Positions 1 through 64,000 of a DNA stretch of 64,000 bases are shown here, piece by piece. The number at the start of each line of letters is the position of its first letter. Position 1 is the first letter of the stretch. This DNA comes from Utricularia gibba (lineage: Eukaryota > Plantae > Magnoliophyta). Made by a program: the position numbers and the translations under genes. The stretch lies in the NCBI GenBank assembly GCA_002189035.1, contig NEEC01000023.1:186001-250000 (forward strand), written 5' to 3'. A model generated the notes under the pieces. The model had not been told where the DNA came from. It did not search any database and saw only the letters and a list, made by a program, of their open reading frames with translations.

Positions 1-742
1 GAGTTTTCATGTGAGTTTTAGGATAAAATCATGTTTGATACATGGATTTCAGCTAAGTAAAAGTATACTTGTATGTTATGTAACAATTTGTGCGCGCCTA
101 GTACGATATTGTCTGTTTCGGACATCTAATATTCACGATTTTATGTTTTTTCTACATTCATTCCAAATTGGTCATCCATCCTCACATTAACTTTGGACAA
201 GCATACTTAACTCTTGAATTCATGTGAAGTATCTTTCACCGTGTTGGGAAAAAGACCTCATGCTAAATTTAGGTATTCATTTCTTCTTAACCTCATTCTC
301 TCCTCCCATTTGTGATCGATGTGAATTTAACTAAATCAAGGGATAGTCGATTTAGGTAAATAAGGATTTTTTTATTTCAATTCTATTCTTAATCTAGTGT
401 AAATTTAAATGTAGATCTATCAGAAACCATACACAACTAAATAGTGAAGTGAATGACACCCTTGAAGATGATATGAAAACAAGGATTGGTGAACAACACT
501 TTTGATCCCTTGCATTTTAGATATTGAAAAAGTCAACTCATGCGGGCCCATGTGTAGATAGCCCCCTGGTCCCCACCTTATGTGATTTATTTGTTTTTTT
601 ATCCCTAAAAGATAATTTATTTTATTAAAAAATTCATATTAAGCAAGGAGCTATTATTTATATTCAATAAATGTTGAGAATAAGGGAATGTACGGTGACG
701 GAATTGTCCTTCTGACTTTTCTCAGCATCCATACCCCGGCTC

Positions 743-749
743 TATAAAA
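743..749 (+). promoter_or_regulatory. TATA box of the DOMON/AIR12-like gene
   Basis: TATAAAA at 743-749, 63 nt upstream of the ATG at 806. Confidence 0.6.
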
Positions 750-805
750 TACACGTCACTTGTGGCATTTTCTCACCGTGCATTGCTTGAGTCCTCAACG
801 AAGCT

Positions 806-1741
806 ATGGAGATTTCCGGTCGATCGGCAGCCCACGTCCTTCTCATCTCCGCTGTCGTGTTGCTAGCATCTTCGGCGTCCGCAGACACTTGCGGATCCGA
901 TCAATATGGCCCCATTTTTGAAAATTGCCAAGATCTAGCCACGCTTGGAGCAACTCTCCACTGGACTTACAGGGGGGCCCCTAATCCAACACTTTCAGTC
1001 GCATTCACGGCGGCGCCTCCGCAGCCCGGAGGATGGGTTGCTTGGGGTTTGAACCCTAAGGTGGCTAAGATGTTCGGAACCCAGGCCCTGCTTGCCTTCA
1101 CCCAGGGTACAGGATCCTTGGTGGTGAATACCTACAATCTCTCTTCGAATAGCCCAGATTTGACTTCCCCAACGGCTATCGATTATGCCGTATTGAACAG
1201 GTCGGCGGTAATTTCTGGTAGCCGAATCACGATTCTCGCTGCCATGTCTTTGCCGGCGCCGATTGCGACGATCAATCATGTGTGGCAGGTTGGGCCAGTC
1301 GTCAACGGCGTTCCGCGGCCACATGATTTTTTGCCGGAGAATAAAGAGTCTGTTGGTCAGCTGAATCTGGGGTCAACTCCGGTCACACCTTCTCCGTCAC
1401 CGTCTCCAACGACACCTCCGCTTTCTTCTCCTTCTCCTTCTCCGTCCCCGATTATTCCTCCCCCGTCATCTTCTCCTTCTCCTTCCCCGTCCCGATTACT
1501 CCTCCCCCGTCGTCTTCTCCTTCTCCCTCGCCTTCTCCTTCTCATTCTCATTCTCCTTCTCCATCTCCTATTCCTCCGCCATCGTCCCCGCTGACACCTC
1601 CGCCATCATCCCCGCCGACTCCTCCACCGTCACCCCACGTACGGCTCCTCCCCACCGCCGCCCAGCGGCGCTACTGTGATGTTGGCGACATCGTTGTGGG
1701 TGTGCGCCGTTGCATGGGGCGTGTTTCTATGTGGATTTTAG
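806..1741 (+). CDS. DOMON-domain (AIR12-like) protein with signal peptide, Pro/Ser-rich linker and probable GPI-anchor signal; interrupted by a -1 and a +1 indel
   Basis: Signal peptide, then DOMON motifs (LHWTY, GWVAWGLNP, M-x-GTQAL, INHVWQVGP, PRPH). The frame is lost at ~1491-1494 and regained at ~1633-1636. The hydrophobic tail SGATVMLATSLWVCAVAWGVFLCGF ends at TAG 1739-1741, in frame with ATG 806. Confidence 0.85.
1378..1640 (+). repeat. Low-complexity (Pro-Ser)n coding repeat (TCT-CCT/CCG units)
   Basis: Repeated tctcct/tccccg units encode SPSPSP/PPPSS. The block ccgatta[t/c]tcctcccccgtc[a/g]tcttctccttctcc occurs twice. Confidence 0.85.
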
Positions 1742-3344
1742 TTACTTACTTCTATTTACGTGTTCGTGTTGTTGTGTATCTTTTTACGTTTCTTTTATCT
1801 GTTTTTAACTGCAGTAATTTTTTGTACGCGTGAGTCACCTGTACTTGTTTTTTGACTTTGCAATTTTATAATGGAAAATAAAAATATTCTTTCACTAGCA
1901 TTCATTATTTCCGTTGCACCTAAAAAACAATAATAATATCGTTTTGCTTCTGGTTTTTAATTAGACCATACTTTATTCAAATACATGTAAACTTGACTTA
2001 ATATAAAGAAGGCCATGCCCACTAAGGGTGGAAGAAACATGTTAAATCAAACAATATCATATAAGTAGAATTGAGATAAGTTTTATTTATATTTTCTTTC
2101 ATTTTTTTTATCAAAATATTCAACTTCAACGCACACCCAACTCTACTATTAGAGCAAAATGGACATGAGTTGTGGGGCCCACAATAATCTTTTTCACTCA
2201 CACACATCCTTTTACTTTTTAATTATAAAGTATTCTATTTTTCCAAAATTCATTTTTTTTAATTTTAAAAACCATAAATTTACTGTGTTATATTATTACT
2301 TTGATTATTTGGTTAGGATGAGCTCATACCCTATGTTAAAGTACATATAAGTGTATATTATATATGTTGTGCATGTCTCCACGCTAGTAACACATTTACT
2401 TGTCGAGGCAACACGACTTGGTCACAAAGATGATGACAATATTTACCAATAGACATGAATATTTTGAAAAACATGTTGTTTTAAATAATGATCTTGTAAT
2501 TATTGAACTATGCTAATTCTTATGTTGGTTTGTAGCAGAATGGTGGAAATATTTTACTATAAGTGCACCAAAACCTAAGAAATTTGAAATGAAAATTCTA
2601 GGCTAATGCAGCTCTTATTCAGGTTGTGGATGAAATTAGATCATATGTAATCATATTTATAAAGGATTTATATTTTCGCATTCTAAGTTCCATATTTGAA
2701 TTTTCATATGTAGTCGTATTAATAATCATATAACATGTGATCCAATAGATGTCGAGTTACTTATAAAAGTAGATAGTTTAATTACCGAGAATTCAAATTG
2801 TCCATTTCTTGACTATGAAGAATGTGAATGTATGCTGCATAGAAATTCAGAATACTTGTATATATAAATGGAGTTGGTGAAATGAAAAAAGGTAAATTGT
2901 ATATATTCAATGCATGTATTTTAAACAAATATTAATAAATATATTTTCATGTATGCATTTGAAATTTTGCATTGCATTTGAATGCAATGGGATATGTGAT
3001 GATGAAGTTTCTTAATGTTATTATATCAAATGTTTAGGGACATGTTTTTTGTTTTCTAGTTTTTGAATATTTTGGATGAATATAAAGATATTAAATCATG
3101 ATTCATTAAATTATGATAAATATAATTAAAATGCATTAAATCCACTTCAATCTATTTTTTAAAAAATTAATTCAAAATCATGATTAAACATTAGAACGAG
3201 TTTGCGGATATATCAAGGGTAATATCGGCATTTCAGTGCCCCTAGGGCCCTCGGCCCACTCTGAGTTGGGACGGAACACGAAACCAAGTTATAAATTGAA
3301 CCAGCAGCCATGGCAAACTCTTCGTCATACAATCGGAACCAGGA

Positions 3345-3835
3345 ATGGCGGATGAGAAAAGCAATGATGGAGGAGAAGGAGAAGTTGTTACCATCAATCT
3401 CCTGAAGAAGAAAATGGACGATTTTGCAAAGGAAAGGGACTGGGAAAAGTACCATAGCCCCAGGAATCTTCTTCTTGCCCTCGTAAAGTTTTCCATCTTT
3501 TTTACCATTCTCCTACTTTTTGCGTTGCTTATGGAAATCTGCAATATTTTGTGATCCCCTTTCTGGGTTTTCCTTTGATTGTGTACACACAGGTGGGGGA
3601 AGTTGGTGAGCTCTCTGAAATATTTCAGTGGAAGGGAGAAGTTCCCAAAGGGCTACCTGATTGGAAAGAAGAAGAGAAGGTTCACTTGGGGGAGGAGCTC
3701 TCAGATGTCCTGCTCTATCTCATACGCCTCTCTGATATCTGCGGGATCGATCTTGACAAAGCAGCAATCAGAAAGATTGGCCTGAATGCATTGAAATATC
3801 CCGTGGAAAAATACTGTCCCAATGGTGCAGATTGA
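3345..3835 (+). CDS. DCTPP1: dCTP pyrophosphatase 1 (MazG-like all-alpha NTP pyrophosphohydrolase), 2 exons
   Basis: Exons 3345-3482 and 3593-3835, GT-AG intron 3483-3592. Motifs ERDWEKYHSPRNLLLAL|VGEVGELSEIFQW and EELSDVLLYLIRLSDICGIDL. Confidence 0.92.
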
Positions 3836-4854
3836 GAGTGAAAAGTCTGCACTTTTTGCTCTCTTTTGATAACTGAGATGATGCCCTGGATTGGAAATGG
3901 ACTGTGGAGCACACCATGTATGCATTTTGTCTGGGTTGGAATCTGTTGGTCAACATGATGAATGGCAGCTGTGTGCTTGGTTGGAATATCTGTCTGCAAT
4001 TCATGACTCCTGCATCTGTGTCCTTCCTTTGACTTCTAAGGAGTGATTTTCATGAATTCAATGCATATCTTTCTTCAGGGCACATTTTGAATCTAACATA
4101 TTTAGCATTTGATGCGGGTGTAAACAAAATCAAGTCTTGAGATTAATGCGTATCTTTTGATTCAATGAGAATCACAATCTCTACAGTGTCGTAATAGTAA
4201 CCGTCGCGGAGTTCTAGAATCCCGGCACCTCGTTCTGCAATCTTCAGGGAGAATTGCGTCGCCGCGTTCGCAAAGCTCCTGGAAGAAGATGTGCAGAGCA
4301 GAGGAGAGCGAATCAAAGGAAGAGACGACTGCAATTAGATTCAGGTGGGCTGCCGCCGGTCCAATTCGTAGCCCCGCCGGAGAAGAAGGCACGCCCGGGT
4401 AACGATCCGACATCCGGGCCATGCTTTGCTGGGCTCAGGCTTTAATGGGCTTCCACTAGTGGGTTTTTTTTTTCCTAAAATTAGGCTTTGGTTTAGTTAC
4501 ATACCTGACTGGATTATGATATTATTTTTATAAATTTTGGAAACGCTCCCAAATTGGAAGCCCTAATTTCCGGAGGTCGGCTTTTTCATTGATCATCTCG
4601 TCTTTGTGGATTCTCCAAAGCAGGTTATCTCTTCTGCTGGATTCCTGCCAGCTAGAGAATTTTACTTCATCTCTGTCGATTTTCGCGAGGCCGATCTCTA
4701 ATATTTAGGCGATTATCGTCGCATGTTCTTTTTTGGCCGTAATATTGATTGATGTAATGCCAGGGACAGACTGTAGCTGAATTCTGTGCGACTTGAAGAA
4801 GAGTCGGACTTTCTCTTTGAAGGCTTTTGAGTTGTTTTACGCCGAACAAGAATC

Positions 4855-7419
4855 ATGGCCACTTCTTCGGGTAACCTCTTGCACTTCAACCTCTCTTCAT
4901 GCCCATTTTTATTGTGTACGATCAAGGTTTAATAGTTTAGCGTTATAGTTTTAACTTTGGCTTGTTAATCATTTGGTTTTTGTTCCACAGAGCCTGCATA
5001 ATCATATGTTCGTTTTTCATGTGAGATTGACTCTTTAATCTGTTCCTGTTGTTTAGTTGCTTTTAAATCTAGAGAGGATCACCGAAAACAGCTTGAACTA
5101 GAAGAGGCTCGAAAGGCTGGGCTTGCGCCTGCTGAAGTAGATGAGGATGGGAAAGAAATTAACCCTCACATCCCACAGTACATGTCTTCAGCCCCTTGGT
5201 ATCTCAATGCAGAGAGACCTGTATGCATCTTTATCTTCGCCAAGTTTTTCTGCATGTGCGCAATCATCTGTTGTATTAGTAAACAAGCTAACCTCTATCA
5301 TATTTCTTCTCTTTCAGAGTTTGAAGCATCAAAGGAAGTGGAAGTCTGATCCCAATTACACAAAATCTTGGTATGAAAGAGGCGCAACAACTTTTCAAGC
5401 TGATAAGTACAGAAAGGGCGCTTGTGAGAAGTATGCTTGCCCTTATCTCAGTTGGGTTGCAGCACATTTAATTTTTCTCGATTCCGTTAATTTTTTCTTT
5501 TCTCAAATGTAGCTGTGGAGCTATGACACATGATAAGAAGTCATGCGTTGAAAGACCCCGGAAGACAGGAGCCAAATGGACTGGAAGAAGTATTGCTCCT
5601 GATGAGAAGATAGAGACATTTGAGCTTGACTATGATGGAAAGCGTGATCGTTGGAATGGTTATGATGCTGCATCATATGCTCATGTAATTCAGAGGTATG
5701 AAGCTAGGGATGAAGCTAGGAACAAATATTTGAAGGAGCAGCAGCTTAAGAAGTTAGAGGGTAGAAATAATGATGAAGACAAAGATGGCGGTAGTGATGA
5801 TGAAGACAATGACGATTCCCTAAGAATTGATGAGGCCAAGGTGGATGAGAGTAAGCAGATGGACTTTGCGAAGGTTGAGAAGCGTGTCCGTACCACTGGT
5901 GGTGGTAGCACCGGCACTGTCAGGTATGCTTTTATTTCGCATTCACATTCTGCACTTGGTGAATTTAACTCTTACTGCATATACAGGCGTTTATTATTTT
6001 TCAATCTAGGTTTTGATTATCACATCTGTATTTTTAACCAAGGAACTTTTGATTGAACAGGAATTTGCGTATTCGGGAAGATACTGCAAAATATCTTCTT
6101 AACCTTGATGTTAACTCTGCACATTATGACCCTAAAACTCGTTCTATGCGTGAGGACCCTCTACCAGATATGGACCCATCTGAGAAGTTTTATGCTGTAA
6201 GTTACCATTATTTAAAGTTTTTAAATTATTCTTTGTCCTTTTCCCCTGTAAAGTACCGTGTATGATGTTTCTAAAATCTTAAAAAAAAAAATATACAGGG
6301 AGATAATCGCCACAGAGTTAGTGGTCAAGCATTGGAGTTTAAGCAGCTCAATATTCATGCTTGGGAAGCATTTGATAAGGGACATGATGTTCACATGCAA
6401 GCAGCACCATCACAAGCAGAATTGCTGTTTAAAAATTTCAAGATTAACAAGGAGAAGTTGAAGTCTCAAACGAAAGACAAAATCATGGAGAAGTATGGAA
6501 ATGCTGCAACGGAAGAAGTGCTTCCTAGGGAACTTTTACTAGGTCAAAGTGAGAAGGAAGTTGAGTATGATCGAGCTGGTAGAATCATTAAAGGCCAGGT
6601 ATGAATCAGTTGTTTCCGTCTCAGTAGGTCTTACCACCAATGCCATTCCAGTATGCTTGTGCATGAACTGCGTCGACTGGAGGGCATTATATGTTTCAAA
6701 TTTATTATTTTTTGCTTGAATTTTTTCCCCTATCATATGTAACACTGATGAAATACACAGGAGTTTTCTATTCCCAAGAGCAAGTACGAGGAGGATGTTT
6801 ACATAAACAATCATACTAGCGTTTGGGGTTCCTGGTGGAAAGATCACCAGTGGGGATACAAGTGCTGCCAACAAATGGTCAGAAACAGCTATTGTACTGG
6901 GGCTGCTGGTATTGAGGCAGCTGAAGCTGCATTGGATCTTATGAAAGATAATATTGCTCGAAAAGCGGCAACTGAAGGTTTAGTTCTCTTGTTTGACCAG
7001 AAATGTGCACTCCCTTTTGTTTGACCAGAAATGTCATCAATTAACATGATGTGTTTTCCATGTTTTCCCTATATCAAACCAGAAGCACCCGCGCAAGCTG
7101 TTGATAAAAGACTTGCAACATGGGGATCTGACGTCCCTGATGATTTGGAATTGGACCAGACGAAATTAGCTGAAGCACTTAAAAAGGTAACTTTTGCTTT
7201 CGGGTGTCACCCTCCTCCTAGAAACTGCAGAAGCTTGTGCTCTGAACTGTTTCTAAAAATTGCCCCTTTCAGGAGGATGAAAAGCGAAGAGAAGAGAAGG
7301 ATGAAAGGAAAAGAAAGTATAACGTGAAGTGGAACGATGAGGTGACCCACGAAGACATGGAAGCCTACAGGATGAAGAGGATACACCACGACGATCCAAT
7401 GAAGGACTTGCTGCATTAA
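4855..7419 (+). CDS. SLU7: Pre-mRNA splicing factor SLU7, multi-exon
   Basis: Spliced start MATSS|[22 protein letters not shown] (exon 1 4855-4870, exon 2 from 5057). Contains INPHIPQYM, zinc knuckle GACEN|[19 protein letters not shown] and [14 protein letters not shown]. Ends [15 protein letters not shown] at TAA 7417-7419. Confidence 0.93.
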
Positions 7420-7770
7420 TGACACAAAAGTAGCCTCTTCCCGGAGCGAATGAACTGGCTCCGGCTCGGATGGAAGTTCGGTTCCCGTGAACCAGAGCTC
7501 GGCCCAACCGGACGAGTTAGTTATCTATCCCGTGTGATAAATGCTTTGAGACCCTAAGACACACTGTGTGTGATTTTGTTTTTGAAATTACGTAAATAAT
7601 CTAAAAATAAGAAAAAAATCAAAATAATTGATATATTATAAATACGATAACTATCGAGCATTAATCATTTTAAAAATATTTAATTGGATTTATTAGATTC
7701 AATTCATGAATGGTGAAAATGGAGTATTGAAGTGTTGGCGGAAAATCTTGAACTGATCGTTTCAGAGAAG

Positions 7771-8803
7771 ATGGGCGACGAGACTCAGGGAGCGAAGGAA
7801 GATGGAACCAACGCCTTGGGAAGATACTGGGAAGGGTACAAGGAATTTTGGGGCGAGAGATTCTCATTTCTCAACAACTATTCTAGATTTCTCAACCCAG
7901 AGACGCCGTTGCCTCATTGGGATGGATCCGTCGTCGAAGATTTCATTGCCTCCGATCCCGTCCATGGCCCTGCTGTATGAATCCCGCCGTTTTTCTGCTT
8001 CAATTGCGAGACCGGATCCGTTTTCTTATATTTTATTTTGGTGTTTTTTGGATATGGGATTCGATTATGACATTCTGGAGTAGGTTGATGATTTTGACAG
8101 TTTTGTTTCATCTCTGTTTAGATCTTCTTTGTGCTCTATGAAAATTTCAATTTTCGGTTTTGTCATACATAATCTAGGTGTGGTTTGATATAAGTGAAAG
8201 CATGATTTTTCATTTCTGTTTTTTGCTAATCCAAAATCCAACTTGTACTTCATCATTTGCTCCATTTCCTTCAGCTGAAAACTGCAAGGGAAGCTGCTAA
8301 ATTTGGGGCCGTAGGTGCCGCCGTTGGAGCAGTTTCAACCGCCGGATTTGCTTGGAAATATTCTCGGAGTTTGCACGGTAGGTTTTTTCGTGTATCCAGG
8401 AAATATTCTCCTGATGTTTAAACAAGGGTAGCTCTGTTAAGCATGCCTATTGCATACCAATCTTGCTCTGCATCTGCGTTTTCACACTCGATGTCTTCTT
8501 CACACTCATAAAGATCCTACTTTCAAACACTTGATGCCTGCTTAAGTGCTGAGTATGGAATTGCCCAACTACTTGTGTCTAGTTGTAGGCCTGATTAAGT
8601 GATCTCTGACTTAAATGCATTGACAATTGCATCCTAATCCAATGTCCATCCATTCGGCAGGCGCTGCTCTCTCTTTTGCTTTTGGAGCGGTGGTGGGTAG
8701 CACCTTCGGAATCGAAGTCGCCAACCACTGGTACCAGTTATACAGACTGGACACCATGGCAGCACAGGTCAAGTTCTTCGAGTGGCTACAGAAGAAGGCC
8801 TGA
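7771..8803 (+). CDS. SDH6: Plant-specific succinate dehydrogenase subunit 6, 3 exons
   Basis: Exons 7771-7974, 8275-8377, 8661-8803. Gives FWGERFSFLNNYSRF..FIASDPVHGPA|LKTAREAAKFG..AWKYSRSLHG|..EVANHWYQLYRLDTMAAQVKFFEW, matching the SDH6 family as I remember it. Confidence 0.88.
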
Positions 8804-9359
8804 TGGTCTCCCATCCCTGGCTGCACAGGCCCTGCTTTCCTTCACAGTGAAGGGTGTGAGGAATAACAATGTGCTTCATCACTTTCCAGTTTCTCCCCCA
8901 GCGACCTAATGGTGTAGTGTGCTGATTGCAGCACAATGAGGCCATTGCAGCTCATGAATAAGGATCCTTTTAGCACAAAAAGTGACCAATTGCAGTTTCA
9001 GTTTCTATATAACCAACTTGAAGTCATCAAAACCCATTAACCAGGGGGATTAGTTAGGCTCATGTGTTTGTAGGCTTGATGATACCAAGGGGTCTCTCTA
9101 CATATTACATAAGATCCATTTTAAAAATCAATTTTATTGTCAGATAATATTGGAATTAAAATCTAAATGTAATTTGAAATCCCAAATATGGTGTTCATTT
9201 GAAGTATCAAATAATTGATTCATATGGATATTACAATAAAATCCTTATAAGAAGAATCAATCACTAGGCAAGGCAAGTGATCCTCCTCTCTTGTCATGTG
9301 TTGCTGATCCACTTGTATGCATGCATGCGTCTTGTGTAGCAGGTGGGAGGGCGGTATGA

Positions 9360-12300
9360 TCACAACATTTGTGCAACACCACCAGCAGCAGCCACATCGC
9401 TGTTTGTTATTCTTTCTAAAACATCCAACCTGCTTTTCCTTTTCCAGCCTTTCATTGATGCAACAAGGTTCACCAGTCCAACTACTTGATTCTTGGTGTA
9501 TTCCTGCAAACCAAAAGGGATGATTCCCGGCTTCACACAGAGGCATGTGCAATGAGAGTTTTTTTTTGGTACCGGATGGGCACGAGACCAATGGACGAAC
9601 TCGGTCTCAGGAAGGTAGTACGCCTGATTAGGAGGGAGTGGGAGGAAGATGAGATGCTGGAATAATGGAAGAAGAACGAACAGAGAGGAGGTTCTGAGAT
9701 ACCTTGATGTAAGTTTCAACTGTCTGAAGTTTCTGTTTGACATCGGTCTGGACGAAATGTTTGAGACCGTTGATTAGAACCTGAAAGGTGTATCAGAAAG
9801 GAAATGGCGTCAGACATGTATGCACGAGGAGCCAAGAGCCGAATTCCTAAAAGTGCTTCTGACGTAGCAAGCCATTCATGATGGTGTGCGTGTGTCGGAA
9901 GGATGGGTCTAGAGAATGACCTGAAGATCCAAAGACATGAGAGCCCGTCCCTCATCCGTGCATTTCTTCACGCAAGATAGACCCTCAATGAGAGTCTCTG
10001 CTATACTTTCAAGTCCATATTCTAAGAGAAGGTCTTGAACCTTGACGACAAGGAGATATATAAGAATCATGAAGAGAAGACAACGAAAAACATGACAAGT
10101 GTGGAATCAGCAATGCGAGCTTCGAAGTCGTTTTTGCATGCTACTGTATAGATCCTATAATGTCAAATAAAATTGGTGTTTGCTACCTCTTTCCGGATAC
10201 CGCCATAAGCAACCCTTGTCTTGAAATGCTTAAATTCTCCGAGTAACAGATCTACATACCTAAGAGGCACAAGCGATTTGTGCATAAATTCTGAGTAAAA
10301 GATCTTTAGCACTGCAAAAGGAACGGTGGACAGCTTTCACTGGGAAATCCAACATATCAACTCGCGCAAAAACCTACCCATTATGTTCTAATCCAAGCTC
10401 CTTCACCTCCCATTTAGCGTTGGCAATGCGTTCAACATACCTACACCATTCAACTAACTGATATTACTATATGAATCTGAGTATTGAATTTCCAAAAGGC
10501 TGATATTTGAAGCTGTTTACTAGGTGGAAACCACTCAAAGCAATACATCGAATACCTACAGGTTGTCTTAGATTGAACTCACAAACAGCTGTTTTATAAG
10601 AAATATATCTGCTTATTGACACCAAAATTAACTTAATAGAGATGATGTAAACTTCAAAAAAAAAAAAAAAAAAAAAGTAACAGGACGCTAGAAAGAAAAT
10701 CCATGATGCCTCATGCCATTTCTACATGAGAATACAGCCAAATAGCGGAATGCAGCACCATAGCATGAAGTTCATCAGGTATAATAAAAAGAATCTAAGT
10801 TACTAACCCATTCACGTGGAGTAGGATCTTTGATGTTGTTCTATGGATGTGTTGAGTGAGTTCAGGAACTGCACCAACCTGTAACAGAACGATGAAGGAA
10901 ATACAGATCATCAACTTCATCAGAATTTTTGCATAATTCTAATTCCGCATATTAGCTTGGCCAGGATTGCTATCAGTGGTGTAGAAAATTTTGGAATGAC
11001 TTGCTATCCAGTGTCAATGAAAGTTTGGAACTGGCCATTTATGAGAAGGGGGCTCAATTTATCATAGAGAGGCATGCACAACGTACCAAATTGATATAGA
11101 AGTCTTCAATAACTGCTCCATTCTTCTGAAGAAGAATTGCTTGAAGATTTGCTTTTGATCTAAGCAATAATTGCGCAACAAGGCAAATGGTGTCAGCTGC
11201 TGCACATCTTTCCTGCAGAAGTAAATTTTACAGGCATTATAGAAAGGACAAAAAACTATTAAAAAGAAGCAATGAAAACACGACAAAGCATAAAGAATGC
11301 GAAACTTGAACAGAAAAATATCTCTGAGAGAAACGAAAATTTTCAAAATATATGGACGTGATAACATCCATAGAATAAACAAGGAAAAAAAAACGATCAC
11401 CGACAAAGGCATTACTGCAATGGTCTAGTATCATACCGTGAGCCCACGTATTGTGTGATTCAATTGACTGGGAGGACTGATGGGAGTTATATCCATGTGG
11501 GATGCAAATGGTGGACCTGAAGATGCTGGAAATGAAGGTGGCGCATGAACGGGCTTTAACCACTGATCTGAATCTTGTGAAATCCTTAATACTGCATTCT
11601 TTAGCTTGACTGAAAAAACAATATGGCATTTAGCGGGGCATCAATAGCATCTGCATCAAAAGGAAGCCAACAACACTTACGAGGAAGTGACTCAAGGATG
11701 ACTTTCCCATTAGGTTGCACACTGTTTACAGTAGATGACTCATATAGGAAGAAGAAAAACATCTCAAACAACTGGCATATGCCCTGTTGAAATCAATGGA
11801 AAACCGCTTTAACTACCATATTTTGTGGCGTAGAAACACCATCTAGGAGTCTACCTTGAAAAACTCAATATTGACAATCTCTAGTTTCTGCATCAACCGT
11901 GCATATTTGTCCATCATTCTGCAAATTAATCTGTGAACCTATAGACCACTAAAATCTTAAATATAAATGCATTCTGAAGCAAAGAATTTAAAAGCTCACT
12001 TCAGGAGACTTAGCGATGATCCTGTTTGTGCGATCATCTCACTGTCATTTCCATGAGAAGTGTTATGCCTTGAATGACCTGGTTGGGAAATACGACTAGG
12101 AAGCTGGCTATCTTCATCAATAAAATCTGCATGGAGGTCTTCATTTTCATCTTCTGTGAAATTAGATCCATTTCCATGCTCTATGGGGGAATAATTGCTG
12201 CTGTCGGGAATTCTACCAGTGCTTCCGTCTCTTGTTGCTAACAGATTAGTGTGGAAAGGATCAGACTGCTCCTCAAGACTGTGTTTGTACAAAAACGGGT

Positions 12301-15300
12301 TACCATTCTGCTGCCAATACACAAATCCACCTCCCTTTGTACCATTTGCCGGTTCTGTCAATCTGGAAGCATACGGGCTACCAGATGAAACAATTAGAGC
12401 TGCTCCATCACCAACGAGTCCGGGAAAACTGACTGCATGGATTGAATCAGCTGGCATGATCTGCCAATTTTCCTTTTCCATTACCATTTTTAAAGCCTGC
12501 CACGCAATATCCATAAGTCTACTTGGACCAGAAAAAAAAAGTTCAAATAACACCCTCAGCATGTGGTAGAGAGTACAAATATGCCATATTTTTAAGTTCA
12601 ACTATGCCATATTTTTATCACATTAAAGCTGTTGAAAACAATGAAACCACTTCGTATTAGCAACGTTCATCCATATATATGGAGCAACATCAATGCTGAA
12701 TAGGACAAAGACTCACCATCAGTATTTTGTTGATGCAAGAAGGAAAAAAAAAACAACGGACTTCCAGCTAACTACAATATTAAACACTCACAAAAAATTA
12801 ACAATTCTAACTACTTGTGCATCTCACCACCTTAATGAAGATACTAACAATTCTCATTGGCCAAATTACAGATAACTCTTTAAAGTACAACCAAGCAGTT
12901 ACTCCGAGTTTTTAAAAATCAGAAACCAAAAGGCAAATTATTGCAACCTCCAATAAACATTTTTGGTGTTAAAGATAAAAATCCACTACCATTACAGCCA
13001 ATGGCAATACTACCTCCAACCCAGAAATTTCAGAAGCATGAGCTGAACCTAAATTTTACGAGAACGAGCATTCTATTTCAGTGACTAAAAAATAACCATT
13101 CATGCTACCAGCTAATAACAAAAAAATACATGCAATTTAAAGAACCGAAAGAAGTGTTGTTCTAGCAAATGCAGAAAAAGCAGAATCCCATACCGCTATC
13201 ATCAAATTTACCCATTAAGTGAAAGCGCAAACCCAGGTGAGAAAGACTTACAGACATATTCTGCCGGTGGAAAGAAGCAAAATAACTTTCACAAACAGAC
13301 CTAAGTTTCTGGCGGAAGTCAATAGCTTCTGTTCCACAAAATGCCTCCCCAGCAAGAATGAAGGTGCACAGATCTTCATATATTTTCAAAAATTGTTGAA
13401 CACTTGTAGAACAAACTGTAGATGAAGACAGCAAAACAGCGATACGACTTGTTGTAAGTTGCCAAAGATTCCTACGACCCCTCTGTAAGGAAAGTGAAAC
13501 AAATGCCACAGCATCTCTTCGCAGGGAAAACCAAGATGACCCACTACATGATGCTTCACTTCCAGTATCTCTTTCTTCAGAAGTACTGTTGGCATGGTCT
13601 TTAGTACAGTTCACCATACCAGAAGCAGATGGAACAGTTCTTAGTGGCATTTTACCAGTGGACGAAGCATGCCCTTCTTCACCTGATAGAGGATCAAATC
13701 CATCTTCAGCTGGAGAACTTGGAGAAGTTTCCATGACCCTATTATCCGATATCCCAGATGAAACTTGCTGCATCCAAAAACAGATTTTAATGAATATCAA
13801 GTTCTTCTCCTCTGTTATAATTCCAATAATGACAATGAATGATCTAGTAAAGCCATCAATAGAAAATGGGAATTCCTCCCCGCCATGCAGACCCATCACA
13901 GTCACCAAGCTATTTTAGATATAACATCTGAGTGAAGCAGCAAAATTATAGCTTACTTCCCTTTTAACAAGGCAATAGAAAACACTAGACTGCATCAAAT
14001 AAGAAAATGAAAACGCAAGAATTGCTGCTTCCACCAGCGTGTTTTGCCAAGCTACTATGGCATAATGTCGATAGTTATACACACATACCCTAAATAGCAT
14101 AGGCTTAAGAAGGTATGTGTGCCAAAAGATGGGCATGCTGATTCAAAAAGCAATATATATGATTAAGATTCCTCATTGCAAACACAGGAAAGAAGAGCTG
14201 GTGTTTTTCTCAAAGACTCACTTTGTTTTCTATTTGTAAGCTCATTATTGAATAATAAGAGCACATGAGCTTAAATAGAACAGCTAGTGTTGCCAACAAG
14301 CATTTCCTGAATTTCGACTCAGATACCCGAGCACATAAATCACTGTAAGTCAGCCTGCACCAAATATCAAAAGCATACAGAGAAATGCATATATTAACAC
14401 ATCCACTAACTGGAAAATAGGAGAAGTTGCACATAAGGATTAAAATATACAAACATCTGCACAAGATAGCACACACCTTGCTGTTTCAATCTTTGTATCG
14501 TGAAAATCCTGCACTGAATCAAACATCCTTAGTTCAACTGAATTTACATGTGTGAATGGTATCAAATGAAACATTACATCTACACTTGTGTTTAACTGCT
14601 TGCCAAACTAATCTTCAAAATGAACAAAAAGGGTCACCTCCTCCAATGAAGTCTTCAATGAAAAGTGACTTTCAGATATAACCTCCTGGATGAAGAAGCT
14701 TTGTAACTTTTCAGCTAGACCAGAAACATCACCAATTAAGGCATACGCATCAAGCACCTGCAGGAGATGAACAATACGGTGTCTTAAAAGAATAATTTTC
14801 TCATCAGCAAGGACCAGGACAATAAATGACATTTTTCTTTAGACATATGATTATGTATATAAGTGGAACATAACAGGAAATTACACAGAGTGCACTGAAA
14901 TCGAAAAAGAACAGAACAATTCGCATTTGGTCTTTCATGCGGAACAGAAAAATTCTTCATTTGGCCGTTCATAAAGATTCTTGGCATCATATAACATAAA
15001 CATGAACTTACAGTTACGTAGCCATCCTCCTTGAAGTCTTTGCAGATTTCTAGTAGTAGAAAATCCAGCTTTTGAAAAGTTTTTCCCAGCCAAGCCTACA
15101 AAACGAATTCAATCGCAGTTTTGAAGCAGTGATGATGCAAAGCATGAGAACACAAAATAAACATAAAATCAAATCCAAGTTGCACGTGTGCAAGCAAGTA
15201 AAAGGAACAATGAAAGCAAGTATTAAAAGTGGAAAAGAAAAACGAATTTCTGTAAGTAGAGTCCAATTCACCTCAGCACCACGGGTCAGATCTTGCACTG

Positions 15301-18241
15301 CATGAAGACCAGATAAAGAATCTAGAAGTTGAATATATTCCGGAAGTACTTGGAAAGCCTATCAATTTAGATTTAATGAATTTGGCATGCAAAATACAAA
15401 AAAAAAAAAAAAAAGATATGAACAAGTGGTTCAACCACATCTTGAAGAAATAAAACAAGGGGAGAGGAAGTTTCCCTAAAATACATAACAAACAACACCT
15501 CTGTGTATGTTTCCTGTTCGATACAAGTTTCAAGTGTAGCTTGCATGTTCACAGCATGATGAAGCTCTGCGAGTATAGTCAGCAGGTCCTGCAAGAAGCA
15601 TTAGGTTATTAGTGCCACAGAATAATATGAATATTGTCAACAAAAAACACATCATGCACATCATTTGCAGCACAAGATTACCGAAAGAGCCTGCTTTCTT
15701 TTGGACCGCTCATTGACAACAAGATCCCTAGAAACCTCATTCTTTGATGAGTTGAGGTGCCTTCGACCATTCTGCTCAAAACACATGATAATAGCAGCTT
15801 CAGTTTCATGGAATTTGAAAGTGGTAATGTTTTGAATGCAGATTGTTATAATGAACTTCATGAAATTTGAAAGTCATCATGATTTGAGAGCATGCCCTTC
15901 CTAAAGACACTCATCATAAGTTCTATCATCTACAAATTGAACAAATATTCTAAGGCAATAATGTTATGAGTCGTAATCCAAAACAGTACAAGGTTGTAAG
16001 AACAAATATTCATTCACATGAGCATGAGCAGCAGATCTATACATCAAACGTTCAGGTTTTTAATTAAAAATCATTATCAAAAAGACGCAACTTCAGTGAA
16101 CTGGCTAAGGTTGTGAACAAAAAAGTATGCAAAACTGTACTCAGTTCATATAGGTAAGGTAAAAGGATCACCTGCTTACCATGCATATAACTGTGGCAAT
16201 CTTCAAGTCCCTTTCCAACTCCCGCACCAAATTCATCCCTTCCACTACAAATACGCACAATATAAGCGGTAATCTGAAGAAGTTAAACTATACTGTGCAC
16301 AGGATTTAACAGAAAAAGAATTAAGACCACGAAAAAACGCAAGAATGGGTGTAAACGGCATTGAATCACTGATTTACACGAGTACACAAGCATTCACAGG
16401 GAAAAACAGACACATCACACACACGAATGAAACGCAATATCAGTCCTACAGCTACCACAAGCTGTTCATAGAAAATTTAGAGAAAAAAACCCAAATCTAA
16501 AGAAAAAATTCAACCACAACCTCTGCAGAACTACTGACCTGAACAAACCTTTACCAGAAGGATAATTTGAAAAACAGTGAATACGACAGTATATCTGGTA
16601 CATGATAATAAAATCATTCCAACATACAGCTTTTCTAAACATAAAGTGGAAAAATGTATAAAAACCTCACCCATTTCTTCATGATGTTCCATGACATGGC
16701 GTGATAAGCACTCAGAAATTCTATCCAGCTGTAATAGCCGAAGAGCAGCCTGTAGCAAAAGCAGTGCAGATAGAAAATTGAGCAACAAGGAACTTAATAA
16801 TATTTCAGAATAAAAAATCAGCATAAAACTCAGGGTAACCAACACAGAATGATGAAAACACAGAAACTCGATGACAAAGGATATAATACCTTCTCCTCAA
16901 GATGAGATAGTTCGTTTTCATCAGAAGGAACTTGTTCCAGGACGTACCTAATCGGATCAAAATCCTAAAAGGAAAGAAGTGGCAATAGATATTAATAATC
17001 GCAAGCCATGATACAAAGATATAAATCATGAACTTGATCATACAAGCTGTATCTGTCAAATATATGTAAATACAATTTCAAGGGGGAGGGGAAAATTCAC
17101 AAGTTCTACTCTGAACTCTCTAACGAGAAGAAAGCTAATTGTTCGAGTACAAATAATTATCTGCAAAAAGAATCATGGATCTCACAAAAACACAAAATTA
17201 CACATTGAGATTAGTTTCACCACAAGAACAAAAACATGGTGAGCTTTTCTATTACAAAGTTCAGCTATATGGATCGCAAGGATGTCATTCTTTAGAGTAG
17301 TTTTCGTGAAAAAAATACTGGGAAATGCAAACTTTTTTTATCATTAATGTAATGAATGTTTCTCATGATACAGTTACAAACTTTTCTTTCACACAATGCA
17401 GCATGCAATTCAAGTTGCAACATTTGAAATCCAAAGATCATTCATTGACAGAGCTGTTCAAGTGAAGCCTAATCAAGCAAAACTCTCCATCCAGCAGTAG
17501 TGTGTGAAGCAACAATCGTCGAGTAGAATATGAATATCTAAATATCTGAATCACTCAGTTTTTTAATAATAACCCAAAACCATATTGGATCAATATATCC
17601 TGGAGAAAAATAAACAACCTCCTCAAAGAATTCATGCTCGAGCTCATCAACATCTGGAGCTTTTGGGCTGCTACCATATATTGCACTCAACTCTTCAGAG
17701 CTTGTAGAAATATTCTGCCTTTGTTCTGGAGAAAGTCCAGCAAGAACACGGGCCACAGCTGCAGCAGCTGCTGCTCGTTCTGGAACCTGTGTCAATATGA
17801 AAAAATTAACTGCCGCAAAGATAAAACAGTGGCCCAGGGTAATGAAAAGGCATTTAACGCAAGTACATGTTACAAAGATCCAATCTCAATATTATAATTG
17901 CGATAGCACCACACTCACTCGGATGACTACTTCATACAACTGAACCCAAATTCAGTTAAAGAACTGCAAAGTACAAATTTCAGTACCTCGGGACGATCCG
18001 ACGAGTATGAAAGGAGACCAAGGGATCGAGCTGAGCGAACAGAACTGATGATCTTCTCGCCAACTCTGGACAAGTCCATTCCGCCTGTTTCCCGCGAGAA
18101 GAGCAGCGACCCTAGGAAAAAGTACCTCGACAATTCAAACCCACCGTCTCCCAAATCACGGACCCCGCCACTAGCGGCATTCAATAGCAAAAACGGACTG
18201 ATTGGGAACGGCAGAGTCAAAGGAGTATCTCCCGGCTGCAT
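9360..18241 (-). CDS. VPS50: Syndetin / VPS50 (EARP complex subunit, CCDC132 family), large multi-exon gene
   Basis: ATG at 18241 (the ORF-track start at 18250 is GTG). Exons encode MDLSRVGEKIISSVRSARSLGLL, PERAAAAAAVAR, LQRGRRNLWQLTTSR, DENEDLHADFIDEDSQLP, MDKYARLMQKL, AYYLPETEFVHWSRAHP|EYTKNQVVGLVNLVASMKGWKRK. Stop at 9360-9362. Confidence 0.92.
10656..10676. repeat. Poly(A) mononucleotide run (A21) in a VPS50 intron
   Basis: Read directly from the sequence. Confidence 0.8.
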
Positions 18242-18514
18242 TTCAATCACGCGCCGCCTGCCGAGACCGGACGATGCCGCCGCATTGTCGCCTCATCGGA
18301 TCGCTAGCATCTACCGGCGGTGATCGCATTCAAAATTTGGTATAAAACTTGGGTAAATTCAGGGGCTTCATCAGATAGATCTCCGCTTATCCCTGTTTAC
18401 AATTTGATCGCCAACATCAAAATCACAGCGACACTGGAATAGAAACGATAGGACGTTACGGAGGTGAACCAACAGTACAAGAAAACGGGCTGGAGATTCT
18501 CATGTAAAGTCCAG

Positions 18515-18575
18515 TGGGCCTGGGTTTGCTTGTTTATTGGACGCCCTACTTGGTCCGGGCCACTTTAAGCCCAAT
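18515..18575. promoter_or_regulatory. Site II (TGGGCY / RGCCCA, TCP-binding) cluster upstream of VPS50
   Basis: tgggcc, gggccc and aagccca within 60 bp, ~300 bp upstream of the VPS50 ATG. Confidence 0.5.
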
Positions 18576-19095
18576 CAAAGACCCATAATCAGGATGTCCT
18601 AAGTCAAAACATATATTATAAACTCCATAAAAGCCATTTTAATATTTTTGGTCGATCAATTATTAAATTAAAAATTCCAAAATATAAGATAGACTAAATT
18701 CAATTTAAATATCAAACCATTTAGTCAACTTTAACCTCCATATTAACTCAAGATATAGATTAGGATCAATCGATTTATTTCAATTCATGATTTTATTAAC
18801 CAAGATTCAATTATATGATTTCACACAGATGAGCATTTTAGAATACATCTCCAATAATTATGAATCATTTATTTATTTGGCTAATTATAAGTTAATCAAT
18901 TGCTAATTACTCATAACCTTCTCCAGTGTGCTTCATTTTTCTTCACTGTCATCTCCCTACTCAAATGACACTTGGGAAATGAAATGAACCCCTTGATTAA
19001 ACTGTTCAAGACAAAAATTTCAAATCCCATAAGCTTAGTTGAAACTGATAGGGAAAAGGGAGGATGATTTACTACAGGATTAAGGGTACTGCTGC

Positions 19096-19882
19096 TTAAT
19101 CAAAGAGACTGAATCCCATGTCCTGCAACAACAAGCAATGGCAGCAGTCAGTATAGTTTCATATCATACACAAGCAAACTAAAAGATAGTGTTAGCAGTC
19201 GAGGTTCCAGGGAACTCACATCGTCAGATTCTTCCTTCTCTTCTACCTTCTCTTCTTTCTTCGGCTCAGCCGCAGCAGGAGCAGCAGCACCACTACCAGC
19301 ACCACCAACAGGAGCAACGGCAACCGCAGCACCACCCCCACCGGCAGGGACAGAGGCAAGCTTTTCTCGTCCAGCAGCAATTAGCTCAGTTATGTCCTTT
19401 CCCTTAACTTGGGACAGCAATAACTCAATCTTGTCATCATCCGATTCAGCCCCAACTGCATACACGTATTTCAACGAGAGCAACTATGTTATACCAAATT
19501 CCTGTGGAGTAGCGAAAGGTCTAGCAAAGAGAGTCTGACTCCCACTCAAGGATTCATGCAAACTACAAGGCGTATGACACAAAGGAAATGGCAGGTTTGC
19601 CTACATTTCGCTAACAATCCCAAGAAACTGCTTCAAACAGTGTAGTTAACAAGAGAGCCTAAATTCAAAGCATAATTCAATGCTACAAATTGAAAATACA
19701 AAAAGACAGAATTTAACGAAGCTAGATCGACCAGCAGTGGCTTTACCCTAAATGAACACGGAAACGAGCAAAGCAGTTGAAAAGGGAGAAGAACCTGAGG
19801 CCAATATATCTTTCACGTCCTCAGCCGATGGAGAGGTATTGCCACCGAGAACCGCCAACAAATACGCTGCAACCACCTTCAT
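19096..19882 (-). CDS. RPP2: 60S acidic ribosomal protein P2, 3 coding exons
   Basis: Exons 19882-19795, 19455-19220 and a last exon ending at 19096. MKVVAAYLLAVLGGNTSPSAEDVKDILAS|VGAESDDDKIELLLSQVKGKDITELIAAGREKLASVP..EEKEESDD|DMGFSLFD*. Confidence 0.95.
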
Positions 19883-20148
19883 TTCTACACAAAACAACCA
19901 AAATCCCACTGAAGTCAATTAACGGAACAGGGACAATCCGATCAAAGATCGCAAACAAATAAAAATCAATAACGTAAATCACTTGGGGTGCAGTACGAGA
20001 TTACTCTGAAAATTTCACGGCAACCGGAAAAGAAGAATTTCTGCAGAACGTGAATCCCAGCAGCCGGCGGAGCGCGCAAACGGAGCAAGTGTGGAATTTA
20101 TCCTTAGGGCTTGGGAACTGTGTCTTATTTACGAAAATAGCCTTATAT

Positions 20149-20190
20149 TGGGCTGGGCTATCTCCCCGCCCACCCAAGTCGGCCCAAAAG
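20149..20190. promoter_or_regulatory. Site II elements upstream of RPP2
   Basis: tgggctgggct..ggccca; typical of plant ribosomal-protein promoters. Confidence 0.5.
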
Positions 20191-21035
20191 TGAGAGTTCC
20201 ATTAATTTCAAAATTACATTCTTAGAAAAGAATTTTTTATTTTTTTTGATAATTCAGCCAAAAAGTTGAAATAAAATAAGAGTTCACTCCATAACATAAA
20301 ATCCAATGCATGTCAGTATCCACTCTCTCCTTATATCATATTATATATTTTTATACTTGTAATTAATATATATTGTTTTAACGACTAATCGTTTCATCAT
20401 TTAGTGTCTGATTAGATGTCCAAGAAAAATGCAACAAATTTGCTAAATATGTATAATCCAATGATCCAATGGTTGAAATTAAGCCTCATTTGGTAAAGTT
20501 TCAAGAAAAAAAAATTCAAATAAATGCTATTTTTGGAGTAGTTACATTTTATAAGCATTCCAAAAATTACCTAAACAAGTAGAAAGATGCTTCAAAAGAA
20601 TTGAAACATTCCAAATTTTCCACTTTTTGAACACAAAAAAACATTTTTTAGAAAAAAAAAATATCAAATCATTTATTATTATTATTGGGGGGGAAAAAAA
20701 GACATTCCAACACAATACTAGTTATTAATATAAAAATCAAATAAATGGGAACATCAATATTTCATCTCTGGTTTTAATTGCTTTTATGAAGGGAAAGAAT
20801 ATCAAAGTTGGCTTGAAAATCCAACAAAATCATTCCCAAGAGTTAGTTTTTTCCCCACCCCAGTCCCTAGCTTCATCCCTAATCCACGTTTAGAAGCTAA
20901 AGTGCGCCCATTCCGGTTGATGTTTTTCCCACTCTATCAGTGTAGAGTCAGAACTACATTCTTCACTGCATCTTCCTCAGCCTTCTTGCTTCAGTTTTGC
21001 CTGAAAAGGGATCGAGATACAGCGTCAGAATTGCG

Positions 21036-22088
21036 ATGGAACTCGGACATGCAGCAGCTACGATGCCCCGTGTCCAATACCTTCTCCTGCTGCTTCTTGT
21101 TCTGCTGGCAGCAGTCCTGGCCTTCCAGTTTGATCTCCTCCATCGCTGCTATGAGGCGCCAAGATCCGTGGACGGAGTGGTTTTACGTTACGCGGCGGTG
21201 GATCTCGACGAGCCCCGGCTGAGGGGAGAAATCGCTGCGCTGCTCAGGAAGGAGGAGTTCAACAGGGAGTTTAGTGTGAAGTGGAAGCCTTCTGCGGAGC
21301 TGGTGATGAGGTTTCGGAGGCATTTGAGTGATTGGGTGGAGAACAGGAGGTTCGATCCGCATGTGATGCTGGAGACGACGGAGATGTTGTTTCATGGACG
21401 GGACGGGAAATCCCGATTCCGGAGCTGCGCCGTGGTGGGAAACAGCGGGATCCTCTTGGACCAGGATCACGGCGCCTTCATCGACGCACACGAGATCGTC
21501 ATACGTCTGAACTACGCGCCGACGTGGGGGTTCGAGCGGCGCGTGGGGACGAAGACCAGCATCTCCTTCGTCAACAGCAACGTCCACCGCTCCTGCTGCG
21601 GGCTCCGATCCCTCCCGTTTTGCAATCCCTACAACCCGAACACCCTGACCGTCATGTACATCTGCCAGCCCATCCACTTCTTCGACTACCTCCGGTGCAA
21701 CTCGTCGGAGTATCCGGTGATCATCACCGACCCCAGATTCGACACGCTCTGCGCTCAACTCGTGAAGTACTATTCCTTGAAGCGGTTCGTGGAGAGTACA
21801 GGGAAGGATGTGAGCGAGTGGCCGGAGGCGCATGGCGGCAGGTGGTTTCACTACTCGTCGGGGATGCAGGCGGTGATGCTGGCAGTCGGGATTTGTGAGA
21901 AGGTGAGCGTTTTGGGGTTTGGGAAGGGGGGGAATGCGAAGCACCATTATCACGATGGTCAGAAGTCCGAGCTTTCACTTCATGACTTCGAAGCTGAGTA
22001 TGAGCTGTACCAAGATTTGAAGACGAAGCCATCGGAAATACCTTTCATTTCCGATAAGTTTCAGTTCCCTCTGTTCGATATCTATTAG
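21036..22088 (+). CDS. GALT29A: Sialyltransferase-like GT29 protein (GALT29A-like beta-1,6-galactosyltransferase), intronless
   Basis: N-terminal TM anchor, L motif CAVVGNSGIL..IDAHEIVIRLN, S motif SSGMQAVMLAVGICEKVSVLGF, VS-like HDFEAEY. First ATG at 21036 (alternative 21063). Confidence 0.88.
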   Translation: MELGHAAATMPRVQYLLLLLLVLLAAVLAFQFDLLHRCYEAPRSVDGVVLRYAAVDLDEPRLRGEIAALLRKEEFNREFSVKWKPSAELVMRFRRHLSDWVENRRFDPHVMLETTEMLFHGRDGKSRFRSCAVVGNSGILLDQDHGAFIDAHEIVIRLNYAPTWGFERRVGTKTSISFVNSNVHRSCCGLRSLPFCNPYNPNTLTVMYICQPIHFFDYLRCNSSEYPVIITDPRFDTLCAQLVKYYSLKRFVESTGKDVSEWPEAHGGRWFHYSSGMQAVMLAVGICEKVSVLGFGKGGNAKHHYHDGQKSELSLHDFEAEYELYQDLKTKPSEIPFISDKFQFPLFDIY

Positions 22089-22491
22089 TCCGGCTGTGTC
22101 CGTACATTATAATCCGATACTAATACAAAGTTTTGATCGCCTGCGATGGAGTCCACCGTATCTCTCAATATTTCAAAATATGCAAATTTCAAAATACAAT
22201 GGATACCATCTGAAATTAAGTCCCATTTTAAAATTTATATAAATACTTGTCATATAAATAAAATTGAAAAAGTATTTTTAATACATACATTTTTTCAAAT
22301 TTGTGTTTAATCAAATATAATATTTAATAGATATATTTGGAATATATAAAAAAAAGTTAAACTTACGTAATTAAAAAAATAAAATAATACATGTTTCATT
22401 AATTTTCACTACTATGAGTATAAATATTCAAATCTTCTATCTTCTCCTAAAAAATCACACAAGTTATATATTAAATTAAATAAATAAATAA

Positions 22492-22496
<5 letters not shown>

Positions 22497-22540
<44 letters not shown>
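22497..22540. repeat. (TA)22 microsatellite preceded by (TAAA)n
   Basis: Read directly from the sequence. Confidence 0.95.
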
Positions 22541-22542
<2 letters not shown>

Positions 22543-23447
22543 GAACTCATTACCCAAAATAAATTGTAATTGTTTTAGATTACACCAAATGACACAAGAT
22601 CAAATCGAAGTACTTTTTAAATCAAAATTTTTTAATAAAAATAAAATAAATCTCTCGCATTATATCCATATTTTTGAAATCCTAGACTTTTTATTATTTT
22701 TTAAAATTTAAAAAAATAAAATTTTGAAATTAATAAAATTATATCTAAAATATGTAATCGGATATTCTATTAACCGCTGTAAACCGATTAACCGGTTTAA
22801 TTCGTCGATGAATCGACCTAGTTCAAAAACTAATTTGGGGAGACAGTTCACAATTGAACCTGATCTGGAAGAAGGAGCAGGGAGCATCACACTACGCCGC
22901 ATTTGATGTCCTCCACCAGTTTGCTCACATTTTCCGGCGAACTAAAGATCTAGACCATCGACTTGGGCGCAATAAACCGGATCTACGATACGAATATTCA
23001 AATTGAAAGCAATAATCAATGACTAGGAAGAAGAAGGCTACTTCCTGCAATGAGTTGCGGCATTCAAATTGTTGCAATAATGCCTGACCGCTTTTCTGGG
23101 AACCAGTCTTGCGGTTGGGGCGACTGTGCTGATTCCCGCCGGAACTACTCAAGGATGGGTTCGAATTTCAGGTTCTGAGATCTTGTGTTGTTCGCGTACT
23201 GATGAGGAAACTAAGCAAGGGAAAACTCAAGTAACTTCTTTGTGTGATTCAGACAGTAAACATGTATGGTCTGAAAAGCCATGAATCAAATTGGACAATG
23301 AGTCATTTATGAAAAGGAGCACCACCCCAACTAACAGTTCTGGCATCTGAACTACTCCATTAACTGCTCCATTGTTTGCTTGTCTGGGTATATATACCAA
23401 GGCTGGGGTGGGTCTCAACTTTGATGTGTGCAGGTTTCTCAGCTTCA

Positions 23448-24046
23448 ATGGCGACGACCCAGCTTCTGTTTGCGGCTGCTGCTTTCTTCACCGCAGCTTT
23501 AGCGTTTGGGGGTGCCCAGACTCAGCAGATCCAAAACCTCACCGGAGCCGTCGCATGCCTCGACTGCCCCCCTGCTACAGATCTCTCTGGTCAGTGATTC
23601 CGAGCTGCCATACACGAGATACCTCTGCATTCACCTGTTTCTCATTTTGTTTTCACGTCCGTTATGTCTCAGGAATTCAACTCCTCTTCAACTGCGAAAA
23701 CATCAAGAGGATATCGATGACATACACCGACAAAGACGGGAGCTTCACGGCCGAGCTTCCTTCCGACGGAGCGGCATCCCGCCACCACCCTTCCAACTGC
23801 AAGGCGAAGATCAGCGGAGGCCCGTACCATCTCTACGTCTCACCCTCAGACACATTGATCCCACTGAACGAGAAAGAAGGCCACTACGAAGCCTCGAAGC
23901 CTCTCTCTTTCTACAAATCGTGCCCCGATCAAGGAAACTGTGGAGCCAAAGACGTCGGCTTTGCTGCCGTTGATCTGCCGAGAGACAGAGGTTTCAACTC
24001 CGATGGCCCCTATGTCGCTTTGGTTCCCCTTGTGGGAATACCCTGA
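23448..24046 (+). CDS. Pollen Ole e 1 allergen/extensin family secreted protein, 2 exons
   Basis: Exons 23448-23589 and 23673-24046. Signal peptide, GAVACLDC..DLSG|IQLLFNC..TDKDGSFTAELP..CKAKI Cys pattern. Confidence 0.82.
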
Positions 24047-25050
24047 GACTTCCCCTTCAAGAGAGGCTCATTTTAATAAACAATCACCCGTTCTCGAAAA
24101 ATTAAACTAGTATGGTAAAAATTCTGATTCATGCTATAAAAAGTATATCGTTTCGAAGTTCATTCTAAGTATTGGTGCTTAAGAGATGATTTTATATTAA
24201 TCTTTTACGGTACAATAAAGTGGTCAAGATGTTCGAAATAATGTAACTTTTAAAATAATTAAATAAATGAGCATGTTATCTATATTGATTATCAAACATA
24301 ATTATTTTAAATATTTTAAAGTTATATTAAATGAGTTTATATATTATTTAAAATGAAATGCTTATTAAAATAATTTAAAAACGAATGTAAAAGAATTAAA
24401 TTTATTGTTTTTTTGTTGGGAAAAATTCAAGAGGGTCCGTCCATTGATAGCCCGTTAAAAGCCCAACTGAATGCTCACCGGGGAGGATAAACAAAGCGAT
24501 GAAGCGAATCCAGGTCGTCTTCTACACATGTCCTCTGCTTTTCCTCTAGTGATTGCTTGAAAGGGGAGTGGTGAGTGCGCTTCTGGGGTTCTTCGCAGCG
24601 TCTGTCTTTCCGGGGAAGTGGCGTCGGCACTAACTTCGATAAGGAACCAGCTTCAGTCCTCCTCGCTTTTCAAAAAGAAGAAGAAAACATAAAGACGACG
24701 ATGCAGAGACTGACGTCGGCGCCACGTGATCGGTATCCCCGTCTTTCAAAAGTGAGAGCCTTCAGAACTGCATCTATCGCCTTCATTCCCTTTTCCTTCT
24801 CTTCACATCAGTAAAAAGCTGTTGTTTCAGTCTCTCTGCTTTCAATCTCAGAGTTGGGAAAAAAAACCTTGAATCCGATCCTGGGAGTGCCGGAGCTTTT
24901 TCCCCCTTTCATAACCGTCTTATTCTCTGTCGAATTGGGTAAGTTCCGATGGCTCTTCTTCTCTTCCCAACGGTAAAAAGATTCATTTTTCTTTTCCACT
25001 GGTTTCAGATCTATTGCGCATTTCCCAGATTCTGAGTCTTCTCCGATCAC

Positions 25051-27703
25051 ATGATGCGTAGACAGCATACCGCCATTCTTGACACGAGAAATGGGAGGGG
25101 GAGGAAATGCAAAGTCAGAAAGCGGGGCACCACACCCTCCTCCTCCTCATCACTAGCGAAGAACTATCGATTGAAACGCTGCGTTTTAATCGGGCGAAAA
25201 ACTCCCAAAACAGCAATGGAGAGCCGGAAGGAGTGCCTGGTATCTGCGAGAAAGCTGGGAGCTGATCTCTGGGAAACCAGCTGTCTGTCTTCCAAGAGGG
25301 AAGAAGAAGCTGAGGCAGAAGAAGCGTTCGTAAACGATAAGGTTTTGGAGTCATCTTCCAACTCAGGAGCCATGGTTCTTCGATCCTCCGACCTCCTGCA
25401 TTCCATCAAGGTCCCATTTTTTTCTTCTTCTTGGGTCGTTTGAGATCATCCCCAGTTGCAGAAACTATTTAAATGCCTCTTCTTTTTCGGCTCCTCAGAG
25501 AATGGATCTTGGAAAAAGCAGAAGGATTGAAAGGGGTGGATCATTGAAACTGATACCAACTGAGTATGATCAGGTACACGTCATATCCTGCCTGCTGACC
25601 TACATAATTAATTTTTTTGTAAAAAAATATTTTTTAATTATAAAGAATTATTACCCATTTAAATCCCATTTGGATTAGTCTTAAAATAGGATTATATCCC
25701 CTTTTTCGTAATTATTTACTTAATAAAAAAGTGTTTTTATTAATAAAAAACCCTCTTTGTTGTTTTTAATTAAGAAAAAACCCCCCACGTTGACTAAACA
25801 ACTCCCACTGATATCTGTCCACGTGCCCTATTGTCCATAATTCTTTGTTGCCTTCTTCTTTATATCATAATAAATTGGAATCCTTGCATGTTGTAAGGGA
25901 GGAACATGGGGTGTTCTTTCTTATGGGATCCACTCACCACTCTCATACTATTGTCTTAACACAATGATAATACATGGTATAGAAATTAAACCATAAACGA
26001 AATTTTCGTGTCAAGATAAAATTAAGTATAAAAATATTAAGAGAAAACTTTTAAGATTGTGTTTGATAGATAGTTTCGAAAAATATTACATTTAGGACAT
26101 GTTTTATTGTTTTTAAAGTTAATTTTCAAAAATTATTTCTAATGAAATAGAAATTGAATGTTAATAAAATTAATTTTACCATGTTTTTTCTATAAATAAA
26201 AGTTTGATTCAAAGAGATAAAGTGAATGTTTGGGTAAAATAAATTAATAATTTAATTTTAAATAATTTTATTTTATGTTAATGAAAAAAAATAAGAGAGT
26301 GTTTTATTTTAAATTTTATAGATAATTTAAAATTATATTTAAGTAATTTTATATAATTAAATTAATCTATTAAATGTACTTTAATTTTAAACGGTATCAA
26401 ACCTATTATGGTTGCAATTTGTTTCAAATATTAATTATTGTGTTTGGAACCATTTCCTAAGTAGGGAGTTGATGAGAATTTTAGTTCTGAAGTTTTTAGA
26501 ATATCAATTTTATTATAAAATTAGGATAAGAAACAGATGCATGTTCTTCCCTGTCTAAGCTTCTTGAATCGGTTGGAAAACAGAGCACTTGCAGGGATGT
26601 CGTTGTTTCGAACTACAGTCGTCTGAAGGACGTGTACAACACCCTCATAACTTCAAGGGAGCTCCTGAAGGTGATGAACAAGCTCTGCAATTTCCATCAG
26701 CAGGATGCGACGGTCCCCTCCCTCTTCGCGGCGCTCAAGTACGAGCTCAACAGGACCTTCACCATTGTCACAAACCTGCTCCACGACCGGAGCGCGAGCC
26801 TCCCTGAGATAGAGCTTCTTCTGGAAGAAGAGAGGAGGATGTGGAAGATGAAGGAGCAAGATAGGATCCGGTCCGCCATTGCATCTGTGGTTTCGGAGCT
26901 GGAGAAGGAGAAGAGATTGAAGCGGCAAGCGGAGAGGCTGAACGCTCAACTTGGGCATGAACTTATGGAGGCGAAGGCATCGCTTTCCAGAGCCAGCAAG
27001 GAGCTCGAGAACGAGAAGAGGGCTCTGGAAGTACTTGAGCAAGTGTGCCATGATTTGGCCAGAGGCATTACAGAAGACAGGGCGCAGGTATAGTGCTCTC
27101 AGGAATTCAACTCCCTGTAAACATTTCATGAATGGGATCACGTGGAAACAGGTGGAGAAGTTGAAGAAACAGTCGGAGAAGGAGAGGGACGAGGTGGAGA
27201 AGGAGAGGGAAATGCTTCAACTTGCTGATGTTCTGCGCGAGGAGCGTGTGCAGATGAAGCTCTGTGAAGCGAGATATCAGTTTGAAGAGAAGAACGCAGC
27301 TGTGGACAAGCTGAGAAACGAGCTTCAGTCATATCTCAAGTCCAAGAAGACCGAAGAGCAAGGCGTGATTCATTCTCCAAGGTATAAAAAGATAGTGGAG
27401 CTAGAGACATACCTGAAGGAATCACCAAAGCAAACCCAGAACGAAGACGAAGAGGATGAAGAGAGTGATCTTCATTCCATTGAGCTGAATGCTGAGGACT
27501 TAACAAGAGGAGTTCAATGGATCACCGCACAAGAAAGTGCCCCAAATGGGAAGAGGGAGGAGGAGGAGATGGAGATGTACAGGATGATCAAGGATCTAAG
27601 AGACAGGATTGTTTCGGGCGCACATCCGGCTGCGCCGCAGGATCATCTTCCTGGTTCAAGCAAAAGGCTTAGCTTCTCTGCCAGCGGGAAGTTCTTGGAA
27701 TGA
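25051..27703 (+). CDS. Coiled-coil protein of the BRANCHLESS TRICHOME-like / At5g41620-like family, about 4 exons
   Basis: Exons ~25051-25410, 25499-25573, ~26560-27087, 27152-27703. Motifs KVRKRG..SSSSS, VSARKLGADLWE, SRELLKV, EREMLQLADVLREERVQMKL, ESDLHSIELN. Confidence 0.8.
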
Positions 27704-29018
27704 ATTGTTTCAATTTACAGAAAATAAACATACAAATATTGAGAATATACCATTTTTTGTTTACTATAATTTGTGAGCCATGGAAAACCCAACAGAGCTT
27801 GATGTGTTTGAAGCAGCAGTGCAAACAATCAGAGCAAAACTTTCATTACATTTGTTACGGACGAGGGATGTAATCTATTTTAATAGAAAAATCATTTTAA
27901 TTTTACATGATATCTTTTATCTAAAAATGAAAAATATAAAATTATGAGAATAATATGTTCGAAATGAACAATATCATATAAGATTGGTAAATCATAATAT
28001 TTTATATCAGAATGAAACTCGGATTCATAATTGATACATGTCATGGTGTGTTTGTGAAAATGACTGGAAAATTCTGAAATTTAAAAATTTATTTTTATTT
28101 TTCATGAATAATTTTACAATAATTTATATTGAATTCAACACATCCTAAAAAAATAGAATTCATTTCAAAATTATAAATAAATCAAATAATGGATCTAACC
28201 TGTTTTTAATAAATTCAAAAAATTCAATTCACAGTGTAAAAAAAATTTCTATTTCGAAGCTATTTTGTGGAAGTAGTGTACTTGATGGTGCGGTTATCAA
28301 AAGAAGAAAATTATGCGTTTGGCACATGGTGTGTTTGTGGGCATTGAGACATGTGATTGGTGTGCAGAGATACTTGACACCCTTTTCCTTTTATTTTTTA
28401 ATTAATTTAATTTGTCACTTTGTTTTTAATTTGGAATAATTTGAAGATGTAAAGAGTTATTTAGATTTAATGATAGTTTTATTGAAAAAAGATTCTTATG
28501 GACAAATATTGGGCTTGATGAGAGCAGGCTCACTTTGATGGAGACAAACATGTTGATGGGCTGAGCTTCAACAAGCCCACTATTCAAAAGTGTTAACGGC
28601 ATTCTCGTTTTATTTTGCTTCCGTTTCTGGGTTAGGGATTGTGGTGATGAGCGAGCACTCTCGGCTCCCCGGCCACCGTCTAATGTCCTGCGCCACTGCC
28701 GCGATCGCGTGATGATGGTGAGTTTTTCTTTGAGGAATTTCATGTTTGGGCATGCTTGCGTCGTTGCCGTATTGTTACACTCTGGAATCTAAGAATGTTG
28801 AGACCTTTTTGTTTGAAGTGTGCGCCAAGCTGATTTGCCTTTTGGGCATGTTTTGGATTTGAATATGATTGTGATTTATCCAGTTTGAAATCCAGGGATT
28901 TCCAACCAAGTTTGATAGAAACTGATTCGGATTGCGAGATAGCCGTTGATCACAGGACGATCATAGAAGAATTTGTGTTGATTTACTTCTGTCTTCACTC
29001 AATGTTTCGGCATTAGCT

Positions 29019-30059
29019 ATGCTGTGTTTGGTGAAATGTCGGGGTGTGTTCAAAAGATGTGGGTACGAACATATTTGGATTCTGAGATCGTTTGCGTCTG
29101 AATCTGCGACTGCACGGAGTCTTGGTTATTCAGATTCAGGGAATCATCTTAGTAGTGAAAACAGTGTTGCAGTCTTTTGGGATCTGGATAACAAGCCACC
29201 CAAGTCAATCCCTCTTTTCGATGCTGCCATCAGGTTAAAGAAAGTAGCAGAGAATTTGGGTTTTGTCAAGCATATGGTTGCATACGGCAATGGCCATGCT
29301 TTCAGCTATTCCTCTCCTTCAGCCAGGGTAGAAGGTGAGTTTGGAAACCGAAGAAAAACCTGGGATTTCATCAAGCCAAAGGAACCCTACGTATGTGGAG
29401 TTTGTGGGAGGAGATTTTACACTGCCGAGAAGCTGAACAATCACTTCAAAATTCATGAGTGTGAGCACACGAAACGGCTGAACCAGATTGAGTCATCAAG
29501 AGGGATGCGGCGAGTGAACTTGGTGGGCAAGTACTTCATGAAGATGGAGAAATACAGAAATGCTGCTAAACAGATGTCGATCCCTAAAGATGGCTATAGC
29601 CTTGCTGATGAGCTGAAGCAGGCAGGGTTCTCATTCACTCAGGCAGGCGGTGCGAGACAAAGAATTGTGGATATGATTGACAGAAGGGTAATCAACTGCT
29701 TGGTTCTTGTTTCCCATGATTCAGGTTATGAGGGTATGCTGAAGGAATGGAGGGATTGTTTGAGGACGGTTGTTGTAGGTGATACCAATGATGGAGCACT
29801 AAAAAGAATAGCAGATGCTTCCTTCTCTTGGCAGGAAATTATGATGGGGAAAGCCAGGAAAGAGGCTTTATCAGTTGTTGGTAAATGGAAAGACCAGGAT
29901 GTTTTGAAGAGGCTGGAGTGGAACTATGATCCTAAAACCGAGAAGAAATTTTATCGTCATGAAATGGAGAGCGAGGACTTCGAAAGCATTGGTTTGAATA
30001 GGGAAAGTGATGGTCCTTGGTGGAAGTTGCAACCAGAAAATGATGTCAAAAGACCTTGA
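29019..30059 (+). CDS. NYN (PIN-like)-domain protein with inserted C2H2 zinc finger, intronless
   Basis: VFWDLDNKPP NYN start, CGVCGRRFYTAEKLNNHFKIH (C-x2-C-x12-H-x3-H), LRTVVVGD..LKRIADASFSW. The N-terminus resembles an organellar transit peptide. Confidence 0.82.
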   Translation: MLCLVKCRGVFKRCGYEHIWILRSFASESATARSLGYSDSGNHLSSENSVAVFWDLDNKPPKSIPLFDAAIRLKKVAENLGFVKHMVAYGNGHAFSYSSPSARVEGEFGNRRKTWDFIKPKEPYVCGVCGRRFYTAEKLNNHFKIHECEHTKRLNQIESSRGMRRVNLVGKYFMKMEKYRNAAKQMSIPKDGYSLADELKQAGFSFTQAGGARQRIVDMIDRRVINCLVLVSHDSGYEGMLKEWRDCLRTVVVGDTNDGALKRIADASFSWQEIMMGKARKEALSVVGKWKDQDVLKRLEWNYDPKTEKKFYRHEMESEDFESIGLNRESDGPWWKLQPENDVKRP

Positions 30060-30710
30060 ATTTGTTTTCTGAATTATGCTCCTCACAGTACGCATTCAAG
30101 ATCCCTGAGAAGATGCCTGTTTGCATCTTGGCCGCCACTGACTTCCAGCAGAGCTCTTTACATGCAGCATCATTCATGTCGCCGGCTAAATCATCCTGCG
30201 CCTGCCGAGCTCTTGGTCTAGAGGCAAAGAAGCTCCTCTCAGTTCGAGAAAAAAAAGTGCTGTGATGCTGGTTACGAAAAAATTGAACTTGAAAATCCGA
30301 CTTCTTCGGCGGAGACAGAAAATTCGTTGGCCTTCCGTCTCCTCCGCCTCCCCGGCGGATGCATCCGACACATCGGCGCCGGTCATCTCCCCGGTCGGCA
30401 TCAAAGCCGCCTTCGACGGCGGAAGAACCCGATCACTCAGAGCGCGACATGCAAATTTCGGGCCGTTTCATAGAAACAGACTTTTATATTTTTAAAAAAT
30501 AATTATCATTTGATATTAAAATTGCAATCTTGGAGAGTTGTTTATTTTGAATTATCCTTAGAAAACAATCAATTTTAATTAATTCATCGACAAATAACAT
30601 TAAATGATTTTCATAAGGTCACACGCATCATAGTCTCCCTATTTTTTCATTATTACTATTATTATTATTTTCCAGAGATGCGGTTGAGCCTCAAGGCGGT
30701 GGCTCGCCCC

Positions 30711-31090
30711 TCAGTTGTGATCGGGGTTCGGTCCGCCCGGAACCAGCCGGAGCTCCGACGACCAGTCTCTCCCCTTCTCTGCACGGTAACCCCCCTCCGC
30801 TGCAATCCTCTTTGCCTCCAACAATATCTGTGCAAAAAATCAGACAAAGAGAAAAACAACGGTACGTGTTTTCATGCACAAGGTACTACCTGGCTACGCA
30901 GAACCCCTAGCTCCTCCACATTCCTGCTGCACTCTGCAATGGACAAACCGATCGTCGTTATACAGAAGATCATCGGACGGTTTTCACGTTAGACGGACTT
31001 ACCGACGACGGTGGTGGTGGCGGCGAATACGAGCACGACCAAGACAGCAATCAGACAGACGGCAACAGCCTTAGAAGAACCCGCAGCCAT
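30711..31090 (-). CDS. CLE peptide precursor, CLV3-type three-exon gene (copy A), 82 aa, CLE motif RLVPGGPNPDHN
   Basis: Exons 31090-31003 (88 nt), 30933-30890 (44 nt), 30827-30711 (117 nt), GT-AG introns. Protein: MAAGSSKAVAVCLIAVLVVLVFAATTTVVECSRNVEELGVLRSQILLEAKRIAAEGGYRAEKGRDWSSELRLVPGGPNPDHN*. Not in the ORF track. Confidence 0.88.
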
Positions 31091-31147
31091 TCTCATTGAG
31101 ATTCCTTCCCCGATGGCGGTGGAGGTGAAATGAAATGCGGCTGGGGA

Positions 31148-31155
31148 TATTTATA
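31148..31155 (-). promoter_or_regulatory. TATA box of CLE copy A
   Basis: TATAAATA on the minus strand, ~58 nt upstream of ATG 31090. Confidence 0.65.
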
Positions 31156-31886
31156 GATCGATCTGATAAATGGAAGGTATATACTGTGCATTTGCATTTC
31201 ACTTGTCGTGATTTGTGTATTTCCCCATAAATGGGAATGAATATTTGGAATATTAATTGATTTGATTCTCTAATTAATTGCTTTCTATTTACTCGAAGAT
31301 ATCACACCAAACAGCCATCTTCTTTCCCACTTACTGAAAATTAAAAATTTTAATTTTAATTTAGTATTTCTCAATTTCATAATTCTTTTAATTTTTAAAT
31401 AATTACGAAAGAAACAAGGAAATAAAATGAATTTAACTTTTTCAATTTAAATAAATAAAATAAAATATAATTAATTTTTTAGGTAATATTTAGTTATTGA
31501 CATTAGAAATAATATTGATTGATTTAAAAAAATAAGAAATAATAAATTCATATATATGAAGTTTAAAAAAACTTTTCTTTCAAACTTTTTATAAACTAAC
31601 AACTAAATATTCTATAGTTTATAATATTAAATTTAAATCTGTATGTTCAACCTCAGATCAATCAAACACATACAATTGCACTGGGATTCATGAGTTTTTA
31701 GCAGTGGACGAGTCTCTTATGGCGTTAGCTTTAGTTCTGGGTGCGTGGTAGACTAAGTTAGAAAACAAGCTTTCTACATTGCACTACTTCTATCAAAACT
31801 ACAACCAACATGCTATACTCGAGTTTTCCGATGGAGCTTCCCAAAAAGAGAACTACTGAGGTTGAAGATGCAGAACAATAGAACCA

Positions 31887-32361
31887 TTATGGAACTTGTG
31901 GCCTCTGAGGATCCTGGCCAGTATGGTGCAACGGGTCAGGCCCTGCGGGAACCTTTCTCAGCTTCAAAGTCTCTGCTATCTGTTTCTTCATCCCTCCAGC
32001 CTGACTGTTCTCCATCGCCACCTTCCTCGCTTCCAGGAGCAACTGAAAGGCTCACCACTTAAAGTTAGTTATACATCCATGTAGAAAAGTAAATGGGATC
32101 AGTTCACATGCATACCTCCCCGCGCAGAAATTGTAACCTGTCCAAACTCCTACTGCACCCTGTGAAAATAGCATATAATCACCTTTTCAGTACACAACAA
32201 ATGCTTGCAGCTATTTATTGTTAGGGAAATAGATGTTTTTTTCGTATATTGATGATTGCATATAGCAGCTAACCAGCAACATCTTTGAGGGAGAAGAAGC
32301 AGACAAGCATCAGCAAGGAGGAAAGAGCAGCTCTTGAAGTGGAACCCCTATTTCTTGCCAT
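31887..32361 (-). CDS. CLV3: CLAVATA3-like CLE peptide precursor (copy B), 95 aa, CLE motif RKVPAGPDPLHH plus C-terminal extension
   Basis: Exons 32361-32274 (88 nt), 32159-32116 (44 nt), 32042-31887 (156 nt). Protein: MARNRGSTSRAALSSLLMLVCFFSLKDVAGCSRSLDRLQFLRGELLLEARKVAMENSQAGGMKKQIAETLKLRKVPAGPDPLHHTGQDPQRPQVP*. The three-exon layout and P-rich tail are CLV3 hallmarks. Not in the ORF track. Confidence 0.88.
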
Positions 32362-32427
32362 TGGAACGACCAGTCAATCTTTATTACCAAAGAATATGAG
32401 ATGTTTCTGAATAAATGGGGAGAGACG

Positions 32428-32435
32428 TATATATA
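32428..32435 (-). promoter_or_regulatory. TATA box of CLV3-like copy B
   Basis: TATATATA ~70 nt upstream of ATG 32361. Confidence 0.55.
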
Positions 32436-34083
32436 ATGGGAGGAAGCAAAAGACAGGGGAGAAGAAATGATTGCATGAAGCAGCAATTTTGGAGTAAGAT
32501 TACGGCTATGAAATGACTGTGTAGTATGTGCAAGTAAAGTTTCTTTTTTTACCAAAAAAGAGGAAAGGAGTAAACCTTAATGATCATCCTCCTATGGGAT
32601 TCTCTTGGCTGTTGTGCTTTTTTGACGGCGCCGCATAGGCTTGTCACATGACATGGATGACGTCGTGGGGTTTCTGAACGTTTCCTCTGTCGTGTTTTGA
32701 TTTTGGTTGCTCTGAGTTTCGAGGCGCAACTCGAGATTGATGCGATGGCTGTAAGGATATGCACTGGGAAACTGTCATGTCATGGGGATTCTATGTTTGG
32801 TGCTAGCACGTCTCAATACTTGCATGGGTTTCTCTGATTTTTCCCCAAAATCCCTTCTGCTCTTCCATGCTGTCTTGGCTACAAAAGGGAAAAATCCAGA
32901 GAATTAGTGTGACATGAACAGTGATATGAATGTGTGTTTTCAAGTGAAGGCAGCATTTTAGGCGTCAGAAGTTTGGGAATCTCTAATGAAATGGATTGTC
33001 TCTAAGGATGTGGCTTTCCAATATCATCAGCCTTTCAGATGGATATCAATCACACAGCAGAGACAACAGCCTCCTGCTGTTGTTCTGTTCTGCAGGGGCA
33101 GCAGCCTTCTGGATCTTGTCATGTTGGACACGTTCACAGAATCGAGTTTGAACCCACTTACAGGATGAAGAGAACAGCAATGCAGGGACATGATCTCGGC
33201 GTGTTGCTCTGGCTGCTGCAATGGCTTGAAGGGGAGAAACCCCCGCAGTCTGTGCACAGGATGACAGAGCCTGGTCTCGGCAACAACTTCTCACGATCCT
33301 CCGGGATCCGCTAGAGTATGCAGGAGAGTGAACACATTCCTCTCATTATTTTGTCAGCAGCTGCTTACTGGATAAACACAATAACAAAAGAAGACATATA
33401 AAGGATGCTATACAGTTACTCTACAGTGTCATTCTTGTGTTCATGCTTAAGCGTGTCCCTTATCTGTGTCCCGGCTTCCAAAGCAAGTGGAGAACAAGGA
33501 TCCAAAATCTACAGATGTGAAATCAGGCGATTCAAATGCTATATTTTTTTTATTTTAGAAAAAAATGAGACAGATTTAATCCATTGGGAGCCTGTGATCT
33601 GCCATCCAGCACTGATGGACAAGCAAGCAGTGTGAAATTTACACAGAACCTGTGATCTTCATTTGGTATATTTGAGTACTGTAGCTTTACAATTCTGGGA
33701 TACCTTAGACAGAATTTTACAATTCGCATATCTGGTATTTGCATAGAGCAAGCCACACACAGATCTCAGATTGTAAGCAACTGTGTTTGCATGTGTGAAT
33801 AGCTTCACCAGCCCCTTGGTTCTGATGTTGGTGCTAGAGCTTGAAATGAACCAGTTGTAGCGGCAGCAAGTAGCTGTACGCCGACTATCTACCAAATGAA
33901 AAGGACTCTATTTAACACATGAGACAATCATGATAATCAGAAAGCTAAATTTCATGCCTTGTCAACTAGAAACACAACATTATCACATGCAATATAGAAC
34001 TGCATTCCACGGTGCACAGAGGAAAGACCAATAAAAGAAAAAGGGGTCACCTTCTCTATATACATATTTATTCATAACGAGTG

Positions 34084-35160
34084 TCAGTCGTTGAAGATAA
34101 CTGAATCTGCGAGCTCCATCAGGGGGTTCAAGCAATCAGGAGAGAATTTCCGAGCGAACATATAAGAATAAGTGGAGTTCGATTCCCTGAGCTGGTGAAT
34201 TAGCTCAGGAGAAATTTCAGCAGGCTGATAAGTATGTGGTTGCCCAAATCTACTACCGGTTGTCAGTGTAAAATGTGTACAACCATTTGGATCCTGCATA
34301 GATAACAAAGTTGGAAGATAGTGCTCTTCAGGGAAGCAAGCATCCTCTTTGATGCAAGGCATCTTAAACTTGCGCCATAGATTTGTATCACTGATCACCA
34401 TCAAAGAGTGCTTTCTAGTAAGAACGAAAAACTGTGATCCAGAACGAAATTCATCAAACGGGATTTCAGGAAGCATCACGCCCTCCCCTCTAGCATTATA
34501 CCTATCCCACAGACTGCTCTCATTGTCCTGAATCTCAATGTAGCTTGAGAATTCCAATTTCATGGACAGTCGCCCCAGGTCAAACAGAAAGTTATACAAG
34601 TAATGAAACGAGTGAAGTGGGATACAGTGCTGTGAGACCATTGCGAAGTAGGCATTGGACGGATCATCCAGCATAGCGGTGGCTAAGAGGCGGCGAGCGG
34701 CGGAGATGAGAGTCGGGGAGGAGGATTGGGTTCTCTTGGAAGGTATAGATCTGCCTTCGAAGACACCTGAAAGAGTGATCTTAACAGAAGGGTCAGCGTG
34801 GATGTAGATATTGTAAAGTCTCGAAGTGACATTCGTAAAGAACCGTTCCCACAAAGGAGCGAAATGGAGGGGGGAGTCCGTGAGAAAAAGAAAAGCGATC
34901 TTGGGGCGACGGAGGGAAGCGGAAAGATGGGATTTTGCGGAAGGGAGACGCGCGCTACGGCGGGGAAATTTAGCCGAATCCATAGCGATAGCCTTGTGGA
35001 AGAGCGATAAGTCATCGAGCTCGTCAGGCACGGAGATGGAGATCCGGCCGATGGGTAGAAATCTAGGACCGACGAAGAAGATCAACGGCGGCACAGAAAC
35101 GAGAAGAATGAGTATCGGGATCAGTAGGGAGGAGGAGGAGGAGGAGCAATTCGAGGTCAT
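34084..35160 (-). CDS. Core-2/I-branching beta-1,6-N-acetylglucosaminyltransferase family (GT14-like / DUF266) protein, intronless
   Basis: TM anchor; KIAFLFLT..PLHFAPLWERFF, YNIYIHADP, LISAARRLLA, GSQFFVL, CFPEEHYLPTLL, MFARKF. ATG at 35160 (the ORF-track start at 35166 is GTG). Confidence 0.9.
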   Translation of the reverse strand: MTSNCSSSSSSLLIPILILLVSVPPLIFFVGPRFLPIGRISISVPDELDDLSLFHKAIAMDSAKFPRRSARLPSAKSHLSASLRRPKIAFLFLTDSPLHFAPLWERFFTNVTSRLYNIYIHADPSVKITLSGVFEGRSIPSKRTQSSSPTLISAARRLLATAMLDDPSNAYFAMVSQHCIPLHSFHYLYNFLFDLGRLSMKLEFSSYIEIQDNESSLWDRYNARGEGVMLPEIPFDEFRSGSQFFVLTRKHSLMVISDTNLWRKFKMPCIKEDACFPEEHYLPTLLSMQDPNGCTHFTLTTGSRFGQPHTYQPAEISPELIHQLRESNSTYSYMFARKFSPDCLNPLMELADSVIFND

Positions 35161-36109
35161 GGTCACAGATGAAGAGGGAATACAGTCCCCAGTCGATCGG
35201 ATTCTGCAACAGTACTACCCGGAGAAGTAGCGGATCTGGTCACCGTCGGCGGTGGTAGCGCTTCGATTGGTTCCTAGGGATTTTGGATTGACGATGGATG
35301 ATTTTTGCTGGCGAATTCGGAGATGGCAGTTATGGACCGGGGCCCACCCTATAATTACAAAACGTGTAAATAAAATGGACTCTTGAGCAAAGTCAACAGG
35401 CAGGCATCTCCTGCTTGGTCACTCCACTTTCTAAATACGGGTGCTTTTTCCCATAATTTTCATAAATATTTGTCCACAAAAATAGTCGATACCATAAAAC
35501 ACCCTAAAACCAACTTAAATTATTTTTTACCATGGTTGAAGAAAAAAATCACAATAATGGAGCATAATGAACGACTCAACATCTTGTTGCAGTATATTGT
35601 TCATTTCGAACATATAATCCTCATGATTTTACATTTTATTCTTTTGTAAGAAGGTTTAATACAATATTAAGAAGATTCTTATATTTAAATATGTTCTCTT
35701 CCTCACTCATTACCAATATATGATATCGTTTTTAGATTATTCACCACTATTTTCCTCTTTTTAGATACTCAACTCTCTTATTGAATAGTACCTCATTCTA
35801 CTATTGACATGAGTTCGTATATGCCTCTAACATCAATTGTACAGTTCATTGTTTTAATCATACAAAATTAAACCCAAGACTGCTCGAAGCCAATACTAAT
35901 ATTTTTACCTGCATCATCTATAATTAAAAATAAAACTTAGAATATGAATGTGCATTAAGAGTATTTGAATTTGTTTTCAAATAAAAATTCAAAAAAATGG
36001 AAGTGGGAATTTCGTTTTGGGCTGCGGCCTGTGACTCCAAGCCCGGTTACTGATGTGGATTGCGGATAAGGGAACGGTGAGTGCATCTCTCTGCACTCGG
36101 GTTGGTTCA

Positions 36110-37452
36110 ATGGCTTCAGCGGCTCCTTCCCTGTCTTCATCGTCTTCTTGTCTTCGCAATTGTAACTTGAGAAGAAGCCCCAACACGGGGGCTGGGGTAA
36201 CGGCCTCTGTTTTCTCTGTGGTTGCTCAGAAGAAAGCTCGGAAGGTCCGCAAGGTATGCTGAAATCGGTGAAGTGTGGTTGCCATTGGTGTGAAATGGGT
36301 TTCTCTGTTTTTTTCTTGTATTTTATAAATGGGCTCTTGGATTTGTAGATCATCTTGAAGGAGGATGTTGCTGAATTGGGGAAGAAAGGGCAGCTCTTGG
36401 ATGTCAAAGCTGGGTTTTACAGGAACTTTCTGCTACCAATGGGAATGGCACAGATTGTGACACCCGATCTTATCAAGTAGGTGGTTTTTACCTGATTCAA
36501 ATGCATTCTTTCCATGGCTCATTGTCTGTGCTCTTTATTCTGCCTTGGTTAAGAGAATGGGAAGTCTGGGTCATGTTTTGCGTGTGTGCACAGGCTTCAG
36601 TATTGTCCCTAGTTTTCTTTAGCAAAATGCTTGTCTTGGGAAATGAAAATGCAAGTATAATAACTACCTGATGCTGCATAGAATATAACACACAATCTAA
36701 GGAGAAGTAAACCATTCCTCTAAAGTAACGTTTTCTTCTTCTGAAAGGTAAAAAATTTGCTGTAATTGGCTGATAATTCTTCATAGGCATGATGCTCATT
36801 GCACCTGAAAAATCATGGCTTATGAATGAATGCACCTGATTTCTAGTTTCTGTCATCCCCATCAGGGAAATGAAGGTGGAAGAGGAGAGAATAGAGGCAG
36901 AGAAGAAACGAGTAACCATCAATCATTTCCACAGGCTACAAAATTACATTTGATGCTAAGAGCTACCTGAATCACACCCCATCTTTTCAACTCTGGCTTT
37001 CAGGTGAAAGAAGAGGCTCTGCAACTCGCTCGAATCTTCGAGACTGTTGGTGGGTTCAAAGTGAAGCGCAAGGGTGGCCAAGGGAAGCAAATCTTCGGAA
37101 CGTAAGTGCAACCACGCTTTATATCGAAAATGCTTGGAAACTACACTCCCTTTTCTCTTCTGATCAAAACTTCCCTCTCTCAATGGTGCGCCCACAGTGT
37201 CACTGCTCAGGACCTCGTGGACATCATCAAGGCGCAGCTTCAAAGGTACTCAGGCCTCAGGCAGGCATACCCTGTTCATATCAGGTTATCAAACCACCAC
37301 AAGTTGATAAACCAGACCTCTTCTTCATCAGGGAAATCGACAAAAGGATCGTCTCCATTCCAGAGATTCGAGAAACAGGAGAATACATTGCAGAACTGAA
37401 GCTCCATCCCGAAGTTGCAGCTCGAGTAAGAGTGATCGTGTACGCCAATTAG
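36110..37452 (+). CDS. RPL9: Chloroplast 50S ribosomal protein L9, multi-exon
   Basis: Ser-rich transit peptide, [12 protein letters not shown]|[37 protein letters not shown]|[28 protein letters not shown]. Confidence 0.93.
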
Positions 37453-38241
37453 CTTGCCTTCATCAACTCTACTCTAGTCAAGAACCCTACTGTTGTACTC
37501 AAATACACTATTGTGGACGTGAATCGATTTAAATACATTTAATATTTACTTATATTTTTTAATCGAATTGATTTTAATTTACGGTAAATATATTTCAAAA
37601 ATACTAAAAAATAATTATTTTAATTTAATCATGGGTTAGAGTTAGAGCCTAGAGGTAAACCATGGATATCTTATTAAGCGGCAGTTCATTAACAAATCAC
37701 CAATGTTTTAATTTATAAAATACATCATAACAAAATTAGAAACCCTAAACTTCAAATTGTAAAACCAATATCCCGAATTCGAGATCAAAACCTAAACCCT
37801 AATCTTATTTTACGAGACAATTCAATTCTTTATAATTAGAACTAATCTAATTATTTAAATTAGATTAGTTTCAATTGACAAATCCCTTATATCTTATATA
37901 TTGAATAAAATGATTATCAAAACTATAATATAAAGCATTATTTAAGAAATTATCAACTATTAGATCATTTAATTAAAAAAATAATTTACATTAAATGAAA
38001 TGATTTCTTATAATTAAAGCTGATTTAATTATTATATTTTTACTGATAAAAAATCATTATATTTGTAATGAAATCAAATCGAACACGTGTACGGTGTACA
38101 TACTTTTAGCTGGCAAATCCAGGTGAGAGAGATCCCCTCAAATGCTATATATTGACCGGAGCGGACCTCCTCCCTCACAAACCTCATCGATCCTTTTCTT
38201 GTTTTCCCTCCATTATTCCTCTTTTGAACCTTCCGTCGAGG

Positions 38242-38715
38242 ATGGGGCGCGGGAAACTCCACCTGAAACCCATCGCCGACCTGAAAGCGCGTAGAAACGC
38301 TTTCAAGAAGAAGAAGACGTCGTTGGAGAAGTCGGCGGGAGAGCTGTCTGTCCTCTGCGGGGACGCCGTCGCGATGTCCATCGAGACGGAGGATGGCCCG
38401 TGGACCTGGTCCAGCGGGCCAGGGGCGCTGGAGCATTTGGCGGCTGAGGAGGCCTCCAATGGCGCCTTCAAGACATACACATTGGATGATTTCGTTGATC
38501 GCGGCGCGGAGGAGATGAGCGACAGCGACAATACAGAATTCCAGTCCATGTCCACAGGGGACTTATGGCGGTTGTCCGATGCGCTGAACATGCAGGTGGA
38601 CGCCGCGATGGAAAGGACCAATGTGTTAGGAATGATGACTCTGCTATATTCACCGGTTCGAGAGATCCCGGCTCTGACTCCGGGAGTGGACCCGGAGCAG
38701 TCGTTCTACTGCTAG
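38242..38715 (+). CDS. Type I MADS-box-like transcription factor, copy 1 (157 aa), intronless
   Basis: MGRGKLHLKPIADLKARRNAFKKKKTSLEKSAGELSVLCG aligns with the MADS consensus. No K domain and no introns. Confidence 0.82.
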   Translation: MGRGKLHLKPIADLKARRNAFKKKKTSLEKSAGELSVLCGDAVAMSIETEDGPWTWSSGPGALEHLAAEEASNGAFKTYTLDDFVDRGAEEMSDSDNTEFQSMSTGDLWRLSDALNMQVDAAMERTNVLGMMTLLYSPVREIPALTPGVDPEQSFYC

Positions 38716-40251
38716 AACCCCTGGAATGTTCTGCAGTGCAGGATCCTTTTGTTCAACAACATTCATCGTCTCCATTATGAAAGATTCTTTAAATTCAGTG
38801 TGACATATGATTGAATTCTAAACCCTAAATCGAAACCCTAGTCCCCAGATGTCCGGATGGGATTCATCTTTGATTGCTTTGAGAGGTCCGGTCCCTCAAC
38901 CATGATGATACTCTTTGTCTTCCATCCAAATGCTCATGTTCTGTGATACCCTATCCAAATTCTCGTCTCAGGAGGCACCTGGGGATTTTTGGCCGTGCCT
39001 GGAATGTTCCTAGGTTTTGTCTTGGTAGTCTACGCAGTGTCCTAATGTTCCTCTCTTGTCATTATTCGGATACTCACCATCGAAACTATCTAGGCGCATA
39101 CCCTATCAGCCATCTGAGCTTCCACATTTACAGTTGTCCTCCCCCTTCTTGCTGCCCAGATTCTTTCTCCTCTGCTCAGATCTTTTACGCCCAAGTGCTC
39201 GGCTACAGAGTGTCTCCTCCCCCAGCTTTATACTCCTGTATTTTATTCTTGTCAAGTGCTTTCCATTCGGGTTTTGCCATGATGACAATCCTTGCACCAC
39301 ATTTCTTGCCCGCAACGAGATCTCTTCTCGGGTACCTTCCACTCGAATCATATTTTGAAGGAGTTTTTTTTCTACCCAAGTGCCATTTTGAAAGCAGTAA
39401 CTTCCTAGCTACATACTCCCCTCATCTTCTCATCAAGGAAATAGCTTCCCAATCAACTTTTTCCCCTGTATTTGTGATCAAATTGTTCTTCACTTGGATG
39501 TGAACTCTTCTTGGCACATTCCCTCTTAGAGTTGTAATCGTTTCGAACTAGAACCGCAGTTTAGTTTCCAGTTCCGGTTTCTTAATAGGCACATTCCCTC
39601 TCTCGCTTCTCTTTTTGGACATTGTCTACTCGAGAGCTGGCTAAACCCTGGATTTTAAAATATATTACAGAACGGTATTTATTTATTAAATACCCTGCGT
39701 TTTAATGTTTTTTGCATAATGTACTATGTTAAGCTTTCATTTGCAAACTACTTCATAAGAAATCAAACCTAAATTCGATACCTCAAATCTTAAAACCAAA
39801 TTGTATATCAAAAAACCTGACCCCTAAACTCTAAATATTATTTTATTAGACAATTCAATTCTCTATAACTAAAATTAATCTAACTCTTGTATTTCTAAAA
39901 GCACACAAATTAAAAAGTATAAATGGTTATTTGAAGTTTGAATCGAAAAATTCCCTTAAATCGTATATATTTAATAAAATAATTATCAAAACTAAACTAT
40001 AAAACCTTATTTAAGAAACTAACAACTATTAGATCATTTAATTAAAAAATAAGTCACATTAAATCAAATGATTTCTAATAATGATTGAATTTTATATTTC
40101 TTATTTATTTATTACACAGCTGGCAAATCCAGGTGAGAGAGATCCCCTCTAATGTTATATATTGACCGGAGCGGACCTCCGCCCTCACAAACCTCATCGA
40201 TCATTTTCTTGTTTTCCCTCCATTATTCCTCTTTTGAACCTTCCGTCGGGG

Positions 40252-40719
40252 ATGGGGCGCGGGAAACTCCACCTGAAACCTATCGCCGACCTGAAAGCAC
40301 GTAGAAACGCTTTCAAGAAGAAGAAGACGTCGTTGGAGAAGTCGGCGGGAGAGCTGTCCGTCCTCTGCGGGGACGCCGTCGCGATGTCCATTGAGACGGA
40401 AGACGGCCCGTGGACCTGGTCCAGCGGGCCAGGGGCGCTGGAGCATTTGGCGGCTGAGGAGGCCTCCAATGGCGCCTTCAAGACCTACACATTGGATGAT
40501 TTCGTTGATCGCGGCGCGGAGGAGATGAGCGACAGCGACAATACAGAATTCCAGTCCATGTCCACAGGGGACTTATGGCGGTTGTCCGACGCGCTGAGCA
40601 TGCAGGTGGACGCCGCGATGGAAAGGATGTTAGGAATGATGACTGCGGTATTCTCACCGGTTCCAGAGAACCCGGTTCTGACACCGGGAGTGGACCCGGC
40701 CCAGTCGTTCTACTGCTAG
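40252..40719 (+). CDS. Type I MADS-box-like transcription factor, copy 2 (155 aa)
   Basis: Near-identical to copy 1; C-terminus ERMLGMMTAVFSPVPENPVLTPGVDPAQSFYC. Confidence 0.82.
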   Translation: MGRGKLHLKPIADLKARRNAFKKKKTSLEKSAGELSVLCGDAVAMSIETEDGPWTWSSGPGALEHLAAEEASNGAFKTYTLDDFVDRGAEEMSDSDNTEFQSMSTGDLWRLSDALSMQVDAAMERMLGMMTAVFSPVPENPVLTPGVDPAQSFYC

Positions 40720-42236
40720 AACCCCTGGAATGCTCTGCAGTGCAGGATCCTTTTGTTCAACAACATTCATCGTCTCCATTATGAAAGATTCTTTAAATTC
40801 AGTGTGACATATGATTGAATTCTAAACCCTAAATCGAAACCCTAGTCCCCAGATGTCCGGATGGGATTCATCTTTGATTGCTTTGAGAGGTCCGGTCCCT
40901 CAACCATGATGATAGTCTCTCTATGTGTTCCATCCAAATGCTCATGTTCTGTTATGCCCTATCCACATTCTCGTCTCAGGAGGCACCTGGGAATCTACGG
41001 CCGTGCCTGAAGTGTTCCTAGGTTTTCTCTTGGCACTCTACTCAGTGCCCAATGCTCCTCTCTTGTCATTATTCAGATACTCACCATTGAAACTTTCCAG
41101 GCGCATACCCTATCAGCCATCCGAGATTCCACATTTACAGTTGTGCTAGAGATTATCATCCTTAGCCTCTTCTTGCTCCCTAGATTCTTTCTCCTCTGCT
41201 CAGATCTTTTAAACCCAAGTGCTCGGCTATAGACTGTATCCTCCTCCAGCACTGCTTATACTTTTGTATGTGAGTATTTCTTCCTGCCAAGTGCGTTATA
41301 TTTGGGGTTTTGTCATGATGACGATCCTTGCACAACATTTCTTGCCCGATTATTCATCACAAGGAGATGTCTTCTCGGGCACCTTCGACTCGAGTCTTAT
41401 TCTGAACGAAATATGAAGGAGATGAGTCATTTTAAATGCAATAACTTCCTAGGCACTTACTCCCCTCATCTTCTCATGAAGGAAATAGCTTCCCATTGAA
41501 ATTTTGCCCGTGTATTTGTTATCAAAGTGCTCTTCACCTAGATGAGAATATGCTTGGCGCATTCCCTCTCTCGCTTCTCTTTATGGGCATTGTCTACTCG
41601 AGCCCTAATTAAACCCTGGATTTTAAAGTACCTTACAAAACTGTATTTCTTTATCCAATACCCCTGCTGCGTTTTAAAGTTGCTTGCATAATAGCCTATG
41701 TTAAGCTTTCATTTGCAAACTACTTCATAAAAAATTAATCTAAACCCAATATGTCAAATCTTAAAACCAAATTCGAAATTGAAAAATCTGAGCCCTAAAC
41801 TCTAAATTTTATTTTACGAGACAATTTGAATATTTTTAATTAAAACAAATCAAAACACAAATTAAACAAGTATAAATGGTTGTTTGAAGTTTGAAGTGAC
41901 AAATCCCCTAATTCTTATATATTGAGTGAAATAACTGGCAAAACTAACAACTATTAGATCATTTAATTAAAAAAATAATTCACATTCAATCAAATGATTT
42001 CTTATAATTAAAGCTGATTTAATTATTATATTTCTACTGATAAATAAATCATTATATTTGTAATGAAATCAAATCGAACACGTGTACGGTGTACACACTT
42101 TTAGCTGGCAAATCCAGGGGAGAAAGATCCCCTGAAATGTTATATATTGACCGGAGCGGACCTCCGCCCTCGCAAACCTCATCGATCATTTTCTTGTTTT
42201 CCCTCCATTATTCCTCTTTTGAACCTTCCGTCGGGG

Positions 42237-42698
42237 ATGGCGCGCGGGAAACTGCACCTGAAACCCATCGCCGACCTGAAAGCGCGTAGAAACGCTTTCA
42301 AGAAGAAGAAGACGTCGCTGGAGAAGTCGGCGGGAGAGCTGGCCGTCCTCTGCGGGGACGCCGTCGCGATGTCCATCGAGACGGAGGACGGCCCGTGGAC
42401 CTGGTCCAGCGGGCCAGGGGCGCTGGAGCATTTGGCGGCTGAGGAGGCCTCCAATGGCGCCTTCAAGACCTACACATTGGATGATTTCGTTGATCGCGGC
42501 GCGGAGGAGATGAGCCACGATACAGAATTCCAGTCCATGAACACAGGGGACTTATGGCGGTTGTCCGACGCCCTGAACATGCAGGTGGACGCCGCGATGG
42601 AAAGGATGTTAGGAATGATGACTGCGGTATTCTCACCGGTTCCAGAGAACCCGGTTCTGACACCGGGAGTGGACCCGGCCCAGTCGTTCTACTGCTAG
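42237..42698 (+). CDS. Type I MADS-box-like transcription factor, copy 3 (153 aa)
   Basis: Starts MARGKLHLKP, has a 2-aa deletion (EMSHDTEF), and its C-terminus is identical to copy 2. Confidence 0.82.
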   Translation: MARGKLHLKPIADLKARRNAFKKKKTSLEKSAGELAVLCGDAVAMSIETEDGPWTWSSGPGALEHLAAEEASNGAFKTYTLDDFVDRGAEEMSHDTEFQSMNTGDLWRLSDALNMQVDAAMERMLGMMTAVFSPVPENPVLTPGVDPAQSFYC

Positions 42699-42793
42699 AA
42701 CCCCTGGAATGCTTTGCAGTGCAGGATCCTTTTGTTCAACAACATTCATCGTCTCCATTATGAAAGATTCTTTAAATTCAGTGTGACATATGA

Positions 42794-43029
42794 TGAAAGA
42801 TGGCTGTTTCCACTTGAAGCGAAATAACCGAAGGCACAGAACAGATATTTCACGCTTTATGGGCCTATTGGCTTTCTTTTATTTCTTTGTAATTGTACAT
42901 AGTTAGCCCAACAAACAACTCTGCACAATTGTATATATTGAATATCGCTGAAACGGTAACTAGTGGGTTGTTCTTCCACATTTGTGAGCTGTTGCGTTGT
43001 TCTTCCAGAATCCATCTTGAATTCGTACA
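42794..43029. mobile_element. 236-bp insertion flanked by an 8-bp direct repeat (ACATATGA) in MADS unit 3
   Basis: Units 1 and 2 read gtgtg-acatatga-ttgaattct. Unit 3 has acatatga at 42786-42793 and 43030-43037 with 236 bp between. No clear terminal inverted repeat or poly(A). Confidence 0.5.
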
Positions 43030-44216
43030 ACATATGACTGAATTCTAAACCCTAAATCGAAACCCTAATCCCCAAATCTCTTGATAGGATGTCATTTTGG
43101 TTATCATCATGTATTTAATTGTTTTTAGGAAATATTTATTACCTTGATATTTAAACTATGTTCGCAACCCAATTTCATTCTCATAAAATCAATTATATTT
43201 TCTTAAATACGTATTTAATTATATAATGTATTTTTATATAATTGATTTTCTTATAAAATCAATTATATCAAATTATCTTCTATGGAAATTAATTTTTGAA
43301 AATTACTTTACTTTTTGTAAAAACACAAAAAACGTATCTTTACTCAGCAAGAATTTTCAATTCTAATAGAATTTAGCGTTACTCTCTAATTGTGTCCATT
43401 CAAGCGCCATCTACATGACTCTTCTTCACAAGAAGATATTGTCCTCATACTTTGCAAACCTTATTAACAAGGTGATATCTTTTCAAACGTTTTATTTCTA
43501 GATACCAAACACTTTGTGATGAATTTAAAAATATAATGAATATTATAAAAAATTCTTCCAAAGAGAGGTATAACTACCTAACCTCTACTTTTAAGATATA
43601 AGATTAAGAAAGATATCTTTATATAATAATCATTTTATTTCATCTATAATCGATATGAAATTCGTTTAATATATTTCAATGCTTACGTGAACCATACTCC
43701 TTCATCTTCTTGAAAACTCAACATTATCGTGAAGATTTACCCCACCATCAATTATAAGTTCAAGTTTAATTATGATACCAAATGCAATGATTCAGCACGT
43801 ACATATACCACTGTTTAGAAAATTGAAAGATGGGTGTTTGTTTAAAAAATCCGACGCGAACATGGCTTGCATTTATTGAAAGAAATCCAGATAGGCATTC
43901 GATACGTCGTCGTTTGCGTTACAGATCAGGAGACATAAAAATCCAACTCCCCATCACTCTTCCCTAATATTTTACAAAAAGGAAAATAAATGATCCGTAA
44001 ATTTGAATAGTATAAATAAATAAAAATCATCCATTATATCACATAGCACATGCTGTAATTACTTTTCTAATGTTATTTTTTGTATAGTTTCCATTTTTTT
44101 TAGATATTTCTATTAAAAAAATCATCAAAAAAACCATATCCGTGGGTCCCACCACGTTATTTGTCACGACAGATCTGAAAGTCCAGCCAGGTCATCGAAT
44201 TTTAAATAGCATGGTA

Positions 44217-44266
44217 TACGTGGCAGCTGGCCACTGGTGCACACTCATATTTGCATGATGCACGTG
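44217..44266. promoter_or_regulatory. ABRE (TACGTGGC), RY-like TGCATG and G-box (CACGTG) cluster upstream of the TIP gene
   Basis: tacgtggc 44217-44224, tgcatg 44252-44257, cacgtg 44261-44266. A TATAAA lies at 44707. Confidence 0.45.
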
Positions 44267-44752
44267 TAGAATGGCTACCGGTTTACCTACCCGACGGCAT
44301 TCCCTTCCAATACAAAGAAAATAAATTTTTCTTCTAAAAATGTCCATTTTACGCTATTAATTCGGTTTAATATTTTTCGAATTGCATAACGGTGGTTCGA
44401 ATTGAAACAGTGTGGGTTGATTTCAGTTAAGATTCGATTAAATTTTAATATTTCGAACCTTAATTTTTAAATTAATGATTTTATGAAATTGAAAATTAAT
44501 CGATCTAGAATCGATCCCAATTCTAGTGTATTAATCCAAAAGATCTAATCTTCTCTTACAAACATGTTGTTTTTTTGAAGTAAAACATATTTCTTAACAT
44601 GTAATATTCATGAGGATTTTATGACTGAAAATAGAAATTAATAATGGATTTTGGAATTTTTGAATTTAAATTGATTTAATGAGTAATAAGGGGCGGTGGA
44701 CAAGCTTATAAAGAAATAGCAGCAGCAGCTCCTCCGCATAGCGTCACCCACA

Positions 44753-45619
44753 ATGCCTTCCGCCAACGACTACTTCAACGTCCCTCTCCGCCGCGTCGCC
44801 GTCGGGAGTCGGGACGAGTTCCGGCATCCCGGAGTCGTAAAGGCGGCGGTGGCGGAATTCATAAGCACTTTCATCTACGTCTTTGCAGCCTCTGGATCTG
44901 GCGCAGCATACAACAAGCTGACAGGAAGCGGCCTCGCCTCCCCCACGGGCCTCGTCGCCGGTGCTATTGCTCAAGCCTTTGCATACTTTGTTGCTGTCTC
45001 TGTCGGCACTAACGTCTCCGGTGGCCATGTCAACCCCGCCGTCACCTTCGGCCTCTTCATCGGCGGTAACGTCACCTTCTTCCGGGGCCTTGCGTACATC
45101 ATCGCTCAGCTTCTCGGATCCGTGGTCGCCGCCGCCCTCCTCATCTTCACCACCGGCGGCGAGGTCCGTAAACTTAGCATTCATTACATGTATTATTTAT
45201 TTCTTTTTTTAATCATATCTCATGAGTTGTGTTCAACCCTTGATGTAAATGATCAGGAGCTTCCTACATTCACCGTCACCGGCGTCTCGATCTGGAGCGG
45301 CTTCGTCCTAGAGATCGTTCTCACGTTCGGGCTCGTGTACACCATCTACGCCACCTCCGTAGACCCCAAGAAGGGAGAGATCGGAATCTTGGCTCCCCTG
45401 GCAGCCGGGCTGATCGTCGGGGCCAGCGTCCTCGCCGGCGGAGCTTTCACCGGCGCCGCCCTGAACCCCGCGTTGGCATTTGGGCCAGCCCTAGTCACAT
45501 TCAAATGGAGGAACCACTGGATTTACTGGGCCGGGCCTGCCATCGGCGGCGCGGTGGCCGGAATCGTGTATGAAGTGTTCTTCATCAACCACTCCCATGA
45601 GCCCATCTCCCAGTTCTGA
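44753..45619 (+). CDS. TIP1: Aquaporin, tonoplast intrinsic protein TIP1 subgroup, 2 exons
   Basis: Exons 44753-45163 and 45257-45619; the 93-nt intron is read through in the ORF track. [18 protein letters not shown], second [14 protein letters not shown]1-like C-terminus [11 protein letters not shown]. Confidence 0.92.
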
Positions 45620-46031
45620 GCTGCAACGTGGTTCCCTGAGACGTCGTCCTTTTTTCATGCTTTCAAGCCATGGATTTCGTGTTATTATTTTCCCTTTTTT
45701 CTCAATAAATAAATAAAATCCCTATTTAAAAAACTGTAAAATCACAATATCTACTTCTCAAAATTATTTTTTAATAATTATTTTCTGGTGTGAAAAATGA
45801 AAAAAAAAAATCTTTTGGTGATAGAAAGAAAAATGATAAGGAATCCATGCTCATTAATGGATGGCCATTCTTTTGCTTAATTGTTCCACGTGCTCATTAT
45901 TAAATTCAACACGTGCGTAGGCGTCCTTCTTACAAGCCGGACTAGGTTTTGTCGAAACGTGAGCGTTGGAATCCACTCGGCGTGGAGAAGATTAGGTCGA
46001 AAAGTTATGGAGCTTCTGAGGTCAAAAGCTC

Positions 46032-47636
46032 TTAGCTTTGATCAATGTCGATCACCCCTCCATCTTCTTTCCCATGCAAAATCGCGCTGCCGGACGTTCT
46101 CCCTCGTTCATTTGCCGATGCATCGCTGTTCTTGGCACTGGAACTCCGGTTCCTCCACAACGATGCAACCGGGTCGTCTTGTACTTGGAATCTTACTGAG
46201 TCAAATGCTCCCCCGTCACTTGCCTTGTCGTTGATCATATCGAATCGCATCCTTACTCTGCAGTGATCACACGTTTGTAAAAGGTGGAAGTAAAATAACC
46301 AGAGAGAATTTCCGAAAGGTGGTTGCTTTTGGTTACCTTTCACCGTAGGTGAAGGAAGATGATGAAAAAGAGTGATCCTTGTGTCGAAAGCTCGTAATGA
46401 AGCGATTCTCCGTCGAAAAATCGGGGTCACGAGACGTAAACGAGGCAGAGGACAGCTGGGGATCCAACAGTGAGTGGTTGTATGATGGAACAAAGCGAGA
46501 CTTGTTGTCTTTCACATAGATAGAGCCACAGGAGACCAGTTGCATGATCTTGCACAATGGCTTGAGCCTCGGTGTTGTACTAGGATGTGCTCGAGCCTCG
46601 CCCACTGCAAGTGATCTTTTGATGTTCCCGAGTCTCCTGATGTCATCTCTTATAAGGGACTCCAAGGTGTTGCTCCTGAAACTGGGGAATGAATCAGTGG
46701 ATGTGGAATGAGGAGACAGAGTGATGCTCTTCCTTTCTGTTTTGAACACTTGCTTTTCACTGCAGGTTTCCACAGGCCGGGTGCAAGTCTGCCTGTCTTC
46801 AGTTATATTGAACCCATCGATTTCGGTCTGTGTAGCAGCATTGGCGAAACGGGAAGGCAGATTCAGTGATGGAGTGGAGCAATGATGCTGAGAAGCTCCA
46901 ATATTCATTTGGTTTCCGGCGTTGTAGTTTGAAGAAGGAGAAGCTCCGGTTCCCATTTGAGGGTGCAGCTGTGATCTCTTCTTGTTTACTGGTATTCCTC
47001 CAGGTCCTGACAAGAAGAAGATGCCACCAGGAGTGAGTTCTCAAGCTCTGTATACCCTGAAAGAACTCTGATGTACCTAAGTTTGATTGTTGAAAGAACT
47101 CTGATCCCTTGAGAACATACTCGTTGTCTTGAGCAGGAAGTATGAGATCATCTTCACAAAGATCATGCCAGACATAGCCACTTTTATGGCTCCTGCATTC
47201 CCCAGAACAGAGCAACATGGATTCTGTTACATACCAGACAGCAAACAAAGGGAGTATTTATCATTGAGCATCTTCTACTACCTCTTAGAAGACCAAGAAT
47301 ACCTTGCCGCCATGCCATTTCCCCTCAAGGCATTCAGCCTCTGAAGCACATCTGTAGGCCACAAAACAATCGTCTCAGAAGCCACGCACCCCGTTTTCCA
47401 AATTCCAAGTGTTTGTTACCTCTTAAGCGCAGGCCTTCAGGGGATGACAAGGCAACTTCCATCAGGTGCGGCTGATGAAGCTGCTGATTGCTGCAAAGAT
47501 AGTACACCACCGGCACCTTGTTGCAGAACGGCGGCGGATCACTCCGATGGCTATGCCGATATTTGGGGCACTTTTCTGTCCACACCATGGCCCTCCCAGG
47601 ACTCAGCCGCGCATATGTCTGAACTCTCCCTTCCAT
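46032..47636 (-). CDS. SOSEKI / UPSTREAM OF FLC (DUF966) polarity protein, SOK3-like
   Basis: [42 protein letters not shown]|[24 protein letters not shown]|..[24 protein letters not shown], plus the conserved MQLVSCGS motif. Last exon ends at 46032. Confidence 0.88.
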
Positions 47637-48510
47637 CCAGCCACCAGAAGTATGAAACTTGAGCTGACCCAAAAGGGACTCTGTGACAGAAGAGTTACTA
47701 CCCAAACTGGATCAATAAAGAAGACAAGCGAGCAGCTTACCCTCAAGTGCAGCAGAATGAATGGAACACAGAGGTGGTGTTGCAAGAATAGCAAGAAGGG
47801 AGTTGGGGGCAGTGGACAATGTTGGAACTTGTACACAGGAAAATGAGAGACGTGGGCCTGCAGAAAAAGGCGGTTATTTGGGGAGGAAGCGGAAGAGGAG
47901 GGAGCCTCACTCTACTCATCCTTGAGTTTTCACTTTGGGTAAGTTTTATTTGGCTGGTTCACAATTGCCCCTCCCCACTCTGTCATGTCATATGTGAAGC
48001 AGCATTATCCTCCGAAAAAAATAATATTTTTTTTTATAGTTATTCTAAATTTAAAATCAATTTTTTACCCCCATGTACCTACCTCTAGCAGATCGAAACA
48101 GGTACCTGAGGACTTTTTTTTTTTAATTCAAGCTTTTAATAATTATGTTTCTGGAGAAATACATGTTTTTAATAGACCCATAACCTATAAACCCTCCGAT
48201 TATCGAACAAGATTTGATTTTTTTTCTTATACTATAAGATACGTGGTATTTATCTAAATACAAATAATTAGTTTTTTGTGCGCATGAGGGGGGTAAAGGG
48301 GCAATGCATTATTTTCAACATTTACTAGGAATCGTTTGGGTGGATACGATGAAGAGTGGGATTGAATGGGGAGTTCCGTTTTTGAATGTTGGAGTTGAAT
48401 AATTGGGAGGAAGTGAAGGCGTGCGTTATGGTGAAAGTGGTGAGTTGGTTGGGGGCATTCAAGATGAATGATTCCCATAAAGCATTATGGCATCCACATC
48501 CTCCCATTTA

Positions 48511-48532
48511 ACACACACACACACACACACAC
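48511..48532. repeat. (AC)11 microsatellite
   Basis: Read directly from the sequence. Confidence 0.9.
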
Positions 48533-50239
48533 CGGAGGCCGAGGTGAACCGTAGCAACATGGTTAGGTGGACCCGCCGCGCAAGAACCACCCCACAACAC
48601 ACAACCAAAACGAGAAGTAAACCCCTTATTCAAATTCAGTACATAATAAACGTGAATGATAATAGAAAATATTAGATATAACTGATTACTATTGATATAT
48701 AATTTCTTATATATTTAATTATTTTAATTTCATTCTCTAATATGATATTGTGTATTCTAATACTTCTTCCTGTTTTGATGCAGTTGTCGACCAGGCCTTA
48801 TGGCCAAGTGAGATTGCTTGCTTGGGTTTGGGTCACCCCACCAGGTGGTACAAGGTTTGAAGGGTGGGGAATTAAATGTGGGATGGATGCTGCATTGCAC
48901 TGCCCTCCAAGCTACTTGAGTGAAGGAGGAGGATAGGATTGGAGTAGGTGACCGAGGACCCCCAAAAATCAATACTTTTCTATTCCTTCTGACCCAAGCT
49001 GCAAGGATTCCTTGGTTTGAAATTAAAAACTCGTAGGCCATGCTCGGTATTCATGTAGAGGACTTGTACATATTGAGATTATGTGATATCCTGCCCCGTG
49101 GAAGGATGGAATGGACTTTGATGAATTCCATATCGATTGTGAAAGGAGAATATGATGAGATTAAATAAGTAACTACTATGGAAGATATTTGATAGAAACT
49201 ATTAAGTTAAACGTCTTTAATTCGAGATAATTTCAGAATGAGTGATCATATAAAAATCTCTTAGTCAAAAATAGTAAAAACGTAAAAATTAAATATTCAA
49301 AACGAATAATATCATATAATAAGAGCATTAGTTGCGATAGTTTAGAAATCTTAATTAAACATACGTATATAAATTTATGAAAATCTTCATTTTTTTGAAT
49401 TTAGTATATCAAAACTTTATTACTTCTAATTTTGTATATGTTTTATTAATTAAACATACTACTTCAATACAAAAAATGGATCGAAATTATGTAGAAAATC
49501 AAAAATTTCATCAAGTTTGAAACTTTTCACAAGGGGTATGGGTGGTTACAATATTAAAAAAGGGGGGTATCATATAATTTGGCCATTGACTTAAGGTTGA
49601 GTGGGGGGTGCAATGCAATACAATTATTGTGATTCAATAATAGGACGTACCATTATGAAGAAACCCTTGTACGGCACTACTGCTCCTAGGCCAACGACCC
49701 TACGTCACATAGAATCCACGTACCCAGCAGCCTACCTTTTTCTAAGGCATTGCATACATAAGAAAAAGGCATTTGTTTGTTGGTATTTCTATGGATGGAT
49801 GAGAAAAACATCAATTTAAGTGATGGTATTCTTGGTATAATTCTCGGATAATGTCGGTTAGAAAAACGTAATTTGCGTGACGAAATTATCGGTATGTTGG
49901 ACCTTTCTTGTTAGATTTGACTAATCACTTTTCATAATTGAAATAGTGTATGATTGATTAACTTATAATATAAATCATTTAATTTGATCTTTGCACAATA
50001 TTAAAAAAGGAATATAATCGTTGAACCTAAATTAATCACGATAATGCAAAATCAGGTTTTGAAATTATGAGAATTGTCGAACTTGAAATAGATATGAATC
50101 AAAATCATACAAAATACGTGTATAAGTAATCTTTAATTTGCATTTGGAGTTTTACGATTGAAAGTGCAAATTCAATCAAGATTAAGATATGCCACTTGCT
50201 GTAAGAAAAAAAAAGAATAAATAAATCGAATTATTAGCC

Positions 50240-50290
50240 GTTGGGCCGAATTCAATATGGGCCACGCTTCGTGATGCCCAATGGGCTTCA
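50240..50290. promoter_or_regulatory. Site II motif cluster in the SOSEKI-SCPL intergenic region
   Basis: tgggcc twice, gcccaatgggct. Confidence 0.35.
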
Positions 50291-51999
50291 CGTAACATGC
50301 ATGCGAGCTATTATTTTACGATTAATCTGATTTTTTTTATATTTTTAAAATATATACATAAAAAATAATCTGAAAATTTTTTTAGTCATATGCACATTTA
50401 TCTTCTTTTTCAAATTTTCTACATTTATCTTTGTACTACTTGATTTGGTCATTTATCTATTCGGTTTGTTCGAGTTTTAAATTCAAATTTGATGCAAATA
50501 TATTTGAATCATACGTCAAATTTTATACGAAACTTCGACAATCAAATTGATAGTAAGATTCATCGTCTAGTACATACAAATTCATATTTCCACAGCTCGA
50601 TCTGGGTATTTCTCGATTCGGACACTGTTATATTGATGATTTCGTTATAACCCAAACTATTAGTTCCAATTGTATTGGATGTAAGCTTTATTTTTTGTAT
50701 GAGGGGTGGAGTGGATTGCTGAATGTGGCATCCGGACAGGTCACAGTCGCAGTTGGTAGCGTGTGGTCCCACGCCCCATTTTTTGTAGGTTTAATGGACA
50801 GAGTTAGTTGTGAAAATACCCAAATAATACAATACAAAAGTTGTGTAGACGTGAACAAGAAAAGAAAGGGGGGATAGATCGGGGACAAACCAAACCCCAT
50901 TCGCCTTCAATTCATTAATTAATTATTTATTTTTATTTATATTTTAATTCTAGAATCCCTTTTGACTAGTGGTCGTCATTATTGGACTCCATTCTTCATT
51001 CCTTTTACTACAATCAATTATACCCTTATTTTTGGGTCTCTTAAACGTGACGGCATTTAGAAATTTGGTCATCCCCAATGTTTTTGTACGTGTGAAAAAT
51101 CTGATCACCCATAATGTATTTTTTTTATTTATTTTAACGTGTAAGAAAATGTACGAATAATTAGATTTGTTAAGAATCTATTAAACATCCCTTATTATTG
51201 ATACTCAAATTTATAGTAAGTTTATTTTCAACCAAATAATTTAATAATATGGTGAAGTTTACATTGTCACGCTTAGTTACATTGAATATAAAGAATTTAA
51301 CCTCAAAGTTTACAGTCACTTTTTTTATAAATACTTTACCCTAAATTTATTAAATTATATATTTATTTTTTTATGTTATTAAAGTTAATTAATTTTGATT
51401 CTAAAACTATTATAATGATACATCATATGTGATATAAACGTGATATAATCATTATTATTTTGAATCATACAAGACATGAAAAAGATATAATTGTAATAGT
51501 ATTATCATTTGATTTACTAAACTCTAGACACGAATATAAAAAATGTTTGATATGAAATTTTGTTAAGTTTGAGAATATAATTGATTTAAAAAATTTCTCA
51601 TTTTCTACATTAAGAACGGCTATAAATTTGCATAAAGAGGTGAGAGACCAAATGGGAAAATTTGTGATGGTATTTCTATTTTCTTAAAAGCTTTACAAAA
51701 GAGGAATTTTTAATTCTCTGTAACGTAAAGAAAATTCCAAATCTAATCGGTACGGCGCACCCGTCTCTGGATACTTAAATACCAGTGTCGTTGTGGTGGG
51801 GAAAAAGGGCCTGAATCTACCTACACCTTAGAGTGAGGCCATCCCCTCCGGAGCTTTTCCTCTCCCTTCACTCCAAACACGCCCCCCAGCGAAGCGTCTC
51901 CTAGCAGCCTTCACGTCTACATACAGACCCACACTGCATCTATCTGTATATATGCTGCATATGTGTGTGTGCTCGCATTTTCTGAACAAAAAGCCAAAA

Positions 52000-54147
52000 A
52001 TGGAGTCATCACCTCGTGTGTCCTTTCATCGCTGTCCATGGCTTGTCCTCTTGTTCCTCATTGTTCCTGTCCGTGGGGCTTCTGGGGCTAGAGATGGTGC
52101 TTCTTTTAACCTGAAGGCGGAAGGTGAGAAGATGATCAGGGAGTTGAACTTGTTCCCGAAGCACAGAGTTAACCGCCATGAAGATGATCATCAGTATTAT
52201 TCTGCTGGTGCGTCGAGGGTAGTCGAGAAGCGGATTAGAATTCCCGTACTTGGAGAATCTGGGGCTTCTGTTCCGGACCTGGGGCACCATGCTGGCTATT
52301 ACAGACTGCCGCATACCAAGGATGCAAGGTTCTTCCTTCTTATGGGTGATTTTAATCACTGCGGTTGCCTGTTTTTTCTGATGTCTGCCGTACCCACTGC
52401 AGAATGTTCTATTTCTTCTTCGAATCGAGGAATAGCTCGAGTGATCCTGTGGTGATATGGCTATCCGGAGGGCCAGGATGCGGCAGTGAGTTAGCTCTGT
52501 TTTATGAAAATGGCCCCTTCCACATTACAAGCAATCTCTCCTTAGCTTGGAACGATTTTGGATGGGATAAGGTACATCCAAAACACCATTTTGGTTCTCC
52601 TGTTTCCTGCAAGATAGATAGATGTCAGGATTCAATCAGTGGAAATATAGGTGTCCAATCTTATCTACGTTGATCAGCCGACTGGGACGGGGTTCAGCTA
52701 TAGTTCAGATGATGATGATCTCAGGCACAACGAGGACGGTGTCAGTGGTGATCTGTATGACTTCTTGCAGGTTAGTTACTTCCTAGAGATGCAACATGAA
52801 CCTACGGAGACAAAAGCTGGTCCATGTTGTTGGTGTAATAACTCAATTGTCTGCAATAAAAACAGGCCTTCTTCAAGGAGCATCCGGAGTTTGCAAAAAA
52901 TGATTTTTATATAACGGGAGAATCATATGCTGGTCATTACATTCCTGCTCTTGCTTCAAGAGTAAATCAGAGGAACAAGAACAAAGAGGGGATTCCCATT
53001 AATCTAAAGGCATGCATTCTTCCTGATTTCAGTCTTCATTATTCACTCCCTCCACAGTCAATGCAAACAAAAAACTTGCTGTTATGCAGGGATTTGCCAT
53101 TGGAAATGGGCTTACAGACCCGGAAATCCAATACAGTGCCTACACTGACTATGCTCTTGACATGAAACTCATTCAACAATCTGATCATGACAGCATGAGG
53201 GATCTAGTTTCAAACTGCCAGCAATCAATCAAGCAATGCGGTACACATATTACATGTTTCATTTCAAAAATATGGGGAGAGACCCACAACGCACATTCAA
53301 TTCACAATAACAAGATGCAATGAAATAATAGACTACCATATCAATTCTTCTAGCCTTTTTAATGGTGGTCACAAATAACCAGAATCCGAGAGTGATGGGT
53401 CTTCTTGCACGGATGCTTACCAGGTCTGCAACGGCATATTCCACCAAATAGTTGATATTGCGAGCGGCGTAAACGTAAGAGAAGCTCAAGCACTTGACTT
53501 TATTTCAAAGCAAGCCAATACACAAACAGAATTCTTACTTACATCTCATGATGCAGTATTACGATGTGAGAAAACGATGCCAGGGAAGCCTCTGCTACAA
53601 CTTCTCCAACGTGGAGAACCTTCTCAACCAGAACACGGTGAGGCGAGCCCTCGGCGTTGGGGACATTGAATTTGTCTCATGTAGCAACACCGTGTACGAA
53701 GCCATGGTAACCGACTGGATGAGGAACTTCGAAACTGGGATTCCGGCCCTTCTCGAGGAAGGAATCAGAGTGCTCATCTACGCCGGAGAATACGATCTCG
53801 TCTGCAATTGGCTAGGTAAAATTCTGTTGGCCCTTTCGTCGAACACTTTGTGGCCATAAATGCACTCTTCAGTTGCTGAAATCGAAACAGGAAATTCGAG
53901 ATGGGTTCACGAAATGGAATGGTCTGGGAAGGAGGCGTTTGCGGCGGCGGCGACTACTCCGTTCATCGTCAATGGCCAACAAGCGGGATTGCAGAAAGGC
54001 CAGGGCCCCTTGGCGTTCGTGAGGATCCACAATGCTGGGCATTTGGTTCCGATGGATCAGCCCACGGCGGCGCTGGGAATGCTGAGAAGCTGGATCCAAG
54101 GGAATTTTCCGTTGATCGGAAATAGAATTGGATTTTCGAATTCATAA
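52000..54147 (+). CDS. Serine carboxypeptidase-like, clade IV (SCPL48/49-like), multi-exon
   Basis: LGHHAGYYRLPH, VVIWLSGGPGC, YVDQPTGTGFS, and the catalytic triad GESYAGHY / AGEYDLVCNWLG / AGHLVPMDQP. One intron (53009-53089) is GC-AG. Confidence 0.92.
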
Positions 54148-54378
54148 TTATAAATAAGTTTGATTATATCCAATCAAAATTTCCCATCGAAATTGTGATT
54201 TATTTTTATTATTAAATTAACGATCTACAAGCCAGTTCGATTCGACCATCTTCTACCTTTCCAAGGTTCTAGGTTCGTCTAGAATCTCCCGCTAACCAGG
54301 GCATCTGCTATATTTTCCCAAGGGTTTTCCGATCTCCGGCCATCGAAGCTGAGAAGGCGAGACGAAATAGGGCCGGAA

Positions 54379-55698
54379 ATGAACAGGGGAAGAGGAGGGA
54401 TGTTGGGGTTTCTCCTATTGAAGGTCATCACCGAATATTCAAGCCTCCAGAGAAAACCGCCTGTCACGGCGGCGCTTATAGCAGTAAATACGCTTATTTA
54501 CTTGCGTCCCAGTTTCTTGCACCCTTTTCTACCCAGAATCGATAGGATCTTGTTAAATCCCCATCTCATTCTCAAGGTACGCGGCCCCAACTTGAGCTTG
54601 TCCTTGCCTTGATTCCTTGGCATCTTCCAATCCGCCATTTTTTAATGTCATCTCTTGTGAATTAAATAATTTGGTTTGCGTTTAATTTTCCGGAATCAGT
54701 GGCTTGTATTATTGAAGAACCAGTCTTTGATCATAAACATCACTTTTTCCCATTTTGTAGACACTTTATTGTCATAGCTTCTGCTTGATCATGCTTGCTC
54801 GAATTTTCTCATTCACTCTATTCATATACATCAATGTAGCGGCTAACATTCATAACCATGATTTTTTATGGGTACTGTCATTCTATGCATGGTTGCGATA
54901 GACTAACATGGGCCTGCATTTTGTGTTGAACTTGCAACAGCACAAGGATCTGAAACGGTTTTTATTGCCTGCATTCTATCACCTAAGCGAACCACACCTC
55001 GTGTACAATATGTTGTCACTATTATGGAAAGGTGTGCAACTAGAGAGTGCATTTGGAAGCATTGAATTTGCAAAGATGGTGTCTGCTCTGGCTATCATGT
55101 CTCCGGGGATGCATTTACTGCTTGCAAAGGGGCTGCTGAGTTTGGGCTATTACAAAGTTTATTACAATGAGTTTTCAGCCGGATTTTCTGGTGTTCTTTT
55201 TGCCATGAAAGTAGTTCTGAATTCCCAGTCAGATGATTACACATATGTGCAAGGTTTCCCAATGCCTTCACGATATGCTGCCTGGGCAGAACTAGTGATC
55301 ATCCAAATGTTCGAGCCTCGTGTCTCATTTCTAGGCCACCTTGGAGGGATACTAGCAGGGCTTCTGTACATACAAATGAATGCTACAAGCCCCCGTCCCG
55401 GCCCTTAACGTGGATTGTAAAGGGCCTCACCGGTTTTCTCCGGTGGCCTCTGAGAGTTGCTTCTGGGTTGTTTAGACCTTCCCAGGGGCGAAGTTTCGGT
55501 AGAGGGCGTTTAGATGGCAGCGCAGGGGGGAGGATACGTGAAGTATGGAGCTGTGGGGCGTGCACATATGACAACTCCGGTGGATACAATGCCTGCGAGA
55601 TGTGTGGGACGAGCCGCGCCGGCGGTGCTTCATCCAGCTCGGAAGTAGTCCCAGATGAGGAATTGCGGCGTCTCCGGCTTAGGAGATTTGGAAGATGA
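54379..55698 (+). CDS. RBL14: Rhomboid-like protease RBL14 with C-terminal RanBP2-type zinc finger; -1 frameshift at ~55390-55394
   Basis: KPPVTAALIAVNTLIYL, catalytic GFSGVLF and FLGHLGGILAG. The WSCGACTYDNSGGYNACEMC finger is in another frame; adding one C to the C5 run gives a continuous frame. Confidence 0.85.
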
Positions 55699-56178
55699 TC
55701 AGAAACACAACACTTTTTTTTTTCCTTTTTTTGTTTTCCTCCACCGTTGTGTTTATATATAGTATTAAATTTTAATATTAAAATTTACGAAAATGAGAAA
55801 TGAAATTTATCTTATGATAAAAGTAAAATAAATAACGATAATTTTGAATATTTTAAATGAGGAAAGAATGGAGAAAGAACGTCATCTCTGAGGCACGCGC
55901 TGAGTGCTAACGTGCGCCGGCATCCTGAGCCTTCACCAAATCACATACCATTCGAGTGCTCTGTGACATAAACCGAGTCAAGAATCCGGAAATTTGTTCT
56001 CCGGAGAAAGATTACAACTGCACTACGTATTCACGCGCTTCGGCCTGCGCGTAGGCCCACTTGGCGGGAGAAAGGTCCAATTGCCGCGTTGCCGCTCCGA
56101 TACCCCCCAAGTTTGATCCTATTTTGCGCCGGCGACCGGAATTCAGAAGCCGATGGAGTGATTAGGGTTAAGAGAAAG

Positions 56179-59100
56179 ATGGGAGAAGACAATTTACAAT
56201 CCGAATTATCTACCCTGGCATTGAACGATTCCTACGATGTTCAAGGTGCTGATAGGCTGCTGCAAGTTGAAAAAGCCGTCGACGCTGCTCACGCAACTAT
56301 CGTTCAGCAGGTTCAATCAGTTCTTCTGCAGTTTTGTTTCTAGTCAAAATTACTTCTTTGTTACTACAATTGAACAACATGCTTACCTGCGTGCGAAACT
56401 TGTATTTTTTTTTTGTCACCGATTGCTGTTTCAAATCATTTGAAAACCTTGAGTGCTATTTCAGGCCCATATTTTAGAAATAAAGCATGTTCAGCCTTAT
56501 TTATATATGCGGGAATTATTTAAGTGACCCAATGTAGGTTGGGCTATGTGGGTTACAAACACTATGAAAGGATCCAATATGCTCTGAATTTATGCTTTTT
56601 ATGTGGTAGTTTCACTATAAAAGACTTATCAGTTACGAGCATATCTTGCATTTGATTTAGCGCAAGAGATGTTGTTTCCGTAGATTGGATGCATTCATGA
56701 AGTATATACATCATCGTTAAATTTATTTTTTGGACTGATTGATAGTATACAGAAATTGAGTAGATTATATGCATTTATTAGTGTTATGACTATATTTTTA
56801 TATCTAAAGTTGGCAGAGAACAATCGTTTGCGAATTGAACTTCAGAGAAAAAATGAAGAGCTTAGGAAATATGTAAGAGCCTCTCCCCTTTATGCTTGAA
56901 AATATTACGTTTTAGTCACCATTTTCAGAATAGCTATGCTGTATTTCTCTGAAGTATTTCTACGGATAGCTGTTTGAAAGTTGGTGATTGTCTAGTTATC
57001 TGTGTGTTTAGATCCCATTTTCTTGTCCAGTTTACGTTTACCCTGAGGTTTCCACTCTAATACTTTAATACAATGCAATAATTCTGAATCTGGTTGGGTT
57101 TAAATTTTCGATGTAAAAGTCAAATTGTTGACATTCACTTGGCATCCACTCCTATACCTTGCCTCAGAATCTCAGTGTTAATTTTGGGATTAACTCTCCA
57201 GAGTTGCTGCTAAGTTAAGGATTCATTATGATGCATGCTTCTTTGTCTTGATTAACTTTTTTTTTTTTTTTTTTACATTTGCACTGCAGAAATTAGGTTA
57301 TGCGAATGATCACAGTCCGCTCCCAGATGATATGTGCAATGAACAAGAAAATAAAACTTGTGTAAATGATCAGATGGTATTGCATTCAGAAAATCAGATA
57401 TGTGGTAATGGAAATGTGGATACTGGACCGCGTTTGTCAGATTTTGTTTATCAAAACAATGTCATGAAGAGGAATGAAAACTGGGCGATTGGAACTGCAG
57501 TAGAAAACCAAATTGGTAACAGTGTCAACGGATCATTGAACATGATTCCTGACCATCAGATAGATGCAGATAAAGCTGGAGTGTCATATCTTCCTGGTAC
57601 ATTGTCTATTTCTGCCAGGTATCTTATATGGCTATTAATTATTTTTTCTGGAAATTCATAGGAGGTTTCATGTGTAACCTTCTGTTTGCAAATGATTTTC
57701 TGAAGTAGATTATCTTTTTATAGGTTTTTTGTCCTAGCAATCACCTAGATGAAATCCTAACTAAAATTCATTAGGAAAGTTTAATTACTAAGACATACTA
57801 GTTTTTGTGATACATTTATTTGAATATTCTTTGTGAGAAAAAATGGTTAGCTCTTTTGTCGGTTGGTTTACAGATATAATGAATTCAATTCAGACTCCGA
57901 GTTTAGGAATCCTGGGGTGGTGTCAGTTTCAACAGCTGAAGGCAGTGACAGGCTTATTGCAAAGCAGGTAGCTACTTAACACCAAAAAAGTTTACAAAGA
58001 ATATTTACCCATTAAGTAAGGGGAAACCTAAGGCTGTCATCTGCACTTCTTCTGTCATTTGTTTCTAGGATATCCTACAGAAAAACCGTGAACAGGAAAT
58101 GGAGATTTTACAGTTGAAGAATTACCTGGCAGAATACTCATTAAAGGTAGCAAGTAATTATGGGGGAGAAGGGTAACAGTTTTATTGTAGCTTGGTACTC
58201 CGTATATTTGCATGCTTATGTGTCTCATATCTTGTCTTGGTTTTGTTTTTCTTGGATAGGAAGCCAAATTGTGCAAGGAGACACAGGATCTGGAGAAAAA
58301 TATATCTCATATGCACCTGGTAAATAATGCTGGCCATTCACGTTTTCCTAGTCTTTTGTAAAACTTCACTTGGTTGATATTTCCCTGTATTTGATTTATA
58401 TAAGGTCTTTAATCAGCAACAGCAGGATCTTTCATTTTCTGTGTCTAAAGCGAATTCTTACAAGCAAGACATAATGGAAGAGAATGTGCGGCTCAGTTAT
58501 GCATTACAGGTAATATTTACTTGCATGGATGCAGACTTTGATGCCCTTTGACATGACAGTTTTTGTTCTGAATGCGTGGTCTCAATCTCTTTGTTTCTTA
58601 TAGTGATGGTATTTAGTTGCATATTGTTATTATTATTTTTTCCTCTGATGTGTGTCAGCACTTCCTATGGCCGTACTCTGGAAATCTTGTACATCATTTT
58701 ACAATGTCATGAAGTAGAAGTAACTTGTTGTCTTTCTTCGCATGCCACCGATATCTGAAACTTGTCATATTTCCTTATTCCAGGCTGCCAAGGAAGAGGA
58801 ATCAAGATTTGTGGAGTTCCTGATCTCCCTTCTTGCAAAAAACGGTATTGAGATTCGTGTTGCTGATGCCCAATCCATTGTCAGCAGTGTCAAGGTCTGT
58901 TGGCATTGGTTGAGATCCATTCATTTTGTATGCATAATACTTTTTGCCCCTAGCTTTTAAAAGTCCTCATGCTCACTTGTTTGAAATGCAGTGCGGTTTT
59001 ACCTATTTTACATTAATATTTTCATGCTGTAGGTTTTGTTCCGACATTTGCAAGAGCAGCTTCGTTCCTCTCAGGTATGCTATGGTGGTTTAAATCACTT

Positions 59101-62100
59101 TCTAACTGCGAAGGGGGTGGTATTATGTTCAGGAATGACAATGCATTTTGCATGCTTCTGTCTTTTGAACTATTTGTACAGGACAAGCTAAAAGAAATGG
59201 AATACCAACTGGCACCTTGGCAGTTGGAGGTAAATACAACATTTTGAATGCGTCATTTTTCCTAATTTATTTTTCCTATCATGTTGCATTTCTCTGTAAG
59301 AAGTTGATTGGGGTGCTTCTTGCTATCCTCAACCCATCAGTTGTCCTTAAACTCTTGACCTATATGGCCAGAAAAAAAATGGGCTGGAGTTGGTTCCACA
59401 GCCGTTATATTCTGGCAGTAAGATGCCCAATTCACCTCAGCATATGGGAATTATTGAAGATGCTGTCGTTTTCCCTCAGACTGAACTGGATGATCTTGGT
59501 AGGAATTCATCCCCTACTGGCAGGCAAGTGGGTCATCTCTAAATAGCAACTCCTTTTTGGAAGGGCTAAATAGGAATCGTTGACTGTGTTTTCATCTGAA
59601 ATTTTGTGCCTTTTAATTTCTTTCCGAAATTCTTAAAATGTCATACTGTAATGACACTCCTCTAAGGTGACTCTATCATGATTCACATTGGAGTTGCATG
59701 ATTATCAAGCTATTATTTTTCCAACAATTATGCATGCTCCAAAATCCCTTCGGTGGTGTTATGGTCTCCTGATGGTTAAGGGGATTTATGACAACTAATT
59801 ATCTTGCAGTTGTAGTGCACTATTGAATTCGTCTTTTAAAGTTTATGTATACCTATCATTTTTTTTTTTTTTTTTTTTGAAATTTACTTTTCCCTGGTGG
59901 GCTACGTGTAGATTTATGATAACATTAATTCTTTTTTGTATTGCCAAATTCCTGTTTTGGATATCAGGTGTGCATACTTGATAAGTTTCTCAATCACATA
60001 GTGGAAAGCTATATTTTTGGGTCGCTGTTTCTGACACTGGTCATTTTGAAGATAAATTTTCAGTGAAAAATTAATTACTTTAGTTTGTATATTTCTTAAA
60101 AAGTAAATTGAATTGTAGTTGGAATACATGACGGATTTACTGGGATCCAGCAATTGGTACTTTATTCTCACATTTGTTGAACTCTGGCCATTAATTAGCA
60201 CCTGTTCCACCTTACATTTAGTCTGAATGTTTTCCACTGTTACCCATGTACGTAAAAACATATGAATGAAGTAGTCAAACATTTGATCTGCTAAGGATTT
60301 ATTTTTAATAATCTCAAAAATTACTGGTTGCTGTTCTTTATTTTAGAGTTATCTTTCATTTTTTAGGAACATTGCATCCGATAATGTGTTTTCACCAGAT
60401 GCATACCTCGTTCCAAAGGATGAGGGGCCAGGTAGTAGAAAAGTCACATTTGAGGACAGTGTTAGCAGGGAGTTGGATGAACCTGAAAGTAGAGGAAACC
60501 AGGATGGTAGAGAGCCTTCAATTAGTCGAAACTCGAAACATGCATCTGGAATTCTTGATGATCCAAAGTCCTACCCCCTTCACTTCCAACAGTTCTGGAG
60601 GAGCCTTCGTCCTCATTTTCAGAGGGTTGATTTTTTACTTGCATTTTTTTGAATTATATCTCCATCCATCTCAGTTTTCCGAGTTTAAAATACATAACCA
60701 GCTGCAGAAGATGATCCACTGCCTGCAATAGAGGGCCTCCAAATATTAGGGAAACCATGTCCTGGGGAGGAACTCCATGCATGTGGTTACTCTGTACATG
60801 GCACAACCAGTTGTAACTTTGAGGTTTGCTAGAATAGATTTTATATATTGAGTCATTTAGTTTTGAATTCCTTTGGGTTTTGTGTAGGTAATTGCCTCGG
60901 TTAGTTATAGCTAATGCCTTCTTTTTTTTTGAGTACAGTGGGTAAGGCATTTGGAGGATGGATCCTTCAATTATATTAATGGTACATGCTTACAATACCT
61001 CCAGTTTAATTGCTCAGCTATTTTTTCTGCCAATGCTCATTTGTTCTGGCTATGTTTTGATTGAAGGGGCTAAGAGACCAACATATCTTGTTACCGCAGA
61101 TGATGTTGACACATACCTGGCTATTGAAGTACAGCCATTAGATAATAGAAAGCGTAAGGTACTCTGAGTGTACAAGTTTAAACTTTTCTGTAACGAATGA
61201 TACTGTTGATGGGAGTACTATGCCAATTGTAATTAGCGAAAGCTGAATGTTGCCAGAGAAATTTTGCGTGCCATGCAAGACTTAGTTTTTTTTACAATCA
61301 AATAATGGAAGCGAACAAACTTCAATGTGGTTGAGTTGAATCTATTAAATAGATGATCATCAAAATGCTGCAGTCTGGTGATAAAATCTGAAATTCATCA
61401 CAAGTCTTTTCTGCCCTGAGAAGAAGTTTGAAAAATGTTTCAGAGGTTATTTATTGCCAATAATCATTTGCTAAATTTTTCCATTAAAGATTCGTTGTTG
61501 TTTTTTAGTTGCATCTGGTAGCTACAATGCTGATGCAACTTTAAACGCGAAATGGTTGATATTGATGTAGCACTCCTGAAAATTGTCCAAATGATATTTT
61601 CATTTCTCAGGATTCTCTTTGTTTGTGTTTCAGGGTGAACTTGTGAAGGTCTTTGCCAATGACCATAGGAAAATTCCTTGTGGTAATGGATGATGCTTTA
61701 TATCGTCTAACAGTTGCAGAACTTTAGTTTACTGTTGCGTTTTCATGGATCTTTCTTCCTTCTGCAAACTCTTTTATCATGGTTAAAGAATTTCCATGCC
61801 TCTGTATGCATAAAAGTAATATTATAAAATTGGTGTACTTCTAGAAGTGTTAACTCAAATTTCCCAGCTATTCCACAAATTCTCTTTCATAACTGTAGCA
61901 TGAGCTTGAGCATATTATAAATCTTCATTAATTTTTTTTTTCGATTATGTGAGGTGCCTTATAATCGCTTAGTATTATTATATTATTAGCAACTGTTTTT
62001 TTTTTGTCGTATACATATATTAAAAGACTTTCTCTAACTTTGCAGCAAAAAGTTGTGTATTTGACTGTTTTTCACCTTGGTTCATTTTTTCATATGTATT

Positions 62101-64000
62101 TGCGCTGCCTATTCTGCCTGTTATCATATAATTAGTTGCAACCGTGCAGTGATTAGTTGGATTAAGATTTTAAAAATAGAATAAAGAATCAAAGTTTCTT
62201 TTGACTAAGTTCTGCACTCTGTTTCTCTGAAACCTGTGGAATAAAGTGAAAAATGCTCTTTTAATAATGGATGTCGCATGGATACTATCTTTGGTTGCCC
62301 TTTCAAAATATTTTTTTCAAAAACTTTTGAATGACAACTTACAGTCAATCCAACCTTTTCTTTATACAATATCCCTCGACTTGATTATATGTTGCAACTG
62401 ATGCATGCTGATGTTTTTTCATAACGCGTGTCCTAGATCCACTCATGCTTGAATGCGTAGAGAAGACCCTTTACTCTGGTCATGCTTCCTTCAATCTGTC
62501 AATTCCGGTGAGTATGCTGCTATATTTTTCGTTATGGTTAACTACAACTTTTCCATTCATCCAAAAATAATGATGATATAAAAGAAGAAGGAAACAAAAG
62601 ATATTGTAGACATGTAAGTCCACTTCATTAATGGCCCTTGAGATCTTTCTGTAGTTCTGTAGCGTGATCAATATTGCACGGAGGTAAAAACGGTAAAAAA
62701 AAACGCATAGGTTTAAATGACGCATCTAACTGTTTTTATTGTTTAGGTTCTAGTAAATTTATTTGCGACTGGCGACCTTAAACTTCTGTCGTATGCACTC
62801 ATTAAATGCTATTATATTTGTAGTTTTCCAAAAAAAAAAAAAATAAAGAGGAAAAAAATTGCTTTGCTGGGTTTTCCTAGCATTCTAGTTGTTTCCTGTG
62901 GAACATATGGGTTGAAACTTCAGCAGAGTGGATATATGAACATCAGATTTTCTGGAATTGTTGTATCTGTAGGCATAAATATATAATAATTGTCGTGTCA
63001 GTATAATCTGTTTTCGGTGTTCAGTTGGTGGGCTCTGATTATGGTTTTAACTATGTGGAAAATGGAAGATCTGCATTTTATGATTTCTGGTTTTATATTG
63101 ATGGTCTTATATTGTATGATTTTCGGGTATGCCTCTTTATTTCCATGAAGGCTGGTTTTCTTGATCTCTGGGAGCCGGCTACCCTGTCTATTAAAAGGAG
63201 TGGCTACAGCATCAAGTCCAGTGGAACAAATGGCGGTGTTGTGTCCAAGAAGTTCTCATCATCCATGATTGTACGCCTTCCCTTTCTCATTTCACCTTTT
63301 CAAATTCAACTACTGCAGAACACAATGAAAATGTTAGGGTCAGATAAATGCCAAAAAAAAAAAAAAAATCCTGTATCTGCTGTAGGTCTCCATTTCAATA
63401 TACTTTCTGTACTTCGTAGGTATCCATTCTGCCTGAAAGCCCGACTGACTTCTCCATAATTGATCCTACCGGAGCGGAGGAAATCCTGCGGGCAGAAAAA
63501 TCAACTGACATAAGTTGGTGAGTCAAATACAACGGATCTCTCCATTTTAGCTGCCCTTCATGATTTTTTTTTATTTACATGATTATATGCAACTATCAAG
63601 TATTTTAATCTGTCTATCGCAATCCTCTTAAGCTCATGCTTCGTTATCAGTATTAGTTCCTACAAATAAAAAGTATGCCTGAACCAAATGAATAAGAATC
63701 ATGGATTTTTCTCTAGTTGTGGTGTACCTTGCGGAGCTTTTGAGTTTCTACTTCTACTATGTATACTGCTGCTGCCCTCGTTGCGAATATATACAAGCGT
63801 CTGCTTCGTACATGTTATCACAGCTATGATGTTGTTAGGACCCATGGTTCGGGTCTATTGACAAATCTGAATGTCATTTCTGCAGTTCAAGAGATACGAT
63901 TGTTCTCACCTTGAGGCTGTTCATCTTGAAGGTAAGCTCTTGCTCCAGCTCCATGCCGGATTTCTCTTGCTCTGTCGAATTCCGATGACGCCGTTTTTCG
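56179..64000 (+). CDS. Conserved uncharacterised plant protein (N-terminal coiled coil, central Ig-like segment, C-terminal PH-like region), truncated by the window edge
   Basis: Many GT-AG exons: VEKAVDAAHATI..ENNRLRIELQ, GKPCPGEELHACGYSVHGTTSCNFE|WVRHLEDGS, PTYLVTADDVDTYLAIEVQPLDNRKRK|GELVKVFAND, SRDTIVLTLRLFILK. Resembles my recollection of the At5g23490/At3g03560 family. Confidence 0.78.

Follow-up and report, generated by a model that had tools for sequence, protein, structure and literature searches.

The stretch of Utricularia gibba DNA analysed here (the window, 64,000 nt) carries two unannotated genes, A and B, which lie head to tail on the minus strand with a gap of 790 bp and appear to encode small secreted peptides of the CLE class. 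The question raised by this locus is whether both are CLAVATA3 (CLV3) genes and, if so, whether both still act as the stem-cell signal, as the preliminary description of this DNA had proposed. A CLE pattern scan of all six frames of the window gave only two matches, the dodecapeptides RKVPAGPDPLHH in gene A and RLVPGGPNPDHN in gene B; residues R1, P4, G6, P7, P9 and H11 are present in both. The N-terminus of each predicted protein, as read from the translation, consists of charged residues followed by 15-20 hydrophobic ones, and these stretches are putative signal peptides. The full A and B proteins were without a match in a word-indexed search of a 5.8-billion-protein collection (the motif being too short for significance), which fits with the genes being hidden from annotation.

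Gene A (32361-31887, minus strand) possesses three exons and encodes a CLAVATA3-type precursor of 95 aa. Its TATA box (TATATATA, 32428..32435) precedes the start of the X1 RNA contig at 32407, which lies 21-28 nt downstream. The coding part of exon 1 (32274..32361; 88 nt) specifies the signal peptide MARNRGSTSRAALSSLLMLVCFFSLKDVA and the first base of codon 30, and is represented in contigs of X1, X2 and X3. It is followed by intron 1 (32160..32273; 114 nt, GT..AG, phase 1), exon 2 (32116..32159; 44 nt, encoding (G)CSRSLDRLQFLRGE), intron 2 (32043..32115; 73 nt, GT..AG, phase 0) and the coding part of exon 3 with the stop codon (31887..32042; 156 nt, LLLEARKVA...RKVPAGPDPLHHTGQDPQRPQVP); the exons are present in RNA contigs and the introns are spliced out of them. 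The dodecapeptide occupies 31923..31958. The 3' UTR covers at least 31753..31886, with the X2 contig extending to 31753 and the X1 contig to 31789. The junction of intron 2 (32042|32116) is crossed by three RNA contigs, one apiece from X1, X2 and X3, and that of intron 1 (32158/9|32273/4) by contigs of X1 and X2; the X3 contig contains the same intron 1 junction with one base changed. An upstream alternative exon, the 3' end of which lies at 32576..32600 on the minus strand, was also identified. It is joined into exon 1 of gene A downstream of its ATG (32576>32353 in X2 and 32575>32346 in X3, each with GT..AG borders when read on the minus strand). RNA of gene A was found in six RNA runs, the tissues of which are coded.

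Gene B (31096-30711, minus strand) is likewise predicted to consist of three exons, encoding 84 aa (82 aa from the second ATG). A TATA box (TATAAATA, 31148..31155) lies 52 nt ahead of the first ATG. The coding part of exon 1 (31003..31096) measures 94 nt, or 88 nt from the in-frame ATG at 31090, and specifies a hydrophobic signal peptide. Predicted intron 1 (30934..31002; 69 nt, GTAAGT..CAG, phase 1) separates it from exon 2 (30890..30933; 44 nt, (E)CSRNVEELGVLRSQ), and predicted intron 2 (30828..30889; 62 nt, GTAGTA..CAG, phase 0) separates exon 2 from the coding part of exon 3 (30711..30827; 117 nt including the stop codon, ILLEAKRIA...DWSSELRLVPGGPNPDHN), in which the dodecapeptide (30714..30749) stands directly before the stop. 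The A-B spacer (31097..31886; 790 bp, 28% G+C) is both the 3' flank of gene A and the promoter of gene B, and contains low-complexity AT-rich repeats only. The sequence bears out the preliminary description of two minus-strand, three-exon genes at these positions, each with its own TATA box and CLE dodecapeptide, and with equal exon 2 lengths and intron phases (44 nt; phases 1 and 0, GT..AG). Its figure of 88 nt for exon 1 holds for gene A; for gene B it holds only from the second ATG and fails if the first in-frame ATG is used.

Comparisons with CLV3 genes of other species allowed gene A to be identified. When its exon-3 peptide (51 aa) was searched against 1.84 billion proteins, 15 matches passed E<=1e-3, the best of them with 1.5e-6. 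CLV3-type precursors with a single motif, ending ...[LP]R.VP[AS]GPDP[LM]HH.G..P.KP..P, account for twelve of these, and the other three carry several CLE motifs. The dodecapeptide of gene A fits the CLV3 pattern R-x-V-P-[AS]-G-P-D-P-L-H-H and is identical at 11 of 12 positions to that of tomato CLV3 (RGVPAGPDPLHH; PMC9670457 Table 1), and it is followed by the CLV3-type extension (..G..P.KP..P), in this case TGQDPQRPQVP as against NGQDPKKPRTP in orthologues. Pfam model PF27922 (CLE_plant) did not match the exon-3 peptides of A or B at E<=1, nor the accepted orthologues P0004, P0006 and P0011; this model is too insensitive here, the precomputed matches of P0006 and P0011 being only 'weak'.

The gene structure is also that of CLV3. 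Three CLV3 orthologues (L001, L002 and L003) have exons of 76/44/165, 82/56/168 and 76/65/168 nt, respectively, with an intron in phase 1 immediately ahead of a Cys codon, a short second exon of 44-65 nt, then an intron in phase 0 and a third exon whose start reads LLLE.K or LFLE.K (VLSK in L003). Both gene A (88/44/156) and gene B (88(94)/44/117) fit these phases and boundary residues, and this CLV3-specific architecture, held in common with the orthologues of other species, upholds the view that both are of CLV3 type and not just any CLE genes. Like eudicot CLAVATA3 orthologues (Arabidopsis CLV3, tomato SlCLV3 and P0001-P0015, including that of Buddleja alternifolia), gene A has the same three-exon positions and phases, a signal peptide, a Cys opening exon 2, LLLE.K opening exon 3 and an R.VP[AS]GPDPLHH dodecapeptide with a proline-rich tail, and is transcribed and spliced. 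Unlike them, it reads ETLKLR before the peptide, having lost the EDWELR flank, and its overall identity to other CLV3 orthologues is only 24-41%, in keeping with fast evolution of the lineage. Gene A is the CLAVATA3 orthologue of Utricularia gibba, and it is expressed. It is transcribed from its TATA promoter, its splicing is exactly as predicted, and it encodes a secreted precursor, the RKVPAGPDPLHH peptide of which would be the ligand restraining WUSCHEL via CLV1/BAM-type receptors, a role assigned by orthology. A CLAVATA3 gene model that was missing from this genome is hereby supplied, with RNA-supported junctions.

Routine annotation misses or mis-models multi-exon CLE genes, and the N-termini of several of the retrieved orthologue models were found to be wrong.

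Gene B, judged by its sequence, is a true paralogue of gene A. It was classified as a paralogue that derives from CLV3, rather than as an orthologue of CLV3, because its dodecapeptide departs from the CLV3 pattern (Gly5, Asn8, Asp10, Asn12). Compared without signal peptide and CLE motif, the linkers of A and B gave a local BLOSUM62 score of 68, approximately 10 SD above the 21.4 +/- 4.4 of 5000 shuffles, among which a score of 68 never occurred, so that the homology of the linkers claimed earlier is confirmed. In a small tree of about 100 columns with moderate support, from which CLE9 and CLE40-type sequences are absent, A and B form a sister pair (UFboot 89 / SH-aLRT 90) with branches of similar length (0.98 and 0.91). 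They are nearest relatives there, and the placement in unrelated CLE clades that had been named as the counter-case was not what was found. Gene B retains the DW..ELR flank before the peptide, as in orthologues, while gene A has lost it. Protein identity between A and B is only about 33%.

The duplication is old and probably lineage-specific. It is called old because dS between A and B is saturated (above 1.2) and because no repeat at the DNA level was found between the gene units and promoters of A and B, where only short, probably chance matches occur. For the linker alone the dN/dS ratio is 0.33, and for linker and CLE together it is 0.19. Gene B is intact, with an ORF, a start codon, four canonical splice sites with good extended consensus and the TATAAATA box. 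In a simulation of neutral decay, ORF and splice sites were kept in 19%, 2% and 0.09% of cases at 0.1, 0.25 and 0.5 substitutions per site, respectively, and the intactness of gene B is unlikely under such decay; dN/dS and simulation cover the whole A-B path or long-term history, with which a recent loss of function is compatible. No orthologue of gene B was found by word-indexed protein search in collections without a close relative of the species. No second CLE motif occurs within 10 kb of CLV3 in four other species (five loci), nor any CLE motif within 10 kb of the orthologues of the neighbouring NYN/C2H2 gene in Buddleja, Handroanthus and Erythranthe. The best matches of the neighbouring gene point to a fast-evolving Lamiales lineage. 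In the window, the pair is flanked by this NYN/C2H2 gene and by a 360-aa ORF at 34084-35166.

With respect to expression, read depth over gene B was zero in four RNA runs containing A, its word share was 0.00 in seven indexed RNA runs added by species label, and neither of its junctions had RNA support in the runs examined; the words of gene B were all present in DNA runs. These RNA data are assembler contigs, in which rare transcripts are dropped, and they stem from runs that are few, small and of unknown tissue; the non-detection of gene B is weak evidence either way. Of the four junctions predicted in the preliminary description, both of those in gene A were thus seen in RNA (X1, X2 and X3 contigs) and neither of those in gene B. 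Its proposal of an old tandem duplication with both copies kept stands as regards age (saturated dS) and the intactness of both ORFs, whereas transcription was seen for gene A only; the compensation or subfunctionalisation that it also suggested would be a conceivable role of the pair.

The stop codon directly following a CLE motif is the usual state in most CLE genes. In gene B this means that the CLV3 tail is lacking, and inspection by eye of the DNA past its stop gave no clear similarity to the tail of A. The dodecapeptide of gene B differs from that of A at five of twelve positions (K2L, A5G, D8N, L10D, H12N). With these changes and the loss of the tail, the further claim that gene B is still the stem-cell signal was not borne out. 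An Asp at position 10 occurs in no CLE peptide of the searched literature, in which the exact A and B peptides, or any GP[ND]P[DE]H[NH] peptide, were not found either. This Asp10 could be disabling. All of the residues R1, P4, G6, P9 and H11, cited in PMC4776436 as critical for CLV3, are intact in gene B.

Taken by itself, the dodecapeptide of gene B is nearer to peptides of the R[LI]VPGGPNPLHN type (tomato CLE38 and CLE5, poplar PtCLE45) than to CLV3, matching RIVPGGPNPLHN at 10 of 12 positions. This likeness could suggest that gene B has its origin outside CLV3 and belongs to another CLE clade (e.g. CLE40 type, RLVP.GPNPLHN group), lying beside CLV3 by chance. Such an origin was considered and rejected as scarcely credible. 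It is contradicted by the CLV3-type precursor and gene structure (intron 1 in phase 1 ahead of Cys, an exon 2 of 44 nt, intron 2 in phase 0 ahead of ILLEAK), by the DW..ELR flank, by the linker score and by the sister placement of A and B, albeit in a tree without CLE40-type sequences; moreover, gene B has Asp and not Leu at position 10. The likeness is probably due to convergent drift of the peptide. A second alternative, in which A and B both act, redundantly, in one stem-cell niche as a dosage pair like the near-identical CLV3a/CLV3b of Solanum prinophyllum, is suggested by the tandem layout, common architecture and intact ORFs, and has a precedent (PMC11964936). It is very unlikely in view of the low protein identity, the five differences between the dodecapeptides, the lack of DNA-level similarity between the promoters and the non-detection of gene B in all RNA runs with A. 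For gene B, supplying CLV3 in a second, equal dose is the less likely function.

A more serious contender is that gene B, as a duplicate, is dead or dying: long functional but now silent or producing an inactive peptide, with no obvious disabling mutation yet. The absence of its RNA from any run examined when A was seen in six, the five changed positions with an acidic residue that is without counterpart in the searched literature, the failure to retrieve a homologue and the repeated pseudogenisation known for CLV3 duplicates (PMC11964936) all point in this direction. Against it, the ORF, start codon, four splice dinucleotides, TATAAATA box and critical CLV3 residues are intact, the B branch is no longer than the A branch, dN/dS over linker plus CLE is well below 1 and a stop right after the motif is normal for CLE genes; we regard loss of function as rather unlikely. 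The reading that we favour, and consider probable, is that this is a CLAVATA3 locus in which gene A is the CLV3 orthologue and gene B an old, long-selected tandem paralogue, likely a weakly or conditionally expressed secreted ligand. Gene B would share one CLV3 ancestor with gene A, and selection would have acted on it through most of its history. Still present in it are a signal peptide, an exon 2 of 44 nt that opens with Cys, an exon 3 beginning LLEA-K, the DW..ELR flank of the ancestor and residues R1, P4, G6, P7, P9 and H11; its peptide would have been retuned (Asn8, Asp10, Asn12, no tail), and its RNA went undetected wherever that of A was found. Most likely, we infer, it would be a CLE ligand that is secreted and weakly or conditionally expressed, and could be on standby, as in the CLV3/CLE9 pair of the Solanaceae, or have shifted to a different tissue or receptor. 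A bolder proposal, which we hold to be doubtful, is that gene B is no spare CLV3 and that Asn8/Asp10/Asn12 mark a neofunctionalised ligand that switched receptor or became a natural antagonist of CLV3, with the tandem arrangement serving a common CLV3 regulatory neighbourhood. If true, this would constitute a two-peptide module for tuning stem-cell number in a Lamiales lineage that evolves fast and perhaps has an unconventional shoot body plan.

Beside CLV3 in this genome lies an unannotated gene that derives from CLV3 itself. It has been described that CLV3 paralogues set the strength of buffering in stem-cell control, and that in the Solanaceae they explain why the same CLV3 mutation differs in effect among species (PMC11964936; bioRxiv 10.1101/2022.01.03.474791). 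In tomato, petunia and groundcherry, such paralogues are low in wild type and rise on loss of CLV3 (bioRxiv 10.1101/2022.01.03.474791). CLV3 duplicates are known to pseudogenise repeatedly (PMC11964936). Like gene B, CLE9 of the Solanaceae, known from the CLV3/CLE9 active-compensation pair (bioRxiv 10.1101/2022.01.03.474791; PMC11964936), is a CLV3 paralogue that is old, specific to its lineage and diverged in its dodecapeptide (REAPMSPDPLHH in tomato; PMC9670457). In wild type, CLE9 expression is far lower than that of CLV3; gene B was undetected where A was detected, a weak parallel given assembler contigs from small runs. The two systems differ in that tomato CLV3 and CLE9 are located on separate chromosomes (6 and 11; PMC9670457) whereas A and B are in tandem, 790 bp apart, and in that peptide positions 8, 10 and 12 are kept in CLE9 and changed in gene B. 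Because A and B group apart from the CLV3 genes of other species, their sequences suggest a duplication independent of CLV3/CLE9. In spiny Solanum (CLV3a/b of S. prinophyllum; CLV3a and pseudogene b of S. aethiopicum; PMC11964936), CLV3 copies are side by side as here. Those duplicates are young, being nearly identical or visibly pseudogenised, and have transposons and resistance genes between them, unlike A and B, which are saturated at silent sites, both intact and only 790 bp apart. CLV3 paralogue pairs are already known from Solanaceae CLV3/CLE9 and from the tandem CLV3 genes of spiny Solanum, and A/B adds a lineage-specific case. This Lamiales tandem pair is apparently independent and much older, its two ORFs are intact, and one of its peptides has an Asp10 unprecedented in the searched literature; it offers a natural test case for how long such pairs persist and for whether a spare copy drifts to standby, to a new tissue or to a new receptor.

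Two three-exon genes are arranged head-to-tail on the minus strand between 30711 and 32361, and re-reading of coordinates, splice sites, phases and motifs bore out the preliminary description in this respect. Gene A encodes 95 aa, ending in ...LKLRKVPAGPDPLHHTGQDPQRPQVP, from coding exons at 32361-32274 (88 nt), 32159-32116 (44 nt) and 32042-31887 (156 nt, stop included); its introns of 114 and 73 nt are both GT..AG with pyrimidine-rich acceptors. Gene B lies 790 bp from gene A and encodes 84 aa from coding exon 1 at 31096 (or 31090, there being two in-frame ATGs)-31003, exon 2 at 30933-30890 (44 nt) and coding exon 3 at 30827-30711 (117 nt), with introns of 69 nt (GTAAGT..CAG) and 62 nt (GTAGTA..CAG). 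The intron phases are 1 then 0 in both genes, and each possesses a minus-strand TATA box of its own as claimed (32435-32428 for gene A, 31155-31148 for gene B). The equal exon lengths also described hold for exon 2, with an 88-nt exon 1 applying to gene B only if the second in-frame ATG is the start. A six-frame pattern scan of the whole 64-kb window identified only the CLE motifs of these two genes. The product of gene B ends in ...SSELRLVPGGPNPDHN, followed at once by the stop; such a tailless end after the CLE motif is usual for CLE genes, and by eye the DNA past this stop showed no clear likeness to the tail of gene A.

Gene A is almost certainly an expressed CLV3 orthologue. A phmmer search of 1.84 billion representative proteins using its 51-aa exon-3 peptide gave fifteen matches at E<=1e-3 (best 1.5e-6). 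Of these, twelve are plant precursors 59-113 aa long, one encoded on Buddleja alternifolia chromosome 2, with the C-terminus ...[LP]R.VP[AS]GPDP[LM]HH.G..P.KP..P; the remaining three (149-161 aa) contain several CLE motifs apiece. The gene A dodecapeptide (R1 K2 V3 P4 A5 G6 P7 D8 P9 L10 H11 H12) is one position apart from that of tomato CLV3, RGVPAGPDPLHH, encoded on chromosome 11 (PMC9670457 Table 1). Exon structures worked out at the loci of the matches yielded three full-length models, with exons of 76-82, 44-65 and 165-168 nt, a phase 1 intron immediately 5' of a Cys codon in all three and a phase 0 intron after ..[HN]RK; exon 3 begins LLLE.K or LFLE.K in two of them and VLSK in the third (L003). 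Gene A agrees with these orthologues in exon/intron structure and in the proline-rich tail after the peptide. Several public models of CLV3 orthologues (locus L005:10001-10356; proteins P0001-P0003 and P0014) have wrong N-termini, being two-exon or carrying an odd leader without a signal peptide, and multi-exon CLE genes appear often to be mis-annotated.

RNA contigs from four runs of three studies were aligned to 30500-32600; these are assembler contigs of small runs, from which rare transcripts are dropped. Gene A is covered by a single contig in each of runs X1 (432 nt), X2 (679 nt) and X3 (179 nt). All three skip intron 2 (32043-32115), and those of X1 and X2 skip intron 1 (32160-32273) exactly, the X3 contig having this junction with one base changed; both predicted gene A junctions are therefore real. 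The 5' end of the X1 contig lies at 32407, 21-28 nt past the TATA box, and the 3' UTR is at least 134 nt (the X2 contig reaches 31753). The depth over gene B was zero in all four runs. Sequence words sampled from 30600-31150 had a share of 1.00 in four DNA runs and 0.00 in seven same-species RNA runs, in a search open to runs of any kind and not RNA-specific. Gene B is thus undetected but may not be silent, as such contigs lose rare transcripts, and the sole expression evidence points to gene A.

The contigs also contain an upstream exon ending at 32576 (…CATTAAG/GT, minus strand) joined, within 32346-32600, to acceptors inside exon 1 of gene A at 32353 (X2, depth 7) and 32346 (X3, depth 2). 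Both lie past the ATG at 32361, so this isoform lacks the CLV3 start codon; it has an in-frame TGA three codons ahead of the junction and a 5-codon uORF across it, and could be a long 5' isoform, upstream read-through or a regulatory non-coding transcript. A third, non-canonical joint (32405>32575) may be an assembly artefact. At 32159, X3 has another base at the first position of exon 2, so that codon 30 reads GAG (Glu) and not GGG (Gly); Glu before Cys is also found in gene B and several CLV3 orthologues. A second X3 contig over 31902-32013 (depth 4.6 vs 5.9 for the exact contig) represents either an allele of gene A or a very recent second copy of it. Three of its four differences are synonymous (K64, K74, P81; two inside dodecapeptide codons) and the fourth is Q65E, a pattern that fits purifying selection on the peptide.

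Gene B shows CLV3-type structure outside the peptide: Cys opens the 44-nt exon 2, ILLEAKR opens exon 3 and the phases are those of CLV3 orthologues. Outside the signal peptide and CLE motif, the linkers of A and B give a local BLOSUM62 score of 68 vs 21.4 +/- 4.4 for 5000 shuffles. Alignment with the orthologues, which read EDWELR, shows the DW..ELR flank that precedes the peptide to be preserved in gene B and lost from gene A (ETLKLR); CSR and LLEA[RK][KR][VI]A are common to A and B and absent in orthologues. The two group together in a maximum-likelihood tree of 13 sequences (UFboot 89, SH-aLRT 90), with similar branch lengths of 0.98 and 0.91 for A and B, which speaks against the refuting case of precursors in unrelated clades. 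The alternative of a chance neighbour from another CLE clade is made very unlikely by the CLV3-type structure, the linker score and this grouping. The same features argue with very high confidence that gene B is a CLV3-derived paralogue, and its origin is a duplication inside this lineage, later than the split from the sampled species.

No second CLE motif was found within 10 kb of CLV3 in four species (five loci), so, judging from this sample, the tandem pair is not general among Lamiales. A single-exon plus-strand gene (29019-30059), convergent and 650 bp beyond gene B, encodes a 346-aa NYN-domain/C2H2 protein whose best matches are from Lamiales (Handroanthus, Sesamum, Paulownia, Rehmannia, Orobanche, Buddleja, Salvia, Erythranthe). 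Their identity is only 53-63%, and no identical protein is recorded in the public collection, indicating a fast-evolving Lamiales lineage without a close relative in the searched collections; a compact genome of the carnivorous Lentibulariaceae may be the source. The NYN orthologues of three Lamiales species have no CLE motif within 10 kb; in Buddleja the CLV3 and NYN orthologues are ~190 kb apart on one chromosome. At L001 (Buddleja) and L003/L004 (two assemblies of another species), the neighbours after CLV3 are a PPR gene and an opposite-strand LRR receptor kinase gene; the window, with other called neighbours, does not show this microsynteny. A single-exon minus-strand ORF of 360 aa (34084-35166) lies 1.7 kb upstream of gene A.

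The duplication is old. No DNA-level repeat was found between the two gene units, ungapped exon identity is 38-64%, no convincing intron alignment was obtained and dS exceeds 1.2 (NG86, saturated). For dN/dS, the 26 linker codons give 0.33; with the peptide added (38 codons) the value is 0.19, and the signal peptide stands at 0.89. In a neutral-decay simulation of gene B, requiring the start codon, open frame and four splice dinucleotides, 19%, 2.0% and 0.09% of trials survived at 0.1, 0.25 and 0.5 substitutions per site, figures for substitutions only that would drop further with indels. Gene B has therefore been under purifying selection over most of its history, with which a recent loss of function is compatible; it is probably still a functional gene. 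The gene B dodecapeptide differs from that of gene A at five positions (2, 5, 8, 10 and 12 being L, G, N, D and N). An Ala scan of Arabidopsis CLV3 cited in a passage of PMC4776436 found R, P, G, D, P and H to be critical (R1, P4, G6, D8, P9 and H11 in 12-residue numbering), and of these gene B lacks only D8. Many active CLE peptides normally have N8 (listed in PMC9670457, PMC4776436), and some TDIF-like peptides have an acidic residue, Glu, at position 10, HEVPSGANPESN (PMC9670457). The literature searched contained no GP[ND]P[DE]H[NH] peptide.

The observation of paired genes is thus confirmed and its interpretation partly supported: an old tandem CLV3 duplication is well supported by saturated dS, the missing DNA-level repeat, linker homology and the tree, and both copies have been kept with intact open reading frames. 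Joint use of the copies and mutual compensation would be a reading beyond the old duplication. CLV3 paralogy is an already studied theme, to which the A/B pair adds an independent case. Solanaceae CLE9, the product of a lineage-specific CLV3 duplication, is weakly expressed and has been repeatedly degraded or lost; in petunia clv3 mutants it rises >15-fold and buffers the phenotype, termed 'active compensation' (bioRxiv 10.1101/2022.01.03.474791). In spiny Solanum, young tandem CLV3 duplications first restored and later re-lost buffering (PMC11964936). The A/B pair is tandem like the spiny Solanum duplicates, and old and peptide-diverged like Solanaceae CLE9.
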